Shown: one piece after another, positions 1-64,000 of the stretch
How positions within the stretch are numbered: the stretch's first letter is position 1
Layout: each line of letters opens with the position of its first letter
Assembly (NCBI GenBank): GCA_002104945.1
Contig: MCFH01000002.1
Span: 248,001-312,000, forward strand
Length of the DNA: 64,000 bases
Reading direction: 5' to 3'
DNA from: Piromyces finnis finn
Taxonomy: Eukaryota; Fungi; Neocallimastigomycota
Position numbers and translations under genes: made by a program
Notes under the pieces: model-generated
What the model was told of the DNA's origin: nothing
The model's database searches: none
Seen by the model: only the letters and a program-made list of their open reading frames with translations

Positions 1-899
1 ATCCAAAATGTTAGAAGTAAGTTTAAAATAATATATATAATAATATATTATATTGCATAACTTGTAATTTACTCAAATAATATAACATAATTTTAATATT
101 AAAACTACCAATAGCTTATTCTTTCAATTGGTAATTATATGAATGGCGACTCTTTTAGAGGAGGTGCATTTGGTTTCAATATAGATCTTTTAACTAAAGT
201 AAATATAATTTATATATAATACTCTAATATAGAAAAATTATATATATATTCCTTTATTAATATTTTTAAATATAATAGTTACAAGATATTAAAAGTTCTG
301 ATTCAAAATCCACTTTAGTTAATTACTTAGTTAAAACTGTTCAAAAACACTATCCAGAATTAATGAAAATTGGAGATGATTTACAAACTTTAGAAAAAGC
401 AAAAAGAAGTATATAAATTTATATTTATATATATAAATATAAATAAAACATAAATTTAAATTAATTATTTTATAAATAAAATTAGTATCTATTAAGAATA
501 TCGATCAAGAAATTGCAGATCTAGAATGTGGTATGATAAATCTTCAAAAAGAATTAAATATTCAAGATGAAAGTGTTGAATACATTCAATATCGCCAAGC
601 ATTATCTGTAAGTTATATTAAAAAAATTTTTTTTGTTAATGCCTATAATATTAAATGTTTATAATAAATATAATATATGTATTTATAGGAATTTTTACAA
701 GAAACAGAACCATTATTTGATGAATTAATTGCACTCAGATCAGAAATGAGAGAATCCTTCAAAGGCATTGTTGAATATTTTGGTGAAGATATAAAAGTAG
801 CAACATCAGAAGTATTTTTTGGTATTTTTTGGACCTTCCTTAAAGAATTGGAGGTAAATTTACTATATTAATAATATTTAAATTATTATATTATTCTTA

Positions 900-987
<88 letters not shown>

Positions 988-1583
988 GTTGTTGTTATTT
1001 AATAATAAAATATTATATGGTATATTAAATAAATATATATTTATTATAATTATAATAGAAAGCTGACAAGGAAAACAAAAAAGCAGAAGAAAGAGCCAAT
1101 AAATTAAAATCAGTATATAAGAAACCTGAGGGCAATAATGAAGGTAACGATAAGATAGTCAAGGCCATTGTTCTTGATAGTGAAAATGCTGAAAAGAGAG
1201 GATTAATGGATAATTTAATATCCTCGCTTAAAAATGGGGATGTATTTAAATCAAAAATTAAACATTCTAATGAAGACTATAGCAAAAAACATAAATTATT
1301 TAATATGGAAACTTCAAATATACCTAATAATAATATTAATAATAATGCTGCAAAGGAACTTCTTAAAAATCTTGATAAGGGAAAGTTGTGCTCATCACAT
1401 GACGATATTAGTGAATCTTTGTTATCAGTATCATTAAGTGCTGAACCAACTTCACTAGAAAATAGAGAATCTTCAAATATTTTAAATGATCAAAGCAGTA
1501 GTGAAAATACAAACAATAAATCAGATATTGACGACTGGTTGGAAGAATCAGTAAATAAACTATTAGCAGAAATATCAAAATAG
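1..1583 (+). CDS. Diaphanous-related formin, 3' part (FH2 C-terminus plus DAD), multi-exon, 5'-truncated by the window
   Basis: Spliced exons read LILSIGNYMNGDSFRGGAFGFNIDLLTK|LQDIKSSDSKSTLVNYLVKTVQKHYPEL (FH2 signature GNYMN...GF). The last exon contains a DAD-like motif RGLMDNLISSLKNG. Introns are GT..AG; stop at 1581-1583. Confidence 0.9.
898..987 (+). repeat. (TTA)n microsatellite in a formin intron
   Basis: About 30 direct TTA units followed by a few TTG units; boundaries approximate. Confidence 0.95.
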
Positions 1584-2097
1584 AAAAAGTTTTAATAAAC
1601 AATTATTTATATATCTTACTATTCTCAAGAGTTTATTTTTTTTTAAAATATATATATAATGATTATTACTATTATAATATTTAGCCATTAAACAAGAACA
1701 AAAACAAAATAACAAACAAACAAACAAAAAAAAAAAAAAATAGGAAAATAATAAGATATAATAATATATGTAAATTATTAAATATTTTTTATAATCAAAA
1801 AACATTTTGTTTTAATATATATATATATAATTTATGTTTTAATAATCTTTATTACATTAAAATATTTCAATAATTTATATAAAAATCTTTACGATTTTTT
1901 CTTTTCTTTAAAAAAAAAAAAATCCATAATTTAATAAAGTTTTATAAATATGTAAATGAATAATTGAAAAATTTGTAAATTTTTTTAGCCTAAATATTAA
2001 TTAAAAAATAATTTACTTATATGACTTATAAATCTTGATAATAATCTATTATATAATTTTAAGTAGTTGAGGGGTTTGTTTTTAATGATTTTAATTA

Positions 2098-3084
2098 TTA
2101 TTTTGAATTCTTTGCTTTACCCTTATTATTATTATTTTTATTATTTTTTTTTATTATTGGAGCAGTCGTTTTTAATATTTTCATATTTGTTTTAAAATAA
2201 TTCGATATATTTTTTACATTATTGCTATCTTTAATCCATTGGAGTTTAACATCTGGATATATTCCTGAAATCAATTGAATAACATTTTTACAAATCTCTG
2301 TATCCTGTTAAAAAAAAATAAAAATACTTTTTTAATAATTCAAATTTTTTATTTTTTAGAATTTATATAGAATAACGTACTTTTAAAGCTATACATGAAA
2401 TCTTTTTTAAATTTGACATTTGACAAAGTTTATATTCTGAGCCAAGATTTAAAGGACATAAAATTTTATTTCCTGATAAATGAGCCATTATTGGAAAATG
2501 AGAATATAAATGTGTAGGTTTTATATCTTCTTTACATATTATTATAACTGATATTTTGTTATTTACATTTTGTGGATGATTTATTTCTTTATTTAAAGCT
2601 TGGGTCACAGAATTAATTCCGATATATATATTATTTAATATTTCTGGTTTACTTTTATCTTTACTATTAGAAGAATTAAATTCTTTTAATGGTAAAAGTA
2701 TTCTTTAAATTTTATTTAAAATAATTATAAAAAAAAGAAAGAAAAGAAATTCATCAATACTGCATTTCTATTATTATATTAATATAATACTTTATTAACA
2801 ATAACTACTTTTCTAATTCCTGTAAAATTCTTTCATTATTTTCTTCTTCTATCTTTGGCCTTTTTATGAAATAATATAATTATTAATAAATAAAAATATA
2901 ACATTATATTTTCTTAAAACTACTATAATTACCAACGATAATTTAAAGGTGAATCAAAAATGCTCTTAAATATTAATCTTTTTCCTTTTGTCTTTAAAGA
3001 CTTTATATCATCCTGAATAAACTTTAATGAGGAAGTTGAACCTTCTTTACTTAAAGTTTCAATATTATTAGTTTTTTTTTCCAT
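2098..3084 (-). CDS. POP3: RNase P/MRP subunit Pop3/Rpp38-like (L7Ae fold), multi-exon
   Basis: Spliced reading MEKKTNNIETLSKE...KRLIFKSIFDSPLN...KPEILNNIYIGINSVTQALNK...SVIIICKEDIKPTHLYSHFPIMAHL...LGSEYKLCQMSNLKKISCIALK matches the Pop3/L7Ae pattern (G-x-N-x-V-T; H-F-P). Confidence 0.65.
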
Positions 3085-3287
3085 TTTACTTTATAAAAAA
3101 AAAAAGCACACAAAAATTTTTAATTATTATAATTACATTTTCATTTTATTTAATTTTATAAAAATTATAAATTTTATAATATTTTAAATTATGATTGGTT
3201 CATCAATTAAAAAATCCAAATTATAATTTTCTATAACATTTAAAAACTTGTTTAAAAAAAAATTAAAAGAGCAAAATAAAACCATTT

Positions 3288-4361
3288 TTAGCTTTTCTTT
3301 AAATAAATAATGTGATATTCTGATTCTTGAAATTCAGCTATTAGTTTTTTATTGTCAATCTAAATAATATAAAATTATTAAAAAAAAAAAGTCAATAAAT
3401 TAAAACATTTATTTTTAAAACTTTATATAATTTTATTTACATATTCAATATTAAATCCTTCATTTTTAGCCAATTCAAAGAAATTTTCTTCACCAAGATT
3501 TCTTGTTTTGTAAATAAATACACATAAGGTATTTTCATTGCATATATGTTGAAGAGTTTCAATGAGTGCTTTATGACTTTTTGCATAATAAAGAATTTCA
3601 GAACCAAAAACAATATCAAATGTATCTAAATCCTTACAATTGCTTGCACCCCTAAAAAATAATAGAAATTTTTGTTATTTTTTAATATTATAAAAAAAAG
3701 TTAATAATTTTAATATCATTATTTTTTTTATGAAATATTTCTTACCAATTCAAAGTTTTAATTCTTATATTTTCTTTAAAAAGTTTTACCCCGTTTATTG
3801 ATTGATTATTATTATTATTATCTATTTCCTTTAATACTTTTTCAACATTTGTATTTACATTTTCTTCTACTAGAGGAATAACATCTTCAATATCAGTTAA
3901 AGTAACATCTGCACCATATGTCCAAGCAGATAGTCCAACCTTTCAAAAATAAAAATAATAATAAATTACTATAAAATTTAAATTTTTGAATCTAGAACTA
4001 ATTTACTTTTAATCGTACCAATCCAGTTCCACAACCTAATTCAATACATTTTTTATTTTTTAATTTTAAACGGTAAAGATATTTTGATAGAATATAAGCA
4101 CCATCCCAAACTAAATTTCCAGTATTTTGGTGTAAAGTAATTTCATTGTCTAATTTTTGTTTTATTTTTACTTCTTTTTTATATAATTAAAAAATTAGTA
4201 TTAAATTTCTATTTTTTTTTTTTTTTTTAAAAAAAAATAAAATAAAATAAGGGCATATATATATAATACACACATAAATAGTTATTTATCAAATAATCCC
4301 TTGATTGTGAATATTTTTGGTCTACATATATATTTTTATATACCCAAGGCACTAAACTCAT
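3288..4361 (-). CDS. Seven-beta-strand lysine methyltransferase, METTL21/Methyltransf_16 family, multi-exon
   Basis: Exons read LHQNTGNLVWDGAYILSKYL, CIELGCGTG|LVGL (motif I), VTLTDIEDVIPLVEENV and FDIVFGSEILYY (DxxY-like motif). ATG at 4361; TAA at 3288-3290. Confidence 0.85.
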
Positions 4362-5010
4362 TTTTTAAAAATATTATTTTTGAAACAAAGAATATAAAAA
4401 TTTTTTTTATAAAAAAATAAAAAGTTAACTGTACATTATACACCAAAAAAAAAATTAATTAAATGAACAAATTTTAATATAATAAATCTTATTTAATATA
4501 ATAATGAAATATTTTTAGATTAAAACCAAAATAACAACAAAACATTTAGTTTTTATTTTTTTCCTTTACTTTTTTCTTATATTTTTATATGTCATTGTCA
4601 TTGAATACTTTTTTTTTTCTTTATATTTTTATAATATACATAATTTATTATTACTAAAAATATATATATATTTTTTTTTAAATATATTTATTTTTATAAG
4701 TATTTTTGATATATATGATATAAATGTATGTTTGATTTTTATTTGTTCTTTTATTTTGTTTAATATAATTCAACAATTTTTATATATATATATATAATTA
4801 TATAAATATATATTTATTTATTTATTTATTTAGGTATTTGATTAGTTTGCCTTCAATTATACTATTATAATTATATTGGTTATTGAATAATATAAAAAAG
4901 GAATTTCATTTATGAATTTCTTAAATTTGTATTATCTTTTCAGTAAAATTAAATATATTTTTAAAAAAAAGAATTTATATAACATTTATATAATTTTTTA
5001 TTTTTAAAAT

Positions 5011-5939
5011 TCAATTTTCAGTTAATTCTTTATATTCATTGTATTTCTCATTTATCTTTAAAGATAAATTTGTTAATTCTACGATTGAAGTTAGAGCTAA
5101 AAATAATGATGATATTAGGAATAAATGGTAACAATACATTTAAATATATAATTAATAAGTAATAAGAATAGAAGATAAACAAAAATTATTTAATTTTGAA
5201 ATTACCATTTTTAAAATCTTTTTGAGAACTTCTTAAACTTTGAGGTACTAAAACACCATACCATAATAATGGATTTCTAAATTTAACTTCTTCTATATTT
5301 GTTTTATTTTGTTCTGTTTTTTCTTCATTATTTCTATTTTTTATATTTGATTCATTTTCTGTTGATTTAACTTTCTTTTCATACATTTCACCACCAAGCT
5401 TAAATTGAACTAATTCTTTGTCATCTATCTTATCACTATCGTCCAAATTATAAAAAATAAAAAAGTCCAGAAATTAAAAAAAAAAAATAAAATAAATAAA
5501 TATATTTCTACTGCATTATTGTTTAAATATAATTTCTATTTAATTTGTACCATGTAATTTTAGCACCACATGTCATTCTTTTATCATAACTTAAACTAGT
5601 AAAGGCACCAGCACCAAGACTATATTTTGATTTTGCTAAATTGAAATAACCCTTGATTCACAAATTTATTTAAATTTTATTTAATTTCAATATATATGAT
5701 TATTGAATATATATATAATATATAGTGTATATTAATAAAAACATATATGAGAGGTTATTTTGTTGTTACAATAAATAAGCATATTTTTTTTTTAAAGTGT
5801 TGTAATTTTCTATTAAAAATTTGTCTAATACCGATGAAAGTTCCTTGTTGGACTTTATTCTAATTTCATTGAAATTTTCAACCAATTCCAAAAGTTCAAA
5901 TAAGCAATTATCTATGGCATCCAATTTTTCTTGACTCAT
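5011..5939 (-). CDS. VMA22: V-ATPase assembly factor Vma22/CCDC115, 4 exons
   Basis: MSQEKLDAIDNCLFELLELV...GYFNLAKSKYSLG...RNPLLWYGVLVPQSLRSSQKDFKN|ALTSIVELTNL; DPL-W(F/Y)G-LVP-SLR-AQ-F is the CCDC115 signature. Confidence 0.85.
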
Positions 5940-6459
5940 TATTATATGTTTTATATATTATTTTGATTATTAAATACTTTTTAAAATAATAATAATAATA
6001 ATTTAATATTTTATAGTTCTATATTCTTAATTTATTTTATTTTTTTTTTTTTTTGAAGGCTACTTTTTAATATTTATTTTTTCATTATAAAATTCTAAAT
6101 AAAATTTTAATATATTTAAAGTTTGTATTAATTAATAAATAAATATAGTTCTTTTTAATTCTTTTTTATTATTATAATTATTACAATAATAAAATAATAT
6201 GAATTTTAAATATTAGCTTGATAATAATAAAAAAAAACATATTACATTATTGTATTAAGTATTTTGATATGTAATAATGAATTGTACCAGAATAAAAAAT
6301 ATAACAAAATAATAAATTAAAATTAATATTCTTTATCTATTAGAACATATATTATTATCCAATCATTTCTTTTAAGTTGATTTTGAAATTCTTTCATATA
6401 TGTAATAAATTTTTTTTTTTTACAACTATCTTTTAAAAATATAAAAATATTATTTAAAG

Positions 6460-7015
<556 letters not shown>

Positions 7016-7548
7016 ATTACTTAATACCAATTTTTTTTTCTACTTTAAATCCAATTTGAATAAAATATCAACTTTTAAGTTATAAATAGCTTAAAATATT
7101 CTATATTTTTTAAATATTTTGAATCCAAAAATATTTTGAATCCAAATAAGAAAAAATATAAAATTTAAAAATATAAATAAAAAAAAAAAAAATTTAAAAA
7201 GTAAGATAATACTAAAGTGTTGAAAAATTAAATTTAGTGTTATTGTGAAAGTTCAAAAAAAAAAGAAAAATAAACAAAAAATTAATTATTAGAATTATGA
7301 ATGCCAAGAATATTAAAAGTATTTAAATATTTTTTTTATTTATTTATCTATTTATATATATATATTTGCACAATTGTTAAGATATACTTTATTCTTTTAC
7401 TAATATTGCTTAATACCCTAAAATTAATGGTTTAAGAAAGAAATGTTTTTAAAATTATTTATAAGAAAAAATATATATATTTTTTTTTCAATTTACATAT
7501 AAATTATTATTGTTGTTGTTGTTGTTGTTGTTAATAGAGTTTGTATAT

Positions 7549-10538
<2,990 letters not shown>

Positions 10539-12529
10539 TTTTTTTAAATTTGAATTTTTATTTTTTTTTTTTTTTCTAAAGTTAATATAAATAATACGAT
10601 AAGTAATGTGCTTAGTCCATAGATATAAAATGTCATTTTATTAATATAAATATATATTTAAGTAATTATCCCATTTTTATTTATTCATATATAAATATAT
10701 AGTTTTATATTCAATGTTTAAAATTATTAAAAATTAAACTTTAATAATAACCAAGTTTTATATAACTAATTTTACATTGGTAACATTCCCGTTTTATTTT
10801 AAATATTAAATTATTATTTTTTAAATGGCAAAATTGATAAAGAAAAATATTATTAAATTTCTTTAAATTTTTAACTTTTAAAACTACATAGCAATTTTAT
10901 TTAAAATTTAAAAATATATATTTAAACCATATTCAATATTTTACAATATAATTAATAATATATATAATTATACCTTTTAATAATTATTTTTAAATATCAA
11001 TATTAACTTTCATAACCTTTATATTAAACACTTTTCAAATATATATATTTTTTTTTCTTTCTTTCTTTTGAACTATTTTATTATATTTGATATAGTGTAA
11101 ATAATAAAATTTAAAAAAAAAAAAAAAAAATATTTAAAAAGCAAACAACAGAAAAATTTAATTAAATTATTAATTATAGAATTTTAATTTGTAATACATT
11201 AATTATAAATTAAATATGAACTATTATTTAAAATAAAATAAAAACCTACCACCCATCAAAGTCAAAGCATTTTATATTTTTTTTCTCTTTTTTAAATATT
11301 CAAGAGTTCAATAGAAGGAATATTTTTATTGTATACTTGTATATTTTCAAACTATATAATAATAGTAGTAAAAAAACCTTTTCTTATTATATATATCAAT
11401 TTAAATGATGTGACCATTAATAAAATATACCATTAAATAAATAACACCCGAAATTATTATTAAAAGATGTTCAAATAAAATTAAAATATACAATTCATTT
11501 TTATAATCTTTTTTTTATCCATTCCTTTATGCTTTAATATTATTCAAGGATTTTGCTTATTATTATAAAAGGATTAATAGCATTGTAGATATAATATTAT
11601 AATAGCTTGGTTAAATGTTTTCTTTTTTTGAAATTTCATTTTTAATTTTTATTCTATTCAATGTACGTACATTAATAATAAATTCTTTATATGTATTATA
11701 CAATAAAGATGTAATTAAGCCAATGATATCAAAGATACGAATTAAATATTAATTAGTTTTTTTTTTTTTTTATTATATAATTATTTTAGAGTTAAAATTT
11801 ATATATATAAAAGAATTTAAATATACACAATTTATTATTATTTTAAAAAAAAATTTATTATTATGTTATTTTTATTATTTCAATATAAGTTTAAAAAAAA
11901 TTTAAAATAAAAAATTCTTTTTTTTAAGTTTATTATAAATATTAAAATAAAATAAAATAATAAAAATATATATATATATAGTTAGAAAGTTTTTTTTTTT
12001 TTTTTTCTAAATACAATTTATTTAATACCGATTTAAAATATAATAAAATAAAGTAGTTTAGAAAAAGAAAAAAGTAAGTGTATTTTATGGAATATGAACA
12101 TAGATAAATAATTGAAATTATTTATTTATATATAAAACAATAAATTTATGGATAAAAAAAAAAATTAGATGAAATTATATTTATTATTTACAATTGTTTT
12201 AAATAAAAAAAAAAAAGAGAGAAAATAAAAAATACTAATTCTACTTTTTATACTATATTATATAAATACTATATATTTTGGAATACCTTTTGGAATATCA
12301 CAAAAATATGATAAATAAACAATTTTTTTTTACTTGTAAAAAATAAATAAATCATTCATCAATATTAAAAATAAACAATATACAAACAGAAAAAATATAT
12401 AAATAATAAACAAAAGACTCAGATACATTAATAAAATAATTAAAAGTAATAAATAAATAAAATAAAAATAAAAAGGAAAAGTAATAAAAATAAAATAAAA
12501 ATAAAATAAAATAAAAAAAAAAAAGCAAA

Positions 12530-13630
12530 ATGATAAATAAGGTTACCAAACTTTTTGTATTATTAGCACTATGCATAGAATTAAGTCTTTGCTATACTTA
12601 TAGAATGTTTCCAAATGAAAACGCTTGTTTCTATGGAATAGCTGAAAAGCCAGGAGAAAAGATTGGTTTCTATTTCGCTGTAAGTATTAAAAGAGTTGAT
12701 TAAAATCTAAAAGAAATTGATTATATATATATATTATTAGATAACTATATCATTAAAATGTATAGCAAAGAGAGAAATTTAAATGCAAAAACTTTACAAA
12801 AAAAAAAAAAGTACATTTGGAAAAACAATTAATTGAAAAGAAAAGCAGAAAAGGAGAATATTAATAATTTATAAAATATTTATTTTTTAAAAAAAAAACA
12901 ATAATCATTAATTGCAAATCAATTCTTGATAATACTATAAATTTTATATGAAAAAAACAAAATAATATTTTACTAGAATATAGTATAGATATGGACAATA
13001 AACCAAAAAAAAAAAAAAAAAAAAAAAAATACTCAATATCTATATAAATTATTCTATTTTTCGAATTGGTTAATTGAAAATAAAAACAAAACCGCAAATA
13101 ATAATTTTTATTTAATATTATCATTTGTAAATATAACAAAAATATAAAAAAATTAGGTTCAATCTGGTGGTGCTTTCGATATTGATTACGAAGTTACTGC
13201 TCCAAACGGTAAAATTATCTTAAACGGTGTTAGTGAAAGACAAGGTGAATATGTTTTCACTTCTCAAATGGCTGGTGATCACAAATTCTGTTTCTCCAAC
13301 ACTATGTCAACATTTGCTGAAAAGATGGTCGATTTTGAAATTTCTATTGAACATGAATTAAAGGAAACTGCTCCACTTTCAGAAACCTCTGAAAAAGTTC
13401 TTTCACCTATGGAACAATCTCTTAACTACATTGCCAACAAATTAGGTACCGTTCAAAAATATGCAAGATACTTTAGACTTCGTCAAAACAGAAATCATTA
13501 TACTGTTGTTAGTACTGAAAAGAAAGTCTTTTGGTTTGCTTTATTAGAAAGTATTTTAATCGTCACTATGTCTGTTCTTCAAGTCGTTTTCATTAGAAGA
13601 TTCTTCACTACCACCAAGGGAAGAATTTAA
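12530..13630 (+). CDS. p24 / emp24-gp25L (GOLD domain) cargo receptor, 2 exons
   Basis: Signal peptide MINKVTKLFVLLALCIELSLC, then ACFY...IGFYFA|VQSGGAFDIDYEVTAPNGK...HKFCFSNTMSTFAEK, a coiled coil, a TM segment (VFWFALLESILIVTMSVLQVVFI) and tail RRFFTTTKGRI*. Confidence 0.9.
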
Positions 13631-15287
13631 ATTTAAAAAAACGAAACCTTCACTCCATTTAATTTATTTTTTTTTTTTAAAGTAGAACTTTTTTTATAAT
13701 TTTTTTACTTTGTCATTAAAATACAAGAAAAAAAAAATACTATAAAAATACTATAAAAAAAATGATAATTATACAATTCAAAAAAAATAAAATATAAAAA
13801 AATAATAATAAATCAAGATATATAAAAGATATATATTTGATAATAATATTTAAAATACCACCATAACGAACATTTTCTTTCTTTTTTATATATATTTTTT
13901 TTATTATTGTTATTACTATTTATAACTCTATGTTTTTCTTTGTATATTTTATATACAGAAAAAAAAAAAGTAAAGTAGAACTAATATAAGGACAAAGAAA
14001 GAATAAGGAAAGAAAAGAAAATAAAGAAAGAAAAAGATATCCATGATTTAATCAAAAAAATAAAAAAAAGTAATTAAATTTAAATAATGATGATGAATGG
14101 TGTATCTAATTTTGCGAAGGAAATTTTTTTTTTTTTTCTACAATAAGAATGATATCATAGAAGAAAAAAAAACTATTAGAATTTATGTATACATAAAAGT
14201 TTTTTTTTTTTTTTTTAGCGTAGAATAGGTATAAAAAAAAAAAAAAAAAAATTAAATTAATAAGATGTTATAAAAAAAGAAAGAGAATATATAGAGGATA
14301 AAAGTATTCTTTTTTTATTATTTAATATTAATTTTAAAAAATAAGAAAATATAGATAGCATGTATTTTTTTCTTAGCAACACATAGAGATTGATGTAGAT
14401 ATGTATTTTTATTTATTTTTTTTTTTTTTTTTTTGGTAGCGAATAATATTACAATAAATAAATTTTTTATAAAAAAGAAAAAAGAAAAATCCTTTTTAAA
14501 CAAGAAAAGGAAAAAAAAAAAAAACTTTAATTCTTTCACAAAACTAATAAATTAAATACTTTATTAACAAAATAATAAATATATACATATATATATATAT
14601 TTACGGTTAATATCTCTCTTTCAAATGCTTTATTTGTAAAAAAATATATATATAAATAAATAAAACTCAAAAGGTTTAATGGCTTTTTTTTTTTTTTTAA
14701 TTTTTTTTTTTTATTTTTTTTTCTATTATTTGCAAAAGTAAACGGTGATTGAAAATAGTATTACTCTTTTTTTTGTAATGAAAATATAAAATAATAAATA
14801 AATAAATAAATAAATAATATATATATATATATATATTGTTTTTTTATTATTGTTGTTGTTATTATTATTAGTAGTATTAGTATTGTTATTGTTATTATTG
14901 TTATTATTATTGATGATGATGATGATGATACTAAAGGTATTATGAGTTTAATTTAATAAATAAGGAACTGAAAAAAATATATATATTAAAAATATTAATA
15001 AAAGTTTTTGTTTATCAAAAATGAAAAGAAAAAAAATGGATGATAAAAAAAAAACTAAAAACTTCTTTATAAATATGGGGAAAAAAAAAAAAAGTGCTTA
15101 TATATAATTTTTCTAAAATTATTATTTTTCTTTTCTAAAAGATTAATAGACAACTTCATTAAGTCATTAATTTCTAATTATTAAAATATGAATTATTATT
15201 ATTACCATAAAGTAATATTAAAATAATAATTGCTTATTATTATTTATGATATCGGTTAAATGTTTGGTTTTTTGCTTTTTTCTGTTT

Positions 15288-17821
15288 TTAAACAGAAGCA
15301 GGAAATTCACTTTCATGAGAAGATCTGAGATGACTAGTAAGATCATTTAAAGATTTATATATATTATCACAAACATTACATTTGTATGAATTATCATTGA
15401 TTTCTGGAGCATCAGATGATAATGAAGAATTTTCATTATTCTTTAAAATAACATTGGATTCCGAATTATCGCTTAAATCATCCATTTTATGTACTTTTGA
15501 TATATGATAGGCTAAACCATTTGGATTTTTATAACTTTTTGTACAATTTTTATCTATTTTTAATTATAATAAGCATAATGATAATGTTTAGCTTAATTTG
15601 TTATATTTTTGTTTAAATTACAATTTATTTATTAAAATGTATCAGTTATAAAATTCATAGCTACTTACATTGACATTTATATGGCTTGTTGGCATCAATA
15701 TTGTTAGAATTGGTATTACAATTATCAGTAAATGAAGATGATGAAATAGAGGTTGACGAGGAGTTTGTATTTTCAGAAGGGGATTTTGGTGTATTTTGTC
15801 CAGATAAAGGATTGGATTTATTATTTCTTAATTCTTCGGCATGATTATTTTCTAAATGATAGGCTAAACCTAAAGCTTGTCTATTTTTTATTAACATAAA
15901 ATAATAATTGATGAATAATTAAACTACATACATTACCCTATATATATTTTATACTATACAATTTAGATATAATTACCTATATTCTTTGTCACATGATGGG
16001 ATTATACATTTAAAAGGTTTTTGATCGTTTTCATCCAATTGAACATGACTAACAATATAATGATTTAATATACCATTCAAGTGTTTGTAACCCTTATTAC
16101 AATCATGATAGCAACCTAAGATATAAATCAAAATATGTATATCAAAAAAAAAAAAAAAGAAATTATCATTAATATTATACTTTTTTTATATAATACTAAT
16201 AAACGTTAAATAAAAAAAGATAAATACATTGATAAGGCTTTGAGGAAGAAGGATCATAGTTGTACATGGCTTTATTATTATTATCGATAGAATTATTATA
16301 TATTAAAGGAGAATTTTGTTTTGGAGTAACAACATTAGATACTAATATAGTATTGGTAGTAATAGGGCGTTGATTCATTTTAATTTGATTAGAATATTCA
16401 TTAGAGTTTTGACGTGGTGACGGATAGTTTTTAGAATTATTAATCATTGGAGTATTATAATTTCTATTATTAGTAGTATTATTGTTATTATTATAATTTT
16501 GGGGTTGTCTCATTTGAACTACACCATTACTTATAACACTACTTGTTATTTCTTCATGAATAATTTTATTATTTTGATTTTGATAAGCATTATTATTTTG
16601 GGTATAATTATTATTTTTGTTATTATTATTACTGTTGTTGTTGTTGTTGTTGTTGGTACAGTTGTTGTTAACATTATTATTTTGATAATGATAATTAATA
16701 GATGAATGATATTGACCAACTTTTCCACTTAATAGAGTGCTCTCACTATCTACTACAGTATTTTTTCGTACAGTACCGCTTGCCATAGTAATACTTTTGG
16801 TTGTTGTATATTCATCATCCTCGTCATTAATGTTATCTCTTCTACAACTATAATTGCTATTATTGCTGTTGTTATTATTATTGTTGATGTTGTTACTGTT
16901 GCTGTTATAGTTATTATTATATGGTGAGTTATTCATATTCATATTAGAATTGTTGATATTTATATTTGAATTATTTGAAGAATTATTCCTATTAGAATTA
17001 TTCATATTATTCATATTGGAATTGTTCATATTAGGATTATTTATGTTAACATTATTGTTCATATTAAGATTATTCATTCTGGAATTATTCATACTTGGAT
17101 TGTTCATGTTTGGATTGTTCATATTACTATTATTCATTATTGGTTGATTCATAATAGAACTATTCATACTGTTATTACTTAGATGAGAATTATTTATATT
17201 TGAATTATTCATATTTAGGTGTTTATTTTGATTATAATAATTTGGATTGGAATTGGTATTGTTGTTAGATTGATTTCTATTACTATTATTGGAATTATTA
17301 TAATATAAATTGCTATTGTTGTTGTTGTTGTTTATTCTTATATTATTATTGTTTGGATTATAGTATTGGTTATTAATTTTTTGTTGATTTCCATTAGTAT
17401 AAACATTTAATGAGTTATCATTATTAAATCTGTAGTTGTTATTATTCATCATTGTCTTGTTATTGTTACTACTATTATTATTAGTATTAGTATTAGTATT
17501 AGTATTACTGGTATTATTATTATCGTTATATAAGCCATTATTATTTAATTTATTATTGTTTTGTACAGAATTATTATTATTATTGTTATAATTTAGATTA
17601 TTTTCATTTGAGAAAAGGGAATTTTGATTTTGATATCTATTTTCATTACAATTGTCTCCATTATTATCATTGAAGCTTTTAAAACGTTTCTTTAATGGTT
17701 GTTCTTCCAATTCCTCATTTGAATTATATCTATTCCAATTTTTATTGGAATGAATATGGCTGCTTATGGATGAAATATCTACATTACGTTGAAAACCTCT
17801 GGTAGTATGTACTTCTGTCAT
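15288..17821 (-). CDS. C2H2 zinc-finger protein (Sfp1/JAZF1-like fingers) with a long Asn-rich N-terminus, 4 exons
   Basis: After the Asn-rich exon, spliced fingers read KPYQC|CYHDCNKGYKHLNGIKYHIVSH, KPFKCIIPSCDKEYR|QALGLAYHLENNH, KPYKCQ|YKNCTKSYKNPNGLAYHISKVH and YKCNVCDNIYKSLNDLTSHLRSSH. Confidence 0.85.
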
Positions 17822-20800
17822 TTTATTCTTTTCAATTCTGATATAAATAAGTAAATTACTAAGAAAAAAAAGGTATATTATTTTATAATAAAATGCAATA
17901 ATACTATATATATATAATAAATGAAATAGGTTAGTAAACTATTATAAATATCTTTATTTAAAAAAAAAATAATAATAATAAAAAAGTAATAATAAATGTT
18001 TAATTATATAATAATTTTTAAAATGGTTTACTATAGGTTTAAAGTATTAAAATGGTTAGTGATATTTTATCATTATATCATCTTTTATAGAAAAATCATT
18101 TTTTAAATTTTAAAAATTCTAGGCATCTCATTATTACATCTATTATTTAAAATGAAATGGCTTTATACTGTATTTAATATTTTCGTTTTATCATCTGTGA
18201 ATATCTTTCATTTAACAGTAAAAAAAAAAACCGTTCAAACATTGCTCTTTAAAAAAAAGGTTAATAATTCTATAATAATATCTATTAGCAGATGAGTATT
18301 CTTTATCATTTAAATTTTTACTTTTTGACATTTTCGTTATAATACAATAAATAAAAAAGGAATTTATTTATTATATCTTTAACATCTTTTTTTGTAATAT
18401 TAAAATTGAATATATAATGCACACTTTTATATCATAGGGCTTTGCTTTTCATAAACATATTTTATACTAATTACATAAATTGCATATTATTAATTAATAT
18501 TTCTAGTTTTAAAAAACATTTATTGTTTTGATTTTTTTTCAATATTTACTTTATTTCTTTTCTTCTAGGTTTCCTTTAAAATAGAGGGTAAAAAACTTTT
18601 CTCTATTTTTTTTGTAAATTTATTATAACCTTTTTTTCAACCAATTTTAAGCTTTTTTAAAACAGAAAAAAAAATTGAAAAAAAAAAAAATGTGTATTAT
18701 ATATTAATATAAAATATTAAAAATTTATTAAAAAATTAAAAAAAAAAAAAAAAAAAAAAAAATCATTTAAACTTTAATATATTTGTAACAATATATTACG
18801 TTTATATTACATTTATATATATATTTATTGACGACCTAAATTTTAGTATAAAATACATTATAGTGTGTTCAATTTTTTATATAAAAATAAACTTTGTAGT
18901 AATAATATATTATAATATATTATAATAATTATTTGTCAATATATTTGATTATATTTGATTGATTTATTTGGAAAATTAATATATATAAGAATTTGAAATT
19001 CTTTTTTTCAAGTTCAGTTATAAAAAAAATTGTATTTAATACTGTATAATATATTAGATTATTAGATTTCTATTTATTATGATAATTATAAAAAATAACA
19101 AAATTTTTAAAATCTACGCCAATAAAATTGCAGGAAATTAAATTCGCATTTCATTTACAATTTATTATACCATATATTATTATAAATAAAAAATAAAATG
19201 AATAGAATTTGTGTTTATTTTATTTCAACTTTTATATATTATTATCATAAATTATTATGCAATCTATTAAATTAGATAATATATATAAATTTATTTTTAA
19301 AAATTCTATATAAATAAAAAATGTATTGGAATGAATGTAACGTATTAATGTAATGTACTTTTTGTGTAAAAAAAAAAATACCATTATCATAATAAAAAAA
19401 AAGGCACTTTTGAATACACTCCTCCTATTTAATATACTAAATATTAGTTAATCGATCTTTTATGTTAATAAAAAATAAGCATATTTATTCATAGAATAGG
19501 CTTACTTTTGCTACAGTTCATCCTCCCTCAGCCAACATTTATTCTTATCATAGAGAAGAATAATATTAAACTTCCCCTTTCCTTTTTTTTTTTTTTTTTT
19601 TTTTTTTTTGAAAATGCACGTTCATAATTTTTAACTTTTAATATAAGTTATATATGTGATAATATATAATAATTATATTCATAAGATGTAATTTTAAATC
19701 GAAATCATATATTAAATTTTAATGGATAAGTTTTATAATAAACTTTTTTCACTATCATATATTAGAATATAATTTAATATATAATGTATACAAATCTTAA
19801 GGATTACAGGAATAATTTAGTAGTTTTTGTGAAGTGGTGGGTGGTGGAAAGGAAGGAAATGGAATAGGGTCATAGTAAAAAGTACAGCACAATTTAAATA
19901 TAAAAATTAAATGGTTGTTTTTAATAATAATAAAAAGAGAAATCCATCATTAAAATAATGATGTTATAATGGTATATCTCTTTATTATTATATACTTTAA
20001 GAGATATTTACATGTATTTCTTTTTTTTTTCGCCAATGATAATAAAGTGATGATAAAATTGCTAAATAAAGTTCCAAAGTTTATTAATTATAAATTCATG
20101 AGTAAATTTAATAAAATTTATTAACTAAATAATTATATATAAAAAATCAAATTTGAAAATGTAAATCTGGTAAACTCTTTAAAGTTTAAGTAGAGGAAGG
20201 GCTCTTTTTTTTTTTATCACCACAATAAATAACTTTTAAAATACAACTTGAATGAGAGATCAATTATATAATTTAAACTATATCTTAAATTAAATCTAGA
20301 AAATTGTAATTGTTAAAATAGGATTAAAAAAAAAGCTTTTAACACAATATAATTCTAACCTCCTATAACCTACTTGATGTAGCCTAATTAATGGACACAT
20401 AGTTATATAATTATTGTGTACAATTCTTTCATTTATCATATTATAAAAAGTAACGTTATACTGTTATAAAAAATCAACCATTGTAATAAAATTTTCCAAT
20501 CTATTATTAGTACTATTTTTATTTTTCATCTTATTAATTACAATTTGGAAAGAGACAATGTAATACGATGGCTCACTAAAGTTTTTAAATAATAACTTTA
20601 TTTTATATGTACCAAAAAAAAAAATGTTTTTTTTTTATTATTGTTAATGTTATTATTTTTTCTTTCTTTTAAACTTTTTAATTATGAAAAATGAATGATG
20701 TTAAAATTATAATGGATATTTATATGATATTTATATATATAATGTTTTATTATTTTATTCTTTTTTTTTTTGGTTGTATTAAAATAGTTATTAATTAAAA

Positions 20801-20827
20801 ATTCCTTAATTATTCGATTAAATTATA

Positions 20828-20867
<40 letters not shown>

Positions 20868-22560
20868 TTTTACTTAAAGTTTTGATATTAAAATAATAAT
20901 TATTTTAAAGTTTTTATTTTTAATTAAAAAGTTTCCATTAGATTTGTCCTACATTTTTTTAGAAAAAAAAAAAAAGTTATAATTAAATTGAAAAGAGAAT
21001 TCATTTCTATAAAATTTATTATTAATATTATTATAATCTCTAGTGTAATAATAATAACACATAAAATATAAAAGGCATTGAAACTTTTGTCTTTTGTGAT
21101 GATAATAAATAATAATATATTTTTCATTATATAAATCGAAAAGAAAAAATTATATATAAAGCCAAGTTAAATATTATACCATTTATTTTTTTTATAATAT
21201 CAGAAAAAAAAACATAATAAATAAAATGAAATAATATATGAGATATGCTAATATAGTTTAAATGTAAAACGATAATTAAATAAAAGTTATGGACTAAAAA
21301 AAAAAGAAAAAGAAATTAAGTAATGGGAAACAACTCTACAAATAATGATTCAATACATTTTGCAAATTAAAGATATTAATATAATACTAATAAAATTTCT
21401 ATTAAGCAACTAAAAACTTTTATAAATAAAGGCCTAAACAAAAAGAGGGTAATAGTAACTATTTTGTTTTCAATGGCATTCCTTCATTTATTCTATAAAG
21501 AATATAAAAAGTCTTATATATTAAATTTATTTTTTATGTTAAAAGTAACATTTAAAAAGTATTTTTTTTTAAAATTCTCTTTTTTTAAAGACATTTTTAA
21601 TCACTAATTTTAGCCAATAAAATTTTAGCAACAATTAAAAATTTAATTTCTTTCATGGTTAATTCATATTTACTTTATCACTATTTAAAATTTAAAAGGT
21701 TAGATTTTATAAATTTGAAATTAATATATTTAATATTAAATTATTTTATTAATATATTCAGAAAATAAATAATATAAATAAATTTTTTTTCTTATTCTTT
21801 AAACAAAAAAAAAAGGGAATAATTCTTTACTTTTTTATTATTATTAAAAAAAAAAAAAAGTAACTGTTGAGTAGATAAATTTATTTATATATCATTATTA
21901 TTTTATTCATTTATTTACAAAATCATAGCATTATTATTACTGTCATTATACAAAATAATAATTTATTTGTATGAAATTGTATATTCCATCAGTAAAATAA
22001 AAAAGACCAAAAATAATCTAATTTTTTTTTTTTTTACAATGAAACTTTTGGAATTCAGAAATTACTTCAAATTATATGTTATAGCGGTTTATTTAGAAAA
22101 ATAAGAAACAATAAAAGAAAGTTAATATAGCTATCAAAATGACATTTTTTTTTCTTATATTTCTTATTTATATTCAACTTGAATTATTTTGTTTATTTAC
22201 AGCTATTGAATAAATTAATAAAATATTTCAACATATATATATTTTCTTTATTAAGATATAATAATAATAATAAAATATAATTGTTAAAAAAAAAAAAAAA
22301 AAGGAAAATGCAAGTAAAACAAATTTAAAAGAATATTTATAAGAGTTAAATAAGATATAAATTTTGATTATCCTTTTATGAATTTAAAAGCAACAAAAAT
22401 TATTTTTACATTTATTTACTTTTGTTCTTTTCTTTATAAAATAAAAATATAAAGAATATTAATGTTTTTTTTTATTAGTCAATAGAATAAATTGTAAAAT
22501 TATTATTTTTATATTTACCAATTACAATCATATATTAATACCATTTTTTTTTATAGGAAA

Positions 22561-23697
22561 ATGTTTTCATTTTATAATCGTGGATCAACATTATTGAACT
22601 TTTTATGTACAGTTTTACCAGTATTATTAGCTCTTCTCGCTTGTACCAGTCCATTTTTATTAAATCAAGCTGATCCAAAAGTAAAGATAAATGTCAGAAA
22701 TGTTCATATGTAAGATATCACTGTTATTACACCAATAAAATTCTAATTCTTATACTATAATATATAAAAAGAAGAATAATAAAAATAACATAAACAATAA
22801 TATAGACAATTTTTAATTTAAATAAATATTTATTTTTTAATAATGCAAATTAAATTATAACAATTAAAAAGGAAAAGATATTCTTCAAGTTCAACACCAT
22901 CAAATAAGAAAGAAAGCACCATGATGAAATTATATAGATATCGTATGTGTCTATATACATAATAACAAGTATAAATTTCAGAAATATATTTTATTTACTA
23001 AATATTTAATGTATTAAATGTAGACTATCCATACAGATATCCACCAAAGGGTGATATTGCTTTAATTGATTTTGATATTAATGCTGGTAAATATATAAAG
23101 AACAAACAATAATATACGCCGCTAAAGGACATAAATTAATATATTATTTATTAATTAATTTTTTTAAAAAAAGATTTAACTAGTGTTTTCAATTGGAATG
23201 TCAAGGAATTATTTGTTTACTTAGTCTATGAATTCGAAACTCCAAAACAAGTAAGAATGAATATTTGATATTTATAGATACATTAGGAAAAATTAATATA
23301 TACATGGTAGCAATTATTACTACACACTAAATAATAATATAGTTACTAATAAAATTTAATTTTAATAAATTTTTAATATAAAGAAATTCAACCAAGTTGT
23401 TGTTTGGGATGATATTATCACTAGTAAACAAGATGCTCATATTAAAGGAAAGAATGTTGAATCTGAATATTTAGTTACCGCTTTAGATAATAAATTAAGG
23501 TTTGTTATTTAACAAAAAAAAAAAAAAAAACATAAAAATATAATATTATGAAAATAAAAAAACTTATTTTTATTACATATTTTAATAGAGGAATTTCTGG
23601 TAATTTAACTTTATATTGGGATATTATTCCAAATACTGGTCTCCTTTTCCAAAAATCAAAAGGTTCAATCACTGTCCCATTACAAAAAGAACAATAA
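22561..23697 (+). CDS. SPC3: Signal peptidase complex subunit 3 (SPC22/23), multi-exon
   Basis: MFSFYNRGSTLLNF...DIALIDFDINA|DLTSVFNWNVKELFVYLVYEFETPKQ|KFNQVVVWDDII...|GISGNLTLYWDIIPNTGLL; FNWN.K.LFVYL and NQVV.WD are SPC3 signatures. Confidence 0.92.
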
Positions 23698-25086
23698 TCT
23701 TGAATACAATAAAAAACAATATATTTCTTTTTATTTATAGATATTGAAAAAAAAAAAAGTAAAATAACTAAAACAAATAAATTATAATAAATAAAAAAAA
23801 TAAATTAAAAAAAAAAAAGCAAGATAACTTCAAATAAAAATAATTAAAGAAAAAAGAAAAAGTTATAACTTTTATATACATATATAAACTAAACAAATAA
23901 ATAATATAAATAAATAAAATACTAATAAATATAAAATAGTTTTTTATTTTGTTTTTGATATTGGATGTAAAATTGTGAAATTTTAAATAGTAAATGTTGA
24001 TTATATTGTTTTTTGTAATTACTATCTTTTAAATTAGTAATTAAGATTGTATAAAGTATGGTCAAGATAGTTGTTTTTTCTTTTTCTTTCTTCTTTTTTT
24101 TTTCTTCTTATTATTATTGTATATTACTAGGATAAATTATAATTATTAGTATATTTACACTAAGCTAAGCTATCGTATTAAATCATCATTATTTTTAAAA
24201 ATGTAGAAAACTCAGGCAAGAAATATTTATAATGATCCTTTATAAATACCCTTGGTAAACTTTTCTTTACTTATTGTTGTCTTTTTTTTTTTTTTTATAA
24301 ATTTTAATAATAAAAAACCTTTGTTTAAAAATGGTCTTTTTTTTTTTTTTTTTAGATTTCAAAGCTTTTAATTACAAAAAGATTTATTTTATTTTATTTC
24401 AAGAAAAATAAAACAAAAAAATAAAAAATCTAATTACAATTAAAACCATTAAATAAAAAAAACAAAAAAAAAAAAACAAAGTAAAAATATAAAGACAAAT
24501 TTATATTTAATATTTTTAAAGTATTTTTAATAGATTTAACATAAGAATTATAATGTTACCCTTTCTTATGTTTTTATTATTGTTGATTATTATAGAAATA
24601 AAAAATAAAAAAAAAAAAAAAATTTAAAAAATACTTTTTTTATTGTATTGTATTTGTAGGGGATAAGCAATTATCTTAAAATATAAATATTATATTGTAC
24701 CAAAGAGGAAAGAATACATAAAAATTTAAAATTTTTCATTAAAAAAAATTTATTATTAAATTTAATAGACTATAAAAAAATTAATATATATATATATTAT
24801 ATACATAGATTTACATTTTACATTTTTTTTCTTACAATAGTAGTTTCAATGTTCATTATAAAGTAAATGTTTAAATTTTATAATTTATATTAAAAAAAAA
24901 AAAATGAATAATAATAAAATGGGATATATATATCATTATTAATGATAAATAATAAAAAAAAGAGATTAAATATAAAAAAAGATAATAATGCTGATATCAT
25001 TAGAATGGTTGTATTAATTTTTATAAAATTTTATAGGTATTTATATTGATATTGTTTTTTTTATTAAAAAAAATATACATATATTG

Positions 25087-28007
25087 TTATTTATAAGTAA
25101 TTTCAATGATCACTTGAATAATAACAATAAGAGCGTAGAGAATAATTGCACATAATCCATAGGATCTTGTCATTCTAAAATTATTGAAATATACAAAAAA
25201 TAAAGTACCAATGGTACTAATTAAAAGTCCAATCACAGAAAAGTAAAGCGTATTGGAATCAATTTTAATTAATAATGATTTATGTTTTTTCTCTGTTAAA
25301 ATACATCCGGACAAACCAAGTCCTAAAATAATGTCTAAAAAAAACAAACAATATATTATAAATAATAGATGATTAGTATAGAAATTAAATTTTAATATAT
25401 ATATTGTATACTCTATATTATATATTTTAATAGATAATTAATCTTACTTAGTAAAGGTGTTCCTAAACAGGCACCTAAGGCCATTTTAGAAAATCCCATT
25501 TTAGCAATAGAAACATTAGTAATAAGATCCCCTAAACTATTGCCCATGGCGAACAATGATAACCCCATAATGGCATCACTGATATGAAATATTTTCCCGA
25601 GAGACTATACATAAAAATAAAATCAGTAATATATATTATATATATTAATATATTATTAGAATGATAAAGGATGTTGATGATAATAATAAATATAAAATAT
25701 ATTTATAGATTTACTTTCTTTTATAATAACTTTTTTTTTAAAAAAAAAAAAAAAGAAAAAAAAAAAAAAACTTACTTGTAATACTGCAACAACTTCATTT
25801 GCTATAATATAAATCCATGATATACCTGATATAAATCCAATAATAGAAAATATACAATAGTAAGATGGAATTTGATCATTTTTTATACATAGGGTGGTAA
25901 GAAGAAAAGCGATAAATGATAGGATACAACTGCATATCCAATGATAATACTTTATATCTAAATCTTTTTTTTTTTTTTAAAAAATATATATATATATATA
26001 TAATTTATAATAATAATTTAGAAAAAAAAATTCTTTTAAAAGATAATTTATTATTTTAATTGACTTTACCAATAGATAAAATTAACATAATAAATAATGG
26101 ACAAACAGTCGTAGAAATTACAATTAACCATTTATTCCATACTTCCGATAGATTAATTTGATGGTCTAGAGAACCATGGTGATGATTGGAATTTTCTTTA
26201 GAGGAACCTCTGACATTGGTGTTTATACTGGTATCATGATTTATTAGAGGTTCATGAAAAGAAAAACCATCATAGATACTATCTTCCGATAGGGTATTAT
26301 TTCCATACTTTGAATTGAAATCACCATAAGATTTATAGGATTTATTCTCTGAATTGGAAGGAGATAAACTAATATTATTCGTTTCCATAAAAAAGGAATT
26401 ATTTTCGTTAATATCGCTAAAATCATAGTTATTGATTGAACTGACACTCATTACACGGTTGATAGAGTTATTTCTAATGAGATAGGAGGATGTCGAAACT
26501 TGTCCATTATTTCCTATTGAATTTGTGGAATTTGTGTTTATAGAGGATAAAGAAGTTGAAAATAAATTCTTATTAGCTTCTTTCGTTATTTGATTATTCC
26601 TATGATTCTTGTTGGAATCAATTTCATTTTGCGAACCATGGAGAAGGGTAGAATGGTTAGCATGCTCTACAGGAATACTATCATAGGTTGGTGCCATCCC
26701 TGCTGAATAATTTTCAAATTTTAATTGAGACACGGTTGATTGATTTGAAAAGGATGGCATTTTGTTAGAGGCTTGGTTCACTCTTTCCTTTAATTTTTGA
26801 CTATTCATTAGAGAGGTGTTGAGAAGAGCTTTTCTACTCTCGGGATCGTATGTGCAACCTTTATACTTTTTCTTCATTATAATTTGATTTAATGATTGTG
26901 ATTTTTTTAATGGATGAATTTGTGGTTCTTCACTATTTGCCATAAATAAATTGTCATGGGTATAACTTTTGGAAAGTTTACTTTGTGAATATTGTAGATG
27001 TTTTTTCGTTAATCCTTTGCGAACAAGACTATCTATTTCCTCAAATGAAGTGGATCGGGAGAGTGATGCATTTTTTAATTTACTTTCAGATAATATTCTA
27101 CTTAATTGTTGCTTTTTCTTTTGTTCAATTCGTTTTAATTCTCTTTCACTAGAAGTTTGAAATTGTATTTCATTTAAATCGTTGGTATTTTCTTGTTTAT
27201 AAAAATGGTGATAATGATGTTGGTGTTGATGCCTATTACTTTCTACATTTTCATTAACTTTTTTAACTTGTTGCTTATAAGCATTTTGTATATCTGGAGT
27301 AATGACAGGAATAGTAAGGGCTAAAGCCAAATTGAATGGTAAACAGAATAAATTAATACATTTTGTTATAAAACTTTGATGTTGCCAATCTTTTAAATAT
27401 GGAAAAAAGGTAAAAATAAATTGATCTTTAAAAGATAGTGTATTTTTTATCGCGTTTGGTGTTGAGATAGTATCAGATTTAAAGGCATTATGATTAGTAT
27501 TAGTATGATTGGATAAATAATTTTTGATTTCATTATCGTTTGAATCAAGTTTATTAAGAAGTGGGGTATTTTCATTATAGTTGACTTCCTCGTTGCTTTC
27601 ATTATCATTTCTTATTTTATCTTCTTGGGTAATATTAATAGAAAGACTAAAGGATGGTGGAGATAATATGATTTCATTATTGTCTGTTTCCCTTGAATTT
27701 GTAATGATCAATGGTCTGTTATTACGTATGGATGTACTTTTATCATCTATATTTTCATTTATGAATATACAATATTAGAATGATTATTTAAATAGAATAA
27801 CTACATTTTTATAGTTTTTAAAGATTTATAAATAATATATTAAGTTTTATGCCTACCATTAAAATCACTACTTAGGCTACTTGCTAAACTTGAACTAAAA
27901 CTTTCACTTAAACATGAATTTATATCTGATTCACTATATAATTCTTTATTCATTTTAGATTTACAATAATTATTTAAAATAAAAAATATTAATACAAATT
28001 TAATTTT

Positions 28008-28038
<31 letters not shown>

Positions 28039-29376
28039 GAAAAATAAAAATAGGATAGTACAAATTACCTTCTGAATCACTATCAAAATCACATCTTGGA
28101 AAATGTAACCCTAATGAATGGTAACTATCTATTCTTGATTGCTTTGAATGTTTACTCCAGTTACTAACTACAACCAATATAACATAAAGGATATAATAGC
28201 TTAACATAATTATTGAATCTGTCGAGCTAATATGACCTTTAATAATAATAATTAAAACGCATATGACAGCACCAATAAAAAATAATATATCACATAAAAA
28301 TGGTTTCTTCGATACTTTTAAAGGTGATACCAATGAAATTGATCCAATTACCAATATAGTAACAAATAAAGAAGCTCCTACCAATTCACCGATAGCTAAA
28401 CCTCCACTATTTGCTTTAAATGATGAAAATGTTCCGAAAACATCTGGTGCACCATTACCTTTAAAAAAATAAATATATATTAGATTTCGATAATTTTTTT
28501 AAAAAAAAAAAAACAAATATTTTTCGTTTTTAAATATTGATATTATATTAAATAATAGTTTAAAGATAATATTTTAAAAAAATAATATATATAACACTTT
28601 ATGATAACCAACCTAAAGCTGCAAGTGTAACACCAGCTACACTTTCTGGTAAACGAAGGGAATTCGCTATAACTGTTAAGTTTGGACTGAAAAATGAAGA
28701 AGATGAAGTTCCAAATAATAAGAAAATCCACACTACCCATATAACCTTTAAATAGAAATCAGATAAAAATATATAAATGCATAAATATTTTTTTTGTATA
28801 TATTAAAAAAAAAATTTTTTTTTTGACTATTTATTAAGTAGAAATGCTACTTAAAATAAATTTCTTTTTCTTTTTATATATATATAATTACATGTATTTT
28901 ATTTTAAAAAAAATATAAGAAGTAATAGCAATATATATTTATTAAAATATAATTTACCATGATAATAAGTGATAGTACTGAATAATTCTCCATTGTACAA
29001 TAAATAAAAGTAAGATAATTGAATAATCCTTTAATATTTGAACAATGAGTTTGTACATATTTACATTTATCACCGGTATATGGAATTGTACACTTGAAAT
29101 ATACATGAAATATTAAAAATTCAATACTTTTAATGACTTTTATTTTTTATTATTAATATAGTAATATTTATCATTTCATTATATTATAATAGAAATTATA
29201 AAAAGGTGTATTACTTCATCCGTTTTTATTTTTAAATTAGAATCTTCTGAATTTTTATTTATCCATAAAATGGATACTGCCAATATTGACGAAAATATTA
29301 TAAATATATAAAAAACTTGCTTTTTAAATATTGCATTTTTATAATGTTTAATCCTTTGATATGATATAAAATTCAT
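25087..29376 (-). CDS. Cation/Ca2+ exchanger, CCX/NCLX (Ecm27-like) family, multi-exon
   Basis: Alpha-1 repeat FFSPNLTVIANSLRLPESVAGVTLAALG|NGAPDVFGTFSS...LAIGELVGASLFV; alpha-2 repeat AIMGLSLFAMGNSLGDLITNVSIAKMGFSKMALGACLGTP; large hydrophilic loop exon 26056-27780. Confidence 0.9.
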
Positions 29377-30130
29377 TACAAATTGAAATATTCAATCCTA
29401 TTATTTATTATTATTATTATTATTTTATTTTGAAACAAAATTGTTTAAATTATTTTTATTTTTAAAATTTGTTATTTTCTTTCCTTGGTATTATTTCTGT
29501 TAATTAACGTTATTGTTTATTATTATTATTGTTTTTTTTTTTTAATATTATTTCATTAATTGAACTTGGATATTTTGATACTATTATATATTGGCATTTT
29601 AAAATATTTAATATATTTAATATTGTGTATATTTTTTTAAAGTCAATTCTTTTTGAATTATATATACAAATTTCTTCTTAGATATTTACTTATTAAATTA
29701 AATATATACGAAATAGTTATTATTATTATTATTACTATTATTTTTTCCCAATTAGTTGTAATATTAATATTTCTTTTTCATATTTAAATATATTTAACTT
29801 GAAATTACTTTATATATATTAAGTATTGAATAAATAATAAAATATATATTTTTTCTTAATTATATTTAGTATTTATTTTTTAAATATCGACTTTTACTAT
29901 GTTATTTATATTATTCGTGATAATTCTTTTTTTTTTTAAATAATAAAGTTTAACATTATAAAATATTGGTATGTTATATATAGTACTATGTGACTCTTAA
30001 CATTTATATTTTTTTTTCTTTTATATAATTGTTAATAAAATAATATTTTAACAAAGAATTTTTTAATATTGTATTGTAGAATTATTTCTTTTTTTTTTTT
30101 TAAATAACTAAAAGTAATAAGACAAGAATG

Positions 30131-30162
<32 letters not shown>

Positions 30163-32630
30163 TTAAAAGAAAAGAAAATAAGGAATAATACATATATTTA
30201 TATATAACAACGACTGTATCCTTTTTTATCCTTTTTTCTTAATAATAAAATTTATTATTTAAAAAGTAAATTAATACACATTTTGTTCTATTTATGTGAA
30301 AGAGTTAAATTATTTACTTTTAATATAAATATTAACAGAATAATTAAAAATAAAGTTTGATAGTATATACATCACGTGATATATCGCCGTTTTCTTGTAC
30401 TACCATCGGAACTAAACATCTATAATCAGTAGGCATAATATATTTAAAAAGAAAAAAGTTACATTTAAATAGTTTTCAATATTACATAATTCATTAGCAT
30501 TGTTACATAATTCATTAGCACTGCATGGCATAATAAGTATTATATTAGTATATATACGAGAAATTTTTGCAGAAATAAAAAGAATTGAATTATATGAATT
30601 CTTTTTATTAAAATATTTGTTAAATTTCACTTTATTAAAAAAAATAAAAATAATGTATGATTCATTCACATGTAACTTGTTAATTATTTTTATAGAATTA
30701 TATAGGTATATAATTATTTTCATATTAGTTTCTCTCTATTTTAAACTTAAGTATACTAGGTAACGTATTATCATGAAAATAAATAAATAGCTAAGGATAA
30801 CACCATCTACACATAGATAAGCTATTTTTTATTTTGAATTTTCCACAATGGCAAAGATAAAAATAGAAAAAAATAAAAAATAAAAACAAAAATTTCTAAT
30901 AATTATTAAATAAACTTTAAAAAGTTAAAATTGCAAATTAATGAAAAATTAATTTAAAATATTAATAAAATTATTCATTAAATATTAAAAATATATATTA
31001 CTATTATACTCTAATATATTACATTCTTATCTTTATTAAATTACCAAAGTATTTTTTAAAATGAAAATTTTTATATTAAAAAAAAATAAATATAATTATT
31101 CTCTCATTCCACAAAGTATTTTTTGAATTTTATTAACCCTTTTAATAAAAACAAAACTGACTCTGACTCTATGGTAAGTAGTCTTTTTTTTGTTAAACTA
31201 GTTTTTTTTTTTAAATTAATGTAGCATCACATATTAACATATTAAAATATATAAATTTTAAAAAGTTTCATCAAAAAATAGAGTTATTATTAATGATTAT
31301 GACATGATCATCATTATAACTTTATAAATTGATTAATATAATAATACCAATAATAAACTTAAAATATGATTTATCATTTATTATTAATGTAAATAGAAGA
31401 ATCAGTATGATCAATTACAATAATAATTTTAATATATTAATTACTTTAAAAAATTATTATATTGAATTCTTACTTTATGGTTTCAACAATATAAATTTAT
31501 TAAACTTTTTTTTTATTTGTAGTTTTAATTATAAATTTGAAAAAAATGTGATCCGAAAGAAATGACTATAACTACAATAATAGAATTATTTAAAAAAAGA
31601 AAATGATTATGAATTCAATTTTTTAAACCTTTTATTATGATAATTATAAATCACATGTTGGAATTCCACAAAATAAAAAAAAAATTATTACTTATAAATA
31701 CTATATTTAATAACTTTTATCTTATGGTGAATATTATAATTTATATAATTTCTCGAAATTAAACTTTCAAACTTAAATTTATTTAATACCTCATTCCTAA
31801 TTAATTTAGTTTTTAGTTTATTAATAATCACTAATTTTTTGTCATATACACTATTATAAAATATATATCCAAGGTTTTTGGAAAATATTATTATGGTTGA
31901 TGAATACAAAGGGGTATAAGTGTATAGATAATAGAAGAGTTAAATGTATATCAGTAATAAACAAATTGATCATGAAAAGTGAACAAAATTAATTATTAAT
32001 ATATAATAAAATAAGAATAGATGAATATTTATTTTAAATAATGCTTAACATTTATATTCATATATAAATTATATATTATGAAAAAATAATATTAATAATA
32101 ATTACATTTTTTTTTTATAGTATATAACATTAAATTAAATATTATAAATTATTTAATGCGTTTTAATGCAGAAATATAATAATAATTATATATATTTGAA
32201 TTTTATTTAAATTATATTTAAGTTTTATTTATATTGTAAATACTCATGTTATAAAATATGTTTTATTTATCTTTCTATTTAATTTCATATTTTAATTATA
32301 TAAATTAACCTTTTATTTTTTGGAAATGACAAATTAATTTTTACTTTTAAAAAGGTATTAATATAATCCAAGTACATATGTATACATAAATGATTGGTAA
32401 ACAATCAACATCAAAATCAACTTTTTATTATTATTTTTTTTTTGAAATGGATTTATCATATTTTAATTTCTTAAATTTTATATTATTAATATAAAAAATA
32501 TAAAAGATTACTTTTTTATATTTTATATTCAGTAGTATAAAAGATTTTAAAATTGTTAAAAGGATCAAATTAAAATCTTAGAAGAATATAGTATATTATT
32601 TTTTTTTAAAATAAATAATTACAAAACAAA

Positions 32631-37224
<4,594 letters not shown>

Positions 37225-38298
37225 ACAACAACAACAATATTTTATTAGTGTGTGTAACACCTAACAAAAATCCTTCACTAGAATTTCCAGTAATAATAAT
37301 TAACATGGGATGATAAAAAATAAATTATTGAAATAGTTTCCATTTTCACTCCAATTATTATATAATTATTATATAACAATTTTTACGAAATTCAATAATT
37401 TAATAAAGCAATGTATATTCTATTTAATATTTATAACAAAACAATGAAAAAAGAAAACAAGAAAACAAAATTTAAATGACTTTTAAATATAAGTCCATTT
37501 TTGTTTTTAAAGTTTTTTTTTTTTTCTTTTATTTCTTTTATTTATTTTTATTATTATTACAAATAATTTTTTTTCTTAATAAAATGCAAATTATTTTTAT
37601 ATAATTATTTAAAAATTAAAATAAAAAAAGTTTATATAAAACAAGATTTATTCTTTTTTTTTTTTTTTATTTATTTCTCTATTATTTGTGTTGATAAATA
37701 TAAATTATATATATATATTTTCTTTTATCCTAGCTAATAAATATTTTATATGATATATATTAGTTATGGAAAAAAAGGTGAAAGAAAGAAAGAATGAAAA
37801 AAAAATACATATTAAGATGGATGAATAAAGGTTAAATTAGTTTATCTTTGGTAAATATTATTAATACAAATTTAAAAGAAAAAAAAAATTTTTTTTTATA
37901 ACATACCAAAATTTTATTGGATAATTCAATCTTTTTTTTTTTTTTCCTCTATATAATTAAAATTTAGGCATCATTATACCTTTTTAATATAATTTCTTAA
38001 ATAAAGGAGTGTCCATAGAAATAAAATAAAATAATACCCACCTCCAAAAAGCAAAAAACAAAAACATATATATATATATATAAATATAAATACCAATTTT
38101 GAAAAAAAGTTTATTTTTTTTTTCAATTTATTATTTATCAAGTATTTTGTATTATTCTTTTTACTTTCAGCTTGTTATTATTATAGCTTTAATTAAAACA
38201 GTCAATTATTTTATGTATATAAATAGTAACTTTTAATAACATTTTTAATAGAAATTTATACATTAACAATTCAATATTCATAATTAATTATTATCAAC

Positions 38299-40117
38299 AT
38301 GTCTATAAAAATTGGTTTAGAACGTTCTATTGAATTATTAAAATTAATTGGAAATCCTCAAAATACTTTTAAAATTATTCATGTGGGAGGTACCAATGGT
38401 AAAGGTTCTATCTCTTCCTTTATTGGTTCCATGTTGAATTCTTGTTCACTTAAAGTAGGAAGATATAATTCCCCACATTTTATTCATGAGTATGATTCTA
38501 TTCGTATTTTTGAAAAGACTGTATCTAAAACATGTTATGATAATGCCAGAAAAATTGTTGAACAAGCAAATAATTCTCATAATTTAAAAGCAAGTCAATT
38601 TGAACTTTTAACCGCAACAGCATTTTTATGTTTTTCTATGGAAAAAGTAGATGTCGCTATTATAGAAGTAGGACTTGGTGGTCGTTTAGATGCTACTAAT
38701 GTCTGTTCTAATTCACTTGCTAGTGTTTTTTCTTCTATTGGTATTGATCATCAAGCATTTCTTGGTAATACAGTAGAAGAAATTGCATCTGAAAAATCAG
38801 GAATTATAAAAGATAATGTTCCAGTTATCATTGCACCACAAACCTACAACAGTGCTAAAGAAATTTTATGTAATGAAGCAAAAGAACATAAATCACCTTG
38901 TTATTTAGTTTCAGCCTCCAGAAAACACCCAACAAAACCAAATTGGGCTATTAATACATTTTTTGGCCAAGATTTTGAATATCCATTACCACTTCAAGGT
39001 GGTTTCCAACTTGACAATTCAGCTGTTGCTGTTAAAACTGTAGAAGTCGTCATAAAACAACTTATTGAGCAAAAAATAAATCCATTCTCTTCAATAACAT
39101 CTTATCATGATAATAAACAAGCTATTGATGGTAAATTTTATTATTATTGTTATTTTAATAGGTTGGAGATAAAAAATATTTCTTTTTTTTTTTTTTTTTT
39201 GGAAATCTATATATCTTTTATATATAGTGGTTTAAATGAAATCAACTAATCAACTAAATATTTCTATACAAAAAAAAAAAAAAAAAAAAAAACATTAATT
39301 GATAAATTTATTAAAACATAATAATATTTAGGATATTTAGTGAATACTAATGATTAACATACTTTTTCTTCTCTATTATTATATTTATTATAATTGTTGG
39401 AAAAATTTAAATAAAAAAAAAGAAAAACTTATTAAAGGTTTATCAGAAGTAAAATGGCCTGGTAGATTAGAATGGCTAGTTCATCCTAAATGTGGTAAAG
39501 TTCTTTTAGATGGAGCACATAATACAGATTGTGCCATTGCCCTTAGAAGATATATTGATGAATATTTAGAAAAACAATCCAAAATTGATAATTATTCAAC
39601 ACCAATTCAATGGGTTTTCGGTATGACTCAAGGAAAAGATTTAGATAAAGTTTTAGATATTTTAGTTTCACCTGAAGATTCAGTATTTGCTGTTCCATTC
39701 CGTCAACCTGAACAAATGACTTGGATTCATTGTACTCCACCTATTGACATTAAAAACTTTATGATAAATAAGTATCAACAACAATTTAATGAAGCTGAAT
39801 TAAATGTAAGTTTGAACGATTTATTATTACACATATATATATTTTCATAATCGACAAGTTATACATTAATGAATTTTGAATTTTTTTTTTTTTTTATAAT
39901 AGCTTAATTTATATTAATACATTTTTTATTTTTATGTATATATTAATTATTATAGGAAAAGTTTAGAGCCTTTGATAATGCTATGGATGCTTTTGAAGAA
40001 TTAAAAAATGTTAGAGAAAAACGTATGAAGATAAATAATACTGAACCATTAGTAGTTATATGTGGTTCCTTATATCTTGTAGCTGATATCTATCAATCCT
40101 TACTCCTTTTCTATTAA
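38299..40117 (+). CDS. FOL3: Dihydrofolate synthase / folylpolyglutamate synthase (FolC family), 3 exons
   Basis: IIHVGGTNGKGS (P-loop), GRYNSPH, SQFELLTATAF, IIEVGLGGRLDATNV, IGIDHQAFLGNTVEEIASEKSGI, KWPGRLE, LLDGAHN, VICGSLYLVAD. DHFS versus FPGS is not resolvable by eye; the short length favours Fol3. Confidence 0.85.
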
Positions 40118-41800
40118 TTTTTCATTATATTTTTAAAACATTTAATAAATTATAAATAAATTAAAAAAACAATGACATTATTTCAATGCACACACACACA
40201 CACAAACACATCACATACACATTCTCTCTTTCTCTCTTTTGCTCGCATTATTTTTTTTTTTTTTATTTCATTATTTTGGGTATTAGCTTTTTCGTGTAAA
40301 TTTTAAAAGTCATGAATAATACAGTAATCTAATATTTATAAATTAATTTTAATTATTATTAAGGTTTTAAGCTATAATTTAAATACTAAATTTGAACATT
40401 TAAAAGCTGCGCTAATATATATATATATATATATATTAATAATTATCATCCAGTGTTAGACATTATGTATTTAAATTTAATTATTATTTATTAACATAGT
40501 AATGCAGGTTTTTGTTATTTGTATAAAGTATATGTATCCCCTTTTTTTTTTTTATTTTAAATAATTGTAGTTATTTCTATATTATTGTTATATAAAAAAG
40601 GTTTTGAACTTTTGAGTATTAATTACTATATGTTTATTGTTAATGTTAAATATGCAAAGTTATATTAATTAATATCAATTATTAATTTTTTATTATTATA
40701 TTATAACAAATAATTAACTAAACTTGCAAATTCATAAGAAAATGGAAATGATTTATTGTAATATAAAATAAAATCATTATCTTTCTCAAAAATTACTATT
40801 GATGATAATCTGATGATAAAAAAGTATCCTACAACAATATTGGAATGATATGATACAAATTTATTCGTTATTTAAATAAATGAAAAACAAGTAATAAATA
40901 TACGAAAATATATTTCCTATATAAAATAAAAAATTAAATATTTATAGTTCCATTACAAGGCATGAGCAATTACTTTGAGATGGTCATTTAACAATTAAGA
41001 GACAAAAAAAACAATTAATAAAAAATTATTATATATATTCAAATAAATTTATATAAGCAATCCGTAAAAAAAAAGGAACTAAACAAACCGGCCGTGCCAG
41101 TAATAATAACAACTAAAAAACAAAAGGTTTAAAAACTAATATAAATCTTTTCATTTTAATGGTTTGGTAACAGCTACACCACACTAACCCATCAAATTAA
41201 CTTTTTGTTTTTTTAATATAAAATTAATTAATAAAAATAAATTTTCTATTGATACTTAATAAAATATGATCAATAGGTTGATATCACGTGTATTGTAATT
41301 GCCAATATATTAAAGTCGAAAAGTATATTTATTATATTAAATAAAATATATTAATAAACTAAATTATTAATATATTGAAATTCGTTGAAATATAAATAGG
41401 ATTTGAAAAGTTTAAAAAGTAAAAAATGGAAAAAAGCATTTTCTAAATTTCATTATTTCATATTTCATAATATTAAAAAATAAATTATCACATTATTAAA
41501 CATTATTCAATGGTAGGAACAAATAATTTAATAGGATAATACGAATAAAAATACTATTAATTATTATTAAGTATTTTTTTTTTTAAAAAATTTTTTTTCT
41601 TTAAAAAGAAAAAAAAAAACATTAATCGAAGAAATTATAAAAAATCAACATACACAACATACATATATATTAATATTTAAAACAACATATATATATCCAT
41701 ATAAAGTTATATTGACAAATATTATTATCAACTTTTTATTCTCATATTTTATATTATATTGATTTAATACAACTATTTAAAGTTAAAAAAAATATTAAAA

Positions 41801-42407
41801 ATGAATAATATTCACCTTACTTTTTACGATATTTTTTTAATAATTATTTCAGTATGTTTCCCACCACTTGGTGTATTTTTTAAACGTGGATGTGGAACAG
41901 ATTTTTGTATTAATCTTATTTTAACTGTACTTTTATATGCCGTTGGTAATTTTTATCACTATTAATTTTAATTTATATAAAAAATAAAAATTTCTAATAA
42001 GAAGAGAAATAGTTGTAATTAAAACAAAATTTATTTATATTTACCTTATAAAAATAAAAAACAATTTAATATCATTAGGTGTAATTCATGCCATTTACAT
42101 CATTGTTAAACCAAAAGATGAATACACTCAATTAAATGATACTACTGGTGAATCAAACAATAATGTTACCAACATTCCAGAAAATGCTATTGTTGTAATT
42201 CTTCCAGGAGCTAATGTTCAAACTAATGTTAATACTATTCCAACTAATTTACCACCACCATCTTATGCTGAAAGTGAGCAAATTGCAAAAAATCAAAAGG
42301 AATTCCTTTATCCAGAATTACCTTCTTATGAAGCTTCATCATCTAAGGAACCAATCAATGAACCAACTAAGGAACCAACTAAGGAATCAACTGATGAAAA
42401 GCATTAA
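41801..42407 (+). CDS. Pmp3/SNA-family (UPF0057) proteolipid with an extended acidic C-terminal tail, 2 exons
   Basis: MNNIHLTFYDIFLIIISVCFPPLGVFFKRGCGTDFCINLILTVLLYAV|GVIHAIYIIV is the Pmp3 pattern (PPLGV..RGC..DF.IN..LT.L...GVIHA). The tail contains PPPSY and LPSY. Confidence 0.88.
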
Positions 42408-43167
42408 ATTAAAAAATGTGTAAAATAAATTGTTAAAAAAAAAAAAAAGTCAAAAAAGGTGAAAAATTAAAATATCAAAAACAAATTTCGTTACAAAAAA
42501 GGAAAAAAAAATATTAATAAATATATAAATAATTTCAAAAAATTAAATAAAAATATTGTTGAATGATACAAAAGATTATATAAATATTCTCAAATATAAT
42601 ATTATTATTATTTTTGGATTATATATTTTAATAAAAAGTTTATATTATATCTACAATCTACAATATATATATATATCATTGGATATAGATGATATAAAAA
42701 TTATATAAAATATCATATATCATAATTTATATTTTTTAAATTTTGATTCTTGTAATAATACTTAAAGTTTTTTTATTTTAAAATTTCTTTTTTAAAATTT
42801 ATCTTTTTGGGTTATGAAATTATTAAGACATAAAAAAAGATTAATTCTAGTTGCTTCGAAATTATAACAGTGTACCCAAAGAAATACCATACAATAGTTT
42901 ACGTATTATTTTGTTTGTTTGACTGTATCTTTTTTTTTTTTTTTTTTTTTTTTGGTATTAAATGAGAATATCAATATATCGAACTCTTCTTTTTTTTTTT
43001 TTAATTTACTTTGTTAATATTCATTTAATATTTGATTTTTTTTATATATAAAATTTTCCAAGAATTATTTATAAAAATGATTTTAATTTATTTAATAATT
43101 TTTTGACAAAAAAAAAAATTTTTTTTTTTTTCAAACTTTATACAAGAGCAAAGTTTTGTAAAAGAAA

Positions 43168-44013
43168 ATGAATTTATTTAATTCAAAGGATGAAATGATT
43201 TTTCAAGTTGATGCTAATTCAGATAAGGAATTTGATTCAGATAGTGATTCAGAGGATATATATGAAAATTTTGACCCAGAATCAGTAGAATGGTATGATC
43301 CTGATGAAGATGACAAAAATGAATATTGGATAAGAAAAAAAACTCATACTATTAAAGGTAGTATATTACTATGTAATAAAAACAATTATAATATATATTA
43401 TATAATTAATAATTTTTTAATTCTTTCATTTAATTAGGAAAAGATGGAAAATTAAAAAAGAATTCAGATGCAATATTAACTTGTCCATTATGTTTTACAT
43501 ATCTTTGTTTTGATTGTCAAAGGTATTAATATTAATATATAAAATAATATATATTTTATTTATTAGCAATTAAAATATATCTATTTTTATTATTTCTTTT
43601 ATATATATACATATATATATAAAAACTAAATAATAATAATAATAAAAAAAAAAACCTTTTATAAAAAAAAATAAAAAAATCCAATGAATTTCTAATTTTT
43701 ATAAAATAGACATGAAATTTATCATAATCAGTACAGAACAATGTTTGTAAGAAATTGTATTGTTAATAGAAATGAAAGATACAGAATACCAGAGGAAAAC
43801 AATAAAAAAAACAAAGCTAAAAATAAAAACAAAAACAAAAACAATAACAATAATACAAATGAGGAAATTTTAAAAACCGAAGAATCAAACATTAATAATG
43901 ATAGCCAAGATTATTATTATCCAGTACTTTGTAAATATTGTCAAACTCAAGTTGGTTTATTAGACCAAAATGAAATCTATCATCTTTTCAATGTTATTCC
44001 AACAGATTTTTAA
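43168..44013 (+). CDS. EAPP: E2F-associated phosphoprotein (EAPP)-like protein, 3 exons
   Basis: Acidic N-terminus, WYDPDEDDKNEYWI, then SDAILTCPLCFTYLCFDCQR|HEIYHNQYRTMFVRNC...YYPVLCKYCQTQVGLLDQNEIYHLFNVIP. Confidence 0.85.
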
Positions 44014-45486
44014 TGAAAACATTAATTAGAAAATTAATTTAATACTTTTACTCATTGAAATTTATATAATTTCGCATTATTCTTTTTGATAAAAATATAA
44101 AGAATTATACCAATTTATTTTTAATCTATTTAACAAAAGAGATAACAATAAAGATCTTAATAAACTATTTAAATTAGAAGCGAAACATTTTTTTTTTAAA
44201 AAAAATTTTAATAAAAGGAAAAAAAAGGTTTTTTTTTTTTTTTTTTTTTTTAATTCTCTTACTCTTATTGTATTATTATTATCTTAAATAATAGTAATTT
44301 AAATATAAAATATAGATTTATATTCATAATGTATATATCTTTTCATTATTACACTTTTAGTTATTATTGTATTTAATTTTTATTATTATGCTGTTTTTTT
44401 TTTTTTTTTTTTATTATCTACCCAAAGTTTTAACAATAATTTTTATATTATTATCAAGAGAGTTGAGAATACCTATAAATATTTGATTTTCATAATAATA
44501 AAATGTTCTAAAAAGACAATTGTCTATAATACAATTTCAATAGTGTAACAGTATAATATAGTTTAAAAGGACTCCAAAAGGAATAATTTTTTTTTAAAAG
44601 TATCCATAACATTTTTCTTAAACCTATAACTACAATATCGCTGCTGCTTAGGTTTTTAGTTTTATAAATACAAATTACAATAGTTTATTTTTTGTACAAT
44701 TTTAAATATTTACTTTTGTATTATCTTTTCTATTATTTTATTTAATAAATTCCTTTTTTAATTAAATTTAAATTTTATTTAATTAAAAAAATAAACATGA
44801 TGAATTAATATAATATACTAAAAGTATACATTAATATATGTACTGAAATAGTACTGAATAATATTATAAATTTCGAAAGGAAAATAAATTTAAAAAAAAA
44901 GTTTACATTTTTCAATATATAAAAATTAATTTATATATTGTAATATATGATAAAGTATATTATAATTTAAATTTATATTTAATTTGATTTCTATTTAGAA
45001 ACAAATCTACTTTTTTTTTTTTTACCTAAACTATTCCTGTAGTATAAAAGTTAATTAAATATTAATTTTGTATAAAATAAGTCAAATTAAAAAAAATAAT
45101 AATTAATTAATATATTATTATTTATAATTGATAATATACTATAACAATATAAAAAATTTAATTGATACTCTAAATCATAAAAAAAAGAAAAATACACACA
45201 CAAAAAAAAAAGAATTAGTTTCAGTTATATAATGTTAATGTGCTTTTCAAGTATAGATCTTTTTAAACTATTTAATTAAACCAATTTAATATATTATTAC
45301 ATTAAAAGCTGATATTATTATTATACCTAAAATACTAAAAGGAAGTAAAAATAAAATAATTCAAAATGCTAAAATCACCTCTTAAAAATTTATTTAATAA
45401 ATATATTAGTCATATAAAATTTCATTATAAAATTTAATTAAAATAGATATTAAAGTTTAAAATAATTGAAACAAGTTACAATTTTC

Positions 45487-45487
<1 letters not shown>

Positions 45488-45545
<58 letters not shown>

Positions 45546-45572
45546 ATTATTATTATTATTATTATTATTATT
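45488..45572. repeat. (TAA)n immediately followed by (TAT)n, forming an inverted microsatellite
   Basis: About 18 TAA units, a C, then about 9 TAT units; the arms are reverse-complementary. Confidence 0.85.
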
Positions 45573-47810
45573 AAATCATTATCATCATCAATAATAAAGT
45601 TAGATTTAAAAAGAAAACATTTAATCTTTATACAAGTTTTATTGAAAATATTAAAAGTTTAATTAATACTATTTTAATTTATTTCATTTTCTATTATAAC
45701 AAATAATTCTAAACTTTTACTTTATATACATAAAATACCTGTTGTATTTTTTTAATTAATTTTATTAATTAAAAATTATTTTGATTAAAATATATAATTG
45801 ATTTTTTTTTTACTTTTTTTTTTTCTTTTTTTTTTTTTTTTTTATTTTTCTTTTCACAAGATATAATATAATTTTTACATTAAAAACTAAATATAAAAAA
45901 AACAGTCATTGTTTTTCTTATATATATCTTATTTATATATTATTATTAAATAGAGATATGCTTTTTTATTCTTTGATAAAGATATATCAATGAATTTAAT
46001 TGTTATATAAAGAAAAACTGTTATTATAGAAAAAAAAAGCATTATCGAGAGAATAAAAAAATATAATATATATCTTTTTTTTTATTTTATTTTATTAGTA
46101 AGACAAGAAAAATAAATAAAAAAGCAAGATTTATTATATAAAATAATAATATTAAAAGAAAAATTAAAGAATTACAAGGATTTACAAAATGTAAATATAA
46201 ATATTATTTTTTTTTATTTGTTAATATACTAATAAAACCTTTATTAGAGTAATTTAATAAAAAGTAAAAACTATATATTAATTTTTATATTTATTTTTTA
46301 AAAAAATCAAATTATTTTTCATATATAATTACTTCATTTTTAAAATAGTTAAACCTATTATTAAAGGGATATCTTATTTAACATATAATTCTTTTTTTTT
46401 TTTATTATTTTTTTAAAAAAAAGTAACTTTAAAAAAACAAGAATTATTTTATTTAATTATTTAAATTTAAATACTAAAAAGCATTTTTATTAAGTTAAAA
46501 TAAAAATAACCTGTAAATACATTTATAATAATACAAAAATATTTTTGGATTTTCTAGAATTAATAAAGGTATGTTTTAAATATTACATTATCATATAAAC
46601 TATATAATTATATAATATTGATGGAGTATATAGATTGTTTAGAAATATTAAAAAAAAGAAAAGTGAGTGGATATATGAAATAATGTTATTAATAATAGTA
46701 AAAAAGTTTGAAATTTGAACGATCTTTACCTTTTAACAAAAATAACAAAAAAATCTTATCTTTAGTATAAACCATATTTGGGTATATTAAATTTTTAAAA
46801 AAATCAATAAGTAGTTTAAATAATATATTATTAATATACTCTATGGAAAATTATTTGTGTTCCTATTCTTTAAAAAAGCTTATATTAATATAATAATAAT
46901 AATTTATCAATATATTGTACAACATATATAATAATATATTACAATATAAGAAATTTTTAAATAAAAATTGTAAATAAGCAAACAATATCAAAAGCGTCAA
47001 AAAGTCAAAAAGCAGCAAAAATTTTTTTCTTTTGCAAAAAAAAAACTACACTTTTTTTGTATAATAGAAATAAATTTTATAATAAACAAAATAATACTTT
47101 AATATTATAAAAACGTCGATTTTTATAATATTATCTAATAAAAATTATATAGTTAAAGACAAATTGTCATATTTTTCTTATAGTGTAAATTAATTAAAAT
47201 ATTAATAGAATAGAATTTTGATTTATTATTAATTTTAAAAAAAAGAATCTGTAGTATTTCTTTTTTTTTTTTTAGACAATAATAAATTCATAATAGAATA
47301 AATATACAATATACATATTATAAATATTCCTATCACTCAATTAAATAAATATATTAATAACATAATATAATTATCAAAAGAAGTATCAACTTTTTTTTAT
47401 AACAAACAAACAAAAAAACTATATATCATTTGATAAACTATATTATACCCAAATTTATAAATACATCATATAATATAATTAAGGTGAATAAAAACTAGAA
47501 TAATAATAATAATAATATTTAAATATTGTTTATTAAATTTTAAGTAAATTTTAAAAATTCAATTAAAAAATAAATCATCATTAAAGAAAAAATAATAATT
47601 TGTGTAACGATTATAAATAGCTTAAAAAAATATATGTTAAAATAAATAAATATAATTTAATGGAAGTTGATATTTTATAGAATAGTAAAAATAATTATTC
47701 ATTTATCTCTTTTTTTTTCCAATTGAAAATTTGTTAATAATTAATAAATAACATATATTATTATTATTTTAAATTATTATTATAATATCTTTAGACTTTA
47801 ATAAAACATA

Positions 47811-50570
47811 ATGTTTGCTACAAATAATCAAAATCAAAATGACAATATGTCATACTATAATGGTTTAAATAAGCCTCATTGGTTAAATCAAACTTTAAAA
47901 GGTAAAAAGAAAATTAAATAATTACAGAAGCATTTTATATATGTTTACCAATTTTTAAGAGAAATTATTTATTAATTGGTATTTTTAATTCTAATGATTT
48001 TTTTTTTTTTATTAAAAAAGACGATGAAGAAAATGGTCAAGATATTCCATATGGATTACCAAACACTGATAATTGGAAGGCTGTTGGAAGTCCACCAAGA
48101 AGAATGTCAATTTCTGGTTTACAACAACAAATGATTGATGATAAAGTAAACAATAAAACAGGATTATTAGGCATTGATGATCTTTCTGAAGTTAAAAGAA
48201 GAAGCAGAGCAGCTTCAACCCCTGTTCCTCCAATGGGATTAAATAATGATTTATTTTCATACCAATTTAATGCAGCTACTATGTCACCAATTTCTTTAGC
48301 TGACTCTAAGACAGAGGATTCAACTGAAAATTATTATGGCATTCGTCAAGCTCAACAATGTCAACAATGGAATGAAAGAAACTGGTCTCCATCTCAAACT
48401 AATCCAAATTCTTTATGGAACCAAGAAATGTCATTAAAATCTAATGCTAATAGTATTACTGAAGAAGATCATACTGAGTTGAGTGAAAAAACTGGCTCCT
48501 ATGCTGTTAATAATAATAGTCATTTATCTACTCCACCATTAGTTACTTTAACTACAGCTGATGCTGCTGCTTCTACTATGACTTCAACCGTTGATTTATC
48601 TTCATTACCATCCACTCCAGAAAATCAAATTACTGGAGAAAAAAATGAACCCAAAAATAGTGATGCTGATGGTAGTGAAAAGGAAGCCACTTTATCAAAG
48701 CAAAAACCAGCTGTTGGAAAGATTAGAATCAATACTAATTTAAACCGTGTTGGTAAATTAGAAATGCCAGAGAATAAGGAAGTTCAAGGAAGACACAGAA
48801 GTTCCTCAATTTCTGTTGGAGCATTCAGTGCTCAACAATTCCAACCATCTATTCCTGAAGCTGATGAAGAACAGACAAACAAGCAAGATATATCCTCTTT
48901 CTTAAAGCCAAATAATGTAGAAATGTCCCCATTGAACTTTGGAAGAAGTAACCTTCAACAAAATGCCTTCCTTTCTTCCTTAAATTATGAAGTTCCAAAG
49001 TCAAGAACTCGTTCCAAGTCATCTTCTGAAATTTATGGTAAATTTGCTGAACAAAATCTTTCTAATTTATTGAATAGTGGTCTTGACATCAATGGAATTA
49101 ATAATTATGTTAATGCTTTAGGCGGTATAAATAGCCCTCTTTGGCGTAATAATAATTATAACTTATTACAAGCATTAATGGCAAATTCTCGTAATGGACC
49201 AGCCTCAGCTTCTTTAGTTAATAATATGGCTCAAATGTCTTCTTTAATGGGTAATGATTTATCTAATCTTCATCGTAGATCATCTACTCAGCCAGCTTAT
49301 TCTAATTTTTGGGGCACAACTGGTATTCCAAATGGTACCATTGATGCCAGTGCAAAAAATCCAACATCCCCACTTTCACCAACCATGCCAACAGCATCCT
49401 CTGTCATTACATCACCAATTATATCACCAAACCATGTATCCATGAATAGTAATGGTGGTATTTTGTCTCCACAATTAGGTTATTACCAAAGTACTACTGT
49501 TGCTCCAAATCTTTCCTTAGCTTCACCAACTTCTCAAAGTGCAGGATTGGGTTTTAATCGCTATGGTATCAGTGAAGATGCATTAAAGAACGAAGAAAGT
49601 ATGAGAAGAAATTCACTCACTGGTTCTTTATATGCTTCATTAATGAATGCCAATGGCGGTAACATGAATAGTGCCGGTAATAATAATACCGCAAATGGCG
49701 GTGAAGCTTCTTCTAATGATGAAGTTAAGAAGGCTCTTTCCAACCAAGGTTCCGATTATGTTAACGAAATAGATGATTACTTTGAAAACACTGAACATCG
49801 TACTCGTGCCTGGGTTGAAGCTGGTAAAAATTTACAAAACCAACAGTCTTCTCAACACTGGCCTTTATATATTGTAGAATTCAAGGCTGGTAGAACTGAT
49901 TACTTTTATATTTCTGAAAAGAGTGGTTTGGTTGTAAAGGTTAACGATTTAGTTATTGTTGAAGCTGATAGAGGAAAAGATTTGGGTAAAGTTGTAGCTA
50001 GTAATATTACTAGTTATCAACAAATTCAAGCTTATCAAGCACAACATACAGAGGAAGGAATGGAAATTCAAAAAGATATACAAATTCATCCAAAACGTAT
50101 TTATAGACTTGCACAAAAGGCTGAAATTGATATGTTAATTTCTAAATGTCAAGATGAAGTTAAGGCGAAGAACTTATGTCAAACTAAGGTTCGTCAAAAG
50201 AAACTTCCAATGGAAATAGTTGATGCAGAATTCCAATGGTAATTTAAAAATAGATATCTTTTTTTTTTTTTTTTTTTTTACATCAATAACATTTGTAATG
50301 AATCCAATAAATTTTAGCGAATCATTATTAAATAGATATTTTTATTCCATAAATATAAAATAGGGATAGAAAGAAGTTAACTTTTTATTTCGTTTCCGAT
50401 AGACGCATTGATTTCCGTGAATTAGTTCGTGAATTGTTTAAAATATATAAGACAAGAATTTGGTAAGTATTATAATAATTTATTATAGGTCATTGACCCA
50501 TAAGAGTATTAATTATATTTATAATTTCAAATTAAATAGGATGTGTGCTGTCTCTTCTATTCCAAATTAA
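47811..50570 (+). CDS. PSP1 C-terminal domain protein with a long low-complexity N-terminus, 4 exons
   Basis: [15 protein letters not shown]...[21 protein letters not shown]...KRIYRLA...[12 protein letters not shown]|[33 protein letters not shown]|MCAV matches the PSP1 domain consensus. Confidence 0.9.
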
Positions 50571-50622
50571 ATATACAGTTTATAATAATGAAATCTATTA
50601 TAAACAATTACAATAAATAAAA

Positions 50623-50662
<40 letters not shown>

Positions 50663-51763
50663 AAAAGAATGATGAATTAATAATTTAATATCAAATAATA
50701 ACATTCACAAAAAATTTTTTTCAATTTAAAGAAAATTAACAAAATTGTATAAATAATCATTTTATATATATCTATACAAAGGAGTATAAATAATATAATA
50801 TAACAGTAATTAACACATATATAAAATATACATAATAAAGAATTTTTTTTTCGATTTTATATCAGCATTCACTATAACCTTAAAAAAGAAAAGGAAATAA
50901 AAAAATTCTTTATGTCAGTAAAGCGTCAGTTTAAGAAGAAAATAATAAAATATATAAAAAAAAAGAATATAATATAATAATATAATAGTATTAATGATAG
51001 AAAGTACTATTATATACAATTTTATATATATATATATAAATATAAATATAAAGAAATTAAAAACAAACAACAAAAATTATTGTAAAGTACATACAAATTT
51101 TAATATACTTTTATAAATATATAGCTATTATAATAAGATTAGAATATAGAACTAATTATAAAAAATTATCAAATTTTTATTTTTTTAATTTTAATTTATT
51201 TTTATTTTTTATTTTTTATTTTTTTTTTTTTAGTATTTTTTTTTATTTTTTTTTTTTTTTTTATTTTATTATTTATTTATATTATTTTTATAATATTTAT
51301 AACATAAAAATGGAAAAAAAAAAAAAGAAAAGGAAAAAAAAAAAAAAGAAAAAAAGAAAGAAAAAATTATAAAATAAAAAAAAAAAAACATTCAAAAAAT
51401 TATAATAAAATATATATAATATTTTAAGATTTACCTAATAAATATATATATAATTATTATATTAATAATAGTAATATATCCAAATATATATATATTTTTT
51501 TTTTCAAAAGAAAAAATTTTTGTACAAAAGTAATAAAAAAAAATTGAACCATTTTATAAACATAAAAAAATATCAAAAAAAAAAAAAGTGTTTAAATATA
51601 TTTAGGTGTATTTTTTTTAATCGACTAGGTATTAATATTGTAAGGCGAATGATAGTTTAGTCGTTCGTAAAAGTTATTCAGGGTTATTAGAAATTTAGGT
51701 ACAACAGTTTAAGAATAATTTCATTTTTTTAATTGAAAAATATTGTTAAATCATTGGGGCCTC

Positions 51764-51776
51764 AGGGCAATTTGGT
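51764..51776 (+). repeat. Left target-site duplication of the full-length LINE (AGGGCAATTTGGT)
   Basis: An identical 13-mer occurs at 57551-57563, directly after the poly(A) tail. Confidence 0.92.
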
Positions 51777-54700
51777 ATAGTAATAGTTCTAATAATCCGG
51801 TGAATATTAATGTGTATGATTATTCTAGTGTGTGCAGTAAAATATTTAAATTCCTTCTTGGGGGAAGAAGTTTTAACAATATTAATTACAATTCAAGGGA
51901 ATGGAAAGAACTTTGTAAGCGTCAGATTCAATCTGGTACTAATGAAGGAACACCATTCTTGACGGGTCCTCTTGGGAACGTGCCTTCATTTATTTAATAA
52001 ATGTAGTTTCTCAAGGGGGTCTACTCATGCTCATGGTACTGAGAGAGTAGAAAGAATTAAATCCAAGTATTGCGCAATGGATGCTTGGTTAGTCTTTAAG
52101 GGAAAATTATTAGGACTAAGCTCATGGTACTGAGCGATTAAAAAACATTTTATTCATCGAATTTAAGTATTTGATGAATAAGTTGAATGTTTGATACTCA
52201 GGTAAGTTTGTATAGTATTTAATTAGAAGAGTAATACATTTTGTTGCTGTATTTTTTTTCTTTTATTCATGTATTCATGTAGTACTACTCTTCTCTTGTA
52301 AGAATCCAATGTAGTCAACTTTAGCATTTGCATTGTATTTTTATATTCATGTAGCTATTGTTGTATTGTTTCTTGTAAGAGACTGATTCACTCTACATCA
52401 TGTAAAAATACTATTCACAAGCTTTCTGGTGTCGACATTCTTGATTCAAATTTTTTACCAATTTAAATATTTAATGAAAAGAAAAGTCAAACAAGTTTAG
52501 TGTCAAAAAGCGAATCGAATTTACTAACAACAAACCAAAACTAGAATTTTTAAAGAAAATTTACAACTAGAATTCAAAAAAAAGAAACTTTAAACAAAGC
52601 ATCGTAACAATTTTTGTACTATCCAGTACTTTTAAGAAGAGAGAGAGAGACAGATTTTTTTCCATATACGTTATATTTGTAATTTTTATTAGTATTTATT
52701 TTATATTCAATATTTTTTAATTAGAATTTATTATCATGTCAGTCCTTTATATTAAAGATAAGAATTATATCAGACGTGGTACCCGGTCTTATAGTATCCC
52801 CTTAGATGATATTCGCTCCTTCTTTATCCGTGGTATTCGATCATGGTCAGTAAATATGCTATGGGAAAAACTCGAGGTTATTCTAGAAGATAAATTTAAT
52901 TCAGTTATTAGTGTTAAATATTTTCAAACTTTCAATGATCACTTTTTCTTAGTCAAGGTTCATGGTTCATCAAAAGATTGTATTAAAATCTTACACATGT
53001 TAAAGAAGAAACTTTCAGTTACCTCAATTTCCTTTTCAGCTCGTAGTAGAAGGAATCACAAATACACTTTTTCCACTCTCAAACGTAAAATTTTAGTTTC
53101 TAATAAACATCAACATTCTATTCAACATTCATTTCAACAATCAGTTCAACAATCTCATCAACAATCCGATCTTCAACAAGATCTTCAACAAGATCTTCAA
53201 CAAGTTTCCCATCATGAAAATATTCCAGATCTACAGCAAACACAATTTCAATCTCAACATTCAACAATTAATTCTAATAGTTCTATCAACTCTGATAACA
53301 GTTCAATAGTTGATAGTTCTTCAGTTTCACAGCCATCTAGTAATAGTTCTACTTATTCCTCTGATGCATCATCCATTAATAACGATGACTTTAATAATAA
53401 TAATAATAGCAACGATTCTTCCTCATCCAACAAGCCTGATAACTTTTCTTTTTGTCTTAGTTGGAACACCAATGGGTGGAATCACGAAAAGAGAGATAGT
53501 ATTAGCTATTTCACAGTTATTTTCAAACCATTATTTTTATGTTTCCAAGAAACTGGTAATGGTTCTGGTTCGAATACAGATTATCCTTGTCGTGTTACTT
53601 TGCGAAACTATAGACACTTTTTCAAGAAAGCTGACGAATCAGTTCCGGGAATGAGAGGTTTATATTTAGGTTTTCACAATTCGTGTCAAGCCTCACTTGA
53701 AAACTTCTCTGGAAAGTATATTATTTCTATTTATACTTTTAGTCTCTGGAATAGATTCAAATGCTCGATTGGAAATGTTTATATGCCTCATAGTCATCAC
53801 AACATCTATGTTGATCATGCAAAGTTAGAAGTTCGCTTGTGGTTACAAACTCATTCATCCCATCCATCGATTCTTGTTGGTGATTTTAATATGTCTAAAG
53901 TAAAATTATCCAACTGGTTATCAACTAATGGATTAGGAGATTGGGAAATTCTTCCGCTTAGAGGGTCGACTATCTCTTGGACTCGAGGTGAACAATCTTC
54001 CGACATTGACCATGCTCTTATCAATTCGAAGATGAAAGATCTTATTCACTCAGGATCATTTATAAATAATTTTTATCCTGTATCAGACCATAAGCCACTT
54101 CTTATTAATGGTAAAATTATTCCTATGGAAGATTTTTCTAATGACTTTAATGTTCCTAAGAAAATTCTGAAATGGAATAGATTAAAATGTATTGAGGAAA
54201 AGGAATCTATTCTTAGTCATAATAAATTCCAAATTCTTTCAGCAAAATTCAACGATCCTAATGTTTCTACAGATGAACTTTCCAAAGAGTTTACTTCAAC
54301 TGCTTTTTCAATTGCAGACGAGCTCAGTATTACCTCAGCAAATAATGTTATAAAGTCTTCATTTCATATTTCACAACAAATTTTTAATCTCCAAAAAATC
54401 AAAATGAAGTTGTATAAGAGATTTAAAAAAGAAAGAATTTATGATATAGATGAATTTATTAAAAGAATTAAAATCTACCATAAGCTCATTGATTACATCC
54501 ACAAAAGATGTAATGAATTTAGGAAACAAGAATATCTTCATTGGATTAAAACAGGATGTGAGTATATGAAGAGTCATAATCCTAAGAAGGCCTGGAAATG
54601 GATCAAGAAAACTGCAAAAATTGGAAAAGATTCTTTCTTTATTGCTCAACCAATTAAAAACAAAAATGGAGAATTAGTTGTTGCTACGGAAGAACAACTA

Positions 54701-57518
54701 GATGTGTGGCATGATCATTTCGAAAACCTTGCATCAGATCCAAGTGGTGTAAGTCTTGATTTAGAGCATTGGTATGAAGAACCAACGAATAAACGTTTTT
54801 CACTTCCTATGCTTGATGAGTGGGATATCAACCAAGATATTAGTATTGATGAAGTCAAGTCAGCTATCCTCTCTACTCCAAATTATAAAGCATCAGGTCC
54901 GGATGGTATTCCAATTGAATTTTACAAAGCATTAATTCCATCAAGTAATGATTCTAATAATGCTACAGATAATAATTCTTCCGGTAATACCACTTCAGAT
55001 AATGATGCTTATGGTTTAAATTTTATTCTTAAATTATTCAACCGTATTTGGGATGGAGATTTCCCCAACTCATGGAATGAATCCAGTATTGTTTCCATTC
55101 CTAACTAAGAAGGGAGATTTGACAGATTGTGATAACTATCGAGGTATATCACTTATCAATAATGGTATTAAGTTGATTTCCAAAATTGTCACCACTAGAA
55201 TTTCAGAATATGGTCTAAAGAATAATTTCATTAGACCTGAACAATTTGGTTTTCGAAAAAGGAAGAAAGTATCAGTCTTTTCATTTCAATCCAAGAAATA
55301 TGCCGTAGACGTCAATTAGATAATAAAGAGACATATTTGGCCTTTTTAGATTTCAGGAAAGCATACGATTCAGTCCCAATCGGTAATATTCTCCATAAAT
55401 TAGATTGTTTAGGAATCCGAGGTAAGAGTTTACAATTTATCAAAAATTTATATTTAACATCTAAGGCTAATGTCAAATTAGATGGACAATTCTCGAAATC
55501 TTTTGATGTGAAGAAAGGAGTCCGTCAAGGTTGCCCTCTTTCTCCTATTCTCTTTAATCTCTTTATTAATGATATATTTAAAGAGTGTGAAGATCTAGGA
55601 GTCAGTTTAGGTGACACTCGATGCTGTGGTGGACTTTTTGCAGATGATATAGTTATTTGTGCTCCAACAAGAGGATGCTTAAAAAAGATGCTTAGAAGAG
55701 TTAATGAATGGGCCTTGTATAATGAAATGGAATTTGGTATCCAGAAATGTTCAACGATGGTGATTCGTCCTGAATCAATAGAAAATCAGAACAAGAGAGA
55801 TCCAACATTTTACTTAGCAGGACAACCCATTCCAACTACTGATTGCTATACTTATCTTGGTGTTCCATTTGATAAGAATCTGTCCCTTAAACCAGTAATT
55901 AAAGCTCTTAATAACAAGGTTTTGAAAGGGCTTTTCTCAGTCAGTAAATTCTTAAGAAATCCTAATATTCCTATTCCTTTCAAAAAGCTAGTACTTAACT
56001 CACAAGTGATTAGCAGAGTTTCATACTTTGCACCATTACTTGGATCCAACAAAGCTAGGTCTAGGATTGCTCAGAAGCATGTTAACAAAGGAATACGATG
56101 GATTGCCGGAGTTCATAAAGCTGTATCGTTTATATCTTTATACTCTATTTCAAAAGATTTGAATATTCCTCCATTGTCAGCCAAATGTGCGTTAGCTCAG
56201 GTTAGATGTTTTAACAAATGGAAAAACTCAAATTGTATTATCTCACACCTTGTCAATTACATTCCTAAATTTAGAAAATACACGTGGTGCAAATCAAGTA
56301 GGACACTTGATAAAAAATTAAAGAAACATGGAGATGTTAAAGCAGTTAAAAACTTTTATTGGAAAGATCTCAAAGGGAATTCAATCAAAGCGCAATATTA
56401 TGATGATAATAAATTTATTGAAACTAAAGATTTTATTAAATTATGTTATGAATACCCAGAGTTTGCCTATGGCTTCTACTGGCTATTGAAAGCAAGAAGC
56501 GGATACAAGTTGGATGCTAGAGTTGCCAAAGCTGCTAAATTTGTTGATCCAGTTTGTCCTAACTACTGTCCATGTTGCAAGTGTGGAGATCAAAGTATTA
56601 AACATTGGTTATTAGATTGTCCAACATTTAGAGATATCCGTATTAAACATTATGATTCTATAATCCAGCTATTAAATTTTTTCAGTCAACGTAATTCCAA
56701 TAGTCCTATCAATAATAATGAAAATGTTAATATCAGCAGAGATAGCAATAACAGTAATAGTAATAGTAACAATAGTAGTAATAACAATAGTAATAGTAAC
56801 AATAGTAATAATAACAATAGTAGTAATAGAAATAGTAATAATAACAATAGTAGTTATAGAAATAATAATACTAGTAATGATAGCAATAGTGAAGATAATA
56901 ATTCTAATTTAGATAGTAATTTAGTTAATGATAGTAATAGTTCTAATAATCCGGTGAATATTAATGTGTATGATTATTCTAGTGTGTGCAGTAAAATATT
57001 TAAATTCCTTCTTGGGGGAAGAAGTTTTAACAATATTAATTACAATTCAAGGGAATGGAAAGAACTTTGTAAGCGTCAGATTCAATCTGGTACTAATGAA
57101 GGAACACCATTCTTGACGGTAACCGCGGAACTTCTAACCAAAATCATGCCTTTTGCTATTGGCCAGCAATGGTCAATGTTCAAAAGGTTTGAAGCAACAT
57201 CCAAGAGCGTCAATGCTGAAGAAACAGTAAGACAGGCCAGGAGGGCCAGCGCAACCAATGGAGATCATAATTTTGTCCCATGATAAAATTTTGATCTTTG
57301 GCTCGGTGTCCCATTGGAAGTCAAATACAATTATTATACTTTAGTATGATAGTGGCTTTCTTACTTTAATTAAAATTACTAGAATACATTATACCCAATT
57401 TTTATTCATTTGTGTTTATTTAAACATATTTTTTTTATTTTTATTTTATTTTAATTTTTATATTTCATGTATTATAATTTTAATTAAATTAATAATAAAG
57501 TTTAAAATATTTGATGCC

Positions 57519-57551
<33 letters not shown>
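51777..57551 (+). mobile_element. Full-length non-LTR retrotransposon (APE-RT, RTE-like), about 5.8 kb, poly(A)-tailed, with a 13-bp TSD
   Basis: Single long APE+RT ORF, AATAAA at 57494-57499, A30 tail at 57522-57551 and a perfect TSD. The RT motif PKKGDLTDCDNYRGISL resembles RTE-group elements; the clade call is tentative. Confidence 0.92.
52736..57283 (+). pseudogene. Retrotransposon polyprotein (N-terminal domain, AP endonuclease, reverse transcriptase, CCHC knuckle) broken by two frameshifts
   Basis: APE: LSWNTNG, CFQET, LVGDFN, SDIDH, SDHKP (~53445-54100). RT: GPDGIPIEFYK, EQFGFR, FLDFRKAYDSV, GVRQGCPLSPILFNLFI, LFADD, YTYLG. Knuckle: CPCCKCGDQSIKHWLLDC. Frameshifts near 55105 and 55260. 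Confidence 0.92.
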
Positions 57552-57557
<6 letters not shown>

Positions 57558-57563
57558 TTTGGT
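57551..57563 (+). repeat. Right target-site duplication of the full-length LINE
   Basis: AGGGCAATTTGGT, identical to 51764-51776; the first A is shared with the poly(A). Confidence 0.92.
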
Positions 57564-57896
57564 TTTCATAATAAAGAAGAATACGTTAGCTTATTTATTT
57601 CCATGTTACTTTTCTTTTTTATTTCATTTAATTTATTAGGTAAGGACCAATCCCACACAGTATAAATTGCAGAGTTCATTGAACTTTTTATGCAACTTTA
57701 ATAATTATTTTATTTTATTTTATATTTATATTTTTATATATATTTTATTTTTATTTATTTATTATATCAATATGTATTATTACCTAATATAAAGTAATAT
57801 CTCAAATTAAATAAATAAACACAAGAAGAAGTGTATTTTCTTCCTAGTTTAAAAAAAGAAAAATTGGGGGGCTCAGGGTTTATCCATTTTAGACAA

Positions 57897-58522
57897 GATA
57901 AGAATTTATCTCTTAAACTAGTTATTAGAGCTCTTAATAATAAGGTTTTGAAAGGACTTTTCTCAGTAAGTAAATTCTTAAGAAATCCTAATATTCCTAT
58001 TCCCTTCAAAAAGCTAGTAATTAAGTAATTAACTTACAAGTGATCAGCAGAGTTTTATACCTTGCACTATTACTTGGATCCAACAAAGCTAGGTCAATTA
58101 CATTCCTAAATTTAGAAAATATATATGATACAAATTAAGTAGGACACTTGATAAAAAATTAAAGAAGCATGGAGATGTTAAAGCAGTTAAAAACTTTTAT
58201 TGGAAAGATCTCAAAGGAAATTCAATCAAAGCTCAATACTATGATGATAATAAATTTATTGAAACTAAAGATTTTATTAATTATATTATGAATACCCAAA
58301 GTTTGCCTATGATTTCTACTGGCTATTGAAAGCAAGAAGCGGATACAAGTTAGACACTAGAGTTGCAAAAACTGCTAAATTTGTTGATCCATTTTATCCT
58401 AATTATTGTCAATGTTGCAAGAGTAGAGATCAAAGTATTAAACATTGATTATTAGATTGTCCAACTTTTATGTATTAAATTAATAATAAAGTTTAAAAAT
58501 ATTTAATGTGTTAAAAAAAAAA
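57897..58522 (+). mobile_element. Older 5'-truncated, internally deleted copy of the same LINE family
   Basis: Colinear but diverged relative to ~55871-56062, ~56252-56637 and ~57468-57521 of the full element. Ends in an A10 tail at 58513-58522. Flanked by the degenerate TSD TCCATTTTAGACAA (57883-57896) / TCCCATTTAGACAA (58523-58536). Confidence 0.88.
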
Positions 58523-59817
58523 TCCCATTTAGACAAACTAGATCTTTACTAAATAATATATAAAAATTTTAAATGTTATATTAATAAATTGGGTAATTAA
58601 TATAAAAAAAACCTATTTATAAAACCTTTTTTTTTTTTAAAGTATTTTTATCTATATAACATTTCATAAATTAAATTTTATTATTTTTGTTTTATTTATT
58701 ATTAATATTTTTTTTTTTAGTATATATGTTTCAATACCAGAAAGTTGTAAAAAGAATTTATCATTCAGAAAAAAAATTATTAAAAAACTTTACTAATATT
58801 CTTTATAAAAATATAAATAGTAATTTATTAAAAGTTTATATATAAACAATTAATATTTAAAGCAGATAATGCTTGGAATTCTTTAAATAAAATAAAAAAA
58901 TATTTTTATTCATTTTTTTTTTTTTTATTAATATTATTGTTAAAAATGATAAGAATTTTTAAGTTAATTATTTGGAACATTTTTTTTTAAGTAAAATTAT
59001 AAGAATAAATGTCCAATAAATTAAAATATTGGGATCTATCTTTATATTTAAATCAATACATTTTAACTTAAGTAGTCCTATATTTATTATATATAAAAAA
59101 AGTATTTTAATTAATACCATTTATATAACTTATGATTAACACTATAATTTGATTGAAGAACATTATGTAAAAAAAATAAACTTTATTATATTCATGACTT
59201 TTTTTTTTTATATTACGTAACTCATATATTATGGATAAATATGTTAAAAAGATAAGAAAAGGATTAATTGAAATATAACAATAAAAATATTTACTATTTA
59301 TTAAAGGTTATTAAAGAAATGAAATGAATTAGTAAAATAGTTACTTTTTAAATCACACTTTCAACAAATGAAAAAAAAAAAAGATTATGAAAATGGAAGA
59401 TAAAAAATATCAAATAATATTACTATAAATTAGACAATAATATAATTAATATTATAATTAATTAGTATTAAATATTCTCTTTATAAATAAAAAAAGAAAT
59501 ATGAGTAAAACAAGAACATAACGTAAAGGAATAATTTATGATTGGTGCTTATTATTATGTCTAAAATATATATATCTTTTAAAATTAAAGTTATTAAAAG
59601 GAAAAGAAGTAATTATTTTTTTTTATATAAAAAAGTATTTAGAATAAAATAATCATTATTATAAATATATATTTATTTAATTAAAAAGTAAAAGTAGAAT
59701 TCTTTATAAAAAAACATAATACAATATATATTATTTTTTTTAATTAGAAATTAATATAAAATTCAATATTTAATAGTAATTGTAACATTTTTATTCATAT
59801 AGTTAAATACTATAAAG

Positions 59818-62800
59818 ATGAATGAAATTGTTAGGTTACTTACTTCTATGAAAGTAGATGAAAATGGATTAATTTCAGATCGAAATTTTGTAAAAGACAT
59901 TATTCGAAAGGTTGGAGGTGATAAAAATTTAAAATCATCTTTAAAAAATTCTTATTTGCCATATACATCATGGTATATTGTTAATATCCAAGATATCCAA
60001 GAGAATAATAACAATGTTAAAGAAGATGAAGATTATGAAATTGTATTGATTCGTATCTCTACCATTAATGAAGCATTTGATGAATACGAAAAGCTTATTC
60101 AAAATGAATATATTCTTAACAAAAAGTTGTTAGACTATGGTGTTTCTCCAAAATTCAAAGGATATTCTTTTTTTGGAAAATGTATGTGTGTTTCAATATT
60201 TTTTACTTATTGCCACAATACTTTAGCAGAATATATGGAAAAGAATGATTTTAAGAATATCTTAAAGGAATTAGTTCATAAACTTTATTTGATACACCAC
60301 CAAGAAAATGGAAATTACTGTATCTTACCTACATTATCACCATACAATATTTTATGTTCTAAAAATAATCTATGCCCCATTATTTTCTCTGAAATATTTT
60401 TGTCCAATGACTCGGTTTCTTTAATGAATAAATTAAAGAAACCTCAAAAACACAACTGGTTCGTTCCTGAATTTAATCAGCTCGGTGAATCTGAACAATA
60501 CCAATTATCATATTATTCATCTATTCATTCCTTTGGTTACATCCTTTATTATTTATTGACTGGTAAAGCACCACTTACTTCAGATGAAGAATGGAAAATA
60601 TTTTTTGAAGAAAGATCTGATAATATAGAGCATATTCTTTTTAGAGATATCATTAAAGAATGTATTAGTGTTAGTGAAGAGAATAAAGTTTTATTTTCTT
60701 CATTATATAAAAAAATAAATACTGCTTGTGAGAAATCGTCATATAACCCGTTTACTAATGATTCTCTAAAATGTAATAAGGAATTTAATTCCGATAATAA
60801 AAATAAAAATAATAATAATGTTATATTATCATCCAAAAAACACACTATTTTATCATGTGAAGCATTTAATAATATTAATAATAGTAATAGTAATAGTAAT
60901 AGTAATAGTAATAGTAATAGTAATAGTAATAGTAATAGTAATAGTAATAGTAATAGTAATAGTAATAGTAATAGTAATAGTAATAGTAATAGTAATAGTA
61001 ATAGTAATAGTAATAGTAATAGTAATAGTAACAGTAATAGTAATAGTAATAGTAACAAAGATGAAAAGGAAAGAGATGATGAAAATTATAATGATAATAG
61101 AAACAAATTTATTTCATCAAATGATAAATATATGGATGGATTTACTTTTAAAGATATAGATTCAAAAAAGAAAAAAAGAATATATTTTATACATTTATGT
61201 ATTAGATTATATGAAAAAATAGATGATGATATAGAAGTATATGATTTATATAATCAAAACAATAGTTATAAATTATTAAAATATAATTATGATAATGATG
61301 ATGATACAAAGTATTTTTCAGTGGTACCTTTTTATGTTTATAATGGTATGAAATCAGTAGTATTTGGTGTGAGAAGTAGACTTAATATAAATAATGATAT
61401 AAAATTATTAGAACCAAAAGCAAGTAAAATTAAAAAAACTAATAGATATAGATATAAAGTTATTTTGACAAATGTAAGCCCAGATATGTATATTAAAATA
61501 TATAAGCCGATTTATAAAGATGTATTAACTTACCTTAGACAAATATCTTTAATTAACCCTAAAAATTATGAATATCCATATCAATATATATCTGAATTAA
61601 CAGAAATGTTATCAAATTATGATTTAGTTGATATAATATTGAAAACCGGATTTAATCCTTTTGCTAAAGTTATTATTAATATATTAAGGTCCAGAAATTA
61701 CTCACTAAAAGATATATCAAAATATATTGATAATAATTATAAGGTTAATTCAAATAAATATAAAAATGCTCCTGAATTAATATACGAATTAAATAAGGAA
61801 ATAGATCTTGATAATAATCAAGAAAATAACAATATTGATGAAAAAGTGATTATTGATAAAAAAAGAAATGAATTATTATGTGACGAGAAGTTTTACTCAA
61901 ATGAAAATAAAACAGATCAAAAGAAGGATATCGTGACTGATGTTATGGAAATGATGCCAAATATTCTTAATAGTGAATATTTTGATTATATAGATAAAAA
62001 CTTTTGTCAGAAGAAAATAGAAGAATATAACAATTCTCCAGAAGGTCAAAAAAGAAGAATAACTACAATTTTAACTCCTGAAACAATAAAGAAAATAAAA
62101 CAAATTATTTTTGGTTTATTGGCAAATACCCCAATGATTATAAAAGGTTTTACTTCTGCTGGAAAAAGTTTCAATGCTATTGTAAGTTCTGTTATTCATG
62201 GAGGTCAATCTCCTGTTTCAATAGTCCTTTCAGAAAATACAACAGTAGAAGATTTGTTAGGAAAATACATTTTACAAAGAAAAGAGTCATCAATGATGTC
62301 TTTTGTTCCAGGTGTATTGTTAAAAGCTTATATTGAGGGAAAAATACTTATTTTAGATGAATGTGATTTAGCCAAGCCTGAAGTTTTATCTTGTATTTTA
62401 GGATCTTTATCAAAAGACGAAATTACTGTAAATAATAGAATTTATAGAAAAACAAAAGGTTACAATGTTATATTAACTATGAATGGTGAAACAGAAGGGT
62501 TCACTAGTACTCAAAGAAACGAACTCAATTTAAATATTTTATCAAAATTTGTTATCATAGAATTTGATAAAATGAGTAAAGAAGAATGTGAACTTATATT
62601 TATGAAGCTTATGCCTAATGCTTATAAACAAAATGTTCCTAATTTTGTAAATTTACATAATAGGATGTTAGAATATTCACAAAAGACAATTGATCCTATT
62701 GTTACCTTAAGAAATTTAAAAGCATGTATTTATTTATTGAAAGTTAATATACCAGTTAGAGCCTCGGCTGAAATTGCTTATTCAGGAAGATTTCCTATTG

Positions 62801-64000
62801 ATGAAAGAAATGAATTTAATGATATTCTTGGTAACTTTGGAAGTGATGATATTGATAGTAATATTAAGAAAGAAATAATTAAAAGGTTTGATGAGTATAA
62901 TTTATACTATAATGACTCCTATTTAAAATGTGCTTACTTAGCATTGTCGGCATGTAAAGCTGGTCTTCACCCTCTTTTAATTGGTAAAAATGGATCAGGA
63001 TTAACAGAATTAGCTAAATTTGTTGCTTGCAATTATTCTATTAGTACTGATACATTTTTAAGTGAATCTAAAAGGACTAATGTTGAAGTAGTATGTCTTG
63101 GTTCTGAAACATCAACAGATGATTTAGTGGGTTGTTTCCAGCCAATATTATGTAAAACTGAAGATTTAACCAAACTTATTTCATGGGTAGATGGTCCAAT
63201 TTTTAGAGCAGGAAAAAGTGGAAATCCTGTAATATTAGATGGAATAAATTGTGCTAAATCACAAGTTATAGAATATTTAAATCCATTGTTGGAAGATAAT
63301 TCAGTTTTTAATAATGTTAAATTTAATGTAAAAGAAAAGGGCGATGAAGAATATGTTAATATAGAAAAAGGCTTTATAATTATTGGTACTATGAAGGTAG
63401 AAGAAGGAATAGAAAAGATATCAAAAGCTTTGATGAATAGATTTGTAGCTATATATTTGGACGACTTTTCATTAAATGCTGAAGTAATTGAAAAAATAAC
63501 ATATTTAACAGTTAAAAAACTTGAAAATAAAAATAAAAAAAGTTTTGAAGTAGATGACACACTAACTAATAATTGTGATTATAATAAGATTGAAAATGAA
63601 AGTTTATTAGAAATGGAGGATGAAAGAATTGAAAGAGATGAGGAGGAGGATGAAATCACTTCAGAATCAGACTTTGATGAAGAAGAAGATGGTCAAGGTA
63701 TTGTATTTTCAGATTCAAATGAGGAAGAAAGTGAAAATGATAAAGAAGGTGAATTTAATAACTTATCACATTTTACTAACGAAAGAAATAATGCCAATAT
63801 TTCTTCGGAATATTCAAATGATAATTGTGAAACAAAGGAAGAAGACATTCCTAATTGGTATAATATGAACAATTTTAATAGTATAAATATAAAAGAAATA
63901 GTAGAACTACTTAAAAATGTTGAATTTAAAAATATTAAGACGTTAATTAAAACAATTACTAAATTATATTATATTATTCAAAGAACTAAAATGTCTGGTT
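59818..64000 (+). CDS. Large protein: N-terminal pseudokinase, (SN)n linker, unassigned domain, and at least two midasin/MoxR-like AAA+ modules; runs off the window
   Basis: I read this frame codon by codon from ATG 59818 to 64000 and found no stop (at least 1394 codons). Kinase-fold remnants: IFFTYCHNTLAEYM, LYLIH, PTLSPYNIL, WFVPE, SIHSFGYILYYLLTGKAPL. AAA1: GFTSAGKS / TTVEDLLG / ILILDECDLA. AAA2: GKNGSGLT / TSTDDLVG / WVDGPIFRA / VILDGIN / ALMNRF. The start is uncertain because a possible acceptor TAG lies at 59800-59802. Confidence 0.85.
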   Translation, partial: MNEIVRLLTSMKVDENGLISDRNFVKDIIRKVGGDKNLKSSLKNSYLPYTSWYIVNIQDIQENNNNVKEDEDYEIVLIRISTINEAFDEYEKLIQNEYILNKKLLDYGVSPKFKGYSFFGKCMCVSIFFTYCHNTLAEYMEKNDFKNILKELVHKLYLIHHQENGNYCILPTLSPYNILCSKNNLCPIIFSEIFLSNDSVSLMNKLKKPQKHNWFVPEFNQLGESEQYQLSYYSSIHSFGYILYYLLTGKAPLTSDEEWKIFFEERSDNIEHILFRDIIKECISVSEENKVLFSSLYKKINTACEKSSYNPFTNDSLKCNKEFNSDNKNKNNNNVILSSKKHTILSCEAFNNINNSNSNSNSNSNSNSNSNSNSNSNSNSNSNSNSNSNSNSNSNSNSNSNSNSNSNSNSNSNKDEKERDDENYNDNRNKFISSNDKYMDGFTFKDIDSKKKKRIYFIHLCIRLYEKIDDDIEVYDLYNQNNSYKLLKYNYDNDDDTKYFSVVPFYVYNGMKSVVFGVRSRLNINNDIKLLEPKASKIKKTNRYRYKVILTNVSPDMYIKIYKPIYKDVLTYLRQISLINPKNYEYPYQYISELTEMLSNYDLVDIILKTGFNPFAKVIINILRSRNYSLKDISKYIDNNYKVNSNKYKNAPELIYELNKEIDLDNNQENNNIDEKVIIDKKRNELLCDEKFYSNENKTDQKKDIVTDVMEMMPNILNSEYFDYIDKNFCQKKIEEYNNSPEGQKRRITTILTPETIKKIKQIIFGLLANTPMIIKGFTSAGKSFNAIVSSVIHGGQSPVSIVLSENTTVEDLLGKYILQRKESSMMSFVPGVLLKAYIEGKILILDECDLAKPEVLSCILGSLSKDEITVNNRIYRKTKGYNVILTMNGETEGFTSTQRNELNLNILSKFVIIEFDKMSKEECELIFMKLMPNAYKQNVPNFVNLHNRMLEYSQKTIDPIVTLRNLKACIYLLKVNIPVRASAEIAYSGRFPIDERNEFNDILGNFGSDDIDSNIKKEIIKRFDEYNLYYNDSYLKCAYLALSACKAGLHPLLIGKNGSGLTELAKFVACNYSISTDTFLSESKRTNVEVVCLGSETSTDDLVGCFQPILCKTEDLTKLISWVDGPIFRAGKSGNPVILDGINCAKSQVIEYLNPLLEDNSVFNNVKFNVKEKGDEEYVNIEKGFIIIGTMKVEEGIEKISKALMNRFVAIYLDDFSLNAEVIEKITYLTVKKLENKNKKSFEVDDTLTNNCDYNKIENESLLEMEDERIERDEEEDEITSESDFDEEEDGQGIVFSDSNEEESENDKEGEFNNLSHFTNERNNANISSEYSNDNCETKEEDIPNWYNMNNFNSINIKEIVELLKNVEFKNIKTLIKTITKLYYIIQRTKMSG
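60883..61056 (+). repeat. Coding (AGTAAT)n hexanucleotide repeat encoding (Ser-Asn)29
   Basis: 174 bp of AGTAAT units (two AGTAAC variants), in frame within the 59818 ORF. Confidence 0.95.

What the first reader, a model, noticed from the sequence alone, without database searches (positions are those of the whole stretch)
51777..51965. LINE whose 5' end is an exact 189-bp copy of its own ORF 3' region, joined at a splice-donor-like site
Seen in sequence: directly after the left TSD, 51777-51965 is base-for-base identical to 56931-57119, the last coding part of the same element. It lies inside the TSD pair, so it was part of the integration event. It lacks the 3' UTR and poly(A), so it is not a simple second truncated insertion. 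In the internal copy the match ends at TTGACG|GTAACC, a GT donor-like site, and the 5' copy continues TTGACG|GGTCCTC into the structured leader. Established knowledge: non-LTR RTs (R2 shown directly) can jump from the 5' end of one RNA to the 3' end of another. Penelope, TART and HeT-A use terminal repeats or upstream-copy promoters. Inference, three models: (a) a one-off template jump onto a fragment of element RNA; (b) a transcript spliced from a donor near the ORF end onto the element 5' end, from a tandem upstream copy or by back-splicing/circular RNA; (c) a heritable pseudo-LTR in which the ORF 3' region acts as the element's promoter. Models b and c would be an unusual replication strategy for an APE-type LINE.
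Basis: partly seen in the sequence, partly recalled or inferred. Interest (0 to 1): 0.8.

Follow-up and report, generated by a model that had tools for sequence, protein, structure and literature searches.

The report
LINE copy with self-derived 5' block
One copy of a very abundant jumping gene (a LINE) in an anaerobic gut fungus carries 189 bases of its own gene end stuck in front of its normal start; this is a one-off by-product of how the element copies itself or piles onto its own copies, not a new replication strategy.

Summary
Window 51777-51965 equals 56931-57119 (189/189). It sits between a perfect 12-bp target-site duplication (51765-51776, 57552-57563) and the element's normal 5' end (51968), with a 2-nt filler (GT).

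The splice and pseudo-LTR models fail. The junction is unique in the genome. Of 542 copies of the 15-mer ending at 57119, 541 continue as the normal ORF. The family's 5' end is a fixed (C)CCTCTTGGG.

Two readings survive and give the same product:
- A one-off reverse-transcriptase template switch from the RNA 5' end onto a second LINE RNA (about 0.5).
- A full-length copy that landed 189 bp inside an older 621-bp truncated copy, whose duplicated 3' part was then lost or never made (about 0.33).

The second became a serious rival because most 'internal pieces' on other copies' 5' ends turned out to be left halves of older copies split by later insertions, with ordinary 12-15-nt duplications.

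All these nested hits are co-oriented and close to the 5' end of the split copy. I cannot explain that.

The scan noted the same family habit before on other DNA of this genome (s1-173588), read there as serial template switching.

Verdict: new member of a known kind, modest interest.

The parts
51765..51776 (+). left copy of the 12-bp target-site duplication GGGCAATTTGGT
   Evidence: exact repeat at 57552-57563; only two occurrences in the window
51777..51965 (+). 189-bp 5' block, identical to the element's own ORF 3' region
   Evidence: 189/189 identity to 56931-57119; the only extra element-derived piece at this locus
51966..51967 (+). 2-nt junction filler GT between the block and the normal 5' end
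   Evidence: other copies have 0-3 filler bases here, nearly always ending in C; the window is one of 3 of 172 units with T at position -1
51968..52735 (+). 5' UTR; the first 122 nt (51968-52089) are the three-hairpin leader unit that many copies carry in tandem
   Evidence: 5' motif found 581 times in the genome; fold z-scores -4.2 and -5.7; no Rfam match
52736..55108 (+). ORF piece with the AP-endonuclease domain
   Evidence: Pfam Exo_endo_phos, E 1.3e-05; the frame ends at a private 4-bp duplication
55053..55319 (+). short ORF piece holding the start of the RT domain, between two private frame breaks
   Evidence: Pfam RVT_1, E 6.4e-06; a 1-bp deletion near 55256-55261 relative to 11 other copies
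55337..57283 (+). ORF piece with the RT domain, a weak zinc-knuckle match and an Asn/Ser-rich tail; it contains 56931-57119
   Evidence: Pfam RVT_1, E 3.4e-23; best solved relatives are human L1 ORF2p, then R2
56931..57119 (+). internal counterpart of the 5' block
   Evidence: identical to 51777-51965; the ORF continues in frame past 57119
57284..57551 (+). 3' UTR and 30-A poly(A) tail (57522-57551)
57552..57563 (+). right copy of the target-site duplication

Best explanation
The element (window 51777-57551) is a full-length copy of a young, very abundant APE-type LINE. The host is an anaerobic gut fungus that earlier scan notes call Piromyces finnis. I propose the following sequence during the insertion that made the 12-bp duplication. 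Reverse transcriptase copied the LINE RNA up to its 5' end. It added one or two bases. It then switched to a second LINE RNA, landed at position 57119 and copied 189 nt before the cDNA was joined to the target. Shown: the anatomy, the uniqueness of the junction and the position inside the duplication. Inferred: the switch itself, and that the acceptor was RNA. The block lies upstream of the leader. Since the family's copies almost always start at the same base, the block is probably not transcribed and not inherited. It is a dead-end by-product.
For: The block is in sense orientation. It lies inside the same perfect target-site duplication as the full-length copy. It has no poly(A) of its own, and no continuation of it follows the element's poly(A). 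It joins exactly at the family's fixed 5' terminus with 2 filler bases. Fourteen simple insertions with identified duplications show 0-2 filler bases at the same point. The junction is unique in 56 Mb. The two 189-bp copies are identical, whereas the window's alleles at four variable sites occur in only about 100 of about 540 other genomic copies (against 46/47). That favours a sibling RNA over an unrelated older copy by a factor of at most about 6. In all ten verified nested insertions of this family the right half of the split copy is still present, even where this left adjacent direct repeats of up to 5.5 kb. Loss of a 0.47-kb repeat here would therefore be the exception. Template switching by LINE reverse transcriptases that yields sense-oriented chimeras inside one target-site duplication is documented in fungi (PMC2104539, PMC3510499).
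Against: I found no unambiguous template-switch product in this family. Most 'pieces' on other 5' ends proved to be left halves of split older copies. None of 14 simple insertions carries a foreign RNA piece. Nested, co-oriented self-insertion is very common here, and the 189-bp length fits the range of those left halves (28-350 nt). The identity argument is weak because the haplotype frequency is about 18%. The copy is not brand new, since it has private indels and a private substitution. A secondary deletion therefore had time to occur.
Confidence: 0.5

Rival explanations
1. Nested insertion into an older copy. A 621-bp 5'-truncated copy (56931 to poly(A)) was already at this site and owns the 12-bp duplication. 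A full-length copy later landed in it in the same orientation, with its 5' junction at 57119. The second copy of about 57108-57551 plus poly(A), which such an insertion normally leaves behind, is missing for one of three reasons. It collapsed by recombination between the adjacent direct repeats. Or the new cDNA was primed in the old poly(A) tail and joined upstream with a 0.43-kb target deletion. Or the nicked antisense strand primed on the homologous internal site of the RNA instead of on its poly(A).
For: Co-oriented self-nesting with ordinary duplications is the rule in this family. Ten cases are verified, with 12-15-nt overlaps between the left and right halves: L029, L064 (two levels), L089, L068, L066, L065, L009, L076/75 and L035. 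In a sample of 87 five-prime ends, 23 abut internal element sequence and 9 more abut another copy's poly(A), all in sense. Left halves are 28-350 nt long, like the 189-bp block. The window copy is old enough to carry private mutations.
Against: It needs two or three events instead of one. In every verified nested case the right half is still there with a normal overlap (10 of 10), including adjacent repeats far longer than the 0.47 kb that would have had to collapse here. The older copy would have to match the newcomer at all 189 positions, which has about 18% chance.
Confidence: 0.33
2. Splicing model. A read-through or circular transcript was spliced from a donor at 57119/57120 onto the element's 5' end and then retrotransposed.
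For: Head-to-tail arrays that could give read-through transcripts are common. An earlier scan note reports spliced retrocopies of a LINE in this genome (s1-176576; not tested here). A GT can be read at the boundary if it is shifted by one base.
Against: Of 542 genomic copies of the 15-mer ending at 57119, 541 continue with the normal ORF, and the only exception is this block. The ORF reads through in frame. Copies keep 57120-57551. No sampled copy has AG or GGT in front of CCTCTTGGG, and the base before it is C in 94% of units. Pieces on other 5' ends stop at about 20 different positions, and only one of these is followed by GT.
Confidence: 0.03
3. Heritable terminal repeat, or a daughter of a nested source locus transcribed from upstream (5' transduction).
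For: Leader duplications in this family are clearly heritable. A 122-bp unit with a GC linker and a diagnostic G-to-A change recurs at many loci with different flanks.
Against: The 30-nt junction has one match in the genome even with 3 mismatches allowed. No internal-piece junction recurs at loci with different flanks in the sample. L068 and L078 share their flanks and are duplicates.
Confidence: 0.03
4. Assembly artefact. The block is a misjoin, or a real tandem 3' duplicate was collapsed by the assembler.
For: Reads were not available. The family has hundreds of near-identical copies.
Against: There is no sequence overlap at the junction to mislead an assembler. The whole structure spans 5.8 kb inside a 1.96-Mb contig. 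Comparable short LINE tandems are resolved elsewhere in the assembly.
Confidence: 0.04

Closest known systems
Chimeric retrocopies made by LINE reverse-transcriptase template switching (U6/L1 in mammals; WEIRD/Mg-SINE/MGL in Magnaporthe, PMC2104539; Zorro3 switching to 35S rRNA in yeast, PMC3510499)
   Same: The parts are fused in the same transcriptional orientation. Poly(A) is present only at the 3' end. The whole is flanked by one target-site duplication. There are a few untemplated bases at the junction.
   Different: Here the 5' partner is the element's own ORF 3' region rather than a cellular RNA. The switch would have occurred exactly at the 5' end of a full-length template. A DNA-level origin cannot be excluded.
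R2 end-to-end template jumping in vitro (Bibillo and Eickbush 2004, cited in PMC3510499; from my own knowledge otherwise)
   Same: The reverse transcriptase reaches an RNA 5' end, adds untemplated bases and continues on another RNA.
   Different: R2 jumps onto RNA 3' ends. Here the landing point is internal (57119), unless the acceptor was a broken RNA. R2 has a different endonuclease and is site-specific.
Tail-to-internal LINE tandems and nested self-insertions (Drosophila non-LTR dimers by double insertion, PMC5932611; nested Zepp LINE clusters in Coccomyxa/Chlorella, PMC3446292)
   Same: Copies of one LINE family pile onto each other, with 5'-truncated members and duplications at the joints. 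This is the habit that underlies the rival reading.
   Different: In the window the right half of the presumed target copy is missing. The strict co-orientation and the 5'-proximal position of the hits in this family are not described in the passages I read.
Tandem 5' promoter units of LINEs (mouse L1 monomers; A-modules of Dictyostelium TRE5-A; from my own knowledge)
   Same: The family's 122-nt leader is multiplied in tandem and inherited.
   Different: This concerns the leader only. The 189-bp ORF block is not repeated at other loci.
Terminal-repeat strategies
   Same: A sequence from the 3' region is also found at the 5' end.
   Different: Those repeats are present in most copies and take part in the life cycle. 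This one occurs in a single copy.

Membership tests
APE-type non-LTR retrotransposon (LINE), L1-like | AP-endonuclease domain upstream of a reverse-transcriptase domain | tested here: met
   Pfam Exo_endo_phos (E 1.3e-05) and RVT_1 (E 3.4e-23) in that order. The RT is closest to human L1 ORF2p among solved structures.
APE-type non-LTR retrotransposon (LINE), L1-like | Poly(A) tail, variable target-site duplication, frequent 5' truncation | tested here: met
   30-A tail and 12-bp duplication in the window. Duplications of 10-14 nt at 14 other copies. Many 5'-truncated copies.
APE-type non-LTR retrotransposon (LINE), L1-like | C-terminal cysteine-rich zinc knuckle | tested here: inconclusive
   zf-RVT match at E 0.004, below Pfam's cut-off. 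A CxxC...HxxxxC text is visible in the translation.
Template-switch chimeric retrocopy | Both parts in sense orientation, one poly(A), one target-site duplication around the whole | tested here: met
Template-switch chimeric retrocopy | The junction was formed on RNA during one insertion event, not by later DNA events | not testable with these tools
   Nested insertion plus loss of the duplicated 3' part gives the same sequence. An allele with the older copy only, or de novo insertion assays, would decide.
Spliced LINE retrocopy | Junction at GT...AG signals, used recurrently | tested here: not met
   541 of 542 copies read through 57119. No AG context at the family's 5' end. GT appears only after shifting the boundary by one base.
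Terminal-repeat retroelement (pseudo-LTR) | The same terminal repeat is present in many independent copies | tested here: not met
   The junction is unique in the genome at up to 3 mismatches in 30 nt.
Nested self-insertion (split older copy) | The right half of the split copy resumes after the insert's poly(A), with a 10-15-nt overlap | tested here: not met
   After the poly(A) comes the non-LINE duplication and unique DNA. No element sequence follows until an unrelated, diverged fragment at 57897. The rival therefore needs an extra loss step.

The most novel reading that the evidence does not exclude
This LINE family homes into its own copies, always co-oriented and within a few hundred bases of the 5' end of the copy it hits. 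Such homing could be guided by pairing of the LINE RNA with the antisense DNA strand, or by attack on a still unfinished integration intermediate. On this reading the window's structure is the one-step product in which the nicked antisense strand primed on the homologous internal site of the RNA instead of on its poly(A).
Probability: 0.12. Interest if true: 0.7.

Novelty: new member of a known kind. Interest (0 to 1): 0.33.

Why it matters
By itself this copy is a by-product and shows no new replication strategy. Its use is as a clean case: a single block, a non-LINE target and a perfect duplication. It belongs to a family that is unusually prone to stacking on itself. If 5' self-chimeras prove to be true template switches, the family offers a natural record of how LINE 5' ends gain new sequence, including inherited tandem leaders. 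If they are nested insertions, the strict co-orientation and 5'-proximal position of the hits point to a targeting rule that I did not find described.

Tried and rejected
Ribozyme at the leader: no Rfam match at E up to 10 over 51700-52800.

tRNA targeting: no tRNA gene in the 64-kb window. One sampled chain starts 23 nt behind a tRNA-Ala.

Target-site duplications of four other piece-bearing copies, searched with 'A10, gap, flank' patterns. L009 gave a single genome-wide hit 9.4 kb downstream on the same strand, which marks a compound array. L062, L080 and L008 gave nothing on their contigs.

I replaced it with a pattern that prints the 3' flanks of the first 100 poly(A) tails.

My first family-level reading was that about a quarter of 5' ends carry template-jump pieces. 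I withdrew it after searches showed properly nested left and right halves.

Deletion inside a head-to-tail dimer: rejected as a general cause, because every junction ends exactly at the 5' terminus.

Private shared variants in the two 189-bp copies: none exist.

No protein database search, structure prediction or complex prediction was needed.

Full report
OBSERVATION

Window 51777-51965 and 56931-57119 are identical over 189 bases in direct orientation (family D11). The 12-mer GGGCAATTTGGT occurs only at 51765 and 57552. It directly flanks the block on the left and a pure 30-A tail (57522-57551) on the right. The chance of that 12-mer at a fixed place is about 5e-9. The unit 51777-57551 is therefore one insertion-bounded structure.

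Between the ends lie an AP-endonuclease domain and a reverse-transcriptase domain. The RT is closest to human L1 ORF2p among solved structures. The shared text ends at TTGACGG.

THE FAMILY

- The genome is 56.5 Mb in 232 contigs. Earlier scan notes name it Piromyces finnis. I did not test the name.
- The 5'-terminal motif occurs 581 times, and the 15-mer ending at 57119 occurs 542 times.
- Copies are 97-99% alike.
- In 172 leader units the text CCTCTTGGG is preceded by C in 162. The RNA therefore most likely starts at CCCTCTTGGG, and the window's GT (51966-51967) is filler.
- Fourteen simple insertions could be matched to their 3' flanks. They show duplications of 10-14 nt and 0-2 filler bases before that C.
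- The first 122 nt fold into three hairpins, with no Rfam match. Many copies carry this unit in tandem with a constant GC linker and a diagnostic G-to-A change, so leader duplications are inherited.

SPLICING AND PSEUDO-LTR MODELS

- The 30-nt junction has a single match in the genome, even with three mismatches allowed.
- Of 542 copies of CACCATTCTTGACGG, 541 continue with T, the normal ORF. The only exception is the window's block.
- The ORF reads through 57119 in frame, and all sampled copies keep 57120-57551.
- No copy has an AG context in front of the 5' end.

I reject both models.

WHAT THE OTHER 5' ENDS SHOW

I sampled 87 non-redundant 5' ends.
- 23 abut internal element sequence.
- 9 more abut another copy's poly(A).
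- 34 have only leader duplications.
- 21 have nothing.
- There are 257 sense matches against 3 spurious 23-nt antisense ones.

I first read the internal pieces as template-jump products. Printing the 3' flanks of 100 poly(A) tails and the junctions inside my loci showed otherwise. In ten cases the piece is the left half of an older 5'-truncated copy. Its right half resumes after the inserted copy's poly(A) with a 12-15-nt overlap. The cases are L029, L064 (two levels), L089, L068, L066, L065, L009, L076/75 and L035. The structures are properly nested, as successive insertions would be and serial RNA jumps would not.

Tail-to-internal LINE tandems by double or nested insertion are known in Drosophila (PMC5932611), and nested LINE clusters are known in green algae (PMC3446292).

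THE WINDOW IN THAT LIGHT

The window differs from those cases. The block lies inside a non-LINE duplication, and nothing of the element follows the poly(A). Two routes give exactly this sequence.

(a) A single event. The reverse transcriptase reached the RNA 5' end, added one or two bases, switched to a second LINE RNA at 57119 and copied 189 nt. This mechanism is documented for fungal LINEs (PMC2104539, PMC3510499).

(n) A full-length copy landed 189 bp inside an older 621-bp truncated copy, and the duplicated 3' part is gone. It may have been lost by collapse of the adjacent repeats or by a 0.43-kb target deletion. Or it was never made, because the nick primed on the homologous site of the RNA.

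Points for (a):
- It needs one event instead of two or three.
- In 10 of 10 verified nested cases the right half persists, even with adjacent repeats of up to 5.5 kb.
- The two 189-bp copies are identical, while the window's alleles at four variable sites occur in only about 100 of about 540 other copies. That is a likelihood ratio of at most about 6.

Points for (n):
- Nesting is very frequent.
- The block length fits the left halves.
- I found no unambiguous template-switch product in the family.
- The copy is old enough to carry private changes.

I put (a) at about 0.5 and (n) at about 0.33. Two other sampled cases belong to the same undecided class: the inner piece of L068 and the leader piece of L013.

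UNEXPLAINED

All nested hits are co-oriented. None of 23 loci is antisense, which has a chance of about 1e-7 under random orientation. The hits lie 28-350 nt from the 5' end of the copy they split, although 0.4-5.5 kb was available. The combined p is about 4e-6 over ten cases, two of which lie in the same copy. Neither the weak nick-site preference (an A at the start of most duplications) nor poly(A) targeting explains this.

It should be rechecked for matching right halves.

VERDICT

The interesting models are refuted. What remains is a one-off by-product of a known kind.

Noticed in passing
family-wide: L029, L064, L089, L068, L066/L065, L009, L076/L075, L035: Later copies of this LINE sit inside older truncated copies, always in the same orientation and only 28-350 nt from the older copy's 5' end, with ordinary 12-15-nt duplications. 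The orientation and position bias is significant and unexplained.
   Followed up: partly
window 55101-55108 and about 55256-55261: The window copy's ORF is broken by a private 4-bp duplication and a private 1-bp deletion that 11 other copies lack. It also has a private T at 55352. The copy is therefore defective and not brand new.
   Followed up: yes
window 57897-58470: There is an older, diverged (88-92%) fragment of the same LINE (about 55871-56630, with a 190-nt internal gap). It is co-oriented, lies 333 bp downstream of the young copy's target site, and lacks its own 3' end.
   Followed up: partly
G000 contig C1:1537811-1541207 and 1549314-1550747: The element's 3' region recurs at a 942-bp period with the same poly(A)-to-internal junction in each unit. 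This is a small tandem array, probably expanded from one tail-to-internal dimer.
   Followed up: no
L071 (contig C13:174534-178130) and L076 (contig C57:133780-135829): One LINE chain starts 23 nt behind a co-oriented tRNA-Ala gene. Another chain's outermost LINE piece directly abuts the first 25 nt of a tRNA-like sequence, with no complete tRNA found there.
   Followed up: partly
window 51968-52089 and leader units in L007-L089: Partial leader duplications end at recurrent points (52031-52034, 52055, 52089). Right halves starting at 52021/52022 after poly(A) tails show that at least the first point is an insertion hotspot in the loop region of hairpin 2.
   Followed up: partly
G000 contig C65:1370-1459: One poly(A) tail is followed by the reverse complement of the element's 3' UTR, a tail-to-tail pair. 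It is the only clear antisense neighbour I saw among 100 printed 3' flanks.
   Followed up: no
L068 (contig C7) and L078 (contig C61); L079 (contig C65) and L081 (contig C68): L068 and L078 share the same LINE mosaic and the same flanks, and L079 and L081 show the same architecture. They look like duplicated or alternative-haplotype contigs, so I dropped L078 and L081 from some of the counts.
   Followed up: partly

What the first reader, a model, noticed from the sequence alone, without database searches (positions are those of the whole stretch)
59818..64000. Pseudokinase fused to tandem midasin-like AAA+ modules: a giant ATPase with non-canonical architecture
Seen in sequence: a stop-free frame of at least 1394 codons, absent from the ORF track. 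Residues ~45-305 follow protein-kinase subdomain order but lack catalytic motifs: no Gly-rich loop, VAIK->VLIR, HRDLKPxN->LPTLSPYN, DFG->SEI, APE->VPE, and the subdomain IX Asp absent (SSIHSFG). Two AAA modules with midasin/MoxR hallmarks follow. AAA1 has an intact Walker A (GFTSAGKS, 62146-62169) and Walker B (ILILDE), but Lys at the Arg-finger position (LSKF). AAA2 has degenerate Walker A (GKNGSGLT) and Walker B (VILDG) but keeps the Arg finger (MNRF). An acidic tract follows at ~63595-63760. Established knowledge: canonical Rea1/MDN1 has no kinase domain and has six contiguous AAA modules. Pseudokinases act as switches in MLKL-type signalling, and giant AAA proteins such as RNF213 act in innate immunity. 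Inference: a lineage-specific midasin-derived sensor or remodelling machine, possibly in non-self recognition or defence, located beside TE insertions. This is the best candidate here for an undescribed protein system.
Basis: partly seen in the sequence, partly recalled or inferred. Interest (0 to 1): 0.75.

Follow-up and report, generated by a model that had tools for sequence, protein, structure and literature searches.

The report
Pseudokinase-headed midasin-like giant ATPase
The window holds the first 1394 codons of an intact 6265-residue gene of an anaerobic gut fungus: a second, very divergent copy of the ribosome-assembly motor midasin, with a catalytically dead kinase domain at its front, from a small gene family that nobody seems to have described.

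Summary
The stop-free frame runs 18.8 kb and encodes 6265 aa without introns.

- **Kinase-like head (aa 1-310).** This is a true protein-kinase fold. A profile of the family alone hits RAF, JAK2, TTK and MLKL, and an AlphaFold model (pLDDT 84) matches only kinases. It lacks the Gly-rich loop, the VAIK Lys (Arg here), the HRD Asp (Thr here) and the DFG Asp.
- **Body.** After the head come an N/S-rich spacer, a family-specific domain with no detectable relatives, six AAA_5 modules, a 2600-aa linker, a MIDAS-type vWA, an unknown domain and a second vWA.
- **Not the orthodox MDN1.** That gene lies on another contig (5486 aa, 1916 bits to yeast Rea1, against about 82-116 bits for this gene).
- **Ring pattern.** Walker A/B motifs are intact in AAA1, 3 and 5. 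The arginine finger is kept only in AAA2, 4 and 6.
- **Relatives.** One full paralogue sits in this genome. Others are in Neocallimastix, Pecoramyces and many metagenome contigs. One lineage carries SAM domains instead of the kinase-like head.
- **Defence role.** Nothing found here supports it.

The scan had already noted the family on other DNA of this genome (the paralogue).

Verdict: a real, undescribed variant of a known kind.

The parts
59818..64000 (+). 5' part (aa 1-1394) of a 6265-aa intronless ORF that continues to window-equivalent position 78612 (G000:C112:307818-326612)
   Evidence: no stop in 6270 codons
59818..60747 (+). N-terminal kinase-like domain (aa 1-310; kinase core about aa 45-305), predicted catalytically dead. 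It has R79 at the VAIK Lys position, T172 at the HRD Asp position and no DFG Asp or Gly-rich loop. E97, N177 and E192 are invariant in the family.
60748..61107 (+). Low-complexity spacer (aa 311-430) with a long (Asn-Ser)n run at window 60865-61062. It is the least conserved part: 33% identity to the paralogue.
61108..62052 (+). Family-specific domain directly before AAA1 (aa 431-745). It is conserved in all family members and has no detectable relative in PDB, Pfam, the ESM Atlas or the N-terminal domain of this genome's own MDN1.
62053..62937 (+). AAA1 module (aa 746-1040): Walker A GFTSAGKS (62146-62169), Walker B ILILDE (62344-62361), Lys at the arginine-finger position (LSKF, 62539-62550)
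62938..64000 (+). AAA2 module (aa 1041 to about 1440; cut by the window's end): degenerate Walker A GKNGSGLT (62983-63006), Walker B VILDG (63229-63243; VILDE in the paralogue), arginine finger kept (MNRF, 63433-63444)
63592..63759 (+). Acidic insert (aa 1259-1314, 50% Asp+Glu) between AAA2 and AAA3, in a stretch that is variable between the paralogues

Best explanation
**What it is.** This is the 5' end of an expressed-looking, intact gene for a 6265-aa single-chain AAA+ mechanoenzyme. It belongs to a divergent paralogue family of midasin (MDN1/Rea1) that so far is seen only in anaerobic gut fungi (Neocallimastigomycota) and in metagenome contigs of similar base composition.

**Shown**
- Domain order: kinase-like domain, low-complexity spacer, family-specific domain, six AAA_5 modules (aa about 750-2800), a linker of about 2600 aa, a MIDAS-type vWA with an intact DxSxS motif (about aa 5495-5680), an unknown domain of about 300 aa, and a second vWA with DxSxS (about aa 6095-6240).
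- The kinase-like head has the kinase fold but lacks the catalytic set.
- In the ring, AAA1, AAA3 and AAA5 keep Walker A and Walker B but have lost their own arginine finger.
- AAA2 and AAA4 have degenerate nucleotide motifs but keep the finger. AAA6 keeps Walker A, has a D-D Walker B, and keeps the finger.

**Inferred**
- In Rea1, module n+1 supplies the finger for site n. On that rule only sites 1, 3 and 5 would hydrolyse ATP, each completed by the following even module, giving a three-fold alternating ring.
- ATP-driven ring and linker movements pull on a protein ligand held by the metal-ion sites of the C-terminal vWA domains, as Rea1 does with Ytm1 and Rsa4. The substrate here would be different and is unknown.
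- The dead kinase domain acts as a docking, targeting or regulatory module, not as an enzyme. Related lineages use tandem SAM domains in the same position.
For: - **ORF continuity.** 6270 codons are open here and 6239 aa in the colinear paralogue at about 60% identity. Metagenomic relatives of 6523 and 6656 aa carry kinase-like head, family domain, AAA ring and C-terminal module in one uninterrupted ORF. The Neocallimastix californiae gene model ORY29839.1 joins kinase-like and AAA parts.
- **Kinase fold.** The ESM Atlas top ten are all Pkinase at 0.97. The profile of the two paralogues found only 17 hits among 1.84 billion representatives, including genuine kinases and P0006, which passes the Pfam Pkinase cut-off. 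A family-only profile hits B-Raf at E 2e-5, then JAK2, TTK and MLKL. The AlphaFold model has pLDDT 84 and pTM 0.85. In Foldseek every listed match of at least 500 at E<=0.001 is a kinase, led by c-Raf, B-Raf and IRAK4.
- **Dead catalytic set.** It is conserved across the family (alignments; by eye).
- **Not the orthodox MDN1.** The C174 gene scores 1916 bits colinearly to Rea1 and carries the midasin lid domain. The present gene scores 82-116 bits.
- **Six modules and their motifs.**. The rule that module n+1 donates the finger, and that Rea1 sites 2-5 are the active ones, comes from PMC6286127.
- **MIDAS homology.** The best PDB hit of the C-terminal profile is the Rea1 MIDAS domain 6qt8_A (E 0.006), aligned over the segment leading into DxSxS. 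BLAST to this genome's own MDN1 MIDAS gives E 1e-4.
- **Purifying selection.** The paralogues are 73-77% identical in AAA1, AAA3-5 and the MIDAS vWA, 68% in AAA6, 56% in AAA2 and 52% in the kinase-like head.
- **Variable head.** Tandem SAM_1 scores 29.7 bits against a cut-off of 23 in relative L024.
Against: - No transcript or protein data were available, so single-transcript status rests on ORF continuity and conservation.
- Similarity to midasin outside the AAA modules is weak. The MIDAS match has E 0.006. There is no linker similarity and no midasin lid-domain hit.
- Module-by-module scores support only an odd/even class correspondence, not strict positional orthology.
- The model used an alignment that included two genuine kinases, which could bias it towards the kinase fold. 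The family-only profile result is free of that bias.
- Motif-based calls of active and inactive ATP sites, and of a dead kinase, are predictions. Some pseudokinases still bind nucleotide or catalyse by unusual residues.
- The substrate and cellular role are unknown.
Confidence: 0.8

Rival explanations
1. Immune-like sensor. The family would be a non-self-recognition or cell-death machine. Exchangeable N-terminal modules (pseudokinase or SAM) would sense or signal, and the AAA/vWA body would act as the switch, by analogy with NLR/STAND proteins, MLKL or RNF213.
For: - The N-terminal module differs between lineages: kinase-like or tandem SAM.
- It is the least conserved globular part, at 52% against 68-77% for AAA1, AAA3-6 and the MIDAS vWA.
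- The nearest solved folds include immune TKL kinases and pseudokinases such as IRAK4, Pto and the RKS1 chain in the ZAR1 resistosome, and MLKL.
It judged that adjacency not conserved.
Against: - PADLOC shows only generic AAA matches.
- There are just two intact copies per genome, not an expanded, diversifying family.
- No conserved defence neighbour is present.
- No death, TIR or nuclease effector domain was found in either half.
- The best-conserved parts are the motor and the vWA tail, which is typical of a housekeeping remodeller.
Confidence: 0.12
2. Atypical active kinase. The N-terminal domain would still transfer phosphate or another nucleotide-derived group using non-canonical residues (invariant R79, E97, N177, E192), as WNK, SelO or some other 'pseudokinases' turned out to do.
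For: - R79, E97 (the alpha-C Glu position), N177 (the catalytic-loop Asn) and E192 (within the DFG-equivalent motif) are invariant in the family. An active-site-like constellation is therefore kept.
- From memory, mammalian KSR also has Arg at the VAIK Lys position and still binds ATP.
Against: - There is no Gly-rich loop.
- The HRD Asp is replaced by Thr, Asn, Phe or Tyr in different members, so no common catalytic base exists.
- No DFG Asp is present.
- This protein gives no Pfam Pkinase match even at E<=1.
Confidence: 0.1
3. Two genes or a decaying relic. The kinase-like part and the AAA part would be separate transcription units that happen to be in frame, or the ORF would be a non-functional remnant.
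For: - No expression data were available.
- The spacer is a low-complexity (Asn-Ser)n run.
- A broken fragment of the 5' end exists on contig C2.
Against: - 18.8 kb without a stop in DNA of 18-26% G+C.
- The same colinear fusion occurs as one ORF in the paralogue and in at least three further lineages of 6000-6650 aa.
- The start codon aligns between the paralogues.
- Identity differs by region in a way that fits purifying selection.
Confidence: 0.04

Closest known systems
Midasin (MDN1 / Rea1), the pre-60S ribosome remodelling AAA+ ATPase
   Same: - Single chain with six tandem AAA_5 (MoxR/dynein-clade) modules.
- Odd and even module classes, with split even modules.
- A linker of several thousand residues.
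- A C-terminal MIDAS-type vWA with DxSxS, whose lead-in segment aligns to the Rea1 MIDAS domain.
   Different: - Only 82-116 bits to Rea1/Mdn1, against 1916 bits for this genome's true orthologue.
- No midasin lid domains and no detectable similarity in the N-terminal domain or linker.
- No D/E-rich region before the MIDAS domain.
- Predicted active sites are 1, 3 and 5. Rea1 uses sites 2-5.
- An extra kinase-like head, and an extra unknown domain plus a second vWA after the MIDAS domain.
TKL-group kinases and pseudokinases (RAF/KSR, IRAK, MLKL, plant RLCK pseudokinases)
   Same: - Best sequence-profile and fold matches.
- Arg at the VAIK Lys position, as in mammalian KSR (from memory).
- A non-catalytic kinase fold used as a scaffold or switch in a larger machine.
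   Different: - About 12-17% identity to the solved kinases.
- No Gly-rich loop at all.
- Fused to a 6-kb motor and not to RBD, death or four-helix-bundle domains.
- Pfam Pkinase is not reached by this protein itself.
MoxR-vWA chaperone pairs (RavA-ViaA, NorQ-NorD, CbbQ-CbbO) and human VWA8
   Same: AAA_5 modules are coupled to a vWA/MIDAS domain that holds the client. NorQ, CbbQ and CobS are the next-best solved matches of the AAA modules.
   Different: Those are homo-hexamers of one-module proteins with the vWA on a separate chain, or short fusions such as VWA8. Here six differentiated modules and two vWA domains sit in one 6265-aa chain. VWA8 was not compared directly.
Dynein heavy chain and other rings with dedicated catalytic and non-catalytic AAA modules
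   Same: A single-chain hexameric ring in which only some sites hydrolyse ATP and the others are structural or regulatory.
   Different: No dynein stalk, microtubule-binding domain or tail. The strict alternation (1, 3, 5 active; 2, 4, 6 as finger donors) is not the dynein pattern.

Membership tests
Midasin (MDN1/Rea1) orthologue | Six tandem AAA_5 modules in one polypeptide | tested here: met
   Pfam AAA_5 scores 242 bits with multiple stretches. The jackhmmer map places modules at aa 770-940, 1053-1244, 1456-1631, 1784-2057, 2205-2388 and 2519-2760.
Midasin (MDN1/Rea1) orthologue | Strong colinear similarity to Rea1/Mdn1, including the midasin AAA lid domains (PF17865/PF17867) | tested here: not met
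   82-116 bits in scattered stretches. Neither PF17865 nor PF17867 appears in the Pfam scans. In this genome PF17865 hits only C174, whose gene scores 1916 bits in one colinear stretch to Rea1.
Midasin (MDN1/Rea1) orthologue | Functional ATP sites AAA2-AAA5, with AAA1 and AAA6 lacking Walker B (PMC6286127) | tested here: not met
   Here AAA1, 3 and 5 have Walker A plus hhhhDE. AAA2 and AAA4 are degenerate. Arg fingers are present only in AAA2, 4 and 6. The genome's own MDN1 shows the canonical pattern in the same alignment.
Midasin (MDN1/Rea1) orthologue | C-terminal MIDAS (vWA) domain with DxSxS | tested here: met
   DFSSS at aa 5505. The C-terminal profile's best PDB hit is the Rea1 MIDAS domain 6qt8_A, E 0.006. 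BLAST to the MIDAS region of this genome's own MDN1 gives E 1e-4. The homology signal is weak.
Midasin (MDN1/Rea1) orthologue | D/E-rich region between linker and MIDAS | tested here: not met
   No 100-aa window of the protein exceeds 30% Asp+Glu. The only acidic tract is the 56-aa insert after AAA2.
Protein kinase-like superfamily (fold) | Bilobal kinase fold and significant profile similarity to kinases | tested here: met
   The family-only profile hits B-Raf at E 2e-5. Relative P0006 passes the Pfam Pkinase cut-off. The model (pLDDT 84) gives only kinase matches in Foldseek, E 6e-9, TM 0.5-0.6.
Catalytically active eukaryotic protein kinase | Gly-rich loop, VAIK Lys, HRD Asp and DFG Asp | tested here: not met
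   No GxGxxG. R79 replaces the Lys, T172 replaces the HRD Asp, and F-S-E sits opposite D-F-G. All are aligned to genuine kinases, and the same losses occur across the family.
Pfam Pkinase (PF00069) as annotated domain | Score above the gathering threshold | tested here: not met
   No match even at E<=1. UniRef nevertheless names the Neocallimastix orthologue 'Protein kinase domain-containing protein'.
Known anti-phage/defence systems (PADLOC) | Match to a defence-system model beyond generic AAA similarity | tested here: not met
   Only weak P-loop matches (IetA, mad8, TRIP13) over Walker A regions.

The most novel reading that the evidence does not exclude
The family would be a previously unrecognised class of single-chain AAA+ mechanoenzyme, derived from midasin and re-purposed for a process other than ribosome assembly. 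It would run on a three-fold alternating ring (sites 1, 3 and 5 active; modules 2, 4 and 6 as dedicated arginine donors). An exchangeable N-terminal adaptor (pseudokinase in some lineages, SAM in others) would aim it at its target, and a double-vWA tail would grip the client. The role could be an immune-like or organelle/cell-surface assembly function specific to anaerobic gut fungi.
Probability: 0.2. Interest if true: 0.8.

Novelty: new variant of a known kind. Interest (0 to 1): 0.6.

Why it matters
Midasin is usually treated as a single-copy, highly conserved eukaryotic gene with one job. Here an early-branching fungal lineage keeps the orthodox gene and has also evolved a second midasin-type giant in which nearly everything around the ring is remodelled:
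- a dead kinase or SAM head;
- a new pre-ring domain;
- alternating active and inactive ATP sites;
- an unrelated linker;
- a doubled vWA tail.

It offers a natural experiment on how such rings can be rewired. It is also a new example of a pseudokinase recruited as a module of a molecular machine, and a conspicuous 19-kb gene of unknown function in organisms of biotechnological interest. Public databases list the relatives only as hypothetical or automatically named proteins. No paper in the searchable library describes them.

Tried and rejected
- **First AlphaFold run.** With only the two paralogues aligned, the model was unusable (pLDDT 40). It was replaced by a 16-sequence alignment.
- **Profile A2.** It hits B-Raf at 1e-19, but it contains genuine kinases, so I discounted that result. 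The test was repeated with family-only profile A3.
- **Pre-AAA domain (aa 431-745).** No hit in PDB by profile at E<=10. hhalign against the N-terminal 400 aa of this genome's own MDN1 gave probability 0.2. No usable ESM Atlas hit and no Pfam hit. Whether it replaces the Rea1 N-terminal domain stays open.
- **Domain at aa 5701-6080.** It has no Pfam hit and no convincing PDB hit, so I did not adopt that name.
- **Other relatives' N-termini.** P0059, P0060, P0063 and P0064 gave no Pfam hit outside the AAA region. These are prokaryote-style gene calls on short contigs, so a missing head is not proof of absence.
- **PADLOC.** Nothing specific.
- **Literature.** Searches for midasin with Neocallimastigomycota, pseudokinase, paralogue, or MoxR/vWA found no description.
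- **Species name.** I could not confirm it from papers.
- **Reference limit.** Loci are capped at 10 kb, so the whole 6265-aa protein could not be given as one reference. It was searched as two halves and by domains. The word search's length window (1833-5833 aa) excluded full-length relatives, some of which were recovered through cluster listings.

Full report
**The ORF.** The window is G000:C112:248001-312000 of a 56.5-Mb, 232-contig assembly with about 18% G+C. From window 59818 the + strand is stop-free to the window's end. On the contig the frame stays open for 6270 codons, C112:307803-326612, giving a 6265-aa protein from the first Met. It was absent from the ORF list only because it runs off the window. 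At this base composition roughly 9% of random codons are stops, so an 18.8-kb open frame must be maintained by selection (my estimate).

**Organism.** The closest named relatives are from Neocallimastix californiae and Pecoramyces ruminantium. The organism is therefore an anaerobic gut fungus. I could not verify it from papers.

**Is it the orthodox midasin? No.**
- A search of the genome with the midasin lid domain PF17865 hits only contig C174, at 126 bits, in a 5487-codon open frame.
- The first 2433 aa of that gene align colinearly to yeast Rea1 at 1916 bits.
- The finding gene reaches only 82-116 bits against the same structures, in scattered AAA stretches.
- BLAST against this genome's own MDN1 gives 21-27% identity in AAA modules, plus one short match in the MIDAS region.
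- In the large protein collection the family scores 286 bits or more. The score then drops to 145 bits or less for canonical midasins of fungi, plants and animals.

**The N-terminal domain.**
- Pfam reports nothing for aa 1-450, even at lenient thresholds. Several independent lines still show a kinase fold.
- The nearest protein-language clusters are all Pkinase families, at 0.97, for ten of ten.
- phmmer's best PDB matches are the B-Raf subdomain VIII-IX region.
- A profile of the two paralogues found only 17 proteins among 1.84 billion representatives.
- The close ones are gut-fungal or metagenomic family members. P0006 (E 4e-30) itself passes the Pfam Pkinase cut-off, and P0011, P0015 and P0016 are ordinary kinases.
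- A profile built only from family members without a Pfam kinase match hits B-Raf at E 2e-5, followed by JAK2, TTK and MLKL.
- With a 16-sequence alignment, AlphaFold gives pLDDT 84 and pTM 0.85. Foldseek returns at least 500 matches at E<=0.001, and every one listed is a protein kinase: c-Raf, B-Raf, IRAK4, Pto, KSR1 and others, with TM 0.5-0.6.

**Catalytic residues of the head.** Aligned to genuine kinases:
- the Gly-rich loop is absent;
- the VAIK Lys is R79;
- HRDLKPxN reads L-P-T-L-S-P-Y-N, so the catalytic Asp is T172 while N177 is kept;
- APE is VPE.

These losses are shared by the paralogue and by distant family members, in which the HRD Asp position is Thr, Asn, Phe or Tyr. R79, E97, N177 and E192 are invariant. 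The domain is an old, maintained pseudokinase, not a decaying one.

**Between the head and the ring.** An N/S-rich spacer with a long (Asn-Ser)n run covers aa 311-430. A 315-aa domain (aa 431-745) follows. It is conserved in every family member directly before AAA1. It has no detectable relative in PDB, in this genome's own MDN1 N-terminus, in Pfam or in the Atlas.

**The ring.**
- Iterative HMM searches map six modules in the finding protein, its paralogue and the orthodox MDN1. The even modules are split in all three.
- Module-against-module scores show that odd modules match odd MDN1 modules best and even modules match even ones. This suggests descent from the midasin-type (odd-even)x3 ring, although positional orthology is not resolved.

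| Module | Walker A | Walker B | Arg-finger position |
|---|---|---|---|
| AAA1 | GFTSAGKS | ILILDE | Lys |
| AAA2 | GKNGSGLT | VILDG (VILDE in the paralogue) | Arg |
| AAA3 | GTAGTGKS | ILVDE | Glu |
| AAA4 | none recognisable | LIIKG | Arg |
| AAA5 | GPPGRGKT | LLLDE | Leu |
| AAA6 | GDIGTGKT | ILIDD | Arg |

(All.)

- In Rea1 the finger for site n comes from module n+1, and sites 2-5 are the functional ones (PMC6286127).
- Applying the same geometry here predicts three complete sites, 1, 3 and 5, each finished by the next even module. This is an inference from motifs.
Other notes of this scan reached the same pattern on this gene and on the paralogue.
- The acidic tract (aa 1259-1314, 50% Asp+Glu) is an insert after AAA2, in a stretch that varies between the paralogues. 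It is not the counterpart of midasin's D/E-rich region, which is missing here.

**The rest of the protein.**
- The linker (aa about 2800-5440) has no Pfam, PDB or MDN1 similarity.
- A vWA domain follows, with DFSSS at aa 5505. A profile of the last 826 aa finds the Rea1 MIDAS domain as its best PDB match (6qt8_A, E 0.006), aligned over the midasin-specific lead-in to DxSxS.
- Next come about 300 aa without any family match, and then a second vWA with DVSGS at aa 6101 (VWA_2, E 1e-4).

**Conservation between the paralogues**:

| Region | Identity |
|---|---|
| MIDAS vWA | 77% |
| AAA5 | 75% |
| AAA1, AAA3, AAA4 | 73% |
| Unknown C-terminal domain | 73% |
| AAA6 | 68% |
| Second vWA | 61% |
| Pre-AAA domain | 58% |
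| AAA2 | 56% |
| Linker | 50-56% |
| Kinase-like head | 52% |
| Spacer | 33% |

**The family.**
- This genome has two intact members: the finding gene and a colinear 6239-aa paralogue at C1:2552610. It also has a broken fragment of the 5' end on C2.
- N. californiae ORY29839.1 (3622 aa) has the kinase-like head, the pre-AAA domain and the AAA modules in one model. UniRef names it 'Protein kinase domain-containing protein'.
- Metagenome contigs of 20-23% G+C carry colinear relatives. Among them are uninterrupted ORFs of 6523 and 6656 aa with kinase-like head, pre-AAA domain, ring and C-terminal module.
- All members examined that contain the AAA1 region share its Walker A GFTSAGKS, except for one GSTSAGKS and two in which my pattern search found none.
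- One lineage (L024; intact 6072-6074-aa versions exist) starts with tandem SAM domains, SAM_1 at 29.7 bits against a cut-off of 23. It has no kinase-like match.
The repeated one-ORF fusion argues strongly against two separate genes.

**Context.** Upstream lie a PSP1-domain ORF and a LINE (endonuclease plus reverse transcriptase, window 52736-57280). Downstream are two C2H2 zinc-finger ORFs on the minus strand. PADLOC gives only generic P-loop matches. Nothing here supports a defence role. It remains a minority hypothesis, resting on the variable head and on the TKL/MLKL-like affinities.

**Verdict.** This is a real, intact gene. It is a midasin-derived giant AAA+/vWA mechanoenzyme with a pseudokinase head, an alternating ring and an extended tail, distinct from the orthodox MDN1. 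It has relatives in at least three genera of anaerobic gut fungi and in metagenomes, and I found no description of it in the literature.

The mechanism I propose is inferred from motifs and homology only. The motor would hydrolyse ATP at sites 1, 3 and 5 and pull on a client held by the vWA tail. The pseudokinase would serve as a docking or regulatory module.

**Limits.** No transcript data were available. The protein had to be searched in pieces because loci are capped at 10 kb. Length filters hid some full-length relatives.

Noticed in passing
G000:C2:838238-839092 (-), outside the window: A broken partial copy of the 5' end of this gene. It covers the kinase C-lobe (aa 190-320) and the start of the pre-AAA domain (aa 441-541), is 74-91% identical, and has TGA and TAA stops. 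It looks like a young pseudogenised partial duplication.
   Followed up: partly
window 52736-57280 (+): A LINE with two ORFs lies about 2.5 kb upstream of the giant gene: Exo_endo_phos endonuclease and RVT_1 reverse transcriptase. Its G+C (about 30%) is higher than that of the surrounding DNA.
   Followed up: partly
window 48104-50239 (+): A 712-aa ORF ending in a PSP1 C-terminal domain (36.7 bits), in a block with 35% G+C.
   Followed up: no
G000:C112:328810-330693 (-) and 339909-341849 (-), downstream of the window: Two ORFs of about 630-650 aa on the minus strand, both with C2H2 zinc fingers near the N-terminus. They may be paralogues or element-borne genes.
   Followed up: no
window 60865-61062 (+): A perfect (Asn-Ser)n run of about 30 units inside the coding frame. 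The paralogue has poly-Asn/poly-Asp at the same place, so the spacer is a rapidly changing in-frame microsatellite.
   Followed up: no
L024 (ENA ERZ28019198 contig, 18.5 kb) and sister contigs: Metagenome contigs of the family are almost exactly gene-sized (18-20 kb). L024 has a single in-frame TAA at codon 4556, while sister contigs carry the same gene as an intact ORF of 6072-6074 aa. This is a variant, an error or a fresh pseudogene.
   Followed up: partly
G000:C174:78702-95159 (+): The orthodox MDN1 of this genome is also a single open frame without a stop (5486 aa).
   Followed up: partly
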